NCBI GenBank assembly: GCA_017619735.1
Contig: JAFZRT010000012.1
Coordinates: forward strand, 319 to 64,318
Reading direction: 5' to 3'
Length of the DNA stretch: 64,000 nucleotides
DNA from: Clostridia bacterium
Lineage (GTDB): Bacteria; Bacillota; Clostridia; Christensenellales; CAG-138
Shown here piece by piece: positions 1 through 64,000 of the stretch; positions within the stretch are counted from its first letter, which is position 1; every line of letters begins with the position of its first letter. The position numbers and the translations under genes are program-made. The notes beneath the pieces were generated by a model. The model was not told where the DNA came from and did no database searches. It saw only the letters and a list, made by a program, of their open reading frames with translations.

Positions 1-70
1 CATGCCCGGCGAGATACTGAACACTCCCGCCTATACCGAGGCCTATGAGATGGGCAGAAGCATCAAATAA
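1..70 (+). CDS. C-terminal end of a probable flavodoxin/NADPH-dependent FMN reductase family protein (partial)
   Basis: Frame from nt 2 reads MPGEILNTPAYTEAYEMGRSIK-stop, resembling the 'AYEMGKSI' C-terminus of this family. Confidence 0.5.
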   Translation, partial: MPGEILNTPAYTEAYEMGRSIK

Positions 71-96
71 TCAGCAATACTTGGGAGGAAAAAACA

Positions 97-1260
97 ATGC
101 AGAATTTCAATTACATGACGCCGACCCGCCTCATATTCGGCAAAGGGGTCGTCTCACAGCTCCCCGAGGTCATGAGCGCATTCGGCAAAAAGATACTGCT
201 CACCTACGGCGGAGGCAGCATCAAGAAGATCGGCCTTTACGATAAGGTCAAGGAGCTTTTGAAGGACTGGGAGATCGTCGAGCTTTCCGGCATCCAGCCG
301 AACCCGAAATACGATCCCAGCGTTCTCGAAGGCGTCAGGCTCTGCAAGGAGCATGATATCGACGTCATCCTCGCCGTTGGCGGCGGCAGCGTGCTCGACT
401 GCTCGAAAGCGATAGCGGCGGGAGCCAAGTACGACGGCGATCCCTGGGATCTCATCTCATACAAGGTCAAGGCGCATGCGGCGCTGCCCATCGTGGACAT
501 AATCACCCTTGCCGCCACGGGCAGCGAGTACGACGCGGGCGGAGTCATCTCCCGCACCGAAACGAACGACAAGATCGGCTACATCGATCCGCTGCTCTAT
601 CCCGCGGTATCGTTCCTCGATCCGACGTACACCTTCACCGTGTCGAAGAAGCAGACCGCGGCGGGCTGCGCGGACGCCATGAATCATATTATGGAACAGT
701 ATTTCTGCGAGGACTCCACCCTGCTGAACGACGGCTTCATGGAGGCGGCGCTCAAGAGCCTCATGGTGAACACGGTCAAGTGCCTTAAAAATCCCGAGGA
801 TTACACGGCGAGAGCCGAGATGATGCTTACCTGCACCTACGGCTGCAACGGCATCTATTCCCTCGGCAGCAGCCAGTCCGGCTGGCCCTGCCACGGCATG
901 GAGCACGCGCTCTCCGCGTATTACGACATCACCCACGGCGAGGGCTTGGCTATCATCACTCCGCGCTGGATGAAGCACATTCTCAGCGAAAAGACCGTCT
1001 CACGCTTTGTGAAGTACGGCGTGAACGTGTTCGGCATCGATCCCGCTCTCGACGACTTTGAGATCGCGGAAAGGGCGATAAAGGCTACTTATGATTTCTT
1101 CGAGTCGATCGGCATCCCGATGCACCTTCGCGAGGTCGGCATCGACGAATCGCGCATCGGCGAGATGGCGCATCACGTAGCCGAGAACGAAGGCCTTGAG
1201 GAGGCATGGGCTCCGCTCCTTGAAAAGGATATCGCCGAGATATTCACGGAATCGCTGTAA
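97..1260 (+). CDS. Iron-containing alcohol dehydrogenase (butanol dehydrogenase BdhA/B-like)
   Basis: 387 aa; GGGS and GGGSVLD motifs, TGSE, HGMEH and ITHGEG metal ligands; GGAGG RBS. Confidence 0.92.
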   Translation: MQNFNYMTPTRLIFGKGVVSQLPEVMSAFGKKILLTYGGGSIKKIGLYDKVKELLKDWEIVELSGIQPNPKYDPSVLEGVRLCKEHDIDVILAVGGGSVLDCSKAIAAGAKYDGDPWDLISYKVKAHAALPIVDIITLAATGSEYDAGGVISRTETNDKIGYIDPLLYPAVSFLDPTYTFTVSKKQTAAGCADAMNHIMEQYFCEDSTLLNDGFMEAALKSLMVNTVKCLKNPEDYTARAEMMLTCTYGCNGIYSLGSSQSGWPCHGMEHALSAYYDITHGEGLAIITPRWMKHILSEKTVSRFVKYGVNVFGIDPALDDFEIAERAIKATYDFFESIGIPMHLREVGIDESRIGEMAHHVAENEGLEEAWAPLLEKDIAEIFTESL

Positions 1261-1308
1261 ACTTAAGCATTGCAGGCGATATGAACCGCTGTTTTGAAAG
1301 GACATGAA

Positions 1309-1638
1309 ATGATTACTATAGAAGATTTCGACAAGGTGGAAATGAGGGCGGGAACCGTAATCGACGTCAAGGATAACAAGAAATCCCGCAACCCCGCTTA
1401 CGTTGTTTCCATCGACTTTGGAGAGGAGATCGGGATCAAAAAATCGTCGGCTCAAATCACAAAGCTATATAAGCCCGAGGATCTGATAGGCACTCAGGTC
1501 ATATGCTGTGTGAACCTGACTCCTATCCATATCGGTTCCGTAAAAAGCGAGGTTCGCATACTCGGAACGGAATCCGAACAGGGCGTCGTACTGTTAAGAC
1601 CGACGGAAACTGTTAAAAACGGAGATAAAGTATTCTGA
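1309..1638 (+). CDS. csaA: tRNA-binding/chaperone protein, CsaA/Trbp111 family
   Basis: DFDKVEMRAG, KKSSAQIT, SEVRILG, NGDKVF motifs. Confidence 0.85.
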   Translation: MITIEDFDKVEMRAGTVIDVKDNKKSRNPAYVVSIDFGEEIGIKKSSAQITKLYKPEDLIGTQVICCVNLTPIHIGSVKSEVRILGTESEQGVVLLRPTETVKNGDKVF

Positions 1639-1669
1639 AGGTAGATATCGAAATGAAGCAGCAGCGCGT

Positions 1670-1698
1670 TTGAAATGGACGCTTCGGCATGGTATAAT
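1670..1698 (+). promoter_or_regulatory. sigmaA-type promoter of the macro-SirTM operon
   Basis: TTGAAA-17 bp-TATAAT with extended TG. Confidence 0.7.
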
Positions 1699-1733
1699 CG
1701 CTGTGATGATAATTATCTGAATGGAGCGAAGCT

Positions 1734-2555
1734 GTGACACAGGAAGAAAGACTTGCTTTTCTTGTCGAGGCCTTCAAAAGAGACTCGATCAAATACGCCG
1801 ACTATCCGACTCCCGCTGATACTGAGGGAAAACGGAGGCTTTTGCGTTCGCTGATGAATATACGCATGCCGAAGCCTCTGCCGGATGAGGTCGTCTCTAT
1901 TCAGGACGAATACCTCAAAAATAGCATTCGGGAGAACGGCATAGTCTCGCTTGCGGATATCCCCACGCTTGCGGACCGGGGAAGTGTGATCGGAAATTCA
2001 GACAGACTATCCCTCTGGCAGGGCGATATAACGCGCCTTGCCGTGGACGCGATCGTCAACGCCGCAAATTCGCAGATGCTCGGGTGCTTCGTACCGATGC
2101 ATACCTGCATCGACAACTGCATCCACACATTCGCTGGCGTGCAGCTGCGCGCGGAGTGCGCAAGGCAGATGGCCGAGCTGCGTTCCGTTTACGGCAACGA
2201 CTATGAACAGCCCACCGCCGTTCCGATGCTGACCGAAGGTTTCAACCTCCCCGCGAAGAAGATCATCCATATCGTCGGGCCGATAGTCTCGGGCAGACTC
2301 ACCGCAAAGAACGAAAGGGAGCTTGCGGAATGCTATAAAAACACGCTTGACATGTGCGCGGAAAACGGGCTCCGCTCGGTCGCCTTCTGTTGTATCTCGA
2401 CGGGCGTATTCGGCTTCCCGAAGGAGCGGGCGGCCCAAATCGCGGTTGAAACCGTGACGAAATGGCTGAAGACGCATTCATATGACATTGACCGTGTGAT
2501 ATTTAACGTATTCACGGAAAGGGACAGGGAGATATATGAGCGGATCCTTCGATGA
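1734..2555 (+). CDS. Zn-macrodomain protein-ADP-ribose hydrolase
   Basis: GDIT..DAIVNAAN, GCFVPMHTCIDNCIH zinc insert, IHIVGP, CCISTGVFGFP. Confidence 0.92.
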   Translation: MTQEERLAFLVEAFKRDSIKYADYPTPADTEGKRRLLRSLMNIRMPKPLPDEVVSIQDEYLKNSIRENGIVSLADIPTLADRGSVIGNSDRLSLWQGDITRLAVDAIVNAANSQMLGCFVPMHTCIDNCIHTFAGVQLRAECARQMAELRSVYGNDYEQPTAVPMLTEGFNLPAKKIIHIVGPIVSGRLTAKNERELAECYKNTLDMCAENGLRSVAFCCISTGVFGFPKERAAQIAVETVTKWLKTHSYDIDRVIFNVFTERDREIYERILR

Positions 2556-3516
2556 CAACGCATATCTCGGTACGATACAGAAGGGCATAAACGCCGTGCG
2601 TGGGTTACGCTCTGGCCTTTCCGTCTGCTCCGGCAGCAAAGAGGAGAATATCGCCCGCTTAAAGTATGAGCTTGCTTCCGCCGACGCTATAGTCATAGGC
2701 GCCGGCGCGGGGCTTTCTACAGCGGCAGGCCTTACATATTCCGGCGAACGCTTCGAACGCTATTTCTTCGATTTCAAAGAGATTTTCGGCATAACCGATA
2801 TGTACTCCGGCGGCTTCTATCCGTTCCCCGATGACGAGACCCGCTGGGCATGGTGGGCAAGGCATATCTATTTCAATCGCTATATCGACCCGCCGAAGCC
2901 GGTCTATAACGACCTGCTCAAGCTCGTAAATGACAAGGACTATTTCGTGATAACCACGAACGTCGATCATCAGTTTCAGCGGGCGGGATTTGACAAAAAG
3001 CGCCTGTTTTATACGCAGGGCGATTACGGGCTTTTCCAGACGGTAAACGGCAGGAACGGTAAGACCTACGACAACCGTGATTGGGTGATCCGTGCGATGG
3101 CCGCGCAGAGATTCATTCCCAATGAAAACGGCGTGTTTGAAGTGCCGGAGGACCGCCTCATCTCAATGCGGATCCCCACCGAACTGATACCGCGCTGCCC
3201 GGATGACAGAAGCGCAGTCACGATGAATCTAAGATCCGACGATACCTTTGTCGAGGACGCGGGCTGGCACGAGGCGTCGAAACGCTATGCGGATTTCCTA
3301 AAGGCTCATGAAGGCCGGCACGTTCTGTATCTCGAGCTCGGCGTAGGTGCGAATACGCCGACGATAATAAAGTACCCGTTCTGGGCTCTGACGATCGAGA
3401 ACCCCAACGCCGTCTATGCCTGCATCAATTACGGCGAAGCGTTCTGCCCCAAGCAGATAGAAAAATGGTCGATTCTTATTAACGGCGATATCGCCGAGAT
3501 AATCGAAGCGATCTGA
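2536..3516 (+). CDS. Class M sirtuin (SirTM-like ADP-ribosyltransferase)
   Basis: GAGAGLS, TTNVDHQF, QGDYG (Gln in place of the catalytic His), LELGVGANTP; overlaps the macro gene. Confidence 0.88.
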   Translation: MSGSFDDNAYLGTIQKGINAVRGLRSGLSVCSGSKEENIARLKYELASADAIVIGAGAGLSTAAGLTYSGERFERYFFDFKEIFGITDMYSGGFYPFPDDETRWAWWARHIYFNRYIDPPKPVYNDLLKLVNDKDYFVITTNVDHQFQRAGFDKKRLFYTQGDYGLFQTVNGRNGKTYDNRDWVIRAMAAQRFIPNENGVFEVPEDRLISMRIPTELIPRCPDDRSAVTMNLRSDDTFVEDAGWHEASKRYADFLKAHEGRHVLYLELGVGANTPTIIKYPFWALTIENPNAVYACINYGEAFCPKQIEKWSILINGDIAEIIEAI

Positions 3517-3533
3517 ACGACAAATTAACGATC

Positions 3534-3562
3534 AGCCCCGGCCTTTTACGGCTCGGGGTTTT
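3534..3562 (+). terminator. Rho-independent terminator
   Basis: GC-rich hairpin followed by a T run after the SirTM stop. Confidence 0.6.
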
Positions 3563-3671
3563 CCTTATCTGCAGCCACAGGACGGTTCAAGTCCTCTTGC
3601 CCGCACTTTTCCCCCGAGAGGTATTCGCGTAAAAAGCACATTAAAGACTCCCTCTTTATACGGCTTTATGT

Positions 3672-3699
3672 TTGAAAAGGCGCTGCAGCGTGGTATAAT
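3672..3699 (+). promoter_or_regulatory. sigmaA-type promoter
   Basis: TTGAAA-16 bp-TATAAT with extended TG. Confidence 0.65.
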
Positions 3700-3737
3700 C
3701 ATATTGAACAGATCATTACGATAACGGAGGCCAAGCA

Positions 3738-4397
3738 ATGACGGTCATCATCGCGTGCAGCTCGCTCAGGGAGTACGTTGAATACGCGCAGAAGAAGGTC
3801 GGGACTGACCATCCCGTGTATTATCTAGACCGCAAATACCACCGCGATCCCGCTGAGATGCGCTCTCACCTGATCGGGACGATCAGGAGTCTCCCGGAGG
3901 ATACCGAGACCGTGCTCGTCGCTATGGGCTTCTGCGGCGGCTCGTGGGAAGGAGTCAGCGCGCCTTGCCGTATTGTGCTGCCGAGGGTGGACGACTGCGT
4001 TTCGCTGCTTCTGCAGACGGGCGACGAGCCGAGATCGGATCTGAAAACGCCAAGGCATCTATACGTCCGCGCCTTGGATCCGTCGACCGAATCTTTCAAA
4101 GCGATTTTCGATCAAATGACGGCGGATAAGGATGATGAGACGAGGCGTCGTTATCACGAGGACTGGAAAAGTTATTACGACTGCGTCTCCATCATCGATA
4201 CGGGCATCAACGATTGCCGCAGGAAGGACTATTTCGATACCGTTAAAAAGGACGCTGACTGGCTTGACGCAAGAACGGAATACGTCTCCGGCGGCGCTCA
4301 TCTTATCGAAAAGCTTCTTCGCGGGGAATGGGACGAACAGTTCCTCGTGCTTGAGCCGAACACGGCTGTATCAAAAGACGAAATGCTGATCGTATGA
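3738..4397 (+). CDS. DUF1638-like protein
   Basis: IIAC, GFCGG, DDCVSLLL, IIDTG, LLRGEWDEQFLV motifs; GGAGG RBS. Confidence 0.75.
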   Translation: MTVIIACSSLREYVEYAQKKVGTDHPVYYLDRKYHRDPAEMRSHLIGTIRSLPEDTETVLVAMGFCGGSWEGVSAPCRIVLPRVDDCVSLLLQTGDEPRSDLKTPRHLYVRALDPSTESFKAIFDQMTADKDDETRRRYHEDWKSYYDCVSIIDTGINDCRRKDYFDTVKKDADWLDARTEYVSGGAHLIEKLLRGEWDEQFLVLEPNTAVSKDEMLIV

Positions 4398-4403
4398 GGG
4401 AAA

Positions 4404-5033
4404 ATGAAGAGGCGAAATATGACTCAACGCGAAAGAATGATAAAGGGTCTGATTTACGACCCGATGGATGAAGAACTTTTGAAAGAGCAGTTCCCTTTTC
4501 AGGACATGCTCTGGGAGTTCAATCAATTAAAGCCATCCGATATCGTGAAAAAAGAACAATACATGAAGGCGGTATTTGCCGAATGCGGCGAGAAATGCTA
4601 TATCGAGCTGCCCTTCCACGCCAACTGGGGCGGCAGCCACGTGCATTTCGGCTCGGGTGTTTACGCCAATTCCAATCTCACTCTCGTTGACGACGGGCAC
4701 ATTTACGTCGGGGACAAAGTGATGTTCGGCCCGAACGTGACTATCGCGACGGCAAATCACCCCATCGATCCCGAGCTTCGCGCGAGGGGGCTGCAGTACA
4801 ACAAGGACGTGCGTATCGGCGAGAACGCGTGGCTCGGAGCGGGGGTGATCGTCGTTCCCGGCGTCACGATCGGAAAGAACGCGGTCATCGGCGCGGGAAG
4901 CGTCGTTACGAAGGACATTCCCGATAATGTCGTCGCGGTCGGCAATCCCTGCCGGGTGCTGAGGGAGGTCTCGGAGCGCGATAGGAAGTACTTCTACAAG
5001 AATGAGCCGATCGACCGTGAGGAACTGGAATGA
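4404..5033 (+). CDS. Sugar O-acetyltransferase (maltose/galactoside acetyltransferase family)
   Basis: Hexapeptide repeats, ANHPIDPELR, GAGSVVTKDIP, GNPCRV. Confidence 0.9.
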   Translation: MKRRNMTQRERMIKGLIYDPMDEELLKEQFPFQDMLWEFNQLKPSDIVKKEQYMKAVFAECGEKCYIELPFHANWGGSHVHFGSGVYANSNLTLVDDGHIYVGDKVMFGPNVTIATANHPIDPELRARGLQYNKDVRIGENAWLGAGVIVVPGVTIGKNAVIGAGSVVTKDIPDNVVAVGNPCRVLREVSERDRKYFYKNEPIDREELE

Positions 5034-5543
5034 ATGAAACCGGATACGGAGGAACAGCCCATGGAACAGTCTTTCAGACCAATGCGCCGCTTCAAGCAGG
5101 CGATTTCCGAGGAGGAATGCAGGAGCCTTCTCAAAACCGAAAAGCGGGGCACGCTGGCCGTTATCGGCGACGGCGGGTATCCATACGCCCTGCCCATCAA
5201 TTTCTATTACGATGAAGCCGAAAACAAGCTCTATTTCCATTGTTCGCGCGAGGGACACAAGGCCGACGCAATGAATAGCTTCGATAAGATCTGCTTTACC
5301 GTACACGACGCGGGAGAGCAGCGCGGCGACTGGTCATACTACGTCAAAAGCGTTATCGTGTTCGGCAGAGCCAAGCAGGTCGAGGATCCGACCGTCAAAT
5401 ACGAAAAGGCCCGGGCTTTCGGCATGAAGTATTATCCGAGCATGGAGGAGCTCGACGCGGAGCTCAAGCGGGATCTCGACCGCGTCCGGATCATGGAAAT
5501 AACCATCGAGCACATGAGCGGCAAGCTCGTGCACGAGAAGTGA
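5034..5543 (+). CDS. Pyridoxamine 5'-phosphate oxidase-like (NimA-like) flavin-binding protein
   Basis: MRRFKQ, GYPYALP, YFHCSREGHK, SVIVFG, EHMSGK. Confidence 0.85.
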   Translation: MKPDTEEQPMEQSFRPMRRFKQAISEEECRSLLKTEKRGTLAVIGDGGYPYALPINFYYDEAENKLYFHCSREGHKADAMNSFDKICFTVHDAGEQRGDWSYYVKSVIVFGRAKQVEDPTVKYEKARAFGMKYYPSMEELDAELKRDLDRVRIMEITIEHMSGKLVHEK

Positions 5544-5575
5544 GGACAATTCATTAAACAACGCGGCAAAAAAAG

Positions 5576-6046
5576 ATGATACTCGCATATCTTCCAGTAG
5601 GCGGAAACGGTGCATCCGAGTATCTTCTCCCGACAATCTTTCCGGAGGGGATAGAGACCGTTCCGCGCCGTTTTGCGATCACCTTTCGCAACAGATGGAT
5701 GATCGCGCAGTCCGACTGCGTTGTGACGCACGTCACAAATCATATCGCTTCCGGCGCGGCGCAGTTCAAAGCGCTTGCCGAAAAGCATGGGAAAACGGTC
5801 AACAAAGGCGAGTACAAGAAAACGAAGCTCCCGCTTGCCGAAGAGCTCATATTCGGGCTCATGGCATTGGGGAAGGAAGTATCCGCATCAAGCGTTTACG
5901 GCCTTCTGAAGGCTCACGGTATCAGCGAACGCACGGCAAACGAGGCGAAGAAGAATCTCGGAATCGATTCCAAGAAGCAGAAGGACGGCAGCTGGGCCTG
6001 GCTCCCGCCGAAGCAGGAGACCGAACAGCTCTCCATTCAGGACTAA
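5576..6046 (+). pseudogene. Chimeric ORF: SLOG/DUF1273-like fragment fused to an AAA_25/RepA-like C-terminal winged-helix fragment
   Basis: N-half PEGIETVPRRFAI..RNRWMIAQSDCVV..GAAQ; C-half GISERTANEAKKNLGI..W; both lack their normal N-termini. Confidence 0.5.
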
Positions 6047-6198
6047 GATTGCTGCTCTCGAACGGCGTTCCGATGAAGCAGATCCAGGAGTGGCTCGGCC
6101 ACAGTGACTTCTCAACGACGGCGAATATTTACTCGCATTTGGAGTACAGCTCGAAGTTGATTTCGGCGAATTCGATCTCTCAAAGTCTCAATGAGTGA
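6030..6198 (+). pseudogene. Tyrosine integrase C-terminal fragment
   Basis: LLLSNGVPMKQIQEWLGHSDFSTTANIYSHL (LGH..Y box); upstream catalytic boxes missing. Confidence 0.85.
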
Positions 6199-6213
6199 CC
6201 GCCGTTCTCTCGG

Positions 6214-6281
6214 GGAGAGAACAAAGCGATGTTCAAAAAGCTAATTGAATACTGGGAAAACCGGGTGCTTTTGTTCTCTCC
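6214..6281. repeat. Inverted 12-bp GGAGAGAACAAA pair, putative integrase arm sites
   Basis: 6214-6225 and its reverse complement at 6270-6281; identical 12-mer at 9769-9780. Confidence 0.65.
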
Positions 6282-6718
6282 TTTGACTTGATTTAATGAT
6301 TATATTCTGGCCCAAAATGTGCAAAATCCGGCGAAAATCGAGCATTTTTAGGACGACCGTGCGAGAAAGCGAGAGAAAAAGAAAAGCCAGAAAACCTAAT
6401 GATTTACTGGCTTTTCTTGCCTGAAGAATGCTGTTTCAACAGACTCGGGGTAATCATCAGATTCCGTAAAGCGCACATTGATCCGATGGTTTCACAGGAG
6501 AACAGTTGTTTCGTCCTTCTCAATAGTTTTTTGATCTTTCCGCTATTCCGGGAAACCTTTTGAGTTGCCTCATTTGTAATTTGCTTCCGGCTATGCAGAC
6601 CCGGAGAAGGATCGATCACTATACTTTTTGAAATCCTCTGTTTGCTCCGGGATGACGTTGCAGACTTTCTCAAAGATCTCAAAAGGCGCAGGCGGATAAC
6701 CGTGCCTGCTGATGTATC

Positions 6719-8059
6719 TCACAGCTTTTTGCAGGGCAGATCGTTGATCATCATCACGCCCTCTCGGAACGTGAGCTTTGCCATGCCGGCTTTCCTGCCG
6801 AATACGTTATCGCCGAGGGGGTAAAGCTTGACGATCTCTTTGCCGCCAAGGTCGTCAAGCACCGACGCGAAGAGTTCACCGTCCTTCAGCATGACCTCCT
6901 CTATCATGAGGTCCTCGTCGTTCATCTCGTATCTGCCGCAGAAGCTCTCCCAGTTCGTACGGTCGGGCTCCGATATCGCGATATCCTCAAGCGCGATCAG
7001 GGGCTTGGGCTCCTCTCCGCTGATGATCGCGTCCAGACCGGTCACAAAGCCGTTGTACGCCCGCGCGTCCGTATGATCGCGGTCGCAGAGGGTGATGAGC
7101 ACGGCGTCCCGATCGAGCCAACGCTTGATAAGGGCGGTGTAGCCGGGCAGATACCCGGTGTGGAACGCAACGATATTCCCGTCGTCATCGGGCATGAGCC
7201 CCCAGCCGAAGCCGTAGCCGTTGCCGATCTCGCCGTTATTGAGGCGCACGGGCTCGGTCATCGTTTCCTGTTCTTCCTCCGTGAGCAGCGAACATGAGCG
7301 CAGCGCCCTGTCCCAAGCATACAGGTCGAGTATGCTGCTCTTGACGTAGCCCGCGCCGTCCGTGCCGTCCATACCGGCGACGACGTCCTTCCACCTAGAC
7401 TGCTCGGCAAGCTTCCATTCCCCATCCTCGAAGACCTGCCCGAGAGCGAGGTTTTCGATCGTGAGACCGTCCTTGATGCGGTGAATAAGCAGGGTATTTG
7501 TCATGCCGGAGGGCTCGAATACGCGCTTTTTGAGGAACTCTGAAAACGGCATGCCCGAGAGCTTCTCGGTGAGCATGGCAAGAAGGGCGTAGCCGGTGTT
7601 GCAGTATTCCCAGCCGTCGCCCGGCGCGAAATGCGCCGGTTCGCCGCAGTCCTTAAGGAAGGGCAGCACAGCGCTGTTGTCCGGTATCCCACCGCCCTCG
7701 GTGATGAGACTCATAAAATACGGGATATAATCCGGAAGTCCGCTCGTGTGGGTCAGAAGATGCCTGATCTTCACGCCCGTGTACGGGATCTCAGGGAAGT
7801 GATCCGTGATCGCGTCGTCGAGTGTGAGCAGTCCGTCACGCACAAGCAGCATGATTGCGGTCGCCGTCATCGGCTTGCTGACCGAGCCGATATCAAAGAG
7901 CGTATCCTCTCGAACGGGTATAACGCCCGCGGGGTCGCAAAAGCCGATCGCGCCCTTCGACACTATCTCACCGTTCTCGGCATACAGCCAGCTCCCCGAG
8001 AAAGCTCCCTTTTCAAAGGCTTCGCGGGTCAATTTTTTCATCATCGCGTTCTTATCCAT
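6719..8059 (-). CDS. Serine hydrolase, beta-lactamase/AmpC-like family
   Basis: SVSK (SxxK), LLTHTSGL, YCN (YxN), HTG; start placed after AAGGAG RBS. Confidence 0.88.
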   Translation of the reverse strand: MDKNAMMKKLTREAFEKGAFSGSWLYAENGEIVSKGAIGFCDPAGVIPVREDTLFDIGSVSKPMTATAIMLLVRDGLLTLDDAITDHFPEIPYTGVKIRHLLTHTSGLPDYIPYFMSLITEGGGIPDNSAVLPFLKDCGEPAHFAPGDGWEYCNTGYALLAMLTEKLSGMPFSEFLKKRVFEPSGMTNTLLIHRIKDGLTIENLALGQVFEDGEWKLAEQSRWKDVVAGMDGTDGAGYVKSSILDLYAWDRALRSCSLLTEEEQETMTEPVRLNNGEIGNGYGFGWGLMPDDDGNIVAFHTGYLPGYTALIKRWLDRDAVLITLCDRDHTDARAYNGFVTGLDAIISGEEPKPLIALEDIAISEPDRTNWESFCGRYEMNDEDLMIEEVMLKDGELFASVLDDLGGKEIVKLYPLGDNVFGRKAGMAKLTFREGVMMINDLPCKKL

Positions 8060-8100
8060 GGTTGACTCCTTTCGTCTGTCCAATAATACTTTATAAACCT

Positions 8101-9189
8101 TTATTTCGTATCGTCCATGTTTTCTTCGGCTGAAACGCTTTCCCACAGCGAGGCGAGCGCATCTATGCCGGAGCCCTTTGCGACGTTCTCAACGGCCTGC
8201 GCCGCCGTCGCGCCGACGTCGTCGTATGCGCTTACGTCCCCGACGCGGTCTACAAAGCGGATGTCGGCCGCCTCGTAGCTGGGCTTAGCGTCGAAGAACG
8301 CGGCAAGCGTCTTCGCGCTTAAGAGCGAAGCGAGCGCCTCTTCGTCCTTGCCCTCAAGCAGCTGCGTGCCGGCACGCGCCGTCAGCAGTATGCTGCAGAC
8401 CTTATCGAGGTAATTTGGCTTTGAGCCCTTGCGCAGTCCCGAAAACACGTCGACGGCCCAACTGAGTATCGCCTCCGCGGAAGCGTAGTCGCCTCGCTGC
8501 GTGAACACGTTCATGCAGCCGATGACTGTATCGCAGAGCTGCGTGAATATGCTTGTGAACGCCTTTGAAAGATAGGGCGCTGCCTCATCGGTCCTCTTGC
8601 ACACGGCGAGGATATGGCCTATATCGTGGTCAAAAAGCCCGCCGGCATTGGACTTTTTCAAAAGCTCGACGCCCTTTTCGGTCTCGTCCACAGCCAGATA
8701 TACGCGCGCGATCTTTCCGCAGATCGTCTGATCGCCGATCTCGGGATCCCCGTTCTGCCCGAGTAGCATACGGGACCGCTCAAACAGCTCAAGCGCACGC
8801 CGGAGCAGCGCACGGTCCCCGCTCTCAAAGCCGAAACCGCTGTAAAGGAGGGCGCATTGGTAAACGATACGGAAGGAATAGTGATATTTCTTCAGCGCCT
8901 TTTCCGCTTCCGCGAGCCCTTCGCGATCCTTTTTTCGGCGGTATTCACGCAGGCGCTGTTCCATCGTCTCAAGGCGGTTGTCGTTCATCCGATAGCCTAA
9001 AAGCGCGTCCACCGAAGTGTCGAAGAAATCCGCCATCCTTATGAGCAGCAGTATGTCCGGCATGTTCAGTCCCGATTCCCATTTGTGAACCGCGCCGACG
9101 GTCACACCGAGCACCTCGGCAAGCTGCTCCTGCGTCAGCCTCCGTTCCTTGCGCAGCGCGCGGATATTGCCCGAAAGTCCGATCTGCAT
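8101..9189 (-). CDS. XRE-family HTH regulator with TPR-like helical C-terminus
   Basis: LRKERRLTQEQLAEVLGVTVGAVHKWESG; long helical tail. Confidence 0.85.
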   Translation of the reverse strand: MQIGLSGNIRALRKERRLTQEQLAEVLGVTVGAVHKWESGLNMPDILLLIRMADFFDTSVDALLGYRMNDNRLETMEQRLREYRRKKDREGLAEAEKALKKYHYSFRIVYQCALLYSGFGFESGDRALLRRALELFERSRMLLGQNGDPEIGDQTICGKIARVYLAVDETEKGVELLKKSNAGGLFDHDIGHILAVCKRTDEAAPYLSKAFTSIFTQLCDTVIGCMNVFTQRGDYASAEAILSWAVDVFSGLRKGSKPNYLDKVCSILLTARAGTQLLEGKDEEALASLLSAKTLAAFFDAKPSYEAADIRFVDRVGDVSAYDDVGATAAQAVENVAKGSGIDALASLWESVSAEENMDDTK

Positions 9190-9476
9190 CCTCTTTTCTC
9201 CTTTGCTTTTATAATATCATTATAATTGTTGCCACATATTGAGTGAACACACCGTTTATACTAAAAATAAAATTATTTTTATACCTGAGGTATAATTTAC
9301 GATCTTTGCAGCGGTATAAATTTCACTCGATAAGCAAAACACCGCAAAAAACGGAACCATATCTATGTTATCATATAAATAGTTTTTTCTACCATACTGA
9401 GCACGGTGTTTCTATACATTACAACAAGAATTGTCACCCCGTATGAGGTGGCAAAACTTCTGAGTACTGATTGGTT

Positions 9477-9583
9477 TGGCGGAGAAGCAGGGATTTACGA
9501 ACCCCGCGCTGCGAGGAGATGATTACATAAGGGCTAATTTACGCAGCGCTTAGAATTTGCTTTGCAAATTCGAGGGTTCAAAT
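9477..9583 (-). repeat. tRNA-linked structured element, copy A
   Basis: tRNA-Ser-like 3' end, ATTT[AC]GAACCC/GGGTTCAAAT outer stem, GCGCTGCG/CGCAGCGC stem and GAATTTGC/GCAAATTC hairpin; shares its scaffold with 12465-12572. Confidence 0.85.
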
Positions 9584-9596
9584 ATGTTATTCAAGA

Positions 9597-9631
9597 AAAT
9601 ACAGACTCCTGCGATGCAGGAGTCTGTATTT
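9597..9631 (-). terminator. Terminator after tRNA-Ser
   Basis: AAATACAGACTCCTGC-GAT-GCAGGAGTCTGTATTT perfect hairpin. Confidence 0.85.
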
Positions 9632-9632
9632 G

Positions 9633-9721
9633 TGGCGGAGCGGGTGGGATTCGAACCCACGGTAGGTTGCCCTACACCTGATTTCGAGTCAGGACCGTTA
9701 TGACCACTTCGATACCGCTCC
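9633..9721 (-). tRNA. tRNA-Ser(CGA)
   Basis: GGAGCGG/CCGCTCC acceptor stem, CCTGA-CTCGAAA-TCAGG anticodon arm, long variable arm, GGTTCGAATCC, CCA. Confidence 0.95.
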
Positions 9722-9863
9722 ACGGTATTTTTGCCTCTCCAAGCCTCCGGAAAAAGGAGAGAATTGGAGGAGAGAACAAACGAGAATATTCAGTTTTCAA
9801 GCCTCAAAAAGCCTAATAAACATAAGGACTTTTTGAGCGGAGCGTTCCAATTGGCTTGAACGT

Positions 9864-9903
9864 TTTCGAGTCAGGACCGTTATGACCGCTTCGATACCGC
9901 TCC
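9864..9903 (-). pseudogene. 5' half of tRNA-Ser(CGA), broken at the anticodon loop
   Basis: 40-bp direct repeat of 9682-9721 with one mismatch. Confidence 0.9.
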
Positions 9904-9918
9904 GTTTGTTACCGATGT

Positions 9919-9947
9919 ATTATACAGCATAGGTCACGGGATTTCAA
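9919..9947 (-). promoter_or_regulatory. sigmaA promoter upstream of the tRNA-Ser 5' half
   Basis: TTGAAA-17 bp-TATAAT on the minus strand. Confidence 0.75.
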
Positions 9948-10000
9948 CTTGATTTCGAAGATATATATCGCCTTCCCGCGTCGGATCCCTTTCGGCAGGA

Positions 10001-10345
10001 TCACTTTTTGCTCTCCTCGAGTATCACGTCGAAGGCTTCGCGCATGGACTTTGTCGCGATCAGGCTGCCGAAGCTGTATTCAAAACCGTTGTATTTGAAC
10101 ACGAGCGTCTTGATAATGAAGCCCTTAAAGCGAAGGCCCTCGGTCTGCGAAAGAGGGATGCGATACAGTACACGGCCGGGCTGGCTTTTGGCGTCGACGT
10201 CCCTTATCGTGAGTTCCCCGCCGTTGACCGCAAGCAGCACCATGCCCCACGTTCCGTTTGGAAGCATGGCGGCATTTCCGCAAAACGCGGCTCCGCGCTC
10301 GTCGCAATAACCGCCCTCAACATATTTCATCTGAGATTTATCCAT
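10001..10345 (-). CDS. Hypothetical protein (114 aa, beta-rich)
   Basis: GGAGG RBS 5 nt before ATG; coding-like composition. Confidence 0.65.
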   Translation of the reverse strand: MDKSQMKYVEGGYCDERGAAFCGNAAMLPNGTWGMVLLAVNGGELTIRDVDAKSQPGRVLYRIPLSQTEGLRFKGFIIKTLVFKYNGFEYSFGSLIATKSMREAFDVILEESKK

Positions 10346-10436
10346 AGCCGCCTCCCGAAATGGTTTTGTCAATTGTATCATAAAGCCGTAACAGTGTCAA
10401 TTGCGGCGGCTAGAGGGTGTGTTGCGGCGTAATTTT

Positions 10437-10504
10437 GAGCGGCGAGATTTACGAACTCCCGCTTCGCATTTTCTTGTGCGTGGTCCGGCTTTTTTGCGCG
10501 AAGC
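10437..10504 (-). repeat. tRNA-linked structured element, partial copy C
   Basis: tRNA-Pro 3' fragment with the same AC insertion, then a GCTTCGC/GCGAAGC stem with 30-nt loop. Confidence 0.65.
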
Positions 10505-10598
10505 TATACAGATACTTTTGGACGACAGAAAAAAGTGTCGTGGAAAGTATCTCCGTCGATACCTTCTACGACATTAAACTCGTTTTTGTTGTCGGGAT

Positions 10599-10793
10599 TC
10601 AGATAAGGTCGAGCATCAATCCCTCGCCCACGTATTGCGGACTGTATTTCAGTCCGAAATACCTTCGCCATTCCTTCTCGCTCACTTGCTTCAATCTCTC
10701 GCTCGCCAGAGTGGAAGTCGGAAACGTCTCTTTCAGATAGCTCGTCACTTGTTCTTTGTACTCGTCTAAAGTCTTCGCTGTAAACTCGTCCAT
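10599..10793 (-). CDS. Small hypothetical protein (64 aa)
   Basis: AAGGAG RBS and TTGACA-17-TACAAT promoter at 10825-10853. Confidence 0.6.
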   Translation of the reverse strand: MDEFTAKTLDEYKEQVTSYLKETFPTSTLASERLKQVSEKEWRRYFGLKYSPQYVGEGLMLDLI

Positions 10794-10857
10794 TCTTCTG
10801 CGCTCCTTCCTTCGCGTTTTCTACATTGTAAGCCGCCTTGTTTTTGGTGTCAAGGCC

Positions 10858-11345
10858 CTATTTTTCGGCGTCGTCCTTGCGCCATGCGACGCGCTCGCCT
10901 TTGAGCCGCTGGTCCTCAACTTCGCTCCTATACTCCTCCATTTCCCTCGTAGCGTGAGCCGCTTCAGCCGCCTTGGCGCGGGCTTACATGTCTTCCATTT
11001 CGGAGTAGCCGCAGTCAGAATGTTCTTTGAGGTAGACTTGGCTCATTGCGCTGTACGCCTTCTCAATGGTGCGCTGGAGCTTGTATATCTTGCCGCTTAC
11101 GGAGGGCTCTCGGGACAGCACTTTCGCCATGCGGCTCACCGTGTCGCGCAACTGGTTTACGAGGCGGGCACGTGCCTTCTGGTTCTTCGGGTTACTGTCG
11201 CGGATGATGCGGTCGAGGAAGGTGTCATCGACCAGCACTTTCTCGACGAGGTGCGCGGCAAGCTCGCTCTCGTACATTGCCCGAGCGTCTTCCACGGTCT
11301 TGTAGCGGTCGTTCGTCTCAAAGACGCGAACGCCATCCTCGCCTA
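10858..11345 (-). pseudogene. Hypothetical gene with in-frame TAA and truncated 5' end
   Basis: ORF 10984-11295 continues in frame past the TAA for 41 codons to TAG at 10858; no proper start. Confidence 0.5.
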
Positions 11346-11555
11346 TTGTCCGACGACCCGAAGATATCCGCTATCTCCGATTTGGGAAGCCCCATGCTCG
11401 TGGGCGCTCTCCCCGTGACAGGCGGGAGCGACGGCGAGGGCAATCTCACGGGCATCACAGACGAGGACGCGGCCTACATCCGCAAACGCATAGTCCACAT
11501 GGGCACCCGTCGCCATCCCGAGGGCTGGCAGATGCTCACGCAAGTTGCCTATTGA
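11340..11555 (+). pseudogene. DUF3846-like C-terminal fragment (phage/IME associated)
   Basis: PKISAISDLGSPMLVG..DGEGNLTGITDED resembles this family; N-terminus absent. Confidence 0.45.
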
Positions 11556-11601
11556 CAACGTGCCGTCCCACGTGATAACATCCGAGACGGAGGTGAGCAC
11601 C

Positions 11602-11778
11602 ATGTCATATAATGCGGAATACAATGCACGCTATAAACGTGAGAAGTACGACCAAATCATGCTACGCGTCCCGAAGGGTATGCGGGAGAAAATCGCAAAG
11701 CGGGCCGCCGAGCTCGGGATGAGCGTCCAGCGGTATCTGATAGAGCTTTTCCTTGCTGATGCGAAGGGAGCCGAATGA
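11602..11778 (+). CDS. Arc/ribbon-helix-helix DNA-binding protein
   Basis: KYDQIMLRVPKGMREKIAKRAAELGMSVQRYL; GGAGGTG RBS; TTGACA-17-GATAAC promoter. Confidence 0.8.
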   Translation: MSYNAEYNARYKREKYDQIMLRVPKGMREKIAKRAAELGMSVQRYLIELFLADAKGAE

Positions 11779-11784
11779 CAAAAG

Positions 11785-11816
11785 AAAAGGGCGGGCTTAA
11801 CGGCCCGCCTTTTTTT
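11785..11816 (+). terminator. Terminator
   Basis: GGCGGGC/GCCCGCC hairpin plus T7. Confidence 0.8.
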
Positions 11817-11904
11817 GTGCTTCTTTGAACGCGGCTATTGCCTTTCGGTGCAGTTTACGCTCGTAATCCTCCGAGAAATGGAGCGTCTCCGCGCGCTCTC
11901 TCGG

Positions 11905-12377
11905 GGATAGGGTTGCAATGGCAGGACGTGGACATTGCGCATGACGTGATACGCGTAACGCGCGACTATGCCTGGAAGACCAACAGCGTCGATACGCTCA
12001 AGACGGCCAACGCGAGGCGGGATATCCCCATCGTGCCCGAGCTCAAAGCGATATTGCTGGAGCATCGTGGGACAGGCAATGCGTATGTGGTGAGCTCGCC
12101 CACAGACCCGAGCAAGCCGATGTGCGAAGCCACGTTCAAGCGCAGATGGAAGTCCATACAGGCGCTCGTCGGGGATGATGTGACTACGCGCACGTTCCGC
12201 AACAATTTTGCGACTGTGCTGTACGACGCAGGCGTGGACGTGTTGACGGCCTCGAAGGTGATGGGACACGCCGACCCGACCACGACCCTAAAGATTTATA
12301 CCGATCTCGACCGAAGCCGCAAGGTTCAAAGAGGATATGAAGCGGTAAGAAATGCGTTCGATTCAAGTGAAAAGTAG
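11905..12377 (+). pseudogene. Tyrosine integrase, C-terminal half
   Basis: GLQWQDVD, KTANARRDIP, RTFR, MGH..IY; the first catalytic Arg box and N-terminal domains are missing. Confidence 0.85.
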
Positions 12378-12390
12378 GCGAAAAGTAGGC
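12369..12390 (+). repeat. Tandem 11-bp GAAAAGTAGGC x2, putative arm-binding sites
   Basis: Exact tandem repeat between the int stop and the att site. Confidence 0.6.
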
Positions 12391-12464
12391 GAGATGTTTC
12401 ACGAAAAGCTAAAAAGCAAAAAGAAAAAGTCTTGATTTTATTAATGAAATCAAGACTTTTTTGT

Positions 12465-12572
12465 TGGTCGGAGCGGCGAGATTTACGAACTCCGCGCTGC
12501 GATCTGCTCCCTTCGGCTCTGTCTGCGTGCCGCAGCGCCGGAATTTGCCCTTGGCAAATTCGGAGTTCAAAT
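12465..12572 (-). repeat. tRNA-linked structured element, copy B
   Basis: tRNA-Pro 3' duplicate with AC insertion; same three stems as copy A. Confidence 0.85.
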
Positions 12573-12588
12573 AACGAGCTACGGAGGC

Positions 12589-12627
12589 CACAACAAAAGG
12601 GAGTGCTTTGCACTCCCTTTTGTTGTG
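12589..12627 (-). terminator. Terminator after tRNA-Pro
   Basis: CACAACAAAAGGGAGTGC-TTT-GCACTCCCTTTTGTTGTG hairpin. Confidence 0.8.
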
Positions 12628-12702
12628 GTCGGAGCGGCGAGATTTGAACTCGCGACCTCCTGGTCCCGAACCAGGCGCGCTACCGAGCTGCGCTACACCC
12701 CG
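12626..12702 (-). tRNA. tRNA-Pro(CGG)
   Basis: CCTGG-TTCGGGA-CCAGG anticodon arm, GAGTTCAAATCTC T arm, CCA. Confidence 0.95.
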
Positions 12703-12830
12703 TTATTCAATATTATCGGCAAATGCGGAAAGCTCACACCGCCCGCATTCGCCCTCCTCGGAAACCCGGCCTTCGCAAAAAACGCGGCGCGGCTGTCTTT
12801 TTGCGGGCTTCGAGTCCCGTGATTAAAGCC

Positions 12831-12864
12831 AATTCATACCGGCCCGGATGGGCCGGTATGAATT
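12831..12864 (-). terminator. Hairpin/terminator after tRNA-Thr
   Basis: AATTCATACCGGCCC-GGAT-GGGCCGGTATGAATT. Confidence 0.7.
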
Positions 12865-12939
12865 GGAGCCAATGCAGGGACTCGAACCCTGGACCTGCGC
12901 ATTACGAATGCGCTGCTCTACCAACTGAGCTACATTGGC
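12864..12939 (-). tRNA. tRNA-Thr(CGT)
   Basis: GCCAATG/CATTGGC acceptor stem, GCGCA-TTCGTAA-TGCGC anticodon arm, CCA; GTGACA-17-TATAAT promoter at 12954-12982. Confidence 0.95.
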
Positions 12940-13116
12940 TTGCACAGTTATTTATTATAACAGATTCTGCGGCGCTTGTCACTACCCGATATCGAAAAAT
13001 AGGCCCGACGGCGCAAATATATTTTGCCCCCGGGCGGATGGACTTCATATCAAAAACTGCAGGGCGACCTAAATAAACCGGTCGCCCTGTGTATGCTTGC
13101 TTGTCGTTTCGTTTTG

Positions 13117-13488
13117 TCAGTCGACCATCTCGATAGGCGCTTCGGGAGCGTTCCTCTTGACGGAATCGATGCCGTTGAGGCAGCTCTTCATGGCCTTGTA
13201 GCCCTCGGATACCGCGACGATCTGGCCGTTCCTGGCCTTCAGACGGAAGCGGATCTCGCCTGCCTTATCGGTGTAGACCTCGAACTTGGGGTTCTTCTTG
13301 ACCTCGTAGCCCTCCACGGTCTGATCCTCGATGGGAGCGATGACGGAGTTCCTCATAACGCTTGCGATGCCCTTGCGGCAGGACGCCTCGGCCTTGTAGA
13401 CCTCGGAAGTGGCAATGACCTCGCCGTTGGTGGCCTTAAGATCGAACTTGATGCCGGTCTTGGTCTTCTTGATTAAAAACTTACCCAT
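13117..13488 (-). CDS. YegP/DUF1508 family protein
   Basis: Two repeats of F.LKA.NG.(V/I)..SE.Y....C..GI.SV..N. Confidence 0.88.
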   Translation of the reverse strand: MGKFLIKKTKTGIKFDLKATNGEVIATSEVYKAEASCRKGIASVMRNSVIAPIEDQTVEGYEVKKNPKFEVYTDKAGEIRFRLKARNGQIVAVSEGYKAMKSCLNGIDSVKRNAPEAPIEMVD

Positions 13489-13655
13489 AACAAAGTCCTC
13501 CTGTTAAGTGGTTCGTACTTAATATACAACATTATTCTCCCGTTTTCAAGTGCTCATTGTCATTTTTGCAAAAAAACTTGCGTGCGCGCGCCGTCTTGAC
13601 CGGACGATTTCCTTATGATATCATTACATATATTCCATTTCGGAGGTGTATCGAG

Positions 13656-14618
13656 ATGCTGATCTTGGCAATCAGTCCGTTTTTTAATTGGCTAATGGAC
13701 ATTTTGAGGGCCATCGCCGCCGTCAGGACGCCGCTTTGGGACGGCATTATGAACGCGATATCCATGCTCGGTCAGGAGACGGCGTTCATCGTTATAGGTA
13801 TGATAGTGCTCTGGTGCGTCGACAAGAAGTTCGGTTACCGCTTCCTGTTCATGTACATTGCCGGAGCGGCCGTCAACCAGTTCCTGAAGGCGATATTCAT
13901 GATCCCCCGCCCCTGGGTGCTGGATCCCGATTTCAAGATCGTCGAGGCCGCAAGGGCCGACGCCACCGGCTATTCCTTCCCCTCCGGACACACGCAGTCG
14001 GCCGTGCTCATGTACGGCGGCATTGCGCAGCGCATTAAGAAGGGCTGGGCGTACGCCGCAGCCGCGGTGCTGGCGCTGCTCGTAGCTTTTTCCCGCATGT
14101 ATCTTGGCGTGCACACTCTGCTCGACGTGGGCGTCTCCCTCGTTACGGGCCTGCTCATAATCATTCTCTGCAGCGCGCTGTTCGATCGGATCGGAGACGG
14201 CTTGAAGCCCTACGCCATAGCGTCCGGCATAGTCGCCGCGGTATCGCTCGGGCTCATCGTGTTCATTATGACCTACTGCAGGGCGAAGGGCGGCCCCGAC
14301 GCGACGCAGGTAAAGGACGCGTGCGTGCTCTTCGGCACCGCGTTCGGCCTCTTCGCGGGCAGCTGTATAGAAAAGCGCTTCGTGAACTTCAGCGTCTCCG
14401 CCCGCTGGTGGGTGCAGATAATAAAGGTCGTGCTCGGCATCGCAGTTATACTCGGCCTCAGGATCGGCCTGAAGCCCCTGCTCGGCGCCGTCTCCTCCTC
14501 CCCGCTCATGGACTGCGTCAGGTATTTCATAATGAGCTTCGTCGCGATAGCCGTGTATCCCCTGCTGTTCAAGCCCCTGTCGAAGCTGGGACGTAAGAAG
14601 GAAGCGGCTGAAGCATGA
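13656..14618 (+). CDS. PAP2-family membrane phosphatase
   Basis: K..F.IPRP, SFPSGH, SRMYLGVH motifs. Confidence 0.9.
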   Translation: MLILAISPFFNWLMDILRAIAAVRTPLWDGIMNAISMLGQETAFIVIGMIVLWCVDKKFGYRFLFMYIAGAAVNQFLKAIFMIPRPWVLDPDFKIVEAARADATGYSFPSGHTQSAVLMYGGIAQRIKKGWAYAAAAVLALLVAFSRMYLGVHTLLDVGVSLVTGLLIIILCSALFDRIGDGLKPYAIASGIVAAVSLGLIVFIMTYCRAKGGPDATQVKDACVLFGTAFGLFAGSCIEKRFVNFSVSARWWVQIIKVVLGIAVILGLRIGLKPLLGAVSSSPLMDCVRYFIMSFVAIAVYPLLFKPLSKLGRKKEAAEA

Positions 14619-15535
14619 AGTGCTGGCTCATAAACGAAAAGCTCACCCCCTGCGGTAAGGAGCAGCTGTCAAGCGGCGGCGCGCAGTACGCGGCCGTGCT
14701 CTCGACCGAGGAGTGGCGTAGCGAAAGGGATCATTTCGGCATGGTGATCGACATGGAGTCTGAGCTGTTCGACCGCCGCGAGACGAAGGCGATAGTCGGC
14801 CTCGACTCACTGACGGGCAGCTTCCTCATTCCCGACAGGCAGGATATCTCCGGCAAGGAGCACGCGTTCTCCTTCGCGCTCGATGAAAAGGGCATCGTCA
14901 TTATCGACGACGAGGGTTACGCCGAAAAGCTCGTCGAGGATATCGGCCGCACCAAGAAATGGCGTCTGCCGAGCCTCGAACGCTTTATCTACGACCTTCT
15001 GGAATCGACCATTTCGCAGGATCTGTACCTGCTCAATTCCGTGGAAAAGCGCCTCGACGCCGCCGAGAAGCAGATACTTGCCGGCGAATACGAGGAGTTC
15101 CCCGCGGAGCTCAACGACATAAGGGGCGATCTTTTGGATCTGCGCCTGCATTACGAGCAGCTGCTCGATCTGGGGCAGGAGCTCGAGGAGAACGAAAACG
15201 AGTTCTTCAAGGAGGAAAACCTCCGCTACTTCCGCCTTTTCACCGACCGCGTGTCCCGCATGAAGGACAGCGTCACGGGCCTGCGCGATTACGTAGCGCA
15301 GCTGAGGGAGCTCGTCCAGTCTCAGCTGACCGTCAAGCAGAACAAGATAATGACCATACTCACGGTCGTGACGTCGATATTCCTGCCGCTGACGCTGATA
15401 GCCGGCTGGTACGGCATGAACTTCAAATACATGCCCGAGTTCGACAAGCCCTACGCCTACCCCATCGTGATAGGCGTCTGCGCCGCGATAGTGGTCGGCT
15501 GCCTCATCTGGTTCAAAAAGAAAAAATGGATGTGA
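14615..15535 (+). CDS. corA: CorA-family Mg/Co transporter
   Basis: PLTLIAGWYGMNF signature, two C-terminal TM helices. Confidence 0.9.
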   Translation: MKCWLINEKLTPCGKEQLSSGGAQYAAVLSTEEWRSERDHFGMVIDMESELFDRRETKAIVGLDSLTGSFLIPDRQDISGKEHAFSFALDEKGIVIIDDEGYAEKLVEDIGRTKKWRLPSLERFIYDLLESTISQDLYLLNSVEKRLDAAEKQILAGEYEEFPAELNDIRGDLLDLRLHYEQLLDLGQELEENENEFFKEENLRYFRLFTDRVSRMKDSVTGLRDYVAQLRELVQSQLTVKQNKIMTILTVVTSIFLPLTLIAGWYGMNFKYMPEFDKPYAYPIVIGVCAAIVVGCLIWFKKKKWM

Positions 15536-15543
15536 AAGGCATA

Positions 15544-15572
15544 AAAAAAGCTGTGCGGCGCACAGCTTTTTT
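15544..15572. terminator. Bidirectional terminator
   Basis: A6-GCTGTGC/GCACAGC-T6 between convergent genes. Confidence 0.8.
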
Positions 15573-15581
15573 GTTATTTCA

Positions 15582-16580
15582 TCAGCGGACGGCGAGCTCG
15601 TATTCCGTGACCTCTTTGAACCTCTCCCCCGCGCGCAGCAGCGTCGTCGGGAATTGCGGCCTGTTCGGACTGTCGGGGAAATGCTGGGTCTCGAGGCATA
15701 CGGCGCCGTTCCTCAGCTGCTTCGCCCCGCCCTTGAGATGCGGCGCTGAGTCCATATCGAGGAAGCCCGCCGTGTAGACGTGCACCGTCGGCTGAGTCGT
15801 GCGGCAGATGAGCGCCGCGCCCGTCTCCGGCGAATAGAGCTCCGCCGCGAGGCGCATGCTCCCGTCCGCGCCGGTTATTGAAAAGCTGTGGTCGAGGCCG
15901 CGTGTAGCGGAAAGCCGCTCGTCCTTCAGCGCGGTGCTCAGCTCCCTCGGCCAGACGAAGTCGAACTCGGTGCCCGCGGTCGGCAGGAGCCGCCCCGTCG
16001 GTATGAGGCCGGCCGCCGTCTCCGCATACCTGTCTGCGTTGACGCGCAGATAATGCCCGCCGACGTCTCCCCCGCCGTTCAGGTTGAAATAGCTGTGGTT
16101 CGTGAGGTTAAGCACGGTGTCCGCGTCGGTCTCCGCCTCGAAGGTCAGGCGCAGCGCGGAGCCCGCGAGCTCATACAGCGCGCTCACCCGGAGCGTTCCC
16201 GGGAAGCCCTCATCCCCGTCGGGGCTCGCGAGGGTGAAGCGGACGCCGTTTTCCGTTTTCTCCGCGTGCCAGAGCCGCCTGCCGAACCCGCCGTGCAGAT
16301 GGTTCGCGCCGTCGTTCTTTTCGAGGAGGTATTCCCTGCCGCCGAGCGTGAAGCGCGCGCCGCCGATCCTGCCGGCATACCTGCCGACGACGGCTCCCAG
16401 GGAGCTGCTGCCCGCGGCGTATCCCGCCGCGTCGCCGTAGCAGAGCACCGTGTTAACGCCGCCGGCGGAAAGCTCCGTCAGCGCCGCGCCGTAGTCGGTG
16501 ACGCCGGCCCTTATCACCCCGTTGTCGAGCGTGAAAAGTCTTGCTCCGGGGCCGAATGCTTTTTCGAATATATTTGTCAT
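15582..16580 (-). CDS. galM: Aldose 1-epimerase (galactose mutarotase)
   Basis: GRYAGRI, NHLHGG, NLTNHSYFNL, CLETQHFPD. Confidence 0.9.
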   Translation of the reverse strand: MTNIFEKAFGPGARLFTLDNGVIRAGVTDYGAALTELSAGGVNTVLCYGDAAGYAAGSSSLGAVVGRYAGRIGGARFTLGGREYLLEKNDGANHLHGGFGRRLWHAEKTENGVRFTLASPDGDEGFPGTLRVSALYELAGSALRLTFEAETDADTVLNLTNHSYFNLNGGGDVGGHYLRVNADRYAETAAGLIPTGRLLPTAGTEFDFVWPRELSTALKDERLSATRGLDHSFSITGADGSMRLAAELYSPETGAALICRTTQPTVHVYTAGFLDMDSAPHLKGGAKQLRNGAVCLETQHFPDSPNRPQFPTTLLRAGERFKEVTEYELAVR

Positions 16581-16753
16581 ACTGGCATTATAGCACACGA
16601 AACGGCATTTGAAAAGCCGGAGCGGAAAAGCCTCGGCAAAGCGCCGACTTTTTCCCGTAAAAACAGCCGAAAAGCCGTATCTCGCACCGTTTGACACGGG
16701 CGGCGGCGAAATGCTATAATTCATTATCATTTTTGATTTCGGAAGGTATTATC

Positions 16754-17761
16754 ATGCTCGAATTCGTCTCGACCTGGGCCAACGGCCGCTTCGGCCTCGC
16801 CGGCTCCATAGTGCTGTTCGTGATCGGCTTTGCCTCTCTCATAAAGGGCGGCGACTGGTTCGTCGACGGCTCCGTCGGCATCGCCAAGAAGTTCCGCATT
16901 CCCGAACTGCTCATCGGCGCGACCGTCGTCTCGATAGGCACCACCCTGCCCGAGGTGATGGTCTCCGCGACCTCCGCCGCGAAGGGCATCAGCTCCATCG
17001 CGTACGGCAACGCCATCGGCTCCGTCATCTGCAACACGGCGCTGATCGCGGCAATCACCGTTGCGATACGCCCCGCCGCCGTCAACAGGAAGGCGCTGAC
17101 TCTGCCCGTCGTCTGCTTCTTCATAGCGGCGGTATTCTACGCGGGCGTCGCGTATTTCGCGGGCGAGTTCTCCCGCCCCGTCGGCGTAATACTGCTCGCC
17201 ATGTTCGTTGTCTACATGGTCATCACCGTGCTCCACGCCAAGAAGCATCCCGACGAGGCGGAGGCCGAAGAGGGCTCCGACAAGGAGCTCGGCCTCGGCA
17301 AGAGCGTGCTGTTCATAATCCTCGGCGCGGCGCTCATCGCGATAGGCGCTAACTTCCTCGTCGACAACGGCACCATAATCGCGCGGAGCTTCGGCGTGCC
17401 GGAGACCGTTATCGCGCTGACCTTCGTGGCGCTCGGCACCAGCCTGCCCGAGCTCGTCACCGCCATCACCTCCCTCGTGAAGGGCCACGGCGCGCTGTCG
17501 CTGGGCAACGTCATAGGCGCCAACATATTCAACCTCGTGCTCGTGTCCGGCATGGCCATCACGATAAAGCCCTTCGCCGTGCCCGCGGAGAAGCTCATAG
17601 GCGGCATGAACGCATCCCTCGTGATCGACATTCCCGTAATGATGGGCGTCATGGCGCTACTCACTCTGCCCGCGGTGTTCTCCGGCAGACTCAAGCGCTG
17701 GCAGGGCGTGCTCCTGCTCGCGATATACGCCGGATTCGTCGTGTTCCAGTTCGTCGGATAA
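16754..17761 (+). CDS. Calcium/sodium antiporter (CaCA, YrbG-like)
   Basis: GTTLPE..GNAIGS and GTSLPE..GNVIGANIFN alpha repeats. Confidence 0.9.
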   Translation: MLEFVSTWANGRFGLAGSIVLFVIGFASLIKGGDWFVDGSVGIAKKFRIPELLIGATVVSIGTTLPEVMVSATSAAKGISSIAYGNAIGSVICNTALIAAITVAIRPAAVNRKALTLPVVCFFIAAVFYAGVAYFAGEFSRPVGVILLAMFVVYMVITVLHAKKHPDEAEAEEGSDKELGLGKSVLFIILGAALIAIGANFLVDNGTIIARSFGVPETVIALTFVALGTSLPELVTAITSLVKGHGALSLGNVIGANIFNLVLVSGMAITIKPFAVPAEKLIGGMNASLVIDIPVMMGVMALLTLPAVFSGRLKRWQGVLLLAIYAGFVVFQFVG

Positions 17762-17862
17762 CGGGTGGAACGCCGATAATATAATCTCAAAAAAGTCTTG
17801 TATTGTTTGAGAATACGGAGTAAAATACCTCTTTGTGGAAAAACCGCAGAAGAGGTATTTTT

Positions 17863-19704
17863 ATGAATGAAAAGATAAGGAACATCGCGATAATCGCTCA
17901 TGTCGACCACGGCAAGACCACCCTCGTCGATCAGCTCCTCCGCCAGAGCGGCGTATTCCGCTCCAACGAGGCGGTGCAGGACAGGGTCATGGACTCCAAC
18001 GACATCGAGCGCGAGCGCGGTATAACGATACTGTCCAAAAACACGGCGGTCAATTATAAGGATTACCGCATCAACATCGTCGACACTCCCGGCCACGCGG
18101 ATTTCGGCGGAGAGGTCGAGCGCATACTGAAGATGGTCGACGGCGTGCTCCTCATGGTCGACGCCTTTGAGGGCTGCATGCCCCAGACGAGGTTCGTGCT
18201 CCGCAAGGCGCTCGAGCTCAAGAAGGTCCCCGTCGTCGTCATCAACAAGATCGACCGCCCCGGCGCACGCCCCTACGAGGTCGCCGACGAGACGCTTTCG
18301 CTCTTCATCGAGCTCGGCGCGGACGACGATCAGCTTGAGTTCCCCATAGTCTACGCCTCCGCGAGGGACGGCGTATCCGGCCTCGATCCCAACGATCTCT
18401 CGCCCGATATGCAGCCGCTGTTCGACACGATAATCTCGGCAGTGCCCGCCCCCTCCTGCGACGAGGCGCTGCCCCTGCAGGTGCTCATCTCCGCCATCGA
18501 CTACGACGATTACGTCGGCCGCATAGGCATCGGCCGCGTCGAGCGCGGCGTCGCGAAGAAGAACCTGCCCGTATGCGTGGGCGTTCCCGGCTCCGGCTCC
18601 CGTCCCGCGAAGCTGACGAAGCTCTACCGTTTCGAGGGGCTTCGCCGCACCGAGGCGGACTCCGTCGCGGCGGGCGACATCATCGCCGTTGCGGGCGTAG
18701 CCGAGCTCTCCATCGGCGAGACCATCTGCGACGCGAACGTTTTCGATCCCCTGCCCTTCGTGCATATCGACGAGCCGACGCTCTCCATGTATTTCATGGT
18801 CAACACCTCCCCCTTCGCGGGCAAGGAGGGCAAGTACGTCACCAGCCGCAACCTGCGCGAGCGGCTTTATAAGGAGGTCCAGACCAACGTCGCACTGCGC
18901 GTGGAGGACACCGACTCCACCGAGGCGTTCAAGGTCTCCGGCCGCGGCGAGCTGCATCTTTCCATACTGATCGAGACCATGCGCCGTCAGGGCTATGAGT
19001 TCGCGGTCTCGCGCCCCAAGGTCATAATGAAGCACGACCAGTACGGCCGTCTCATGGAGCCCATGGAGGAGCTGACGATCGACGTGCCCGCGGAGTACAT
19101 GGGCCCGGTCATGGAGGGCCTCGGCCGCAGGAAGGCCGTCCTCTCCAACATGATCAACGACAACGGCGGCGGCGTGCGCCTGATATTCGACATACCCGCG
19201 CGCGGCCTCATGGGATACCGCTCCGAGCTTTTGACCGACACCCGCGGCAACGGCGTTATGAGCCACATTTTCAAGGGATACGCCCCCTACTCCGGCGACA
19301 TCGAGGAGCGCCTCACCGGCTCCCTCATCGCCTCCGAGACAGGCGACACCAACGCTTACGGCCTTTTCAACACGCAGGACCGCGGCCGCATGTTCGTGAC
19401 GGCGGGCGTCCCCGTATACGAGGGGCAGATAGTCGGCGAGTGCGCGAGGAACGAGGATATCACCATCAACGTCTGCAAGAAGAAGCACATGACGAACACC
19501 CGCGCCTCCGGCTCCGACGAGGCGCTGCGCCTGACCCCGCCCGTCATATTCTCGCTCGAGCAGTGTCTTGAGTTCATCAGGGACGACGAGCTCGTCGAGA
19601 TCACGCCCAAGTCGATAAGGATGCGCAAGCGCTTCCTGTCGAAGGATCAGCGCGTGAAGGACTTCAATCGCCGCATGGCCGAGAAGGCGACCGTCGAGGA
19701 ATAA
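17863..19704 (+). CDS. typA: Translational GTPase TypA/BipA
   Basis: [42 protein letters not shown]. Confidence 0.97.
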
Positions 19705-19866
19705 CGAAAACATGGCCGGGAGCTTGCCTCCCGGCTTTTTCGCACCTTTTTTCCTGCGCAAGCATAGTTTTTACGGACGCGGATCAACTTTTTTCACATC
19801 GGACGGCCTTCCGCTCTTGATTGCGGGGCCGCGGTCTGTTATAGTATTTCAAAAATCAAGGAGCTC

Positions 19867-20835
19867 ATGATGGGATCTGACAATACGAACGGAACAAAGG
19901 CCGCCTTCGAGAGCGAGCTTCGCGAGGTCGAGGAGCACATACTCGACGACTACGGCCTGGAGCGCGTCATAGACCGGCTGGAGCCCTACACCCAGCCCGA
20001 CGGGAACGTCATCCGGGAGCTTATCGAAAAGCTCCTGCGCGTGGTGTTCCCCGGGTATTTCAACGACCGCACCTACCGCATCTACAACCTCAAGAACAGC
20101 GTTTCGAACCTCGTCGAGGATATCGCCTTCCATTTGAGCGGGCAGATCGCGACGGCGCTCCGCTGCGGCGAGCAGCCGACGGAGGAGGGCGGCGAGCGGG
20201 CTCGGGCAGAGCGCATAACCGCCGAGTTCCTCAGCCGCATACCCGCGATACGCGCGCTCGTCGACACGGATCTTTCCGCCGCCTTCGACGGGGATCCCTC
20301 CGCCGCCAGCCGCGAGGAGATAATCATCGCCTACCCCGGCCTCTACGCCACCGCGGTAAGCCGCCTCGCGCACGAGCTGTTCACGCTCGGCGTGCCGCTC
20401 ATACCCCGCATAATGACCGAGTATGCGCACAGCCGCACGGGTATCGACATACACCCCGGCGCGACGATAGGCAAATACTTCTTCATCGACCACGGCACGG
20501 GCGTCGTGATAGGCGAAACGACGGTCATAGGCGACGGAGTGCGCCTGTATCAGGGCGTCACGATTGGCGCGATATCGACCCGTCTGGGGCACCGCCTGCG
20601 CGGGCAGAAGCGCCACCCGACCATAGAGGACAACGTCACGATTTACGCCGGCGCGTCCATACTGGGCGGCGACACGGTGATCGGGCACGATTCGATAATC
20701 GGCTCCAACGCGTTCATTACCCGCTCCATCGCCCCGGGCACGAGGGTGAGCATAAAGAATCAGGAGCTCGTTTTCAAGAGCGGCAAGGGTTATGTCGCCC
20801 CTGAGGAGGCGCCCGTCTGGTTCTACGTTATCTGA
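19867..20835 (+). CDS. cysE: Serine O-acetyltransferase
   Basis: GDPSA, TGIDIHPGA, FIDHGTGVVIGET, KRHPT; precedes cysK. Confidence 0.9.
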   Translation: MMGSDNTNGTKAAFESELREVEEHILDDYGLERVIDRLEPYTQPDGNVIRELIEKLLRVVFPGYFNDRTYRIYNLKNSVSNLVEDIAFHLSGQIATALRCGEQPTEEGGERARAERITAEFLSRIPAIRALVDTDLSAAFDGDPSAASREEIIIAYPGLYATAVSRLAHELFTLGVPLIPRIMTEYAHSRTGIDIHPGATIGKYFFIDHGTGVVIGETTVIGDGVRLYQGVTIGAISTRLGHRLRGQKRHPTIEDNVTIYAGASILGGDTVIGHDSIIGSNAFITRSIAPGTRVSIKNQELVFKSGKGYVAPEEAPVWFYVI

Positions 20836-20867
20836 ACGACACGGCTTAAGCCGGGAAAGGTGTTTTT

Positions 20868-21800
20868 ATGGCAAGGATATTCTCTTCCGCCGACGAGCTC
20901 ATCGGCCGTACGCCGATGCTGGAGCTCACAAGGACCGAAAAAGCCGAGGAGCTCTCCGCGAGGCTCTTCGCGAAGCTCGAATACTTCAACCCCGCGGGCA
21001 GCGCGAAGGACCGCGTCGCCCTCAGCATGATAAACGATGCGGAAAGGTCGGGCAAGCTCCGCCCCGGCTCCGTGATAATCGAGCCGACCTCCGGCAACAC
21101 GGGCATCGGGCTTGCGTTCATCGCCGCTCTGCGCGGATACAGGTCCATTATCGTGATGCCCGAGACCATGAGCCAGGAGCGCCGCCGCATGATACAGGCG
21201 TACGGCGCGGAGATAGTGCTTACCGACGGCAGGAAGGGCATGAAGGGCGCCATCGACAAGGCGGAGGAGCTGGCGAAGGAGATCGACGGCAGCTTCATCC
21301 CCGCGCAGTTCGACAACCCCGCAAATCCCGCCGCCCATTTCTACGGCACCGGCCCCGAGATATACGAGGACATGGGCGGCCGTATCGACATATTCGTCGC
21401 GGGGATAGGCACGGGCGGCACGATAACGGGCGTCGGCGAGTATCTCAAGAGCCGCGATCCCTCCGTCTGCGTGGTCGGCGTGGAGCCGGCCTCCTCCCCC
21501 GTGCTCACCTCCGGCAAGGCCGGCCCGCACGGCATACAGGGCATCGGCGCGGGCTTCGTGCCGAAGGTGCTGAAAAGCTCCGTGCTGGACGGCGTCATCC
21601 CCGTCAGCGACGAAGACGCTTTCGAGACGGCGCGCCTCATCGCCTGCCGGGACGGCGTATTCGTCGGCATATCCTCCGGCGCGGCCGCATGGGCGGCGAT
21701 TTCCCTAGCCAAAAGGCACGAGAACTCCGGCAAGAACATAGTCGTGCTCCTTCCCGACGGCGGCTCGAGATACCTCTCCACCGCCCTGTTCGAGGACTGA
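20868..21800 (+). CDS. cysK: Cysteine synthase A
   Basis: NPAGSAKDR, EPTSGNTG, GTGGT, HGIQGIGAG. Confidence 0.95.
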   Translation: MARIFSSADELIGRTPMLELTRTEKAEELSARLFAKLEYFNPAGSAKDRVALSMINDAERSGKLRPGSVIIEPTSGNTGIGLAFIAALRGYRSIIVMPETMSQERRRMIQAYGAEIVLTDGRKGMKGAIDKAEELAKEIDGSFIPAQFDNPANPAAHFYGTGPEIYEDMGGRIDIFVAGIGTGGTITGVGEYLKSRDPSVCVVGVEPASSPVLTSGKAGPHGIQGIGAGFVPKVLKSSVLDGVIPVSDEDAFETARLIACRDGVFVGISSGAAAWAAISLAKRHENSGKNIVVLLPDGGSRYLSTALFED

Positions 21801-21973
21801 GAACGTCGCATCGCATCCAAAAAGCTCCCTTTGTGGAGCTTTTTTGTGAATAATCTGTAAAAGCTGCCCCGTCCCGCCCCCGCGGGGAGGCCGCTCCGCC
21901 CGCGCGAGCTTGATTCGCACATATGTTTCTGTTATAATATATGTGTAGAAAAATCCCCTTACGGAGCCGAAAA

Positions 21974-22702
21974 ATGAAGGAAAGCTTTTATCGCACGGCA
22001 ATGCTGCTGGGCGAAGACGCAGAAGAGATACTCGGCGGCGCCCACGCGGCGGTGTTCGGAGCGGGCGGAGTCGGCGGACACGCCTGCGACGCTCTCGCGC
22101 GGTGCGGGGTCGGCCGCATTACCGTGGTCGACTGCGCCAGGGTCAAGCCGAGCAACCTTAACCGTCAGGTCTGCGCCGAGAAGGCGACCGTCGGCATGGA
22201 CAAGACCGAGGCCATGAAGCGGCATATCGAGGCGGTCTCCGACTGCGCGGTCACCGCGGTCAGCGCCTTTGTCACGGCCGAGAACGCGGCCGAGCTGATT
22301 CCCGCGGACGCCGACGTCGTGATCGACGCCGTGGACAACGTGACGGCGAAGCTCGCGTTAATCGCCGAATGCATACGCCGCGGGATACCCGTGCTCTCCT
22401 CCATGGGCGCGGGGAACCGGCTCGACCCGACCGCGGTGCGGCTCGCCGATATCTACAAGACCACGACCGACCCTCTGGCCCGCGTCATGCGGCGCGAGCT
22501 GAAAAAGCGCGGCGTTAAAAAGCTCACCGTCGCATACTCCGTCGAGGAGCCGAAGGTCCCCGTCATGGAGGCCCCCGATCCCGATATGAAGCGCAATGCT
22601 CCCGCTTCCGTCCCGTTCGTGCCCGCAGTGTTCGGCATAACTCTCGCGGCGGCGGCGGTCGATACCATTCTGAAAAAAAGGAAGACCGAGAATGAACAAT
22701 AA
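21974..22702 (+). CDS. ThiF-family tRNA threonylcarbamoyladenosine dehydratase (TcdA-like)
   Basis: GAGGVG, SNLNRQ, SMGAGNRLDP, DPLARVMRRELKK. Confidence 0.85.
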   Translation: MKESFYRTAMLLGEDAEEILGGAHAAVFGAGGVGGHACDALARCGVGRITVVDCARVKPSNLNRQVCAEKATVGMDKTEAMKRHIEAVSDCAVTAVSAFVTAENAAELIPADADVVIDAVDNVTAKLALIAECIRRGIPVLSSMGAGNRLDPTAVRLADIYKTTTDPLARVMRRELKKRGVKKLTVAYSVEEPKVPVMEAPDPDMKRNAPASVPFVPAVFGITLAAAAVDTILKKRKTENEQ

Positions 22703-24923
22703 ACCTATGATATCAAAAGGAAAGGCGGGGCTTGCCGCAAGGATCGCGGCGTGCGCGCTGTGCGCCGTGTTCCTGATCGTCTCGATCCCCGTCACGGGGG
22801 CCGCCGCGCTCTCCGCCTCGCTCCGTCCCGATGCTGACGGCGCCGCGAGGGTCAGGACGGGCGTATCCTCCGAAACGGGCGATCCCATACGCGGCATCGC
22901 CGGCATAGACGACGTGAAGGCCCCCTCCCCCACGGAGGACTTCACCACGATCCGCGTGCTGATATCCACGGGCAACACGTCCTACATCCATCTGGATCTC
23001 GGCACGAGCTATTATATCCCCGACGCGAACGTCACCCTTACCGGCACGGAGGCCTCTCCCCGCCTCATAAAGGTCGCCGTTTCCGACGGCGGCGTCAAGA
23101 TCACCGACCGCAGCACGGGCGACGTCATCGCCTCCGGCGAAACAGTCGAGCTCGAGCGCGTGACGATAGGCTACGAGGCGGGCGTCGCAAAGCTCACCTA
23201 CTGCGAGAACAGCAATACCCTTGACAGGATGTACCTCGGCGATCTCAGGTTCAGCGCCGCTTCCGGCAAGGTGCGCTTCATCAACACAGTCCCCATGGCG
23301 TACTATCTGTACGGCATAGTCGGCTACGAGCTCAACACCTCCAGCTATCCCGAGGCGCTGAAGGCGCAGGCCATAGCGGCGAAGACATACGGCATATTCT
23401 TCATGGACTTCTCCGAGGGCTCCGAATACGACGTGCAGGACGGCTGGACGAGTGCGCTGTATCAGGCCTACCGCGGCTTCCGCGAGAACCGCCTCGTCAC
23501 TATGCCCTACTGCATCTGCGTCGCGGGCGAGGCGCTGACCTATAACGGCAGGTTCATACCGACCTTCTACGGCCACTCCGACGGCGGCGAGACCGCCCTT
23601 CCCTCGCAGGTGTTCGGCAGCAGTCAGTACGACGTCGGCTACGACGTGTACATAGACGATATCGAGTTCGACAACAACTCCGGCAGCAAGCAACTCATCA
23701 ACGTCGAATACGGCGGCGTCGGCGATTCCAGCCGCTTCCGCGACTTCATTTTAGGCAAGATCAACGACCTCTTCGGCGAGGATTCCTTCGCCGTGGTGTC
23801 GATAAACGACCTTTACACGTTCGATCCGGTCGAGGGCACGCAGCGCAACATGCGCAAGCTCCACGTGACCGCGACCGTCAAGCACTATATCGAGGTCATA
23901 CCCACTCCCGAGCCCACGGAGGAGCCGACTCCCGAGCCGGAGCTCGACGAGGAGCCCGATCCCACCGAGACCGCGGCCCCCACCGACGAGCCCACGCCCG
24001 AGCCCACGGCGACGCCCGGGCCCGTACAGGTGGAGGTCGAGGAGGAGTTCACTTTCGAGTGTCCGACGAGCCAGCTGAGGAGCTACGCCCTCTCCGATAT
24101 AGACGGCAGCGGTGACAACTACTCGAGCAGCAAATACGTCTTCACGTCGAACTACAAGCTCTACTGGGGCAAACAGACGGAGAACGGCTACACCCTGATA
24201 TTCTCCCGCTACGGCAACGGCGTCGGCCTTTCGCAGATAGGCGCGCTCGCCCGCGCGAACCCCGATACCTACGCGCAGGATTACCGCGAGATACTTGCGT
24301 TCTACTTCCCTCATTTCGACCTCGTCGAGATAACGGAGCAGACTCCGGAGGAGATGGGCGGCCCGTCGCCGACGCTGGCTCCGCCCCTCGCATACGCCGT
24401 CTGCACGGACGACAACACCAATTTCCGCATGGGGCCGTCCACGAGCTATCCCAGCATGGGCAAGGTCCAGACGGACGAGCATCTCGATCTGCTTGAGGCG
24501 ACCTCCAACGGCTGGTACAAGGCCCGCTGGAACGGCATGACGGGCTATATCATAATGGACTACGTGCGGATAATACTGTTCCCGTCCCCGCAGGACGGGC
24601 TGTACATACTGACCGACGGCACCACCGACACGACCTGCAACCTGCGCTCCGAGCCCTACATCCGGAGCACCAACGTGATAACGCGGCTGCCCGCGGGCAC
24701 CGCCTTCACGAGCTGGATGCACTTCGGCAAATGGCATTACGTGACCACGGAGAACGGCTATGCCGGCTTCGTCAGCTCCGCCGTCGTGACGTTCTCCGAC
24801 CCGTATGAGTACACCGGCGTCGAAAGTCTCGTCTACAAGCAGTACCCGACTCTCCCGCCGCCCGGCTCGTCGCTGAAGCCCGCGCTCCCTCCCGCCTTCG
24901 GGAAGGAGCAGCCGAGGGGCTGA
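22692..24923 (+). CDS. SpoIID/LytB-domain protein with Pro/Thr/Glu linker and two C-terminal SH3b domains
   Basis: YLYGIVGYE, EALKAQAIAAKTY, GVGLSQIGA, ILAFYFP; NFRMGPST and NLRSEP SH3 motifs. Confidence 0.85.
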   Translation: MNNKPMISKGKAGLAARIAACALCAVFLIVSIPVTGAAALSASLRPDADGAARVRTGVSSETGDPIRGIAGIDDVKAPSPTEDFTTIRVLISTGNTSYIHLDLGTSYYIPDANVTLTGTEASPRLIKVAVSDGGVKITDRSTGDVIASGETVELERVTIGYEAGVAKLTYCENSNTLDRMYLGDLRFSAASGKVRFINTVPMAYYLYGIVGYELNTSSYPEALKAQAIAAKTYGIFFMDFSEGSEYDVQDGWTSALYQAYRGFRENRLVTMPYCICVAGEALTYNGRFIPTFYGHSDGGETALPSQVFGSSQYDVGYDVYIDDIEFDNNSGSKQLINVEYGGVGDSSRFRDFILGKINDLFGEDSFAVVSINDLYTFDPVEGTQRNMRKLHVTATVKHYIEVIPTPEPTEEPTPEPELDEEPDPTETAAPTDEPTPEPTATPGPVQVEVEEEFTFECPTSQLRSYALSDIDGSGDNYSSSKYVFTSNYKLYWGKQTENGYTLIFSRYGNGVGLSQIGALARANPDTYAQDYREILAFYFPHFDLVEITEQTPEEMGGPSPTLAPPLAYAVCTDDNTNFRMGPSTSYPSMGKVQTDEHLDLLEATSNGWYKARWNGMTGYIIMDYVRIILFPSPQDGLYILTDGTTDTTCNLRSEPYIRSTNVITRLPAGTAFTSWMHFGKWHYVTTENGYAGFVSSAVVTFSDPYEYTGVESLVYKQYPTLPPPGSSLKPALPPAFGKEQPRG

Positions 24924-24972
24924 GGACCGACTTTCGGGACGCCTTGAAGCATATGCTTCCGGCGTCCTTTTT

Positions 24973-25653
24973 TCACGGCAGATCGGTCGGGATGAGGTTC
25001 AGCATATCGTCCTCGTTCGCGACGTTCGTATAGACCTGCGGCACCCTGCCGACGACGACCGTCTGGCAGAGGGGCACGGTGCCCTCGACCTCCACCCTCT
25101 CGTCCCGCCCCGCGAGGAGCAGCACTATCTCCGCCCGGAGCGTCAAGTCGACGGTGAAGAGGCTCTGGTTGATGCCCGCGGACACGAGGCGCGGAGCGAC
25201 GCCGTACCCGACGGCGCCCGCCGGTCGGAAGCAGACCTCGATCTCCGGCCCGCGCCCCGACAGGAGCGCGGCGCCGCTCAGCGTGCCCAATTCCACGCCG
25301 ACGCCGACCCTGCCCGCATCCGACAGCCGTTCCTGAGCGTCTGCGGTGATACGGGCGGCAAGCGCGGCGAGCTTTGCCGGATCGGCGGTTATTATGAAGC
25401 TCTCCTCCCCCGTCTGCATGACGGAGAGGAGCTCGCCGCCGTCCTGTGCCGCCTGCGCGGCCGCCTCGGTAAGCGCCCGCCACGCGATCTCCGTCACGCG
25501 CTCCCGCGCAAGGCAGACGAGCGGCCGCCGTATCGCCGCGTTCACAGCCGCAAACGCCGCAAACGCTAAAAGAACGGCGATGAGCGCCGCAAGGGCGGCC
25601 CTGCCCGCAGCCCGCTTCCTTCTCCATGCTTTTATGACCTTATCCGCGTCCAT
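24973..25653 (-). CDS. yunB: Sporulation protein YunB-like
   Basis: LGTLSG..LLSGRGP, SAGINQS, VVVGRVPQVY. Confidence 0.8.
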   Translation of the reverse strand: MDADKVIKAWRRKRAAGRAALAALIAVLLAFAAFAAVNAAIRRPLVCLARERVTEIAWRALTEAAAQAAQDGGELLSVMQTGEESFIITADPAKLAALAARITADAQERLSDAGRVGVGVELGTLSGAALLSGRGPEIEVCFRPAGAVGYGVAPRLVSAGINQSLFTVDLTLRAEIVLLLAGRDERVEVEGTVPLCQTVVVGRVPQVYTNVANEDDMLNLIPTDLP

Positions 25654-25797
25654 GCTGCAGAATATGCCGCCGGGGCCTTTTTTGTTAAAACGCAACCGCG
25701 GGTTGGCATTTTTCGGGCGTTTGCAACTCATTCTTTCGGTGACAAGCGCGTATCCGTATGGTATAATACCGTCATAAAAACGATCGGAGGTGATCCA

Positions 25798-27189
25798 ATG
25801 TTGGATAGATCGGCAGTCAACGCCGTTCTGAATGAAGCCCTAAAGACCGGCGGCGATTATTCCGAGCTCTTTATGCAGGATTCGGATTTCAACAATATCC
25901 GCATGGTCGACGGGAAGGTCGACAGCGCAAGTTATCAGCGCAGGGTCGGCGCGGGCGTCAGGGTGCTGAAGGGCACCAGATGCGCCTATGCATACACCGC
26001 GGACACGAGCGAGGCGGCGATCATGGAGACCGCGCGCGCCGCCGCTGCCGCGATAGAGGGAGTACCGGAGTATTCCGTCCGCTCATTTGAGGTGAGGAAG
26101 GGCGCTCCGGGCTATGAAAAGAAGTTCGCCGACGTGACCAACGACATGAGGATAGAGCTCCTCCGTTCCGGCACGGCTGCGGCAAGGGCCTATTCCGGCG
26201 AGATAACGCAGGTGGAGGCGAATTACCTCGACGCGGATCACCGCATAATGGTCGCGAACTCCAACGGCGTATGGGCGGAGGACAGGCGTCCCCGCACCCG
26301 TCTCATCATCGAGACGGTGGCTATGAACGGGACCGAGGCGCAGACGGGTTATTCCGCGCCCGGCCTCGGAAAGGGCTTTGAGGCATACCGCGAGCTCGAC
26401 CCCGCCGCGATAGGCAGGGAGGCCGCGCGCATAGCGGTCACAATGCTCCACGCTCCCGAATGCCCCGCCGACAGCGTTCCCGTAGTCATCGAATCGGGCT
26501 TCGGCGGCGTTATACTGCACGAGGCCTGCGTCCATTCGCTCGAGGCGACGAGCGTCGGCCGCGGCAATTCGGAGTTCTGCGGCAAGCTCGGACAGCAGAT
26601 AGCCAGCCCCATAGTCACCGCTGTCGACGACGGCACTCTCCCCGGCGCGTGGGGCTCGATCGCCTACGACGACGAGGGCACCCCCTCCCGGAGGAACGTG
26701 CTGATCGAGAACGGCATACTGAAGACGTACCTCGTGGATCTTCTCGGCTCCCGCAGGATGAACGGTCATCCGCTGACCGGCTCCTCCAGGCGTCAGGATT
26801 ACACCTTCGCCCCGACCTCCCGCATGACCAACACGTTCTTTGCGGAGGGCAAGGACGATCCCGAGGAGATGATAAGGAGCATGGGCGAAGGCCTTTACGC
26901 CGCCAACATGGGCGGCGGCTCCGTCAACCCCCTGACCGGCGAGTTCAACTTCGCCGTGCTTGAGGCGTATTGGGTACGCGACGGCAGGATACTCACCCCC
27001 GTCCGCGGCGCCACGCTCATTGGCAAGGGCTCCGAAGTGCTCATGAAGATCGACCGCATAGCCAATAGCGGGCTCGCTCTCGCTCCCGGCATGTGCGGCT
27101 CGGCTTCGGGCTCCGTGCCCGTCAACGTAGGCCAGCCCCGCATCCGCGTGTCCGAGATCACCGTGGGCGGCAAAGGAGGCAAATTATGA
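25798..27189 (+). CDS. tldD: TldD metalloprotease
   Basis: HEACVHSLE, DDEG, RMTNTF, GMCGS.SG.VPV.VGQP. Confidence 0.92.
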   Translation: MLDRSAVNAVLNEALKTGGDYSELFMQDSDFNNIRMVDGKVDSASYQRRVGAGVRVLKGTRCAYAYTADTSEAAIMETARAAAAAIEGVPEYSVRSFEVRKGAPGYEKKFADVTNDMRIELLRSGTAAARAYSGEITQVEANYLDADHRIMVANSNGVWAEDRRPRTRLIIETVAMNGTEAQTGYSAPGLGKGFEAYRELDPAAIGREAARIAVTMLHAPECPADSVPVVIESGFGGVILHEACVHSLEATSVGRGNSEFCGKLGQQIASPIVTAVDDGTLPGAWGSIAYDDEGTPSRRNVLIENGILKTYLVDLLGSRRMNGHPLTGSSRRQDYTFAPTSRMTNTFFAEGKDDPEEMIRSMGEGLYAANMGGGSVNPLTGEFNFAVLEAYWVRDGRILTPVRGATLIGKGSEVLMKIDRIANSGLALAPGMCGSASGSVPVNVGQPRIRVSEITVGGKGGKL

Positions 27190-28517
27190 TGACATTCGAC
27201 GAATTCAAGAAGAAAGCTTTCGATATCTCCGCCGAGCTCGGCTGTGAAGCTGCCGAGGTCTACTTCAACGACGGCGAGACCTTCTCCGTCAACGTGCTGG
27301 GCGGCGAGCTCGACGAATACTCCGTCGAGCACTCCTTCGGCCTCAACCTCCGCGTCATTTACGGCGGCAGGGCGGGCTACGCCTATACCGAGATGCTCGA
27401 CGATCCGAGAGCGCTCGTGCTGCGCGCCGTCGACAACGCGAAGGCCGTCGAGAACGACGACGTAATGCCCATGCAGGGCAAATGCGAATACAGGCAGATC
27501 GCGAAGCCCGAATGCCGCGCTTCCGGGCTTACCCCCACGGAGAAGATCGCCTATGCCGAAAAGCTCGAAAAGGACCTCATGGCCGCGGATCCGCGCGTGA
27601 TCCGCACCATGTACTGCGCGATACAGACGACAAAGTCCACCACCCGTCTGCACAACACGCTCGGCCTTGAGGCGGACAACACAGAGGAGTTATCGGCGTC
27701 CATACTCTGCCCCATCATGCAGCAGGACGGCGTCGTAAAGGATTCGTTCATAGTCAAGACCGGAAACGAGCTTTTCGATACCGACGCCATGATAAAGGAG
27801 GTCGTGCGCAAGGTCGCCGATCAGTTCGGCGCGTCCCCCGTGCCCTCCGGCGAATACAGTATCATCATGCAGAACGAGGCCATGGCGAACATGCTCGCGG
27901 CGTTCTCCCCCATGTTCTCCGCCGACAACGCGCAGAAGGGCATGAGCCTTCTCGCAGGCCGCGAGGGCGAGACCATAGCCGCCGACTGCGTGACGCTCAT
28001 GGACGATCCCTTCTATAAGGAATATCCCCGCGCGTTCGACGCGGAGGGCGTTCCCTCCGTCACCAAAGAGGTCATTTCGAAGGGCGTACTGACGACGCTG
28101 CTCCACAACCTGCAGACCGCGGCGAAGGCCGGCACGGCCTCCACATCCAACGCGGGCCGCGGCGCCTCCGGCCCCGTCACCGTCGCCCCCTCGAACTTCT
28201 ACATAGTGCCCGGCGAAACGGACTACGACAGCCTGCTCGGGCGCATGGGCAGCGGCGTCGTCATCACCGACGTCAGCGGCCTGCATGCGGGCCTCAACCC
28301 CGTGAGCGGCGACTTCTCGCTGATCGCGAAGGGCCAGCTCGTCGAGGGCGGCAGGGTCGTCCGCGCCGTCGATCAGATCACCGTCGCGGGCAACTTCCTC
28401 ACGATGATGAAGAACATCGCCGTCGTCGGCTCCGACCTGAAGTTCGGCATGCCCGGAATGAGCCGCTTCGGCTCCCCGTCGCTGCTCATCGAGAAGCTGA
28501 TGGTCTCCGGCGAATAA
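27186..28517 (+). CDS. pmbA: TldE/PmbA partner subunit
   Basis: FDAEG, SGDFS, ITVAGN; lacks HExxH; coupled to tldD. Confidence 0.88.
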   Translation: MMTFDEFKKKAFDISAELGCEAAEVYFNDGETFSVNVLGGELDEYSVEHSFGLNLRVIYGGRAGYAYTEMLDDPRALVLRAVDNAKAVENDDVMPMQGKCEYRQIAKPECRASGLTPTEKIAYAEKLEKDLMAADPRVIRTMYCAIQTTKSTTRLHNTLGLEADNTEELSASILCPIMQQDGVVKDSFIVKTGNELFDTDAMIKEVVRKVADQFGASPVPSGEYSIIMQNEAMANMLAAFSPMFSADNAQKGMSLLAGREGETIAADCVTLMDDPFYKEYPRAFDAEGVPSVTKEVISKGVLTTLLHNLQTAAKAGTASTSNAGRGASGPVTVAPSNFYIVPGETDYDSLLGRMGSGVVITDVSGLHAGLNPVSGDFSLIAKGQLVEGGRVVRAVDQITVAGNFLTMMKNIAVVGSDLKFGMPGMSRFGSPSLLIEKLMVSGE

Positions 28518-28528
28518 GGAACAATAAT

Positions 28529-28565
28529 AAAAGCCGCGGAAGCGCATGAGCTTCCGCGGCTTTTT
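28529..28565. terminator. Bidirectional terminator
   Basis: AAAAGCCGCGGAAGC/GCTTCCGCGGCTTTT. Confidence 0.85.
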
Positions 28566-28573
28566 CCATGCCG

Positions 28574-29302
28574 TTATTTCCTGTACCGCCTGCTGCGGGC
28601 CTCCCTGACGAGCTCCGCGCCGTTCGTCTCCAGATAATCGGTCGAGGCGAAGAGTATGGCGTTCTGCCCGTCGGACAGTATCACGCATTCCGTCGACGGA
28701 TGATCGCCGAACAGATACCCCGTGTAATAGTCCCGGGTTATCACGTCGTGATCTATGCGGATCGGAGCCCAGTCCGGCTCCGTGGCGGCGCTGCACACCT
28801 CCCCGCAGGCGGCGAGCTTCACCGCTGCGACGGAGCAGAACATTGCCCCGTTGATCCTTATGCACCTGTTGAGGAGATCCCGTTCCTCGAGCTCCTTCTT
28901 TATATCGCGCGCCGGCCCGCCGTCCTTCTCATCCTCCGCGACCATCGCAAGCAGGTATTGCCCGCCGTTTTCGAGTATGAACCAGCGTTTGGGATCCGCG
29001 TCGAGCACGCGGTACATGCGGCATCCGTCATACCTTTCGAAATCGATGTGATACGGCATCGGCTGTTCCTCCGACGCTCTGAATCTGCCGCAGTACTTCC
29101 CGACCGCGGCGATATTCACGTCCGCGCAAAGCATGATGGTCCGGCCGTCCCTCCTCAGCGTTATGGGGAGCACCGCCGTGCTCCAGTCGCCATCCGCCAG
29201 GTCGTATTGCCGCAGTCTCTCCCTTTCGGGTATACTGCGGCCGCAGCCGGCAAGCGCCGCGGCGAAAAGTATCGCCAGAATTATGCAGAGCGTCTTTTTC
29301 AT
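28574..29302 (-). CDS. Hypothetical lipoprotein
   Basis: MKK, hydrophobic stretch and LAGC lipobox; GGAGG RBS. Confidence 0.75.
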   Translation of the reverse strand: MKKTLCIILAILFAAALAGCGRSIPERERLRQYDLADGDWSTAVLPITLRRDGRTIMLCADVNIAAVGKYCGRFRASEEQPMPYHIDFERYDGCRMYRVLDADPKRWFILENGGQYLLAMVAEDEKDGGPARDIKKELEERDLLNRCIRINGAMFCSVAAVKLAACGEVCSAATEPDWAPIRIDHDVITRDYYTGYLFGDHPSTECVILSDGQNAILFASTDYLETNGAELVREARSRRYRK

Positions 29303-29385
29303 ATCCGTGCCTCCGTTCGGGGCGGGCCCCCTCGTCTATAAAGACGACAAACGGTATGAAAGTGTAACTCTTTCCGCGGCAAATA

Positions 29386-31218
29386 TCAGCGGCCGAATAT
29401 CGCGAACGCTCCGTTCACCGCGAGGCAGGCCGCGGCCCCTATCGCCGACGGGAGCAGGAACGCCGCGAGCGTCCACGCGGGGCTCTTTGTCTCCCTTCTC
29501 ACAGTTAAGAGAGTGGTCAAGCAGGGCGAGTGGAACAGCATCAGAAGCGTCATGCAGAGCGCCGTCTTAACCGTCCAGCCGTGCAGCACGAGCGTCTCAT
29601 GCATAAGCTCCCCGCCCGCGGCGAAGGTCCCCGCGCCTCTATAGATCATGAGCAGCAGAGGCATAACGAGCTCGTTCGCGGGGAGGCCGAGTATGAACGC
29701 GGCGAGCGCCGCCCCATCAAGGCCCATCGCCCTGCCCGCGGGGTCGAGGAACGCGGCGCAGGCCGATATCGGCGGCTCGCTGCCGCAGTTCGCGAGGAGC
29801 CATATGATCACCCCCGCGGGGAACGCCGCCACGGCCGCCCGTCCAAGCACGAAGAGGGTCCTGTCGAGGAGCGATCTCACTATTATCTGCCCCACGCGCG
29901 GCGTCCTGAACGGCGGCAGCTCCAGCACGAAGGACGACGGCTTGCCCTTAAGCAGCGTCACGGAGAGCAGCTTTGACGCGAGGAAAGTCGCCCCGAGCGA
30001 AAGGAGTATCGCGGCCGTTAGTATCAGCGCGCCTGCCGCGCCGCCGAGCGCGCCGAGCCCCGCCGTGAAGAACATGGCTATAAGCGCGGTGAGCGTCGGG
30101 AAGCGGCCGTTGCACGGCGTGAGCGAGTTCGTGAGTATCGCGATGAGCCGTTCGCGCGGGCTCTCGATAATGCGGCAGCCGACCACGCCCGCCGCGTTGC
30201 AGCCGAAGCCCATGCACGCGGTGAGCGCCTGCTTGCCGCAGCCGCCGCAGCGGCTGAAGCTCCTGTCCAGATCGAAAGCTATCCGCGGCAGCAGGCCCAG
30301 ATCCTCCAGCAGCGTGAACAGCGGGAAGAATATCGCCATGGGCGGCAGCATCACCGAGATAACCGTCACGAGCGTCGCGAGGCCGCCGTCGCACAAGGCC
30401 CCTGCCGCAGCACCCTTAAGCGGCGTTTTTTCGAGCAGCCGTCTGACGAGGCCGGGCACGGGCGAGAGCAGCTTTGACAGGAGGCGCGAGGGGTAATTCG
30501 CCCCCTCCATGGTCAGGAAGAACACCAGCGCCAGCAGCGCGAGCATTATGAGCGTCCCCGTGAATCTGCCGGTCAGCACCCTGTCGAGCTTCAGCCGGCG
30601 CGCGCTCCTCGCGTCGCCGTCGCGCTGAACGGCCGCTGCGGCAATGCGCTCCGCCTCGTCCCATAGCGGGGCGGCCTCCGCTTCCCCCTTCGCCGTCTCC
30701 TCACGCAGGGCGGCCCGGCGTATGGCCCTCACGAGCTCGGCAAGGCCCTGTTTGCGCGCGGCGTTGGTCGCGACGACATCGACGCCCAAAATCGAGGCGA
30801 GCTTTTTAGTGTCGACGGCGATTCCGCGCTTCGCCGCCTCGTCCACGAGATTGACGCAGACGACCGTGCGTGCCGTCACATGGAGCGTCTGCAGCACGAG
30901 GTTCAGGTTCCTTTCGAGGCAGGAGGCGTCGCACACGACCACCGCGCAGTCCGCCGCGCCGCTCATGAGGAATCCGCGGGTCACCTCCTCCTCCGGCGAG
31001 GTCGGCGCGAGCGAATAGCACCCCGGCAGATCCACGAGCGTCATCCGCCCGTGCGCGGCGCGGACGCGCCCCTCCGCCCCGTCGACTGTCTTGCCCGTCC
31101 AGTTGCCGGTGTGGCGGCGAAGCCCCGTCAGCGCGTTGAAGAGCGTGCTCTTGCCCACGTTGGGATTCCCTATGAGGGCGACGCGCAGGCCACCCCTTTC
31201 CCGCCCGGTCATTCCCAT
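29386..31218 (-). CDS. feoB: Ferrous iron transporter FeoB (short form)
   Basis: GNPNVGKS, GNWTGKTV, DLPG, GFGCNA, PCNGRFP, FVLELPP. Confidence 0.92.
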   Translation of the reverse strand: MGMTGRERGGLRVALIGNPNVGKSTLFNALTGLRRHTGNWTGKTVDGAEGRVRAAHGRMTLVDLPGCYSLAPTSPEEEVTRGFLMSGAADCAVVVCDASCLERNLNLVLQTLHVTARTVVCVNLVDEAAKRGIAVDTKKLASILGVDVVATNAARKQGLAELVRAIRRAALREETAKGEAEAAPLWDEAERIAAAAVQRDGDARSARRLKLDRVLTGRFTGTLIMLALLALVFFLTMEGANYPSRLLSKLLSPVPGLVRRLLEKTPLKGAAAGALCDGGLATLVTVISVMLPPMAIFFPLFTLLEDLGLLPRIAFDLDRSFSRCGGCGKQALTACMGFGCNAAGVVGCRIIESPRERLIAILTNSLTPCNGRFPTLTALIAMFFTAGLGALGGAAGALILTAAILLSLGATFLASKLLSVTLLKGKPSSFVLELPPFRTPRVGQIIVRSLLDRTLFVLGRAAVAAFPAGVIIWLLANCGSEPPISACAAFLDPAGRAMGLDGAALAAFILGLPANELVMPLLLMIYRGAGTFAAGGELMHETLVLHGWTVKTALCMTLLMLFHSPCLTTLLTVRRETKSPAWTLAAFLLPSAIGAAACLAVNGAFAIFGR

Positions 31219-31451
31219 GCCCCGCTCCGGGTCACGAGCACTTTTTCGGCGTCGCTCCTGCGGAGCGCCACCGCAGTCCCCCTCACCGAATACGCCGCGG
31301 GATCCCCGCCCGGCGCGGCGAAGAGCCACACGAGCTCCGCTCCGCGCGTCATTCCGAGGCTCTCGAGCCTATCCCTTATTCCGCAGTCAAGTATCCGCTC
31401 CACCCTGCACACTCCGTAGGGCGGGAGCTCCGCAAGCGTTGTCACCGCCAT
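31209..31451 (-). CDS. feoA: FeoA
   Basis: RLESLGM, APGGDPAAYSVRGTAVALRRSDA. Confidence 0.88.
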   Translation of the reverse strand: MAVTTLAELPPYGVCRVERILDCGIRDRLESLGMTRGAELVWLFAAPGGDPAAYSVRGTAVALRRSDAEKVLVTRSGAWE

Positions 31452-31573
31452 TTCCGCCTCCCGGTAAGTCCGAATCCGTTCAGTCAATACTATGCCGCGG
31501 GGCGGAAGTCCGTGAAAAGCGCCGCCGGCTTTTTTATTTGTTGACAGCGCCATATCTTTGAGATACAATCAGT

Positions 31574-32710
31574 ATGGAGTTATATGCCCCAGAGGTTTTT
31601 GGCAGTTTGAAAACATCGGTTAAGATCTTAATATGCTTGGGAACGGCGCTTTTGTGCGCGGTCGTTTCGGTATTCTCGCGCCTGCTGCTCCTGCCGTTCA
31701 TAGCGCTGACCGCATACATGGCGTCGCAGTGGGGGATCCTCTTTCTCCTCCCGCCCGCGGCTGGCCTGGCGATAGGCATAACCGCGGCGTTCGGGCTCGA
31801 CTCATCGTCGATACCGATGCTCGCTTTCCTCGTGCTCTCGGCCGCGTTCCTCACGGCGTACGGGAAGAAGCGCTTCCCACACCGGTACTGCGCGCTCGGG
31901 CTCGCGGTCATTATAACGCTCGGCATATACCTCTCCCTCGCTCTGGGCTCGATACTCGCGGGCGACCCGCCCCATACCGAAGCGGCGAGGATTTGGTCGG
32001 AGGTATGGGAAGCGGCCGTGCCCTCCTCGCTTTCGGAGTCTGCCGCGGAGGAGTTCCGCGACATTGGCGCGCGGACGGCCCTGCTTCTGCCCGACGTGCT
32101 GATGTGGATATCGGTGATGCTCGGGGAGGCGCTCTCGATAGCGCTCATATTCCTCTTCCGGCTCTGTCACAGGATATTCCGGACCGAACCGCAGAAGATG
32201 GCCCGGTTCGCCGACTGGCGGCTGCCGAAGAGCGCGATCCCCGGCGGGATAATACTGCTCCTCGGCATCGGGCTCGCCTACATACTGAAGCTCGACGGAG
32301 CGAACGCCGTCGCCTATGCGTTGGGCTTCATAGTCGCCTCGCTCTTCTCCGTGCAGGGGCTCGCGTATCTGTTCTTCGCACTGGAGACCTCCAAGGCGCC
32401 CGGCTCCGTAAAGACGGTGCTCTGCGTTTTCTGCGGGCTGACGTTCCCCTACTGCATGGCGTTCCTGTCGTTCATCGGCGTCAGGGAGCAGATACAGAAG
32501 CGCCGCAGGGCGATAACCGACTATCTTAAAAGCATCAGTAAGGTCACCGAGTTTGAAAAGCGCTCGAACGAGCTTGCAAAATACGGCTACATCCGCGAGG
32601 ATCTGCCCAAACACGAAAAAAAGGACGCCGCTCCCCGTGAAAGCGGGGACGGAGACGATAACGGCCCGCGCGGCGAAAGCTCCGCGGCGGACAATAAGGA
32701 GGATCGTTAA
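31574..32710 (+). CDS. YybS/DUF2232 membrane protein (start uncertain)
   Basis: Multi-TM, F..WRLPK and QGLA motifs; directly upstream of rplI. Confidence 0.75.
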   Translation: MELYAPEVFGSLKTSVKILICLGTALLCAVVSVFSRLLLLPFIALTAYMASQWGILFLLPPAAGLAIGITAAFGLDSSSIPMLAFLVLSAAFLTAYGKKRFPHRYCALGLAVIITLGIYLSLALGSILAGDPPHTEAARIWSEVWEAAVPSSLSESAAEEFRDIGARTALLLPDVLMWISVMLGEALSIALIFLFRLCHRIFRTEPQKMARFADWRLPKSAIPGGIILLLGIGLAYILKLDGANAVAYALGFIVASLFSVQGLAYLFFALETSKAPGSVKTVLCVFCGLTFPYCMAFLSFIGVREQIQKRRRAITDYLKSISKVTEFEKRSNELAKYGYIREDLPKHEKKDAAPRESGDGDDNGPRGESSAADNKEDR

Positions 32711-33172
32711 ATGAAGGTTTTACTGCAGCAGGACGTAAAGGGCACTGGCAAGGCGGGCGACATAGTCAACGTTTCGGACGGCTATGCCCGCAATTTCCTG
32801 ATACCCAAAAAGCTCGCCGTTCCCGCGGACGCGGGCAACATCAACGCGGCCAACATCAAGAAGTCGGCGCAGAAGCACCGTATAGAGATGCAGCGCAGGA
32901 ACGCGCGTGAGCTCGCCTCCGGCATGAGCGACCTCACCGTCCGCGTCTATGCCAAGGCCGGCGAGAACGGCCGCCTCTTCGGCTCCGTCACAGGCAAGGA
33001 GATCGCCGACGCTTTGAAGGAGCAGTACGACATCACCGTCGACAAAAAGAAGATCCGCATACCCGAGCCCATCAAGAGCACCGGCATCAGCACCGTCAGC
33101 GCGCATATGTTCGAGCAGACCGACGCCAGCTTCAAGGTGGAGGTAATCGCAATAGAGGATAACCGGGAATAA
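32711..33172 (+). CDS. rplI: 50S ribosomal protein L9
   Basis: MKVLLQQDVKG.GK, GYARNFL, GRLFGSVT. Confidence 0.97.
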   Translation: MKVLLQQDVKGTGKAGDIVNVSDGYARNFLIPKKLAVPADAGNINAANIKKSAQKHRIEMQRRNARELASGMSDLTVRVYAKAGENGRLFGSVTGKEIADALKEQYDITVDKKKIRIPEPIKSTGISTVSAHMFEQTDASFKVEVIAIEDNRE

Positions 33173-33178
33173 ACGGCC

Positions 33179-34522
33179 ATGAGCGAAGAATTATTTGATC
33201 TTCCATACAGCGAAGAAGCCGAAAAAGCGGTGCTCGGCAGCGTGCTCCTTTCCCCGCAGGCCGCGGAGAAGGCGCTGGACAAGCTCAAGCCCGAGGATTT
33301 CTTCAGTCTGCGCAACCGCGACGTTTTCGCCGCTATGAAGTACCTGTGGGACAGGGGCGGCAGCATCGACGTAGTTACCGTTATGGACGCGCTCGAAAGG
33401 CTCGGCAAGCTCGAGTCCTCCGGCGGGCTGGAATACATCACGGAGCTTTCCGTCTTCACGCCGACCGCCCTCAATGTAGAGCACTACATCTCCATCGTAG
33501 AGGAGGAGAGCACGCGCCGCCGCCTCATCAAGGTCTGCACCGAGGTCGCGCAGGAAGCGAGGACCGGGACCCGCGAGACCGCGAAGCTGCTCGACGACGC
33601 GGAGCGCCGCATATTCGAGATCGCCGTCCGCGCCTCCGACGAGACGATAGAGCCCATCGCCCCCATCTATGCGAGGGTCTACCGCCGCATAGGCGAGCTG
33701 ATGCGCATGGACGGGCAGAGCACGGGCCTGCCCACGGGCTTCATCGACCTCGACATACTGACCTCCGGCCTGCAGAAGAGCGACCTCATAATCATCGCAG
33801 GCCGCCCCGCGAGCGGCAAATCCACGCTCGCGCTGAACATCGCGACCCACGCCGCTCTGAGGGAGGGCGCGACCGTCGCGTTCTTCAACCTCGAAATGAG
33901 CAAGGATCAGCTCGTATCCCGCGTAATGGCGACGGAGACGGGCGTCCCGCTTTACAATATCCGCACCGGTCACGTCGCCTCCGAGGAGCTGCTTGAGATC
34001 GCGAAGGGCTTCAACCGCATAGGCGACGCGGCGCTGCTGCTCGACGACACGCCCGGCATCTCCGTTGCGGAGCTGCGCTCCAGGTGCCGCCGCATAAAGG
34101 CGCGTCAGGGCCTCGACCTCGTCATAGTCGACTATCTGCAGCTGATGCAGGCGACGGGCCGCGCCGAATCCCGCGTGCAGGCCGTTTCCGAAATGACGAG
34201 GAACCTCAAGATACTTGCGAGGGAGCTCGACGTGCCGCTCATAGTGCTGTCCCAGCTCTCCCGCGAGCCGGACAAGCGCTCCGACCATACCCCGCTCATG
34301 AGCGACCTGCGAGAGAGCGGCTCCATCGAGCAGGACGCCGATATAATTATGATGCTCTACCGTCCCGCGGCGTACGTCGACACGCAGGAGTACGCCGACA
34401 ACAACAACATCGCGTACCTGCACGTGGTCAAGCACAGGAATGGCGAGACCCGAAAGATCGACCTGACCTGGATACCGGAGCTCACGAAGTTCGCAAGCTG
34501 CAGCCACATGGACGAACAGTAA
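33179..34522 (+). CDS. dnaB: Replicative DNA helicase
   Basis: GRPASGKS, DYLQLM, LSQLSR, DLRESGSIEQDAD, KHRNG. Confidence 0.96.
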   Translation: MSEELFDLPYSEEAEKAVLGSVLLSPQAAEKALDKLKPEDFFSLRNRDVFAAMKYLWDRGGSIDVVTVMDALERLGKLESSGGLEYITELSVFTPTALNVEHYISIVEEESTRRRLIKVCTEVAQEARTGTRETAKLLDDAERRIFEIAVRASDETIEPIAPIYARVYRRIGELMRMDGQSTGLPTGFIDLDILTSGLQKSDLIIIAGRPASGKSTLALNIATHAALREGATVAFFNLEMSKDQLVSRVMATETGVPLYNIRTGHVASEELLEIAKGFNRIGDAALLLDDTPGISVAELRSRCRRIKARQGLDLVIVDYLQLMQATGRAESRVQAVSEMTRNLKILARELDVPLIVLSQLSREPDKRSDHTPLMSDLRESGSIEQDADIIMMLYRPAAYVDTQEYADNNNIAYLHVVKHRNGETRKIDLTWIPELTKFASCSHMDEQ

Positions 34523-34618
34523 CGGCCGATCATGGCCGGCAGAGGGAGACGTTTCGCAATGAAATGTCTCCTTTCCCGACACAGCGGTTCAGCGGTAATT
34601 TTATGAGGAGGGATCGTT

Positions 34619-35269
34619 TTGAAAACATACGTCAATCGGTTTCACGGCGATCACCTGTATCTGGAAATAGATGAAAACGAAACGGCCTCGCTCCGGAGCT
34701 CCGATTTTGACGGCCTGATCGAAAAGCACCGCAGACCGCTGCAGGTCATGGTCTCGTCGGACAACGTGCGGCTGATCGGGCTGCTTGTGCGTTCCGGCTT
34801 CGTTTTGAAACGGAAATGCTATGAGATGGACGTCTGCCGCGCCGATCTCGCAGCCCCCGCTGCCGATGCGTCCGAGGCCGTTTTCGAAGCGGTAAGAGGA
34901 ACGCCCGACTACGCGGTCTGCGCGGAAAAAATGTATCGCTATTACGCCGACACACATGCGGCTGTAAGCCCTCTTACGGCGTCTCGCGTGCAGTTTGAAG
35001 GATCGTTGCCCGATACCGTATTGTATTCGAAGAAAAACGGTCGGATCGTTTCCGCCGCTTTCATTGAATGCAGCGAGATAGCGTATGTCTTTTCTTGCGG
35101 GACGGAAAGCTTCGCTGATTTTGCCGGCCCTCTGCTTGCGGCCATGTTCGCGAGATATGACCGCATCGTTTTCGAAGCGGACGACACGGACCCGGCCGCG
35201 GCCGAATTGATGGGAGCGTTCTCCGTGCGGCCCGAAACGAGCTTTGACACATACGTCAAATATCCGTAA
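34619..35269 (+). CDS. Hypothetical protein, GNAT-like
   Basis: GAGGAGG RBS with TTG start; GF.LKRKCYE and FEADDTD..A motifs. Confidence 0.6.
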   Translation: MKTYVNRFHGDHLYLEIDENETASLRSSDFDGLIEKHRRPLQVMVSSDNVRLIGLLVRSGFVLKRKCYEMDVCRADLAAPAADASEAVFEAVRGTPDYAVCAEKMYRYYADTHAAVSPLTASRVQFEGSLPDTVLYSKKNGRIVSAAFIECSEIAYVFSCGTESFADFAGPLLAAMFARYDRIVFEADDTDPAAAELMGAFSVRPETSFDTYVKYP

Positions 35270-35356
35270 AAGCGGCGGCCGGCCCGAACGGCGTCGCATC
35301 ATACGCCGTTTTTTCAAAAAAAGGATTGTGCTTTGCCGCGGAGCGTGCTATAATAT

Positions 35357-35492
35357 GCCTGCTTCGGGGCAGGGTGAGATTCCCTACCGGCGGTAAAAGT
35401 CCGCGAACCCGCTTCACTGCGGGCCGACCCGGTGTGATCCCGGGACCGACAGTGTGTGCCGTACTATCGGCATAAGTCTGGATGGAAGAAGG
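35357..35492 (+). ncRNA. FMN riboswitch (RFN element)
   Basis: CTTCGGGGCAGGGTGAGATTCCCTACCGGCGGT..CCGCGA..CCGACAGT..AGTCTGGATGGAAGAAG; terminator-like hairpin at 35512-35537. Confidence 0.93.
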
Positions 35493-35553
35493 CAATATTT
35501 CGTTCATCTGCCCGGAGACTGCGTCTTCGGACTTTTTATTTCAAGGAGGACAG

Positions 35554-36306
35554 ATGGAGACCCTTAAAAAGACCCTCGCCGCGGCGAAGGAGAATCTCGG
35601 CTTTCTGCTCGTGTGTCTGCTCGTTTTCGCGGGCGTTTTCGCAGTCGCGATGCTCTTCGAGCGGCTGCTCGTCAAGGAGCGCAAAAAGCTCTCCGACACG
35701 CACTACATCACCTACACCGCGCTCTTCTCCTGCATGGCCGCTGTGCTGATGCTGCTGGAGTTCCCGCTCTTCTTCGCGCCTGGCTTTTACAAGCTCGACA
35801 TAAGCGAGCTGCCCGTTATGATCTGCACGTTCTATCTGGGGCCGGTCTCCGGCGTCATCTGCGAGTTTTTGAAGATAGTCCTCAAGCTCATCATGAAGGG
35901 CACCTCGACGGCGTTCGTGGGCGATTTCGCGAACTTCGCGGTCGGCTGCACGTTCGTGCTCCCCGCGAGCGTGATCTACCACGCGAAGCCCAGCAGGAAG
36001 ACCGCGCTCATAGGCCTTGCCGCGGGCACGCTCATAATGACCGTGTTCGGCAGCGCGTTCAACGCCCTCTACCTCATTCCCAAGTTCGCGAAGCTCTTCC
36101 ACATGGAGCTTGACGCGATAGTCGCCATGGGCACGGAGGTCAACCGCAGGATCACGAGTCTCCCCACGCTCGTGCTCTGGGCGGTGGTCCCGTTCAACCT
36201 GATAAAGGGCGTCGCGGTCTCCGCGCTCACTTTCCTGCTCTACAAGCGGATATCGCCGCTGATGCACCTCGGCGATTCCAGAAGGCAGGCGCGGCGCGCA
36301 AGGTAA
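35554..36306 (+). CDS. ribU: ECF transporter S component, riboflavin (RibU-like)
   Basis: FYKLDISELP, PFNLIKG; downstream of the FMN riboswitch. Confidence 0.85.
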   Translation: METLKKTLAAAKENLGFLLVCLLVFAGVFAVAMLFERLLVKERKKLSDTHYITYTALFSCMAAVLMLLEFPLFFAPGFYKLDISELPVMICTFYLGPVSGVICEFLKIVLKLIMKGTSTAFVGDFANFAVGCTFVLPASVIYHAKPSRKTALIGLAAGTLIMTVFGSAFNALYLIPKFAKLFHMELDAIVAMGTEVNRRITSLPTLVLWAVVPFNLIKGVAVSALTFLLYKRISPLMHLGDSRRQARRAR

Positions 36307-36345
36307 GCATGAAAAAGCCCGGGAGTTCCGCTCCCGGGCTGTTTT

Positions 36346-37008
36346 TTATTTCCCCGATCTTCTGTTGTAAAGTATCTGCCACAGCAGCAGTATCGCCTGA
36401 GCCGGTATCCCGATGAGGAATATCGTCCACGGCTGATGCTTTATGAAGAATATGAACAGCGCGCCGAGTATGGTCCAGACGCAGGCCGCCATAAGCGCAA
36501 AGCTGTTCTGCATGCGGCCCCATAGAATGTTGAATATGAGCAGCACTATCGCCGTCGCGGGGACTGCGATGAGGAAGCATATCCACGGACGCGGATACTG
36601 CGGCGCAAACACCGTCAGCAGGGCGAACGCCGTCACAGCGGCGAACCATACCGCCGCGGCCGCCATGAGAGTAACGGTGAACTTCCTTTCGGAGCGGAAG
36701 CCGAATATGCTCGCGAGCTTGGCCATATTGGTCTGCTGCTCGTGAGCGGCGGCGCGGACGCCGTCGTCCGCCTGTTCGGTGGGCGTCTGCTCCGCGCCGG
36801 GATCGGAGATAAGGCGGTCGACGGTCACTCCGAAGATATCCGCCAATCTTTTGAGCACGGAGATATCGGGCACGGATTCGCCCCGTTCCCACTTCGACAC
36901 CGCCTTGTCGGTGTAGTTCAGCTTCTCCGCCAGATCCTGCTGGGTCATGCCCGCCTTCTGCCGCAGCGCCGCGATATTGGATGCTATTATTCTCCGTAAT
37001 TGCTCCAT
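36346..37008 (-). CDS. XRE HTH regulator with four C-terminal TM helices
   Basis: TQQDLAEKLNYTDKAVSKWERGESVPD plus hydrophobic tail. Confidence 0.88.
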   Translation of the reverse strand: MEQLRRIIASNIAALRQKAGMTQQDLAEKLNYTDKAVSKWERGESVPDISVLKRLADIFGVTVDRLISDPGAEQTPTEQADDGVRAAAHEQQTNMAKLASIFGFRSERKFTVTLMAAAAVWFAAVTAFALLTVFAPQYPRPWICFLIAVPATAIVLLIFNILWGRMQNSFALMAACVWTILGALFIFFIKHQPWTIFLIGIPAQAILLLWQILYNRRSGK

Positions 37009-37152
37009 TTTCTACCCTCGGTCTACCTCGACTCTACCGCCGGTAGGGTCGTTCTACTGTCGATTATAACCTGTTTACCGAACTAAATCAAGCGTGGGTT
37101 TTGTTTTCGCCGGATCGGGATATAATAGCAGTGAAGGGAGCATTTTCTATCC

Positions 37153-37815
37153 ATGGCAAAAAAACTCACGATACTCGGCGACTCCATTATGAAGGGCGTC
37201 ATGTATAACAAGGAACGCAACCGTTACGTACTGTACAACGACGGCTGGTTCCTTGACGGCGCGCTCGAAAGGGGCGTCGAGATCGAGAAGCGCTGCCGCA
37301 TGGGCGCGACCGTCGAATACGGCTTCGACAGTCTCTCCGCGATCCCCCGCGGTTCCTCCGTGCTCATAGAGTTCGGCGGCAACGACTCCAATTTCAACTG
37401 GAGCCTCATCGCCGATTCGCCGAAGGCCGAGCACCGCGCGTTCACCCCGCCGGAGGACTTCTACGAGCGCTACAAGAAGCTCGTGCGGGGCGTCATGGAT
37501 CGCGGCGCTGAGCCAATCGCCATGAACCTCATTCCCATCGACGCCGGCTCCTATTTCAAATGGATATCCCGCACCGCAAACGGCGAAAGGGTGCTCGAAT
37601 GGCTGGGCGACGAGAACATGCTTTACAGATGGCACGAGTATTACAGCCGCGTGATAGAGCGCGTCGCCGGCGAGATGGGATGTCGGCTCGTCGATCTGCG
37701 CGGGCAGCTGCTGCTCGACAGATCCTACTGCAGCATGATCGGCGCGGACGGCCTCCATCCGAACGAAAAGGGCCACGAGCTCATTAGGAAGCTCCTGCTC
37801 CCCGCGATAGTCTGA
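37153..37815 (+). CDS. SGNH/GDSL hydrolase
   Basis: GDSI, FGGND, DGLHPN. Confidence 0.9.
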   Translation: MAKKLTILGDSIMKGVMYNKERNRYVLYNDGWFLDGALERGVEIEKRCRMGATVEYGFDSLSAIPRGSSVLIEFGGNDSNFNWSLIADSPKAEHRAFTPPEDFYERYKKLVRGVMDRGAEPIAMNLIPIDAGSYFKWISRTANGERVLEWLGDENMLYRWHEYYSRVIERVAGEMGCRLVDLRGQLLLDRSYCSMIGADGLHPNEKGHELIRKLLLPAIV

Positions 37816-37886
37816 CCCCTCAAAACACTGTTTTCCTCAATGAAAGAACGGCGGGGATCGATGCTCCGCCGTTCTTTTATCATGCT

Positions 37887-38714
37887 TTATTTCAGGTTCT
37901 CCCTCACCGTGTCGAGGGAGCGGTTGAGCTTTGCGAAATCGACGCTCCCGTCGGGCAGCACCGAGGTCGACTCCACCGTGGCGTAGCCCGAATATCCGCT
38001 TTCGCGCACCCTTTTGAAGAACGGTCCGAAATCGACGTGGCCTTCGCCGATGTGCCTCACGCGGAGATCGCCGAAGTCCTTATAGCCGCCGCTGTAATCG
38101 TTGACGTGCAGGTGCGCCGTCCTCCCCGACCACAGCTCGACGCAGTCGACGGTCGCCTGCGTCTCCAGATGGAACTCCGCCATCTTGGTATCGACGGTGA
38201 ACAGGGCGTCGGGGTATTCCGCCATAATCCGCCTGATATGCGTCAGCGGCGTTTCGACGGCGCAGACGACGTTTTCCACCGTGAGCGTCACGCCGTGCTC
38301 ACGCGCCTCCCGCATGAGATCGCCGAGCACAGAAATGTTCACGCCGATATTCCGGTCGGAGGCAGGCCCGCCCCACAGATGGAGCACCATGAGTCCCGCC
38401 CCGAGCTCACGCGCGATACCGCAGCCCGTCCTGAACCGCGCCCGCGCCTCCTCAATATCCTCCGCCGAGCCCATGCTCAAAAGCTCGCCTATGCGCTTGT
38501 CGGCGTGGAGCACGGGTATCGGTACGCGGAGCTCCGTTGAAAAGCTCTTCACGGTCTCCGTTATCTCATCGAGCCGACCGTCCCACGAGGGATAGATCAT
38601 GAACTCGATCCCGTCCGCCTTTATATGCGGCCAGAACTCCCTCAAAAGCCGGGGATCCCTGCCGTTGAATCTCGTTATAAGCGCTCCGGAGGAGCAAAGC
38701 ACGCCCTTTATCAT
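37887..38714 (-). CDS. Sugar phosphate isomerase/epimerase (xylose isomerase-like TIM barrel)
   Basis: VEN, DTKM, HLHVND, GEGHVDF, TVE. Confidence 0.8.
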   Translation of the reverse strand: MIKGVLCSSGALITRFNGRDPRLLREFWPHIKADGIEFMIYPSWDGRLDEITETVKSFSTELRVPIPVLHADKRIGELLSMGSAEDIEEARARFRTGCGIARELGAGLMVLHLWGGPASDRNIGVNISVLGDLMREAREHGVTLTVENVVCAVETPLTHIRRIMAEYPDALFTVDTKMAEFHLETQATVDCVELWSGRTAHLHVNDYSGGYKDFGDLRVRHIGEGHVDFGPFFKRVRESGYSGYATVESTSVLPDGSVDFAKLNRSLDTVRENLK

Positions 38715-38880
38715 GAATGAATGCCGCCGTTCCGTTTTTTTCTCATTATAAACCCGCCGCGCCGCCATTACAAGCCGCCGGCTGCCGCCCGCAATATATA
38801 TTGAAGCGCCTCCGCGCGGGTATATGAATGAGCCCTTTTTTGTGATATAATCAAGCAAAACTATCATTTGGACGGTAACA

Positions 38881-40680
38881 ATGGAACGATCGAAAGAACC
38901 GCGCGGCATAAAGCGTTATGCCGGCTTCGTCGGCGGCTACTGGCTCCCGACCGTGCTCACGCCTATTTTCATGATATTCGAGGTCGCTCTCGAAGTGCTC
39001 ATCCCCCTGCTCATGGCCGCCATAGTCGACGGCGGTCTTTACGGGCGGGATGATTTTCTTCTGCGCTCGGTGATCCCCGCGAGCCTCGTCACGGGCTCCA
39101 TGCGGCTGATATTCACCTTGGGCGGGCTGATGGTGGTCGCCGCGCTGCTCTCGCTCTCCTGCGGCATGCTCGGCGCGCGCACCGCCGCCGTCGCTGCCAT
39201 GGGCTTTGCGAAGAACCTGCGCCGCTCGATCTTCGACAAGATACAGAGCTTCTCCTTTGCCAACACGGACAGGTTCTCGACGTCGTCCCTGATCGTCCGC
39301 ACGACGACCGACGTCACCATGATCCAGAACACGTTCCAGCAGATAATCAGGATATTCGTCCGCGCGCCGATGATGATGGTCTTCGCCGCGATAATGGCGT
39401 TCAACATCAATTCGGAGCTCTCGTGGATATTCATGCTCGCCATACCCTTCCTGCTCGCGGCGATGCTGATACTCATCACGAAGGGCCATCCGCGCTTTAT
39501 GAAGATGCTCAAAAATACCGACGCGATGAACACCTCCGTGCAGGAGAACCTGATAGGCATGCGCGTCGTCAAGGCGTTCGTCAGGGAGGACTACGAGAAG
39601 GAGAAGTTCCACGCCGCGGCGGGGGATCTCCGCAAGGCGCAGATACACGCGCAAAAGATATTCTCCTTCGCCCCCGCTATACAGCTCGTGATCATGTGGA
39701 GCTGCACGATAGTGCTGCTCGCCCTCGGCGGCATGAGGATAATCCGCTTCAAGGCGTTCGGCCCCGGCGAGCTCACCAGCCTCATGACCTACACCACCCA
39801 GATAATCAGCTCCCTCGCCATGGTCTCGTTCTTCGTGATATCGATCTCCATGGCGAAGGCCTCCGTCTCCCGCATAAACGAGGTGCTCGACGAGGAGCTC
39901 GACATCATCGGCGCCGATTCCGACCTCAAGGTCGAAAACGGCGAGATCGAGTTCCGCGGCGTCGATTTCAGCTACACCGGCGATCCCGAAAACCTAACGC
40001 TTTCCGGTATAAACCTGCACATCCGCTCCGGTGAGACCATCGGCATAGTCGGCGGCACGGGCGAGGGCAAATCCACCCTCGTACAGCTCATACCGCGCTT
40101 CTACGACGTCCTCTCCGGCGAGGTGCTCATCTCCGGCCATAACGTGAAGGAGTACTCCCTTTACGAGCTGCGCGAGGGGGTTTCCATGGTGCTGCAGAAG
40201 AACATGCTCTTCTCCGGCAGCATACGCGACAACCTCCGCTGGGGCGATCCCGACGCCACGGACGAGGAGATCGAGGCCGCGTGCCGCATGGCCTGCGCGC
40301 ACGACTTCATAATGAGCTTCCCCGACGGGTACGACACCGACCTCGGCCAGGGCGGATGCAACGTATCGGGCGGGCAGAAGCAGCGCCTCTGCATAGCGAG
40401 GGCGCTCCTGAAAAAGCCCAAGATACTCATACTCGACGATTCCACTTCCGCAGTCGACACCGCGACGGACGAAAAGATCCGCCGCGCCTTCCGCGAATAC
40501 ATACCCGGCACTACCAAGCTCATAATCGCCCAGCGCATCGCCTCCATAATGGACAGCGACCGCATAATCGTTATGGACGAGGGCCGCGTCACCGATATCG
40601 GCACGCATGACGAGCTGATGGCAAGGAGCGTCATCTACCGGGAGGTATACGAATCCCAGATGAAAGGAGAGGATGAATAA
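38881..40680 (+). CDS. ABC exporter, fused TMD-NBD subunit (degenerate site)
   Basis: GGTGEGKS, VSGGQKQR, LILDDSTSAVD, IAQR. Confidence 0.93.
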   Translation: MERSKEPRGIKRYAGFVGGYWLPTVLTPIFMIFEVALEVLIPLLMAAIVDGGLYGRDDFLLRSVIPASLVTGSMRLIFTLGGLMVVAALLSLSCGMLGARTAAVAAMGFAKNLRRSIFDKIQSFSFANTDRFSTSSLIVRTTTDVTMIQNTFQQIIRIFVRAPMMMVFAAIMAFNINSELSWIFMLAIPFLLAAMLILITKGHPRFMKMLKNTDAMNTSVQENLIGMRVVKAFVREDYEKEKFHAAAGDLRKAQIHAQKIFSFAPAIQLVIMWSCTIVLLALGGMRIIRFKAFGPGELTSLMTYTTQIISSLAMVSFFVISISMAKASVSRINEVLDEELDIIGADSDLKVENGEIEFRGVDFSYTGDPENLTLSGINLHIRSGETIGIVGGTGEGKSTLVQLIPRFYDVLSGEVLISGHNVKEYSLYELREGVSMVLQKNMLFSGSIRDNLRWGDPDATDEEIEAACRMACAHDFIMSFPDGYDTDLGQGGCNVSGGQKQRLCIARALLKKPKILILDDSTSAVDTATDEKIRRAFREYIPGTTKLIIAQRIASIMDSDRIIVMDEGRVTDIGTHDELMARSVIYREVYESQMKGEDE

Positions 40681-42602
40681 TGGCAAGGCAGAACGAGATA
40701 ATCGCCAACCATAAGGGCAAGCGCCGCCCGGAAAACTTCTTCCGCACGATAGGCCGCCTCCTCTCCTATTACAGGAACTGCATGTGGGCGCTGATATGCG
40801 CCGTGCTGTGCATACTGGTCTATTCCGCCGCGACTATAATCGCGGGCTATATGCTCGATCCCCTCGTAAAGGTGCTGGAGAGCGCTCTTGACGACAAGGC
40901 GGGCATACACATCGACGAGCAGACCGCCAAATACACCGTGCTGCTGATCTACATGGGCGCGCAGTATCTCGTCGGCGCTCTGACGAACTTCGGCCTGAAC
41001 CGCCTTATGCTCACCTGCACCGCGGTCGTTATGGAAAAGCTCAGGACGGATCTCTTCGACCGCATGCAGGAGCTGCCCGTCAGCTTCTTCGACGGGCACA
41101 CCCACGGCGAGCTGATGAGCTATTTCACCAACGACGTCGACGCCATCCGCGAGATGCTGAACCACAGCGTGACGCAGCTGCTCATCTCCACGGCTTCGCT
41201 CGCGGGCGTAATAGTCGCGATGGTCTCGCTCTCCGCCCCGCTCTTCCTCATCGTGCTCGTGCTCGGCACGCTCGTCGTGCTCATCACCAAGTTCATCGCC
41301 TCGCGCTCCGGCCGCAGCTTCGTCTATCAGCAGAAGGCGCTGGCGACGGTCAACGGCTACATCGAGGAGATGATGGAGGGCCAGAGGGTCGTAAAGGCCT
41401 TCAATCACGAGGAAAAGGTCATGGCCGATTTCGACGTGATGAACGAGGACCTGCGCAAGGTCGCGACGAGGGCGAACACCCTCGCCTCCATTATGGGCCC
41501 GATAATGAACAACCTGTCGCACATATTCTACGCCCTGACAACGACAATCGGCGTGCTCTTCGCCGTCAACGGCGAGCTCATCAACAAGCTCAGCAAGAAC
41601 TCGAGCTTCGACTGGTCGCGCGTGGGCGTCGAGGGCGCGGTGCTGATAACGTTCCTCTCCTTCATACGCCAGTTCTCCAACCGCGTGTCGGAGATCTCCC
41701 AGCAGTTCAATTACATACTCCTCGCCCTCGCCGGCGCTGAGCGCGTGTTCAAGCTGATGGATATGCCGCCCGAGATCGACGAAGGCGCAGTCACGCTCGA
41801 AACGCTCGAAGACGGCAGCAGGGTCTGGCACGTCATTGGCAAGGACGGCGAAGTGACCCGCATACCGCTCGTCGGCAGGGTCGAGCTCCACGACGTCGAC
41901 TTCAGCTACGACGGCGAAAAGACCGTTTTGGAGGACGTTACTCTCTACGCGAAGCGCGGTCAGAAGATCGCCTTCGTCGGATCGACAGGCGCAGGTAAGA
42001 CCACCATCACGAACCTCATTAATCGCTTCTACGATGTCCGTGACGGCGAGATAACCTACGACGGTATAGATATCAGGGATATCAAGAAGGACAATCTGAG
42101 GGGCACTCTGGGCATGGTGCTGCAGGACACGCACCTCTTCACCGGAACAGTAATGGAGAACATCCGCTACGGCAAGCTCGACGCCACCGACGAGGAATGC
42201 ATCGCTGCGGCAAAGATCGCCAACGCGCACTACTTCATCTCCCACCTGCCGGAGGGCTACAATACGATGCTCTACGCCGACGGCGCGAATCTTTCGCAGG
42301 GGCAGCGCCAGCTCATCGCCATAGCGAGGGCGGCAGTGGCCGCGCCCGTCGTGCTGATACTCGACGAGGCGACGAGCTCCATCGACACGAGGACCGAGAA
42401 GCTCATAGAATCCGGCATGGATAAGCTCATGGAGGGCAGGACGGTGTTCGTCATCGCACACCGCCTCTCCACCGTCAGGAACTCCAACGCGATAATGGTG
42501 CTGGAGCACGGCAGGATAATCGAGCGCGGCGACCATGCGGATCTCCTCGCCCAGCAGGGCAAGTACTATCAGCTCTATACCGGCGCGTTCGAGCTTTCAT
42601 AA
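40680..42602 (+). CDS. ABC exporter, fused TMD-NBD subunit (consensus site)
   Basis: GSTGAGKT, LSQGQRQ, LILDEATSSID, IAHR; forms a heterodimer pair with the upstream gene. Confidence 0.93.
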   Translation: MARQNEIIANHKGKRRPENFFRTIGRLLSYYRNCMWALICAVLCILVYSAATIIAGYMLDPLVKVLESALDDKAGIHIDEQTAKYTVLLIYMGAQYLVGALTNFGLNRLMLTCTAVVMEKLRTDLFDRMQELPVSFFDGHTHGELMSYFTNDVDAIREMLNHSVTQLLISTASLAGVIVAMVSLSAPLFLIVLVLGTLVVLITKFIASRSGRSFVYQQKALATVNGYIEEMMEGQRVVKAFNHEEKVMADFDVMNEDLRKVATRANTLASIMGPIMNNLSHIFYALTTTIGVLFAVNGELINKLSKNSSFDWSRVGVEGAVLITFLSFIRQFSNRVSEISQQFNYILLALAGAERVFKLMDMPPEIDEGAVTLETLEDGSRVWHVIGKDGEVTRIPLVGRVELHDVDFSYDGEKTVLEDVTLYAKRGQKIAFVGSTGAGKTTITNLINRFYDVRDGEITYDGIDIRDIKKDNLRGTLGMVLQDTHLFTGTVMENIRYGKLDATDEECIAAAKIANAHYFISHLPEGYNTMLYADGANLSQGQRQLIAIARAAVAAPVVLILDEATSSIDTRTEKLIESGMDKLMEGRTVFVIAHRLSTVRNSNAIMVLEHGRIIERGDHADLLAQQGKYYQLYTGAFELS

Positions 42603-42611
42603 GGAGGCCCC

Positions 42612-43331
42612 ATGCTCACTGTCAACGATTTCCCGACCGTATCCACAAGGGAGCAGCTGGCCTCGCTCGTAGCGGAGGCGGGCTTTCTTCCCTTCTTCTC
42701 CAGCGGTATCGCGGGCTTTTCACTTCGCGACCACATAGACCCCGCCGTCTGGTTCAAGGATGGCGTGGACGGCCCGTGGGAGTGGAAGGCGGACGTAGGC
42801 GTTTACGGAAAGCTTTTCCGCGGCAAGGCGGTCTTCATGACTCCCGAATGGTACGGCATACTCGCCTGCTATCGCCGCGACGGCTACGATTTCGAGGGCA
42901 TGTACGAGGACGGTCTGCTGCCGCACGGCGCGCTGCCCATAATGAGCGAGCTCGAAAAGGGCTCCGCCCCCGGTATCTCGATGGAGAGCATGGGCGGGCT
43001 GAACGCTCCGCGCATGGGTGTCATCAGCTCCGACCTGCGCGCGCGTACCGGCATGACGGACAAGGCGTCCGGCTTCGACCAGATAATCAATCTGCTGCAG
43101 ATGAAATGCTTCGTGATCCCCACGAGCTTCGAATACGCCGTCGACCGCCGCGGCAACCCCTACGGATGGGGCCTTGCGCGGTACTCGCTGTCGGACGACC
43201 GTTACGGCGTTCAGATCGCGGCCGCCGAGGAGCGGTATTCCCCGAAAGAGGCGAAGGAGCTCCTTACGGAGCGCGTCATGGCGCTCTGCCCCGACGCGGC
43301 CCGCAAGCAGGCGGAAAGGCTTATAAAATAA
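42612..43331 (+). CDS. AlkZ-related winged-helix protein
   Basis: GFLPFF, PWEWK, YGKLFRGKA, RRDGYDF, YGWG. Confidence 0.65.
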   Translation: MLTVNDFPTVSTREQLASLVAEAGFLPFFSSGIAGFSLRDHIDPAVWFKDGVDGPWEWKADVGVYGKLFRGKAVFMTPEWYGILACYRRDGYDFEGMYEDGLLPHGALPIMSELEKGSAPGISMESMGGLNAPRMGVISSDLRARTGMTDKASGFDQIINLLQMKCFVIPTSFEYAVDRRGNPYGWGLARYSLSDDRYGVQIAAAEERYSPKEAKELLTERVMALCPDAARKQAERLIK

Positions 43332-43420
43332 AAAAGCCCCCGGCACAGCCGAAAAGGGCAAAGCGTAAAGATAAAAAAGATCCGGGGGCGTTTCCTTAAT
43401 CCCCGGATCTTTTATTCGGT

Positions 43421-43708
43421 TCACCAGGTCTCGTTCTGCAGCTTCGTCATGTTCTGCTTTGCGGATTCGATCTCCTGCTGCTGCGCCTGCTTGGTCTCGT
43501 ACATGCTGCGGCTCTGCATCTCCTCGAACACGCAGAGCTGATCATCCGCGCACTCGCTCATGTGCCTTGTCAGAAGGCGGCGGAGCTCCGGCGACGCGGA
43601 CTCCGTGCAGTTGCCCGCATAGGTCTTGACCATGTCCTTTTCGGTGTGCAGAAGGTCGGTCAGCAGTTCCCTTTCGCTCATGTTCTCATTGCTTTTCATT
43701 TCGTTCAT
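43421..43708 (-). CDS. Coat F-domain spore protein
   Basis: DLLHTEK..Y...TESA.PELR..M..R.MY. Confidence 0.7.
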   Translation of the reverse strand: MNEMKSNENMSERELLTDLLHTEKDMVKTYAGNCTESASPELRRLLTRHMSECADDQLCVFEEMQSRSMYETKQAQQQEIESAKQNMTKLQNETW

Positions 43709-43718
43709 ATTCCCCTCC

Positions 43719-43958
43719 TCAGCTGCGCGAATCCAGATAGTTCCTGAGCGCGTCGAAATGCCTGCGGTGATGCTCGGCGTGATTCGAAGCCATCGACTTC
43801 AAGGCCTGATCCTGAAATCTGGACTCATAGACCTTGCACTTCTTGTACGCGAGCGCTTCCGCGTACATCTCGTCCTGCACTACGCCGAGGTCCTTGGTAC
43901 CGATATGCCCCTGACCGGAGCCGTCCATGAACCACGGCTGATTATTGTTGTTCTGCAT
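43719..43958 (-). CDS. Small spore-coat-associated ferritin-like protein
   Basis: E.LAYKKC..Y...QD..LK..H..HFD.L..YL; pairs with the Coat F gene. Confidence 0.6.
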   Translation of the reverse strand: MQNNNNQPWFMDGSGQGHIGTKDLGVVQDEMYAEALAYKKCKVYESRFQDQALKSMASNHAEHHRRHFDALRNYLDSRS

Positions 43959-44064
43959 AGCTGCCTCCTTGTGATTGATGTAGGCTTATTCTGTGCGGAA
44001 GCACTTTTTTTATGCATAAAAAATCGCAGGAACGGTATTCCGTTCCTGCGATATCGAAGCTTGT

Positions 44065-44565
44065 TCAGATGAGCTCGATGAGAGCCATCTCAGCGGCGTC
44101 ACCGCGGCGGGGACCCAGCTTCAGGATGCGGGTGTAACCACCGGTCTTGCCGTCGTACTTGGGAGCGAGCTCGTTGAAGAGCTTCTCGACGACGGGGTGA
44201 TTGGCAGCGGTGCGCTTCTCGAAATCGGCGCGCTTTTCCTTGTGCTGCTGTACCTCGGTGATATTGTAGAGGTAGGCCATGATCTGCCTTCTCGCATGGA
44301 GCTTGGAGGGCTTATCGACGTTCACGGTCTTCTCTATCTCGACTTCCTGCTGCTTGTCGTTGACCGTCTTGATGGTCTTGGTGACAGTCTCTGTATTCTT
44401 ATACTCAGCCACGGCCATGGTGATGAGCTTCTCGACAATGGGGCGGATCTCCTTCGCGCGGGTCTCGGTCGTAACGAGCTTGCCGTTCCAAAGAAGAGCG
44501 GTGGCCATGTTGCGGAACATAGCATCACGCTGATCGGTGGGCTTGTTGAGCTTACGGTTAGGCAT
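44065..44565 (-). CDS. rplQ: 50S ribosomal protein L17
   Basis: TTETRAKE, GGYTRILKLGPRRGDAAEM. Confidence 0.95.
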   Translation of the reverse strand: MPNRKLNKPTDQRDAMFRNMATALLWNGKLVTTETRAKEIRPIVEKLITMAVAEYKNTETVTKTIKTVNDKQQEVEIEKTVNVDKPSKLHARRQIMAYLYNITEVQQHKEKRADFEKRTAANHPVVEKLFNELAPKYDGKTGGYTRILKLGPRRGDAAEMALIELI

Positions 44566-44607
44566 AACTTTTTCCTCCTAAATTAGTTGCCGTTCGGCAT
44601 GTAAAAA

Positions 44608-45549
44608 TCAATCGTCGCTTTCTCTGAGGGCAAGTCCCAGACCGGCCAGCTTCTGCTGGACCTCCTCGAGGGACTTACGGCCGAGGTTACGCACCTTCAT
44701 CATCTCCTCCTCATTGCGCTCGACCAGCTCCGCTACGGAGTTGATGCCCGCGCGCTTGAGGCAGTTGTAAGACCTGACGGAGAGATCCAGCTCTTCGATG
44801 GGAGTCTCCAGGAGCTTGGACTTGTCGTCGCCGCCCCTCTCCTCGAAGATGGTGTCATGCTGGCTGCCCTCGGTGAGGTTGATGAACAGGCTCAGATGCT
44901 CGGTCATAATGTTGGCTGCCTTGGAGACAGCCTCCTCGGGACGGATCGCGCCGGAGGTCCAAACCTCGAGTGTGAGCTGATCGAAGTCGGTGGTGTTGCC
45001 GACTCGGGTATCGTCTACACGGAAGTTTACCTTGGTTATCGGTGTGAAGATGGAATCAACGGCTATTTCACCGATGGACATTCCGGGCTTCTTGTTCTTA
45101 TCGGCCGAAACATATCCGCGCCCCTGATCGAGAATTATCTCCATATAGAGACGGGCATTTTCGCCCAGAGTTGCGATGTGCAGATCGGGGTTGACGATCT
45201 CAACGTCGGCATCCGTGATGATATCGGAGGCCTTGACCTCGCCTTCACCCGTGGCGTCAACGACGACACGCCTGGCGCCCTCGCCGTGGATCTTGGTGCG
45301 CAGTTCCTTGAGGTTGAGGATTATCTCGGTGACATCCTCTTTCACACCTTCGATGGTGGAGAACTCATGGAGAACGCCGTCGATCTTGACGGAGGTTGCA
45401 GCGACGCCGGGAAGCGAGCTAAGGAGCACACGACGCAGACAGTTGCCGAGGGTAGTACCGAAACCGCGCTCAAGGGGCTTTACCTCAAAGCGGCCGTAAC
45501 GTTCGGTAAGCTCAACGCACTCAATTTTGGGTCTTTCAATTTCCAACAT
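44608..45549 (-). CDS. rpoA: RNA polymerase alpha subunit
   Basis: [32 protein letters not shown]. Confidence 0.98.
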
Positions 45550-45618
45550 CAAACTCTCCCCTCTCTTTCTTAAGCGTACAGGGTGTTGCCCTTTAAGGGG
45601 GCAACGGTTCTCAAATCA

Positions 45619-46248
45619 TTACCTGGAATAGAACTCAACAATGAGATGCTCCTCAATGATAACGTCGATATCGTCACGCTGCGGCATAGCAACGACAGTA
45701 CCCTTAAGGTTCTCAGCATCGAGGGTGAGCCACTTGGGCATCTTGCCGTCGGCGCCCTGCTCGCGGATGGCCTTGAAGCATTCCATATCGCGGCTGCTGT
45801 TGCGGACGGAGATCACCTGACCGGGCTTTACGATGTAGGAGGGAATGTCGACTTTCTTGCCGTCGACGGTGATGTGGCCGTGTACAACGAGCTGACGGGC
45901 CTGCGCGCGGCTTGCGCCGAAAGCGAGACGGTAAACTACGTTGTCAAGGCGGCGCTCGCACAGACCGAGAAGGTTATCGCCGGTTACGCCGCGCATGTTG
46001 GTAGCCATATCGTAGTACTTCCTGAACTGGGACTCAAGCACGCCGTACATCCTGCGGACCTTCTGCTTCTCGCGAAGCTGGATGCCGTAGTTGGACTGCT
46101 TGCGCTGACGAGCCTGACCATGCTGTCCGGGAGGGGTGGCGCGCTTCGTAAACGCGCACTTCGCACTGTAGCAGCGCTCGCCCTTGAGGAAGAGCTTGCA
46201 GCCTTCCCTGCGGCACTGCCTGCAAACGGAATCAGTATATCTTGCCAT
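45619..46248 (-). CDS. rpsD: 30S ribosomal protein S4
   Basis: [25 protein letters not shown]. Confidence 0.98.
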
Positions 46249-46263
46249 AATCGTTTGCCTCCT

Positions 46264-46668
46264 TTATACACGCCTGCGCTTGGGAGGACGGCAACCGTTG
46301 TGGGGGATCGGCGTAACGTCTTTGATCATGTTGATCTCAAGACCCGCCGCCTGCAGCGAACGGATTGCGGACTCTCGGCCGGCGCCGGGACCCTTAACAT
46401 AAACTTCTACAACACGCATGCCGTGCTCCATGGAGGCCTTCGCGGCCTGCTCCGCGGCCATCTGCGCCGCGAAGGGAGTGCTCTTCCTGGAACCGCGGAA
46501 GCCGCAGCCGCCGGCGGAAGCCCAGGAGATGGCGTTGCCGTTAAGATCGGTGATCGTAACGAGAGTGTTGTTGAAAGAGGAACGGATGTGAGCCTGACCG
46601 CGCTCGATGTTCTTCTTCTCGCGGCGCTTACGGGTGGTAACTTTCTTACCCTTTACCTGCTTAGCCAT
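46264..46668 (-). CDS. rpsK: 30S ribosomal protein S11
   Basis: [27 protein letters not shown]. Confidence 0.98.
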
Positions 46669-46682
46669 TTAGCGTTTCCTCC

Positions 46683-47048
46683 TTACTTCTTCCTGCTCAT
46701 CTGACGCTTCGGGCCCTTACGAGTCCTCGCGTTCTGCTTGGTGGACTGACCGCGAACAGGCAGGCCCTTACGATGGCGGACGCCACGGTAACAGCCGATC
46801 TCTATGAGGCGCTTGATGTTGAGCGCAGTCTCACGCCTGAGGTCACCCTCCACCTTGAGGTTCTTATCAATGTATTCCCTGAGAAGATTGACATCGTTCT
46901 CGGAAAGATCCCTGACACGGATGTCGGGATCAACGCCGGTTTCCGCCAGGATCTTTTTGCTCGTGGAAAGGCCGATACCGTAAATGTAGGTAAGGCCGAT
47001 CTCAACACGCTTGTCCCTGGGCAGATCTACGCCACTAATACGTGCCAT
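46683..47048 (-). CDS. rpsM: 30S ribosomal protein S13
   Basis: [22 protein letters not shown]. Confidence 0.98.
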
Positions 47049-47314
47049 TAGGTTTTTTTACCTCCGTAAAATAATGAAAATGATTCGTTATCCGGGAATT
47101 ACCCTTCCCGTTGGGGGGTATTATCACCTGCCGGTTCCCGATTTCAGCATGAGCCGAGCAACCACTATTCGGCTCATATCGAAACCGGGCAGCCGCACCG
47201 GACAGGAAATGATCGTACATCCTTAGAGAAAGTATCCACACCTCGCGCGAGAGAAGTGAGTTCTGCGCGAGCGAACATCCCTCGATGGAAGTCGGGCGGC
47301 GCTGTCAGCGCTTA

Positions 47315-47428
47315 TCAGCCCTGCTTCTGCTTATGACGGGGATTGTCACAAATGATCATGACGCGGCCCTTGCGCTTGATGATCTTGCACTTTTCGCACA
47401 TGGGCTTTACAGACGGCCTGACTTTCAT
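47315..47428 (-). CDS. rpmJ: 50S ribosomal protein L36 (absent from the ORF track)
   Basis: Manual translation [37 protein letters not shown]; AGGAGG RBS. Confidence 0.97.
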
Positions 47429-47476
47429 GGTTTCTCCTCCTTAAGTATTTGAAATATCCAACAATGAACCGATCGC

Positions 47477-47698
47477 TCAGTTCTTTGCACGCCAGGTGAT
47501 GCGGCCGCGGGTAAGGTCGTAGGGAGAGAGCTCGACTGTGACCTTGTCGCCGGTCAAAATACGGATGAAGTTCTGACGAAGCTTGCCCGAAATGGTGGCG
47601 ATTATCCTATGCCCGTTTTCAAGCGTGACTTCGAACATGGTGTTGGGGAAAGTGTTGGTTACGATGCCTTCTACTTCGATAACATCCTGCTTGGACAT
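47477..47698 (-). CDS. infA: Translation initiation factor IF-1
   Basis: [24 protein letters not shown]. Confidence 0.98.
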
Positions 47699-47716
47699 TC
47701 ACAAGCCTCCTTCTTT

Positions 47717-48058
47717 TCAAAGATCACAGTTTAGGTCCTGCCTGACCCTTTTCAGTGAATGGATGATAAGCGAATCATCCACACGCCGCCCCTCAAGAAG
47801 CAGCTTCGCGATCTCATCGTCCCTCTCCGGAAGGAGGGTGAGATGCTTCGGCTTCTTGGCCTTGGGCTTCGTGACGGGCCGCCTTTTGCCGTCGCAGAGG
47901 AGCAGGAGCTCCGCCCCTTCCCCGCTTTTCATGGTTCCGGTCACCAAATATATTTTGCCGGAATCGTGCCCGCAGCGGGACACGGCATAGTGCCCAAGGA
48001 CGTTTTTGCTGCCTTCAGGACCCGATAAAAGGCCATAACTGCAAGAATTATTGCACAT
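47717..48058 (-). CDS. KOW/L14e-like RNA-binding protein
   Basis: SRCGHDSGK, DGKRRPVTKPKAKKPKHL; conserved map-infA position. Confidence 0.8.
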   Translation of the reverse strand: MCNNSCSYGLLSGPEGSKNVLGHYAVSRCGHDSGKIYLVTGTMKSGEGAELLLLCDGKRRPVTKPKAKKPKHLTLLPERDDEIAKLLLEGRRVDDSLIIHSLKRVRQDLNCDL

Positions 48059-48108
48059 TTTGGAACCTCCGTTCGGAATACATGACGCAACTGATTAATG
48101 ATATCACA

Positions 48109-48876
48109 TTATTGCACTAATGTCAATACCTCGGGAGATTCTTTTCCGACGATAACGGTATTCTCGTAATGGGCGCTGGGCTTGCCGTCCGCGGCGGACG
48201 CGGTCCACCCGTCGGCGGCGATAACGATGCGCCAGGTGCCGAGATTTATCATGGGTTCGATGGCGAGCGTCATGCCCTCGTAAAGCTTGGCGCCGCGGCC
48301 CATCCTGATATCGACGTAGTTGGGGACCTCCGGGGGCTCGTGCATGCTGGTACCGATGCCGTGACCGACCATGTCGCGCACGACGCCGTAGCCGTACTCC
48401 TTGGCATGGTTCTCCACAGCCCTCGCGATGTCGATGAGGTGGTTCCCCTCTATCGCCTGCGCGGCGCCGAGGAAGAAGCACTCCTTCGTGACTTCGACGA
48501 GCTTCCTGACCTCCGGCGCGACATTGCCGACGAGGAACGTCCTCGCCGCGTCGCCGTGCCAGCCGTCCACTATCGCGCCGCAGTCGATACTGATGATGTC
48601 GCCGTCCTTCAGCTTCACCTTCTTGGAGGGGATGCCGTGGACGACCTGCTCGTTGACGGAGGTGCAGATCGAAGCGGGATACCCGTTGTAGTGCAGGAAC
48701 GAGGGTATTCCGCCGTTTTTGCGGATAAAGACCTCCGCCTCGCGGTCGAGCTCATAGGTCGAGATACCCGCCTCGACGAGTTTTTCGAGGTGGTTCAGCG
48801 TCTCGCCGACGAGCCTGCCGGCGACGCGCATCTTATCGAGCTGCGAATGTGATTTTATCGTGATCCTTTCAGACAT
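48109..48876 (-). CDS. map: Methionine aminopeptidase type I
   Basis: VVHGIP, DAART, GHGIG..MHE, IEPM, AHYEN. Confidence 0.96.
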   Translation of the reverse strand: MSERITIKSHSQLDKMRVAGRLVGETLNHLEKLVEAGISTYELDREAEVFIRKNGGIPSFLHYNGYPASICTSVNEQVVHGIPSKKVKLKDGDIISIDCGAIVDGWHGDAARTFLVGNVAPEVRKLVEVTKECFFLGAAQAIEGNHLIDIARAVENHAKEYGYGVVRDMVGHGIGTSMHEPPEVPNYVDIRMGRGAKLYEGMTLAIEPMINLGTWRIVIAADGWTASAADGKPSAHYENTVIVGKESPEVLTLVQ

Positions 48877-48962
48877 TTTCATCCTCCGCGGGGCCGCCCT
48901 CCAAAACGCTTAAGGGCGCAGGAAACAGGCGGTTCCTCCGCTCACATAGTCGGCAGCCGGTA

Positions 48963-49622
48963 TCAGTTGTCGACGTCGTCGCCCCTGTAGGGGTCTTCCT
49001 CTTCGAACAGGTCGAAGATCTTCTGCGCGACCTCCTCCACGGCGCCGTTGCCGTCGATCCTGGAGAGCAGTCCCCTGCCATCGAAGAAATCGATGAGCGG
49101 GAATGTCTGCTCGGCATAGACCTCGAGGCGGTGCTTCACCGTTTCGGGCTTGTCGTCGTCCCTTGCCGCGAGGCGCGTGCCGCACTCGCTGCAGTAGAAC
49201 TCGTCGCCCTCATCGATATCCACGCTGTAGGTGCGCTTGCAGGCGGGGCACACGCGGCGCCTTGCCATGCGGTCGATGATGCTCTCGTCGGGGACCTCTA
49301 TGCAGACGGCCCTGTCGATGTCCGAGAACGTAAGGAGGCTTTCCGCCTGCGCGATAGTGCGGGGGAAGCCGTCGAGCAAAAAGCCGTTCTCGCAGTCGGG
49401 CTGCTGTATGCGGTTCCGGACCATGCCGATAATTATCTCATCGGGGACGAGTTCGCCCTCGTCTATCAGGGCTTTTGCCCTGATCCCGAGGGGAGTCTCA
49501 GAAGCGATTTCAGCCCGCAGCATATCTCCGGTGGAGATATGTGCGAGCGAATATCGTTCAGCTATCCTGGCCGCCTGGGTGCCTTTACCGGCACCCGGCG
49601 GGCCTAAAAGTATTAGCTTCAT
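48963..49622 (-). CDS. adk: Adenylate kinase
   Basis: GPPGAGKGTQ, STGDMLR, LDGFPRT, Zn LID CxxC..CxxC. Confidence 0.96.
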   Translation of the reverse strand: MKLILLGPPGAGKGTQAARIAERYSLAHISTGDMLRAEIASETPLGIRAKALIDEGELVPDEIIIGMVRNRIQQPDCENGFLLDGFPRTIAQAESLLTFSDIDRAVCIEVPDESIIDRMARRRVCPACKRTYSVDIDEGDEFYCSECGTRLAARDDDKPETVKHRLEVYAEQTFPLIDFFDGRGLLSRIDGNGAVEEVAQKIFDLFEEEDPYRGDDVDN

Positions 49623-49638
49623 ATTGAGCTTTTCTCCC

Positions 49639-51003
49639 TTAACCGAGGAAGCCCTTGTAATGACGCATCAGCAGGAGCGAGTCGAGCTGCTCCGCGGTCT
49701 CCAGCGCGACGGAAACCATAATGAGGATGGAGGTCGGGCCGAAGTGGCTGAGGAGGTCAACGCCCAGGATCTTGAGCAGTATGGACGGGATGATGGCGAT
49801 CAGGCAGAGGAACAGCGCGCCGAACATGGTCAGACGGCTGGACTTTCTCTGCAGATAATCGCTGGTGGGCTTGCCGGGACGGATGCCCGGGATGAAGCCG
49901 CCGTTCTGCTGCAGGTTCTTGGAGATCTCCACAGGATTGAAGCTGATGGAGGAGTAGAAGTACGCGAATCCGATGATGAGCAGACCGTAGAGGATGTAGT
50001 AGATCGCGACGCCAAGGGGCTTCTCGCTGGAGGAGCTCAGATAGTTCCTGACGAAGGTCGGGAACGCGGCGTTCTCATTGGACCAGAACTGGGCGATCAT
50101 AGCCGGGACCTGGAGGAGAGTCATGGCGAAGATCAGCGGCATAACGCCGTTGGCATTCGCCTTCATCGGGATATGCGTGGACTGACCGCCGTAAAGCTTG
50201 CGGCCGACCACGCGCTTGGCGTACTGAACGGGTACGCGGCGGACCGCCCTGTCAACAAGGCAGATACCGGCGACCAGTATCACGGTCACCAGCAGCGCCA
50301 CGAGGGGCGCCCACCAGCGGAGCAGACCGAACTCCGTGTTGGAGATGTAGGAAGTGCTCCAGGGGAGGATCTCCCAATAACGGAATATCCTTACGAACAC
50401 GTCGGGAACGGAAGCCACGATGGATGCGAAGATCAGCATCGAGATACCGTTGCCGATACCCTTTTCGGTGATGCGCTCGCCCATCCACATAAGGAACGCG
50501 GTACCTGCAGTACAGCAGATGGCGATCGTGATGTAGGTGATAACGAGGTTGGCGGAATCGCTCTTGAAGAGCTTCAGCGTATTCAGGATCGAGCTGGACG
50601 TCGCGTTCTGCAGCGTCACGATGATGGTGATCGACTGAATGGCTGCGAGGCCGATACCGACATAGCGGGTGATCTTCTCGATCTTCTGCCTGCCGTCCTC
50701 TTCCTTGGAAAGGCGCTCGAGGGCGGGGATGGCGATCGTGAGGAGCTGGATAATAATGGAACCCGTGATGTAGGGAGAAATACCCATTGCAAACAGGGAG
50801 AACTGGCTGAGGGATCCGCCGCTGAAGAGGTTCAGGAATCCGAGCAGGTCATAGTTCTTGATGTTTGCGGCCAGCGCCGTTGCGTTGACGCCGGGGATGG
50901 GGATGAACGAACCAAGACGGTAGATGACGATGAGCAGGAGGGTGAAAAGCATCTTTGTACGGATGTCCTTGACCTTCCATGCATTGATGAATGTCTTAAA
51001 CAT
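49639..51003 (-). CDS. secY: Preprotein translocase SecY
   Basis: GISPYITGSII, GIGNGIS, IPGIRPG. Confidence 0.98.
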   Translation of the reverse strand: MFKTFINAWKVKDIRTKMLFTLLLIVIYRLGSFIPIPGVNATALAANIKNYDLLGFLNLFSGGSLSQFSLFAMGISPYITGSIIIQLLTIAIPALERLSKEEDGRQKIEKITRYVGIGLAAIQSITIIVTLQNATSSSILNTLKLFKSDSANLVITYITIAICCTAGTAFLMWMGERITEKGIGNGISMLIFASIVASVPDVFVRIFRYWEILPWSTSYISNTEFGLLRWWAPLVALLVTVILVAGICLVDRAVRRVPVQYAKRVVGRKLYGGQSTHIPMKANANGVMPLIFAMTLLQVPAMIAQFWSNENAAFPTFVRNYLSSSSEKPLGVAIYYILYGLLIIGFAYFYSSISFNPVEISKNLQQNGGFIPGIRPGKPTSDYLQRKSSRLTMFGALFLCLIAIIPSILLKILGVDLLSHFGPTSILIMVSVALETAEQLDSLLLMRHYKGFLG

Positions 51004-51443
51004 TACTCCACCTCAACAGTTCCGCCGGCAGCAACGATAGCGTTACGGGCTGATTCCGAGACCTTAGCCGCCTTAACGGTAAGGTTCTTTGTAAGCTTGC
51101 CACGACCCAGAACTTTGAGTCCGTCCTTTTCGATCTTGCGGATCACGCCCGCCTCATAGAGGTACTCGGCGGTGATCACGGTGCCGTTATCGAACTGCTC
51201 GAGGGATTCGAGGTTGATAACCGTGTATTCCTTAGCAAAGTTGTTATGGAAACCGCGCTTCGGGAGCCTGCGGGGAAGGGGCATCTGGCCGCCTTCGAAA
51301 CCGTTCTTCTTGGCGCCGGAACGGGCCTTCTGACCCTTATGGCCGTAGCCGGAGGTCTTGCCGATACCGGAACCGGTACCGCGGCCGACGCGCTTCTTTG
51401 CTGCAGTGGAACCAACTGTGGGCTGTAACTCGTGAAGTTTCAT
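51003..51443 (-). CDS. rplO: 50S ribosomal protein L15
   Basis: [19 protein letters not shown]. Confidence 0.97.
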
Positions 51444-51457
51444 TTCTGCACCTCCAA

Positions 51458-51637
51458 TCAGACTTCTTCCACCTTGACAAGGTGCTTTACTTTGAAGATC
51501 ATGCCACGGATGCAGGGATTGTCGGGCTTGATGACCGTGGAGTGGACCTTGTGGAGACCCAGCGCCTTTACGGTAGCCTGCTGATCCTTGAGTGCACCGA
51601 TGGTGCTCTTTACCAATTCGATTTTAAGGTTTGCCAT
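51458..51637 (-). CDS. rpmD: 50S ribosomal protein L30
   Basis: [23 protein letters not shown]. Confidence 0.95.
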
Positions 51638-51650
51638 TGCTTTTTCCCCC

Positions 51651-52160
51651 TTATTCGGTGATCTCGGCAACGGACTTGCCGCGGAGCTTGGCTATCTCCT
51701 CGGCAGTCCTGAGCTGCTTGAGGCCGTCCAAGGTCGCCTTGACGCAGTTGGCGGGATTGTTGGAACCGTAGCTCTTGGTACGGATATCCTTGATGCCGGC
51801 CATCTCGAGGACCGCACGGACGGGACCGCCCGCGATAACGCCGGTACCTTCTTCAGCGGGGAGCATGCGGACATGGCCCTTGGAGAACTTGCCCTCGACA
51901 GCGTGAGGGATGGTGGTCCCGACGATGGGAACATTGATGAGGTGACGCTTCGCATCCTCGACGCCCTTGCGGACGGCTTCGGGGATCTCAGCGGCCTTGC
52001 CGGTGCCGACGCCTACCCTGCCCTTCTCATCGCCGATAACGATGAGCGCGGCAAAACGGAAGGTACGACCGCCCTTAACGACCTTGGCAACACGGTTGAC
52101 CGCCACAAGGCGCTCCTGAAATTCCGGGACTTCCGGAGTGAAATTACGCTTCTGCTGCAT
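51651..52160 (-). CDS. rpsE: 30S ribosomal protein S5
   Basis: [18 protein letters not shown]. Confidence 0.97.
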
Positions 52161-52172
52161 TTTGTTACCTCC

Positions 52173-52541
52173 TTAGAAATCCAGACCACCCTTGCGGGCG
52201 CCGTTTGCCAGTGCCTCGACACGGCCGGTGTAGAGATAGCCGCCGCGGTCGAAAACGACCTTTTCAACGCCCTTGTCCTTGGCGCGCTTGGCGACGGTCT
52301 CACCGACGAGCTCGGCAGCCTGCTTCTTGTCCTTGCCTTCAAGCTGGGTCCTGACCTCGGGATCCATCGTGGAAGCGGAAGCGATGGTGACGCCCGCTAC
52401 GTCGTCGATGACCTGAGCATAGATGTGCTTGAGGCTGCGATATACGTTGAGACGGGGACGCTCAGAGGTGCCGCCGAAATAATGGCGGATACGTGCGTGA
52501 CGCGCGACCCTGACCGCATTCTTGTCAATCTTACTGATCAT
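52173..52541 (-). CDS. rplR: 50S ribosomal protein L18
   Basis: [22 protein letters not shown]. Confidence 0.97.
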
Positions 52542-52554
52542 AGTTTACCTCCAA

Positions 52555-53091
52555 TTACTTACCCGTCTTACCGACCTTGCGGCGTACGAACTCACCGGCA
52601 TAGCGGATGCCCTTGCCCTTGTAGGGCTCGGGAGGACGAACCTCGCGGATGTTCGCAGCGATCTGGCCGACCTTCTGCTTGCTGATACCCTTAACGGTGA
52701 TCCTGTTGGGAGCGGGAACGTCGAAAGTGATGCCGTCCTTCTCCTCAAACTCAACGTTATGGGAATAACCGACTGTGAGAACGAGCTTGTTGCCGCTCTT
52801 CGCAGCCTTGTAACCGGTACCCTCAATCTCGAGCTTCTTCTCGTAGCCGCTGGTAACGCCAACGACCATGTTATTGATAAGTGTACGGGTGAGTCCGTGC
52901 AGGGCACGGTCCTGCTTCTCATCGGTAGGACGCGCTACCTTGAGAGTTCCATCCTCCTCGGTGATGCTCATGCGAGGGGAGACCTTCTCCGAAAGCTGAC
53001 CCTTGGGGCCCTTGACGGTCACGACGTTGTTCTCGACCGTGATTGTCACTCCGCTGGGTACGGTTATCGGATGTTTTCCGATTCGAGACAT
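52555..53091 (-). CDS. rplF: 50S ribosomal protein L6
   Basis: [17 protein letters not shown]. Confidence 0.97.
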
Positions 53092-53127
53092 TGTTTTACC
53101 TCCGTAAGTATTTGTTGTTGGGTGTCC

Positions 53128-53526
53128 TTACCAGATGTAAGCGAGCACTTCGCCGCCGACGCCGAGCTTCCTGGCCTCACGATCGGTCATGATGCCGCGG
53201 GAGGTGGAAATGATGGCTATGCCGAGTCCGTTCAATACCTTGGGGAGCTTATCCTTGCGGGCATATACGCGGAGACCGGGCTTGGAAACGCGCTTTAAGC
53301 CGGTGATGACGCGCTGCTTGTTGGGGCCGTACTTGAGTACGATGGTCATCATCTTCTCGACGCCTTCCTCGTTGACGGTGTAGGACTTGATGTAACCTTC
53401 GTTGAGGAGAATCTCGGCGATGGCGAGCTTCATGTTGGAAGCGGGCACGTCGACCGTTTCGTGCTTTGCGACCAGCGCATTACGAATGCGGGTGAGCATA
53501 TCAGCAATAGGATCTGTAATAAGCAT
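53128..53526 (-). CDS. rpsH: 30S ribosomal protein S8
   Basis: [20 protein letters not shown]. Confidence 0.97.
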
Positions 53527-53545
53527 AATGTTCCTCCTTCAAAGA

Positions 53546-53731
53546 TTACCAGCTGGCCTTGCGGACGCCGGGGATCTCGCCCTTGTACGCGAGCTCACGG
53601 AAGCAAACGCGGCAGAGGCCGTACTTCCTGAGAACGGAGTGGGGGCGGCCGCAGATGCGGCAACGGGTGTACGCCCTGGTGGAATACTTGGGTTCACGCT
53701 GCTGCTTGAGCTTCATTGATGTCTTAGCCAT
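53546..53731 (-). CDS. rpsZ: 30S ribosomal protein S14 (Zn type)
   Basis: [22 protein letters not shown]. Confidence 0.96.
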
Positions 53732-53747
53732 GAATTAGTTCCTCCTC

Positions 53748-54371
53748 TCAGGCGTTGATGTTGGTGAAAGGCATGCCGAAGAGCTTAAGGAGTTCCTTCG
53801 CCTCTTCGTCGGTCTTGGCGCTCGTTACGAAAACGATGTCCATACCGCGTACCTTATCGACGTCATCATAGTTGATCTCGGGGAATATCAGCTGCTCTTT
53901 GACGCCCATGGCATAGTTGCCGCGGCCGTCGAAGCTGGTATCGGAAACGCCGCGGAAGTCACGTACGCGGGGCAGTACGATGTTCATGAGCTTATCCATG
54001 AAGTAGTACATGCGGTCTCCGCGGAGGGTGACCTTGGCGCCGATGTTCATGCCCTGACGTACCTTGAAGTTCGCAACGGACTTCTTGGCCTTGGTGATGA
54101 CGGGCTTCTGACCGGCGATCTGACCGAGCTGCTCGAGAGCGGCGTCGATGGCCTTGGGGTTATCCTTGTCGGAGCCCAGACCCATGTTGAGAACGATCTT
54201 CTCAAGCTTGGGGATCATCATCTTGTTGGGGTAGTTGAACTTCTCGTGCATGGCGGGAGCAACTTCCTCGTTGTACTTGACCCTGAGGCGGGCGGGTTCG
54301 GTGAAAGCGGCAGCTTCCTGCTGGCCCTTCTTCTTCTTGGCGGGGGCCTGAGCCTGTTCCTTCTTAGCCAT
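53748..54371 (-). CDS. rplE: 50S ribosomal protein L5
   Basis: [23 protein letters not shown]. Confidence 0.97.
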
Positions 54372-54382
54372 TACTGTCCTCC

Positions 54383-54715
54383 TCAGTCAATGTTCTTGCC
54401 GCAGTTCTTGCAAACGCGGACCTTATTCATCTTGCCGTCCTTGCCTTCTACGAAGGTATGGCCGACGCGGGTGGGCTTTTTGCAGGAGGGGCAGACCAGC
54501 ATCACGTTGGAAACGTGGATGGTGCCTTCCTTTTCGATCCTGCCGCCCTGTTCACCCTGCTGACGGGGCTTAGTATGGCGGATGACCATTGCACGACCCT
54601 GTACGACAACGCGCTCTGCGGAGGGGTCGACCTTCAAGACCTTACCGGTCTTGCCGACGTCCTTGAGGTTGTTGCCGGCAATAACCATAACGGTGTCGCC
54701 TTTTTTAATGTTCAT
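54383..54715 (-). CDS. rplX: 50S ribosomal protein L24
   Basis: KKGDTV.VIAG, IHVSNVM. Confidence 0.96.
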
Positions 54716-54727
54716 AGCATATCCTCC

Positions 54728-55096
54728 TTACAGAACCTCGGGTGCGAGGGAGACTATCTTCATATAGTCTTTTTCACGAAGCTCCCTGGCGACCGGCCCG
54801 AAGATACGGGTGCCGCGGGGCTGCTTCTGATCGTTGATGATGACTGCTGCGTTATCGTCGAAGCGGATATGGGAGCCGTCATGGCGCTGTACGCCGGTAA
54901 CGGTGCGGACAACGACCGCCTTGACGACGTCCTTCTTCTTGACGGCGCCGCCGGGGGTGGCCGTCTTGACGGAAGCAACGATCACGTCGCCGATGCTTGC
55001 GAACTTCCTCTTGGAGCCGCCCAGCACACGGATGCACATGATCTCTTTAGCGCCGGAGTTGTCGGCGACCTTTAACCTAGTCTGTGGCTGAATCAT
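54728..55096 (-). CDS. rplN: 50S ribosomal protein L14
   Basis: [23 protein letters not shown]. Confidence 0.98.
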
Positions 55097-55111
55097 AATT
55101 TACCTCCAAGA

Positions 55112-55384
55112 TTACTTAGCCTTCTCGATGATCTCGACGACGCGCCAGCGCTTATCCTTGGAAAGCGGACGGGTCTCCATGATGCGGACGGTATCGCCGA
55201 TGCCGCAGTCATTGTTCTCATCGTGAGCCTTGAACTTTGTGGTCTTGTTGACCATCTTGCCGTAGAGGGGGTGACGAACCTTGGTACGGACGGCGACGAC
55301 GACGGTCTTATCCATCTTATCGCTGATGACGATACCGGTGCGGGTCTTACGGTAACCCCTTACGAGGGTCTCATTGTTTTCCAT
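55112..55384 (-). CDS. rpsQ: 30S ribosomal protein S17
   Basis: [18 protein letters not shown]. Confidence 0.97.
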
Positions 55385-55402
55385 AATTCTTTACCTCCCT
55401 CA

Positions 55403-55606
55403 TTAGTTGGCGGCCAGACGCTCGTTGAGGACCGTCTTGACCCTTGCGATGTCACGCTTGCACTCGCCCAAACGCATGGGGTTTGCGAGCTGACCTATCG
55501 CCTGCTGGAAGCGGAGATTGAAAAGCTCTTCCTTGAGCTCCTTCTCGCGAGCCTGAAGCTCCTCGACGGACAGCTCCTTCAGCTTCTGGAATTCCTTAGT
55601 CTTCAT
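55403..55606 (-). CDS. rpmC: 50S ribosomal protein L29
   Basis: [15 protein letters not shown]. Confidence 0.96.
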
Positions 55607-56024
55607 TGGACTCTACCTCCACCTTCTTAACGATCTTGCACTTGAGGGGCAGCTTGTGGATAGCGAGACGGAGAGCTTCCCTGGAGGTCGCTTCGTCGGT
55701 GCCGGCGATCTCGAACATGACGCGGCCGGGCTTAACGACTGCTACCCAGTATTCGGGCGAGCCCTTACCGGAACCCATTCGGGTCTCAGCGGGCTTCTCG
55801 GTAACGGGCTTGTCGGGGAAGATCTTGACCCAGACCTGGCCGTTACGCTTGATGAAACGTGTCATGGCGACACGGGCTGCCTCGATCTGGTTGCTGGTGA
55901 CCCATGCGGGCTCCAGAGCGACGAGACCAAATTCACCGTAAGTGACGGTATTTCCGCGCAGAGCCTTGCCCTTCATGCGGCCACGATGGACCCTCCTGCG
56001 CTTTACTCTCTTAGGCATCAACAT
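55596..56024 (-). CDS. rplP: 50S ribosomal protein L16
   Basis: QIEAAR, RMGSGKG. Confidence 0.97.
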
Positions 56025-56039
56025 AGTTTACTCGCCTCC

Positions 56040-56690
56040 TTACGCTTTCTTGGCGTTCCTCTTGCCGAGGACCTCGCCCTTATAGACCCAAACCTTGACG
56101 CCGATGCGGCCGTAGGTGGTCGCAGCTTCGGCAAAGCCGTACTCGATGTCCGCACGGATGGTCTGACGGGGAATGGAACCGTCGTGAACATCCTCGCTCC
56201 TGGCGATCTCCGCGCCGCCCAGACGGCCCGCGCAGGTGATCTTGATGCCCTTCGCGCCCGCCTTCATGGCACGGCCCATGGCCTGCTTCATGGCGCGGCG
56301 GTAAGAGGTGCGCTTCTCGAGCGCGCCGGCGATGTTCTCAGCGACGAGCTGAGCGCATGCGTCGGGATTGCGGATCTCCATGATGTTGACGTTGACGGGA
56401 CGGCCGACGAGCTGGTTGAGCTCGGACTTGATGGCCTCGACGCCGACGCCGCCCTTGCCGATCAGCATGCCGGGACGGGCGGTGAAGATGGAGACGGTCG
56501 CCTTGTCGGCGGCGCGCTCGATCTCTACCTTGGAGACGCTTGCTTCGTAATACTTCTTCTTGAGGAACTTGCGGATCTTGTTATCCTCAATCAGATAATC
56601 TGAGAAATTCTTCTTGTTGGCATACCAACGTGTGTTCCAACCCCTGATAACGCCTACACGGAAGCCATTCGGATTAACTTTCTGACCCAT
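56040..56690 (-). CDS. rpsC: 30S ribosomal protein S3
   Basis: [24 protein letters not shown]. Confidence 0.97.
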
Positions 56691-56693
56691 AAT

Positions 56694-57080
56694 TTACTCC
56701 TTCTCGTCCAGAATAACGGTGATGTGGCTGGTGCGCTTCCTGATGTGGAAGGCGGAACCCCTTGCCCTGGGGCGATAACGCTTGAGCGTCGGGCCCTGGT
56801 TGGCGAAGATCTCCGCAACGTAGAGATTGTCCTTCGAAAGCTCGAGGTTGTTCTCGGCGTTTGCGATCGCACTGCGGAGCACCTTGAGGACGGGCTCAGC
56901 CGCAGCCTTGGGGGTGTAGAGGAGTATCGCCTCAGCCTCTTCGACTGACTTGCCGCGGATAAGGTCGATGACGACCTTGACCTTACGGGAGGAAATACGG
57001 ATATACCTTGCGGTGGCGTGGGGACGCTTTTCGGCGTTTTCGCGACGCTGAGCCGCTTTTTCCTTAGACCTTGTTGCCAT
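56694..57080 (-). CDS. rplV: 50S ribosomal protein L22
   Basis: [21 protein letters not shown]. Confidence 0.97.
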
Positions 57081-57100
57081 AAATCTCTTTTCCTCCTATC

Positions 57101-57382
57101 TTACTTGCCGCGCGTGGTCTTCTCGGAGCCGCGATGGCCGCGGAAGGTGCGGGTGGGGGCGAATTCGCCCAGCTTATGACCGACCATATCCTCGGTGATA
57201 TAGACGGGAACATGCTTCTTTCCGTCGTGAACGGCGATGGTGTGACCGACCATATCGGGGAAGATGGTGGATGCTCTGGACCATGTCTTGATAACGGTCT
57301 TCTTACCGGTCTGGTTCATTTCCTGGATGCGGGCAAGAAGCCTGTCGGACACGAACGGTCCCTTTTTGACTGACCTACTCAT
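57101..57382 (-). CDS. rpsS: 30S ribosomal protein S19
   Basis: [16 protein letters not shown]. Confidence 0.98.
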
Positions 57383-57402
57383 TTATTTATCCTCCCTCTT
57401 GA

Positions 57403-58236
57403 TTATTTGCCGTTCCTGCGGCGTACGATGAACTTGTCGTTGACGTTCTTGGTCCTGCGGGTCTTATGACCGAGCGCGGGCTTGCCCCAAGGAGTCACAG
57501 GGCCGGGACGGCCGATCGGGCTCTTGCCCTCGCCGCCGCCGTGGGGATGGTCGTTCGGGTTCATGACGGAGCCGCGGACCGTGGGACGGATGCCCATGTG
57601 GCGCTTGCGGCCGGCCTTGCCGAGCATGATGTTGGCAAAGTCGATGTTGCCGACCTGACCGATCGTGGCCTTGCAGCCGAGGGGGATGAGCCTGACCTCG
57701 CCGCTGGGAAGACGTACCTGAGCGTACTTGCCTTCCTTAGCCATGAGCTGAGCGGCGTTGCCGGCGGACCTGACGAGCTGAGCGCCCTTGCCGGGGAGCA
57801 GCTCGATGCAGTGGATCATCGTGCCGACGGGGATGTTCTTGAGGGGGATCGCGTTGCCGATCTTGATATCGGCGCCTTCGCCGGAAACGACGGTATCGCC
57901 GACGTTAAGGCCGAAGGGAGCGATGATGTAGCGCTTTTCGCCATCCGCATAGTGCAGAAGAGCGATGTTCGCGGAACGGTTGGGATCGTACTCGATGGTG
58001 GCGACCTTGGCGGGAACGTTGTCCTTGTTGCGCTTGAAGTCGATTATGCGGTAGTAGACCCTGCCGCCGCCGCCGATGTGGCGGGTGGTGATGCGTCCGC
58101 GGTTGTTGCGGCCGCCGGTACGCTTCTTCGCCTCGAGCAGGGAACGCTCGGGAGTGGTGCAGGTGATCTCCTCATACATGGAGACCGTCATGAAACGCTG
58201 ACCGGGGGTCGTGGGCTTTATTTTCCTAATAGCCAT
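57403..58236 (-). CDS. rplB: 50S ribosomal protein L2
   Basis: [21 protein letters not shown]. Confidence 0.98.
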
Positions 58237-58248
58237 CTTAACTCCTCC

Positions 58249-58542
58249 TTACTGCATGCTGTCGAAGAACTCGATACCCTTGGAGTTCTCCTTGAGCGTG
58301 ACATAAGCCTTCTTGGTGGAGGCGCGGCGGCCTTCAAAGCGGCCCTGCCTCTTGACCTTACCGATCCTGTTGACGACGTTGACCTTTTCGACCTCTACGC
58401 CGGCAAACACGGCTTCAATAGCCTGCTTGATCTCGGTCTTGTTAGCCCTCTTGTCGACTATGAAGGTGTAGGTCTTATCGCCTATCATGTCGTAGCTCTT
58501 CTCGGAGAGAACGGGGCGGATGATTATATCGTGGTAATTCAT
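58249..58542 (-). CDS. rplW: 50S ribosomal protein L23
   Basis: P..SEKS, ANKTEIK, KKAYVTL. Confidence 0.96.
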
Positions 58543-59159
58543 GCGTATACCTCCTCGATCTTGCCGGCGGCTTCCTTGGTGATAACAAGGGTGTCGTGCT
58601 TAAGGATCTCATAGGTGTTGAGAGCGCCGACGAAGGAGATCTCGACGCCTTCGATGTTGCGGGCGGACTTCACGACGTTCTCGTCGTTCTCAGCAAGAAC
58701 GATCAGGGGCTTAACGGCCTTGAGAGCGTTGAGGGACTTCGCCATTTCCTTCGTCTTGATCTCGTTCATCTCGATCGCGTCGACAACGACGATCTTCTCA
58801 TCGGCGACCTTGGAGGAGAGAGCGGAGCAAAGAGCGACGCGCTTCAGCTTCTTGTTGAGGGAGAGACGGTAGTCGCGGGGCTTGGGGGCGAATACTACGC
58901 CGCCGTGGGTCCACTGCGGGGACCTCGTGGAGCCCTGACGGGCGCGGCCGGTGCCCTTCTGACGCCAGGGCTTCTTGCCGCCGCCGGAGACCTCGGCCCT
59001 CGTCTTGGCGCTCTGGGTGCCCTGACGCTGGTTCGCGAGGTAAGCGACTACGTAGGAGTGCATTGCGGAGGCATTGATCTCGGCGCCGAACACGGTCTCA
59101 GCAAGATCGATCGTGCCGATGTTCTCGCCCTTCATGTTATAAAGATTTACATTAGGCAT
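58539..59159 (-). CDS. rplD: 50S ribosomal protein L4
   Basis: [15 protein letters not shown]. Confidence 0.97.
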
Positions 59160-59172
59160 TGTTCTGTCCTCC

Positions 59173-59799
59173 TTACTTTACGGTGCTCTTTACGAGTACC
59201 AGACCGCCGTTGGCGCCGGGGATGGCTCCCTTGATGAGGAGAAGGTTCCTCTCGGCGTCGCTGCGGACGATCTCGAGGTTCTGGACGGTGATGCGCTCAC
59301 GGCCCATGTGGCCGGGAAGGTGCTTGGTCTTGAAGACCTCACCGGGGTAGGTGCAGGCGCCCATGGAGCCGGCAACGCGGTAGGAATGGGAACCGTGGGT
59401 CTTGCGGCCGCGGGCCTGGTTCCAACGCTTGATGTTGCCTTCGAAGCCCTTACCCTTGGAAATGCCGGTCACGTCAACGTGCTCGCCCTTTTCGAAGACG
59501 TCAGCCTTTATGACGTTGCCGACCTGATACTGACTGCAGTCGTCAAGGCGGAACTCCTTGACGTAACGATGAGCTTCAACACCGGCCTTCTTCAGGTGAC
59601 CCATCTCGGGCTTGGTGATGAGCTTCTCTCTTACGGGCATGAAAGCCATCTGGACCGCGTCGTAACCGTCATGATCGACTGTCTTGATCTGGGTTACGGG
59701 GCAGGGACCGGCCATCACAACGGTCACGGGGACCATGGTGCCGTCCTCACGGAAGACCTGGGTCATGCCGATTTTCTTACCCAATATAGCCTGTTTCAT
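59173..59799 (-). CDS. rplC: 50S ribosomal protein L3
   Basis: [20 protein letters not shown]. Confidence 0.97.
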
Positions 59800-59813
59800 C
59801 GTGACACCTCATT

Positions 59814-60122
59814 TCAGAGCTTGATCTCGATGTCGACGCCGGCGGGAAGATCGAGCTTCATCAGCGCATCGACCGTCTTGGCGGAGGGCTGGATGATGTC
59901 GATCAGGCGCTTGTGCGTGCGCATCTCGAACTGTTCTCTGGAGTCTTTGTACTTGTGCGTTGCACGGAGGATGGTTACTACTTCCTTCTCGGTGGGAAGG
60001 GGGATGGGGCCGGAGACCCTGGCACCCGTACGCCTTGCCGTGTCAACGATCTTCTCTGCGCTCTGGTCGATGAGCTCGCACTCATAGGCCTTGAGCTTAA
60101 TGCGGATCCTGTTGTTAGCCAT
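59814..60122 (-). CDS. rpsJ: 30S ribosomal protein S10
   Basis: [27 protein letters not shown]. Confidence 0.98.
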
Positions 60123-60484
60123 TTTTAACTCCTTCCAATTTTTCACGGAATCGCCGTGCCGTAATATTGCGGAGCGTATCGTCCCTCTGTATTCCCCTTA
60201 TAATAAGGTAGGCACAGTTCGACTTTCGCCGCTCCCGGCAGTACACTCACCCGCGCGTTTTCATATACAAAAACTTATCGGGCGGTTTCCCGCCATGCCC
60301 CCGATTGGGGCCATCCCTCAAAAGTTACCCGGCTGGCGACCGGCAATCTCCCTCGGGACTACCGTTGCTGCTCCGATTGACTTTTAGCTGCTGCCCGCCG
60401 CACAGTCGACGGGATCGCAGTTGGCATCAAAAGCCGCACATTGCGCAAGCTTACTTATTATACATGTTTTTTTCCTTTTTGCAA
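60123..60484 (-). promoter_or_regulatory. S10 operon promoter and long structured leader
   Basis: TTGCAA-16-TATAAT at 60457-60484; ~330-nt untranslated leader with hairpins such as GGCGG-GAAA-CCGCC. Confidence 0.65.
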
Positions 60485-60581
60485 GCCCTATTTTTCATTT
60501 TTCCAAATATATTTTGTAATGTACACGCAGCCGCGTGTTTCGCGGCTGCGTGGATCGTTCCCGATATTCGGATAATAAATT

Positions 60582-61124
60582 TTACTTGGCGTTTTCCCTG
60601 TTCCCCAGCACTCCGGGGTTCTTTATGAGCAGCGTCTGCAGCAGCGTGCCCAGTATGCCGCAGCATACGAACTCGCCGACGAATACGCAGGCGGCGGTTA
60701 TGAGCAGCGCAGTCCCCGTCGGGTATGCCGCGAGCGTCTGATCGAGGCCGTAGCAGTAATAGACGACGAAGGGCACTATGAAAGTGTTTGAGAGTATGGG
60801 CGGGACGGGCGCCATGAAGCGGTGCCTGCGCAGCAGATACGTTCCGATCGCGCCAATGAGCGTCGCCAGCGTGCCGAAGACCACGTCCCACGGAGCGCAG
60901 GCGGTGACGATATTGGATATCAGGCATCCTATCGCGAGGCCTGGAACGGCGGCGGGCGTGAAGAACGGAAGAACGGTGAGGACTTCCGACAGTCTGAACT
61001 GGATCAGGTTCTGTCCGGACAGCCCGAGCAGGGCGCTGAGGTAGGTCAGCACGACGTAGAGGGCGGCGATGATCGCGCCCTGCGCCATGAACTTGGCGCT
61101 GAAGCGCACGGGTTTCTTTTCCAT
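60582..61124 (-). CDS. queT: QueT queuosine-precursor transporter (ECF S component)
   Basis: IAALYVVLT, QFRLSE.L..LP, GLAIGCLISN, DVVFGTLAT. Confidence 0.9.
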   Translation of the reverse strand: MEKKPVRFSAKFMAQGAIIAALYVVLTYLSALLGLSGQNLIQFRLSEVLTVLPFFTPAAVPGLAIGCLISNIVTACAPWDVVFGTLATLIGAIGTYLLRRHRFMAPVPPILSNTFIVPFVVYYCYGLDQTLAAYPTGTALLITAACVFVGEFVCCGILGTLLQTLLIKNPGVLGNRENAK

Positions 61125-61136
61125 ATTTTGTTTTTC

Positions 61137-61192
61137 TCCTTAGTTTTTTTGTTTGGGATTTCCCCCGGGTGAGGATGGTTTCGAACTCACCC
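61137..61192 (-). ncRNA. preQ1-I riboswitch (variant)
   Basis: GGGTGAG-TTCGAAACCATC-CTCACCC stem-loop, then AAAAAAACTAAGGAG overlapping the queT RBS. Confidence 0.75.
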
Positions 61193-61218
61193 GTATGACG
61201 AGCCCACCTGCGGGGGAC

Positions 61219-62211
61219 TTATCTTCGCGTTATGTCCCTTCTCTGGAACTGCATGAGTCCGCGCTTTGTTTCCGGTCTCGGGAGCATTATGCGTATCGCG
61301 GAGTGGATGTTCTCGATGAACACCTCATGCCCCGCCTCCACGAGCTCGCCGTCGAGTATCCAGTTGACGGGCTCGTCCAGTATGAAGCGCACCTCGCTGC
61401 AGGTGAAGCGGTGCATGTACTCGTTGTTGAAGTCGCTCGTGCTGAGGCCGCGGGCGATCCAGCCGAGCTCCATCGGGGTATCGGGATAGTCTATGAGCAT
61501 GACCTCGAAAAGGCCGTCGTTCAGATCGACCGAGCCGCGCTTTGTGTAATTGATGACGCCCACCACCGACGGCGTGTTGCTGACGGAGGCGAAGGCGTAA
61601 TCGCCCGTTATCATCTCTCCGTTTATTATGACGCTCGTGTGATTGGGGCGGATATTGGCGATGGAGTTCATGCCGCTGCCGAGATACGCGAGGAAGCCAA
61701 GCGCGTTCTTCGCCTCCTGCGGGGTGGAATAGCTGATGTCGGTGAACGCGCCGAACGAGGCGAGGTACGCGTAGTGCCTGCCGTTGAAGCAGCCGACGTC
61801 GATCTCCGACGGCACTCCGTTGAGGGCGGTGTCGATGAGCAGATCTATACGCTTGGGCAGGCCGAGGGCCGTGCCGAAGTCGTTGGTCGAGCCGGTCGGG
61901 ATGTAGCCCAGCACGGGCCGCTTCTCCTTTTCGACCTGCATTATGCCCCTTATGACCTCGTTCATTGTGCCGTCGCCGCCCGAGAGCACGAGCAGCTCGC
62001 ACTCCGCGCCGTATTCCGCGGCTATCCTCGTGGCGTCGCCGCGGCAGGTGGTCGTAAAGGCGCGCGTCTCATAGCCCGCGTTCGACAGCGCCTCCACGAC
62101 GGGCGCGATCACGCTCATGGCGCGGGTGTTGCCGGATTTGGGATTGACGATCAGCAGCGCGTTTTTGCGGCTGTCCCTCGTGTATTCTTTTGAAAGAGTT
62201 CCTTCCATCAA
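61219..62211 (-). CDS. Diacylglycerol/lipid kinase family (YegS/DagK-like)
   Basis: NPKSG, GGDGT.NEV, IPTGSTNDF, LDGE. Confidence 0.9.
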   Translation of the reverse strand: MMEGTLSKEYTRDSRKNALLIVNPKSGNTRAMSVIAPVVEALSNAGYETRAFTTTCRGDATRIAAEYGAECELLVLSGGDGTMNEVIRGIMQVEKEKRPVLGYIPTGSTNDFGTALGLPKRIDLLIDTALNGVPSEIDVGCFNGRHYAYLASFGAFTDISYSTPQEAKNALGFLAYLGSGMNSIANIRPNHTSVIINGEMITGDYAFASVSNTPSVVGVINYTKRGSVDLNDGLFEVMLIDYPDTPMELGWIARGLSTSDFNNEYMHRFTCSEVRFILDEPVNWILDGELVEAGHEVFIENIHSAIRIMLPRPETKRGLMQFQRRDITRR

Positions 62212-63284
62212 TACCTTCCGTAGAAGAGCTCGTGTATGTACTGCTTGTTAAGATCTATATTTATCTCTATGACCGCCATGCCGCGTTCATACGCATACGA
62301 CCAGGATCCCGGGCAGGGTATCGTCGCCCTGGCGATGCCGTTGGCTCCCGGGCCGAAAACGATGTTCGTGGCGAGGGCTATCATCTGCCAGGGGGAGAGG
62401 TTCGTTTCGACGTAATCCATGAGCCGGTAGACCATGGACGTCATCGAGGCGATGTCGCCCTCCTGCTTCGCTCTCTGGAGGAACGCGGTCATGACCGTCC
62501 TCTGGCGCTCCGTCCTCGACCAGTCGCCGTTGCCGATGGTACGGTTGCGGCAGTGTCTGAGCACCTGCTCGCCGCAGAGGTGATATATGCCCGTCTCGTT
62601 GAGCGTGATCTGCTGATCGGAAGGGCTCATCCCGTTGTAGTACTGGACCTCCTCCTCCGTGAGGGGCACGTCGAGGCCGCCGACCGTATCGACTATCCTG
62701 ACAAGGTTCTCGAAATCGGTGAGCATGTAATACTGGATGTCGAGCTCGAAGTTTTCGTTGATCGTATTGATCGCAAGGCCGATCCCGCCGAAGCGGTACG
62801 CGGTGTTGACGCGGTTCCACATATTCCTTCCGGGGATGTAGAGCCAGGTGTCGCGCAGCACGGATACGGCCTTTATCGTATTCAGGCGCTGATTGTAGGA
62901 TACTATGAGCATGACGTCCGAACGCCCGGTGTCGCCGTTGCCCCTCGTATCGGAGCCCAGTACGAGTATGTTGACGACGTCGGGATCTATCGGGTTCTGC
63001 AGATAGATGGGATCGTTATAGATGAGCGACGGATCGAGATACGGGTCGTAATCGCGGGAGAGATCCGGATCGCCGTCGATCCTGTTTAGGCCCGGATCGG
63101 GCGTGTCGTACGGCGATACGGTGGGCTTCGCGACGGTCTTTATCGCGTGTATGCTCATGCCGTACATCTTGATTATGGTGAAGAGACCGAAGCCCACTAT
63201 GATCAGCACCAGCAGTGCGAGCACGGCCAACAGTATCTTCTTGGGTTTGGACAAACGCTTGATCTTGCGCTTAGTGGTTTCCAT
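62208..63284 (-). CDS. LytR-CpsA-Psr (LCP) family protein
   Basis: N-terminal TM helix, NILVLGSD, RSDVM, S.LRD, D..RTERQR. Confidence 0.9.
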   Translation of the reverse strand: METTKRKIKRLSKPKKILLAVLALLVLIIVGFGLFTIIKMYGMSIHAIKTVAKPTVSPYDTPDPGLNRIDGDPDLSRDYDPYLDPSLIYNDPIYLQNPIDPDVVNILVLGSDTRGNGDTGRSDVMLIVSYNQRLNTIKAVSVLRDTWLYIPGRNMWNRVNTAYRFGGIGLAINTINENFELDIQYYMLTDFENLVRIVDTVGGLDVPLTEEEVQYYNGMSPSDQQITLNETGIYHLCGEQVLRHCRNRTIGNGDWSRTERQRTVMTAFLQRAKQEGDIASMTSMVYRLMDYVETNLSPWQMIALATNIVFGPGANGIARATIPCPGSWSYAYERGMAVIEINIDLNKQYIHELFYGRY

Positions 63285-63336
63285 TTATTTCCTCCGACCG
63301 AATATTCCCCCGTTTCGGTCAATCGATCCTCAGTGC

Positions 63337-64000
63337 TTATTTCTCGTATCCCATGGGATTCGCTGACTGCCAGCGCCATGTGTCCTCGCACATCTGGGCA
63401 AGGCCGCGCTCCGCCTTCCAGCCGAGCAGTCTTTCCGCCTTGGAGGGATCCGCGTAGCAGGTGGGGATATCCCCCGCCCTTCTGGGCGCGAACTCGTACT
63501 TGAGCTCCCTGCCGCAGGCCTTCGAGAACGCCTCGATGACCTCCAGCACGCTGTAGCCGTTGCCCGTGCCGATGTTGAACACCTCGCAGCCGCTCCTGCC
63601 GACTATGAAGTCGAGCGCCTTTACGTGCGCCTTCGCAAGATCCGTCACGTGGATGAAGTCCCTTATGCAGGTGCCGTCCCGCGTGGGATAGTCGTTTCCG
63701 TTGACGAAGAGCCGCTCGCGCCTGCCCGCAGCGAACTGCGCGACGTAGGGCAGAAGGTTGTTCGGTATCCCGAGGGGATCCTCGCCAATGCGGCCGCTCT
63801 CATCCGCTCCGATGGGGTTGAAGTACCGGAGCAGCACCGCGCCGAGCTCCTTCCTCGCCCTCGCGGTATCGCGGATGATGACCTCCGACATGTGCTTGGT
63901 CATGCCGTAGGGGTTGGTGCAGGCGCCGGTGGGCATATCCTCCCTGAGGGGCATAACGTCCGATTCGCCGTAGACGGTCGCGGACGAGCTGAATACGATG
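63337..64000 (-). CDS. galE: UDP-glucose 4-epimerase (partial; 5' end beyond window)
   Basis: FSSSATVYG, PYGMTK, LRYFNPIGA, DGTCIRDFIHV, RRAGD. Confidence 0.93.
   Translation of the reverse strand, partial: IVFSSSATVYGESDVMPLREDMPTGACTNPYGMTKHMSEVIIRDTARARKELGAVLLRYFNPIGADESGRIGEDPLGIPNNLLPYVAQFAAGRRERLFVNGNDYPTRDGTCIRDFIHVTDLAKAHVKALDFIVGRSGCEVFNIGTGNGYSVLEVIEAFSKACGRELKYEFAPRRAGDIPTCYADPSKAERLLGWKAERGLAQMCEDTWRWQSANPMGYEK

Follow-up and report, generated by a model that had tools for sequence, protein, structure and literature searches.

Units of 135-165 bp that copy part of a tRNA gene recur beside the tRNA genes of a genus of rumen and gut Clostridia, and are read here, with a probability of roughly 0.55, as non-autonomous, site-specific cassettes for tRNA genes, each bringing a replacement tRNA 3' end, a terminator and a hairpin-forming attachment site and moved by a recombinase supplied in trans. 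The window, the whole stretch of DNA that was analysed, comprises 64,000 nt of contig JAFZRT010000012.1 from Clostridia bacterium assembly GCA_017619735.1, a genome of 1.86 Mb that is 92% complete. An initial annotation of the window had described three copies of one scaffold, A, B and a partial C, at tRNA 3' ends. All three exist as described, with coordinates and repeats in agreement and scores of 66, 70 and 32 bits under model R1, and the phenomenon is real and far more extensive than these copies.

Distribution in the genus

The further copies that the annotation had anticipated were found with a covariance model, which gave 11 matches in the genome of the window and matches in 13 of the 14 genomes of the genus, together with 2 of the 142 genomes from the other genera of the family. 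The genus genome without a match is G011, while the most matches were seen in G003 (21 cmsearch rows, about 19 units), and G004 has 19. Rfam, where a match would have counted against the proposal, gave none on the units even at E up to 5; the matches in the window at the gathering score were confined to tRNAs and one FMN riboswitch. Neither of two phage collections contained a match to the units, no phage genes were found in them, and no earlier description of such units was found in the literature searched.

Anatomy and covariation of the junction

Read in the sense of the tRNA, a unit consists of the 3' part of a tRNA (starting midway through the T loop and running to CCA), a long, perfect, terminator-like hairpin termed P0, a spacer of 15-25 nt and a three-way junction of stems P1, P2 and P3. 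In the closing stem, P1, the T-loop region copied in inverted orientation pairs with a second copy in direct orientation, the latter made up of the 5' strand of the T stem and the T loop, usually with one or two extra bases after TTC. The GAAC/GTTC in P1 comes from the T loop, of which this stem is a copy. A hairpin of differing sequence occupies the P0 position in every unit seen, and tRNA tails, either full or truncated, follow every unit.

All three predicted stems co-vary, as had been proposed. Among 24 units, 87.5% of cells are paired, versus 76% in shuffles, and none of 500 shuffles scored as high. In P2 the paired share reaches 99.5%, and eight of its nine pairs have changed on both sides; P3 is represented by at least 12 different complementary sequences. 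The pairs in the stems comprise 1241 Watson-Crick, 28 G.T and 22 A.C, and the lack of strand bias among these wobble-type mismatches slightly favours folded DNA over structured RNA.

Other features claimed for the junction did not survive the larger sample. The fixed 2-nt bulge, on which the annotation had itself staked its proposal, is variable: GT, AT, A, T or no extra base follows TTC in the T-loop copy (0-2 bases), and in many units the other P1 arm carries the complement of the extra bases, so that P1 is a perfect 12-13 bp stem. The P2 loops had been considered unrelated and possibly guide-like. They measure 28-32 nt in 49 of 51 parsed rows (of the other two, one is a mis-parsed row of 42 nt and one yielded no P2) and share end motifs on the tRNA-sense strand, TCACGCAAGC ... 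AAACAAGNAACT, with unit A as the outlier; since its ends are conserved, the P2 loop is not a free guide.

The tRNA-Ser and tRNA-Pro loci

Unit A (9477..9583, minus strand; R1 match 9480-9586(-), 66.3 bits) lies 47 nt downstream, in the tRNA sense, of an intact tRNA-Ser(cga) gene (9633..9721, minus strand; ARAGORN, Rfam tRNA 54.5 bits). Between the two is an inverted repeat at 9597..9631, a perfect 16-bp palindromic, terminator-like hairpin that is read as the P0 component of the inserted unit. [quoted passage not shown] Structure prediction gives the three-way junction for either strand (z -3.5 and -4.3). The tail best matches tRNA-Ser(gct), located on another contig, and not the adjoining tRNA-Ser(cga), a mismatch that counts against the cassette reading.

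Unit B (12465..12572, minus strand; R1 match 12468-12576(-), 70 bits) has the same layout, with a tail (12465-12484) that repeats the final 20 nt of tRNA-Pro exactly, an extra AC (12485-12486), P1 arms at 12487-12493 (GAACTCC) and 12562-12572, P2 at 12494-12501/12531-12538 with a 29-nt loop, and P3 at 12541-12549/12553-12561. Its three-way junction is predicted on the minus strand (z -2.1). The tail best matches tRNA-Pro(cgg), 50 nt upstream, an intact gene (12626..12702, minus strand; ARAGORN, Rfam tRNA 64.7 bits) that is the target, its present 3' end and terminator being supplied by the insertion. Partial unit C (10437..10504, minus strand; R1 match 10434-10534(-), 32.2 bits) retains a truncated tRNA-Pro tail that again best matches tRNA-Pro(cgg), the same AC insertion, a P1 arm and a co-varied P2 (10461-10467/10498-10504, GCTTCGC/GCGAAGC, 30-nt loop), with a 23-nt repeat identical to B. 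It is missing P3 and the second P1 arm, and by itself folds no better than shuffles.

The insertion-like behaviour that had been suspected is seen at tRNA-Pro, where G004 offers an empty site. When the two loci were aligned across their homologous flanks, a single 161-nt gap was the sole difference between the empty and the filled site. The 161-bp insert (12485..12645) holds the junction, the spacer, a P0 hairpin (12588-12628) and the second copy of the 20 nt at the tRNA 3' end, and leaves a 20-nt direct repeat spaced 161 nt, within which its boundaries can be slid, as well as an inverted repeat. An older, displaced terminator at 12424..12461, located by inverted repeat, terminator scan and the G004 alignment, adjoins unit B at its tRNA-Pro 3' copy; the homologue of this hairpin in G004 comes immediately after the intact tRNA-Pro, and the same older island remnant is kept with it.

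That remnant includes the C-terminal fragment of a tyrosine integrase (11838..12377, plus strand; Pfam PF00589, 58 bits, profile positions 42-170 only), followed by two direct repeats of GAAAAGTAGGC (12369-12390). Intact relatives of this integrase adjoin 45-48-nt tRNA-Pro 3' copies in G008 and G012. The fragment is what is left of another island at tRNA-Pro, of conventional type, and is not the recombinase of the unit.

Tailoring to tRNA genes, arrays and cargo

The association with tRNA 3' ends and with the borders of inserted stretches was borne out in the other genomes, where 17 of 41 units start 46-53 nt 3' of a tRNA on the same strand, 7 follow another unit and 7 have a tRNA 191-2760 nt upstream; the remaining 10 have no tRNA in the examined locus, 4 of them with upstream sequence shorter than 250 nt. 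The units serve no fewer than 13 tRNA species. The claim that P1 and the tail are tailored to the local tRNA was partly upheld: in 8 of the 11 units of the window's genome, both match the upstream tRNA, which is also the best match of the tail among the 41 tRNAs compared, while copy A, with its tail fitted to tRNA-Ser(gct) beside tRNA-Ser(cga), departs from it. Cores that are near-identical (93% or more) always belong to the same tRNA, the closest cross-tRNA pair reaching 85%, and recent retargeting is therefore unsupported.

Tandem arrays are frequent. Array neighbours, for example at locus L193, differ in the sequence of P2 and P3 and are therefore not simple tandem duplicates. Near-identical units are also found side by side, and these could be duplications instead of new insertions. 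Some units enclose genes. In the window's genome, 4 kb of cargo without a recombinase separates tRNA-Trp from its unit and encodes an 876-aa protein with 10 HA repeats and a 265-aa ORF. In G001, two 98%-identical Trp units bracket 2.6 kb, again without a recombinase, that encodes a 23S_rRNA_IVP protein, an RHH protein and a Zn-ribbon protein. Trp-type cargo elements bear GCACCC repeats.

The search for a recombinase

tRNA genes are classic landing sites for islands and prophages, and the known tRNA-targeting elements carry their own integrase. Co-occurrence of the units with one recombinase clade had been expected and did not emerge: in G001, G003, G005, G010 and G013, among about 57 units (62 cmsearch rows), a single one has a PF00589 tyrosine recombinase gene within 15 kb, and no such gene was found beside the arrays. 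G003 has three PF00589 hits only, none on a unit-bearing contig. The single tyrosine recombinase common to all six genomes checked is XerS-like, its gene preceded in 6/6 by a conserved 14+6+14 palindrome that is unlike P1. Five recombinases scored 26-75 bits against NCBIfam integron-integrase models with cut-offs of 265-435 bits. An integrase-bearing parent of the same att type was not found in the 14 genus genomes, and neither excised circles nor within-population empty sites were seen in the assembled contigs, the sole runs examined.

Proposed mechanism and alternatives

Under the cassette reading, a unit would enter through site-specific recombination, at a point within the T loop or immediately 3' of the loop, the shared flank for the tRNA-Pro insertion being AAATCTCGCCGC. 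As the incoming unit would bring a fresh tRNA 3' end and terminator, the tRNA gene would stay intact, and the old 3' end would be displaced outward, behind the junction. Arrays could be built through repeated insertion, and the larger versions would carry genes between the tRNA end and P0. We infer that the element contributes its half of the attachment site as DNA folded into P1-P3, plausibly as a single strand by analogy with attC and CTX phage, and that strand exchange is the work of a recombinase acting in trans. Further support comes from a second, unrelated type of unit built on the same logic, in which an inverted and a direct T-loop copy surround two hairpins and are followed by a tRNA tail; it is located at tRNA-Tyr, tRNA-Ser(gct) and tRNA-Ser(gga). 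Points against the cassette reading are that no recombinase is linked to the units, that neither circles nor empty sites within a population were seen, that near-identical cores do not cross from one tRNA to another, that identical neighbours could be duplications, and that a classical integrase would act poorly on a double-stranded circle of 135-165 bp.

It appears unlikely, though worth serious consideration, that the units are passive remnants, similar to CIMEs, of integrase-bearing tRNA islands or prophages that moved as double-stranded DNA, with no mobility of their own. The junction would then be an attP arm, a region of protein-binding or bending sites plus a terminator, and the small units would have arisen by internal deletion and tandem duplication. 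Between C and B, the window does contain the decayed remains of an integrase-type island at tRNA-Pro, but the crossover of that integrase type is a different one, with 45-48 nt of identity to tRNA-Pro, and its loci in G004 and G008 lack a junction unit. A low-scoring unit in G125 (31.8 bits) lies 4.7 kb from a 384-aa integrase, on a contig that ends before any tRNA, yet homologues of this integrase (39% identity or less) occur in 20 other sampled family genomes of which only one belongs to the genus. The GCACCC repeats of the Trp-type cargo elements resemble arm-type sites, and near-identical units adjoin each other; however, protein-binding arms would be expected to retain their sequence, whereas P2 and P3 change on both sides and keep their pairing, and the same 135-165 bp anatomy is seen at 13 tRNA species, with array neighbours that differ in sequence. 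Tandem accretion of decayed elements at tRNA genes is itself well documented (PMC5704250; 10.1101/2020.12.28.424599).

Two further explanations place RNA at the centre. That each unit is a structured ncRNA gene tied to tRNA operons, acting on tRNA processing, charging or a tRNA-dependent regulator, is improbable. Such an RNA might be tRNA-sense with a tRNA-like 3' tail, or antisense with a 5' end that pairs with the tRNA 3' end, and the co-varying junction, the tail complementary or identical to 20 nt of the tRNA and the flanking hairpins, which could be bidirectional terminators, would all suit it. Against this are the lack of a promoter-like site in or before the units, the strong terminator-like hairpin ahead of the junction (tRNA sense) in every unit seen, the lack of terminators in array-internal members, the empty Rfam search, and stems that are nearly pure Watson-Crick, with G.T and A.C balanced between the strands; nor would an RNA gene account for the cargo, or for loci that differ by exactly one unit together with a duplicated tRNA end. 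An origin by reverse transcription, with the tail resembling a primer-binding site and the T-loop break marking where the enzyme stalled on a modified tRNA, is scarcely credible. It would account for a tRNA-derived stretch that ends in the T loop with one or two untemplated-looking bases, and 11 of the 14 genus genomes have a reverse transcriptase gene in single copy, but the gene is absent from G004, with its 19 matches, as well as from G013 and G008, and present in match-less G011. Moreover, the tRNA homology runs past the extra bases into the T stem, and these bases are often mirrored in the other P1 arm.

Relation to known mobile elements

Integron attC cassettes form arrays at one attI site beside intI, have sites conserved by structure and not by sequence, and bring no recombinase of their own. 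The units are similar in being short or gene-carrying cassettes without their own recombinase, arrayed beside a fixed site, with imperfect inverted repeats that close a variable middle, sometimes with unpaired bases, in what would be a structure-conserved site. They differ in that the fixed site is the T loop of many tRNA genes, at which the arrays start, and not attI beside intI; no integron integrase was found among the five recombinases tested, the closing stem is tailored to the target, and each unit holds a replacement tRNA end and terminator. The R''/L''-L'/R' boxes of attC carry a conserved RYYYAAC/GTTRRRY and conserved extrahelical bases; P1 has GAAC/GTTC, and its 0-2 unpaired bases, often compensated, are not conserved. 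In the CTX-phage type of integrative element (IMEX), a folded single-strand attP is used by the host Xer recombinases at dif, giving tandem arrays. Here too, the target site is present in two inverted copies, separated by about 85-100 nt, whose pairing can produce a duplex copy of the target, and arrays without their own recombinase form at the target, but the target is the tRNA T loop and not dif, the palindrome of the XerS-like gene is unlike P1, and the units are far smaller than a phage, without phage genes or phage database matches.

CIMEs and tycheposon arrays, as described in PMC5704250 and 10.1101/2020.12.28.424599, are flanked by whole and partial tRNA 3' ends and lack integration genes. 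The units share these flanks, the lack of integration genes and the stacking at tRNA genes, and, as with tRNA islands in general, have direct repeats of the tRNA 3' end at both borders (the 20-nt repeat at tRNA-Pro). Those elements, in contrast, are decayed, kb-sized and defined by att repeats alone, whereas the units are 135-165 bp, possess a conserved, co-varying three-way junction and a hairpin, and are found at 13 tRNA species within a single small genome lineage, without a recognisable autonomous parent. MITEs and REPINs are likewise small, gene-less, hairpin-forming, multi-copy and lineage-restricted, and presumably moved in trans. Unlike MITEs, the inverted repeats of the units are not flanked by a target-site duplication (judged by eye, the P1 flanks differing in A, B and D), and the duplicated tRNA end is separated from one P1 arm by the spacer and P0; unlike either group, the units are confined to one position at tRNA genes and have ends re-tailored for each target. 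In further distinction from REPINs and IS200/IS605, a Y1 HUH transposase gene (RAYT/TnpA; PF01797) gave 0 matches in the window's 92%-complete genome, and the DEDD recombinase of bridge-RNA IS110 elements (PF01548) was present in G008 only among the 14 genus genomes.

Significance

Dozens of units across the genus copy the T loop in both directions, restore the tRNA and its terminator, and sometimes close off cargo. If active, they would be smaller than any site-specific integrative element now known and a new route by which genomic islands are seeded or extended, and their natural attachment site, re-tailored to many targets, would bear on programmable insertion, with the missing enzyme as a well-defined search target. 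Even as relics, they would show that insertions turn over at a high rate at the tRNA genes of rumen and gut Clostridia, and account for assembly breaks at tRNAs in these genomes.

A bolder reading, possible but doubtful, is that the units are the cassettes of an unrecognised gene-capture system, akin by analogy to integrons or CTX phage and served by a recombinase acting in trans. A small circular single strand would fold, with P1 rebuilding a duplex copy of the tRNA T loop; the recombinase would swap one strand with the tRNA gene, replication would fix the insert, and the cassette's own tail and terminator would repair the tRNA. If this were true, each suitable tRNA gene would be an attI-like platform for gene-less or gene-carrying cassettes, and the existence of two unrelated unit families with the same logic would mean that the principle, not the sequence, is selected.

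Organisation of the units in the window

The ARAGORN scan of the window called three tRNA genes, all on the minus strand, namely tRNA-Ser(cga) at 9633-9721, tRNA-Pro(cgg) at 12626-12702 and tRNA-Thr(cgt) at 12864-12939. Read in the tRNA sense, the same parts follow the Ser and Pro genes in the same order: a terminator-like hairpin (P0), a short spacer and then a unit composed of a closing stem (P1), two hairpins (P2 and P3) and a copy of the tRNA 3' tail. P0 was found by inverted-repeat search as a perfect palindrome at both sites (9597-9631 behind tRNA-Ser, 12588-12628 behind tRNA-Pro). In unit B, behind tRNA-Pro and read on the plus strand, the tail (12465-12484) is the exact reverse complement of the last 20 nt of the tRNA, and is followed by an extra AC and GAACTCC. 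P2 is GCGCTGCG/CGCAGCGC with a loop of 29 nt, P3 is GAATTTGCC/GGCAAATTC, and the final arm, GGAGTTCAAAT, pairs with the start of the unit to form P1. Unit A (9477-9583), behind tRNA-Ser, follows the plan of B with a P2 loop of 28 nt, and partial unit C (10437-10504), between the two, keeps the tail and the AC and has a co-varied P2 with a loop of 30 nt, so that all three copies are present as the initial annotation had described them. For A on both strands and for B on the minus strand, the fold predicted as minimum-energy or centroid structure is the three-way junction (z -2.1 to -4.3). C alone folded no better than shuffles. A 14-nt motif of the units has three matches in the window against 0.85 expected, a count reached in 6 of 100 shuffles; this is only weakly non-random, and the case for an element therefore rests on the wider family.

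A lineage-restricted family

The genome of the window holds a fourth copy, D, split across two contig ends beside tRNA-Ser(gga), with a compensatory T-A to A-T swap in P2. A strict pattern matched in 4 of the 13 other genomes of the genus and in none of 47 more distant genomes. A covariance model, R1, was built from 18 aligned units with the structure mapped by hand, because MAFFT alignments had misplaced P1 and P3; its P3 columns are imperfect, so P3 covariation was taken from a separate unit-by-unit parse. R1 has 11 matches in the 1.86-Mb genome of the window, which follow tRNA-Pro, Ser(cga), Ser(gga), Tyr, Ala, Met, Lys and Trp and include partial C, the Met units forming an array that runs over contig ends. 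In the genus, 13 of the 14 genomes contain matches (1 to 21 per genome, about 125 cmsearch rows altogether, some units scoring on both strands), and the sole genome without one, G011, was scored under stricter filters. Among 151 sampled genomes of the family, only G169 and G125, from other genera, matched outside the genus.

Most of the matches listed in a scan of GTDB contigs were chance GAATTCGC palindromes in high-GC genomes. At least five Clostridia MAG loci passed the filter (L044, L054, L066 and L081 among them), three of these being duplicates of known loci, and at least about five further Clostridia MAG loci were recognised by eye (L048, L071, L088, L094 and others). Among the matches listed, the matching contigs carry titles of rumen and gut "Clostridia/Clostridiales bacterium" MAGs. 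Public metagenome contigs searched with a strict pattern gave only five loci, with further arrays and cargo and with no recombinase at any of the five. The units are a real, lineage-restricted, multi-copy element class.

Paired structure, bulge and loop

When 24 units were aligned to R1, standard pairs filled 87.5% of the cells against 76.0% in column shuffles, a level reached in 0 of 500 shuffles, and slid controls were 23-54% paired; the alignment was fitted to R1, and these figures thus lean towards the modelled structure. P2 was 99.5% paired in this set, with both sides changed in eight of its nine pairs, and six pairs of P1 had changed on both sides. An independent stem parse of 51 units, with stems mis-assigned in a few rows, gave at least 12 differing self-complementary versions of P3 (for example GAATTTGC, GAGAATTCGC, GAGAAATCCGC, GAGATTTTCC, TACTTTGGC and GCTTAAACGC) and at least 10 versions of P2, and the covariation looked for in the proposed fold was found in all three stems. 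The P2 loop measured 28-32 nt in 49 of the 51 rows (one mis-parsed row gave 42 nt and one lacked P2), and the P3 loop 3-4 nt save in four rows at 6-7 nt. P0 varies in sequence from unit to unit and is always a long perfect palindrome.

Whether these are hairpins of DNA or a structured RNA was weighed from the mismatches. The stem cells are almost purely Watson-Crick (1241, against 28 G.T and 22 A.C mismatches in the tRNA sense) and fold energies are alike on both strands; with G.T and A.C thus balanced, no strand can be assigned for folding. This balance, from an imperfect parse, weakly favours DNA hairpins over RNA. The contigs of RNA libraries cover the tRNAs only and, as assembled data, are silent on expression of the units.

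The initial annotation had read the unit as a candidate attC-like, folded-strand site with a fixed 2-nt bulge and unrelated P2 loops, and had named a structured ncRNA with a guide-like loop as an alternative. The extra bases after the TTC of the T-loop copy are GT in A, B, C and some Pro units, AT in D, a single A or T in most Ser, Trp, Tyr, Gly, Lys, Met and Ala units and in several Pro units, and absent from one Arg unit. In many units the other arm of P1 carries a complementary extra base, which gives a perfect P1 of 12-13 bp (units of G003 and G007; Gly, Tyr, Trp and G012 Met units). Nearly every unit thus carries an extra base in the T-loop copy; the same does not hold for the bulge, and the idea of a fixed 2-nt bulge had to be given up. 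The P2 loops have conserved ends (TCACGCAAGC ... AAACAAGNAACT in the tRNA sense), no complementarity to the tRNA was seen in them by eye, and they are not obvious guides. With the fixed bulge and the guide loop failing as hallmarks, the attC-like idea is the boldest reading to survive, and a doubtful one.

Association with tRNA genes

Placement at tRNA 3' ends was upheld in a survey of 41 units from other genomes, 17 of which start 46-53 nt past a tRNA on the same strand. Seven lie 9-104 nt behind another unit, seven have their upstream tRNA at 191-2760 nt, and ten have no tRNA within the locus, four of these at loci with less than 250 nt upstream of the unit. The tRNAs served are of thirteen species: Pro-cgg, Ser-gga, Ser-cga, Ser-gct, Trp, Tyr, Arg-ccg, Arg-acg, Gly-ccc, Gly-tcc, Lys-ctt, Ala-ggc and Met. 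The claim that each unit is tailored to its local tRNA stood in part. For 8 of the 11 units in the genome of the window, the upstream tRNA was the best match of the tail among 41 tRNAs compared. The tail of unit A fits tRNA-Ser(gct) of contig C19 and not the adjoining tRNA-Ser(cga), that of the Lys unit is degenerate past the T loop, and that of D counts as a match only via the overlap of its contig end with the contig carrying tRNA-Ser(gga).

Signs of insertion and a possible point of exchange

At tRNA-Pro of G004, a genome of the same genus, the terminator stands directly behind the gene and is followed by the same GAAAAGTAGGC repeats that the window has past unit B. When the two loci are aligned globally, one gap of 161 nt (window 12485-12645, slidable within a 20-nt repeat) falls between homologous flanks. 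The unit thus supplies both a P0 and a tRNA 3' end copy of its own, and at tRNA-Pro of the window it has displaced the older terminator. The units are most likely miniature non-autonomous cassettes, which would insert site-specifically in the T loop of a tRNA gene and, on insertion, would repair the gene they enter. In four of 20 sequencing runs, all consisting of assembled contigs, no contig makes a join across unit B, and one DNA contig has the unit adjoining different DNA; these data, being assembled, are silent on excision.

Tandem arrays of two to five units occur at tRNA-Pro in G001, G003, G005 and G007. The P2, P3 and loop sequences of adjoining units are often unlike, an argument for successive insertions; other neighbours are 98-100% identical and could be duplications. 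Internal units often have the tail cut to its first 12 nt (AAATCTCGCCGC) and no P0. Such tails are consistent with an exchange point inside these 12 nt, and they would also fit a rule by which only the gene-proximal unit must restore the tRNA.

A second unit type, interleaved with the first (the A/B kind) in arrays, follows tRNA-Tyr and tRNA-Ser(gct) in the genome of the window and tRNA-Ser(gga) in G003 (on contig C35 between tRNA-Tyr, 75891-75975, and the unit at 75587-75698; at C19:52283-52410, plus strand; and at L009:2217-2345). Its order is an inverted CGAATC copy with the 3' strand of the T stem, AAGG, two hairpins and a direct copy leading into the tRNA tail. It too is a three-way junction, with no extra T-loop base, and its hairpin sequences are unrelated to those of type 1 although the logic is shared. 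The only overlap between the types is that each pairs the RAATC stretch of the T loop, which may be the best pointer to the position of exchange. At locus L007 there is a possible third form, in which the whole tRNA 3' end is present as an inverted repeat of 21 bp.

Cargo

In the genome of the window, 4 kb separate tRNA-Trp (C12:33251-33324) from its unit (C12:37316-37429) and encode one protein of 876 aa with ten helicase-associated (HA) repeats and another of 265 aa. In G001, 2.6 kb are enclosed by two Trp units whose cores are 98% identical, and the genes there code for a ribbon-helix-helix protein, a zinc-ribbon protein of 381 aa and a member of the 23S_rRNA_IVP family. Further units stand behind a 167-aa ORF or a putative HTH-regulator gene, the latter named by eye from its N-terminal sequence. 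No recombinase gene was found in any of these cargo stretches. At the tRNA-proximal end of the 4-kb cargo, directly past tRNA-Trp (L189:690-800, on contig C12), a direct repeat of about 17 nt, GTTCGTTTGACAGAGGG-like, occurs in five copies, and GCACCC/GGGTGC repeats stand directly before P0 at the distal end of the cargo, as they do in G001 and G125. These repeats look like iterons or arm-type protein sites.

Candidate recombinases

The genome of the window is 92% complete. Its XerS-like gene (C35:46847-47992, minus strand; 381 aa, best NCBIfam match XerS at 193 bits, cut-off 267) is present in all six genus genomes checked (L203-L208), and in all six a perfect, conserved palindrome of 14+6+14 bp precedes it within the upstream 60 nt, overlapping the start codon. 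This palindrome probably serves as the dif-like site of an Xer system with a single recombinase. It does not resemble P1, which counts against the XerS-like protein, still a candidate enzyme alongside the two integrases of contig C50. Two tandem integrase genes (C50:24243-26815, minus strand; 419 and 402 aa) have SAM-like N-terminal domains and a PF00589 match split in two by an insertion, with a similar pair at G010:C8. The remaining tyrosine recombinases of this genome are fragments, one of them inside the window.

Profile searches of the same genome gave no match to Y1_Tnp or resolvase; Y2_Tnp had no match in the genus, a result that carries no information because its positive control matched nowhere either. 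IS110 was set aside, being present in G008 only among 14 genus genomes, as were a reverse transcriptase, single-copy in 11 of the 14 and not tracking the units, and relatives of the G125 integrase, whose distribution does not track them either. The reverse transcriptase of the genome of the window (C14:6200-7429, plus strand; 409 aa) matches group II intron RT/maturase best in NCBIfam, at 96 bits and far under the cut-off, with weaker Drt and retron matches. Co-occurrence with one recombinase clade, suggested as a test of the element, was not seen: among about 57 units (62 cmsearch rows) of G001, G003, G005, G010 and G013, set against all PF00589 matches there, just one has such a gene within 15 kb. 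The MAG of the window has no multi-copy repeats of at least 700 bp; as MAGs lose repeats, this absence is weak evidence.

Relation to known systems

An already described Rfam family would have spoken against a new element, and the units have no Rfam match even at a permissive threshold. Searches of main-text literature turned up no description of such units. A phage origin was rejected, as the exact pattern has no match in IMG/VR and a blastn search of 50,697 phage records gave none for unit B. Among the nearest concepts are integron attC cassettes, CTX-type IMEX elements and MITEs/REPINs; the units have some features in common with each, and lack at least one defining feature of each. Near concepts are also cis-mobilizable elements with accretion at tRNA genes (PMC5704250) and tycheposon arrays with partial tRNAs (10.1101/2020.12.28.424599); with both of these, too, the units share features, and of both they lack at least one defining feature.

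Other features of the window

The integrase fragment of the window (11838-12377, plus strand) is a C-terminal part only, followed by two direct GAAAAGTAGGC repeats (12369-12390) and a terminator; in G004 these repeats occur at tRNA-Pro without an integrase. Intact relatives in G008 adjoin 45-nt copies of the tRNA-Pro 3' end about 30 kb apart, and islands of this type duplicate 45-48 nt of tRNA-Pro. The fragment comes from another, conventional family of islands, whose crossover lies in the anticodon loop. Also within the decayed island, between C and B, is an Arc/CopG-like ribbon-helix-helix ORF of 77 aa (11545-11778, plus strand; Pfam Arc, 25 bits), and the small neighbouring ORFs at 10001-10381, 10599-10793 and 10984-11295, all on the minus strand, have no Pfam match.

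The intact tRNA-Ser(cga) gene has, 116 nt upstream, a truncated second copy of its 5' half (9838-9905, minus strand), with 40 nt at 98% identity up to the anticodon loop and then about 27 nt ending in an acceptor-like CGCTCCGC. ARAGORN made no tRNA call for this copy, and a sigma-70-like promoter (11/12; 9947-9919, minus strand) stands directly before it. An FMN riboswitch (RF00050, 87.9 bits), unrelated to the units, is located at 35357-35497 on the plus strand.
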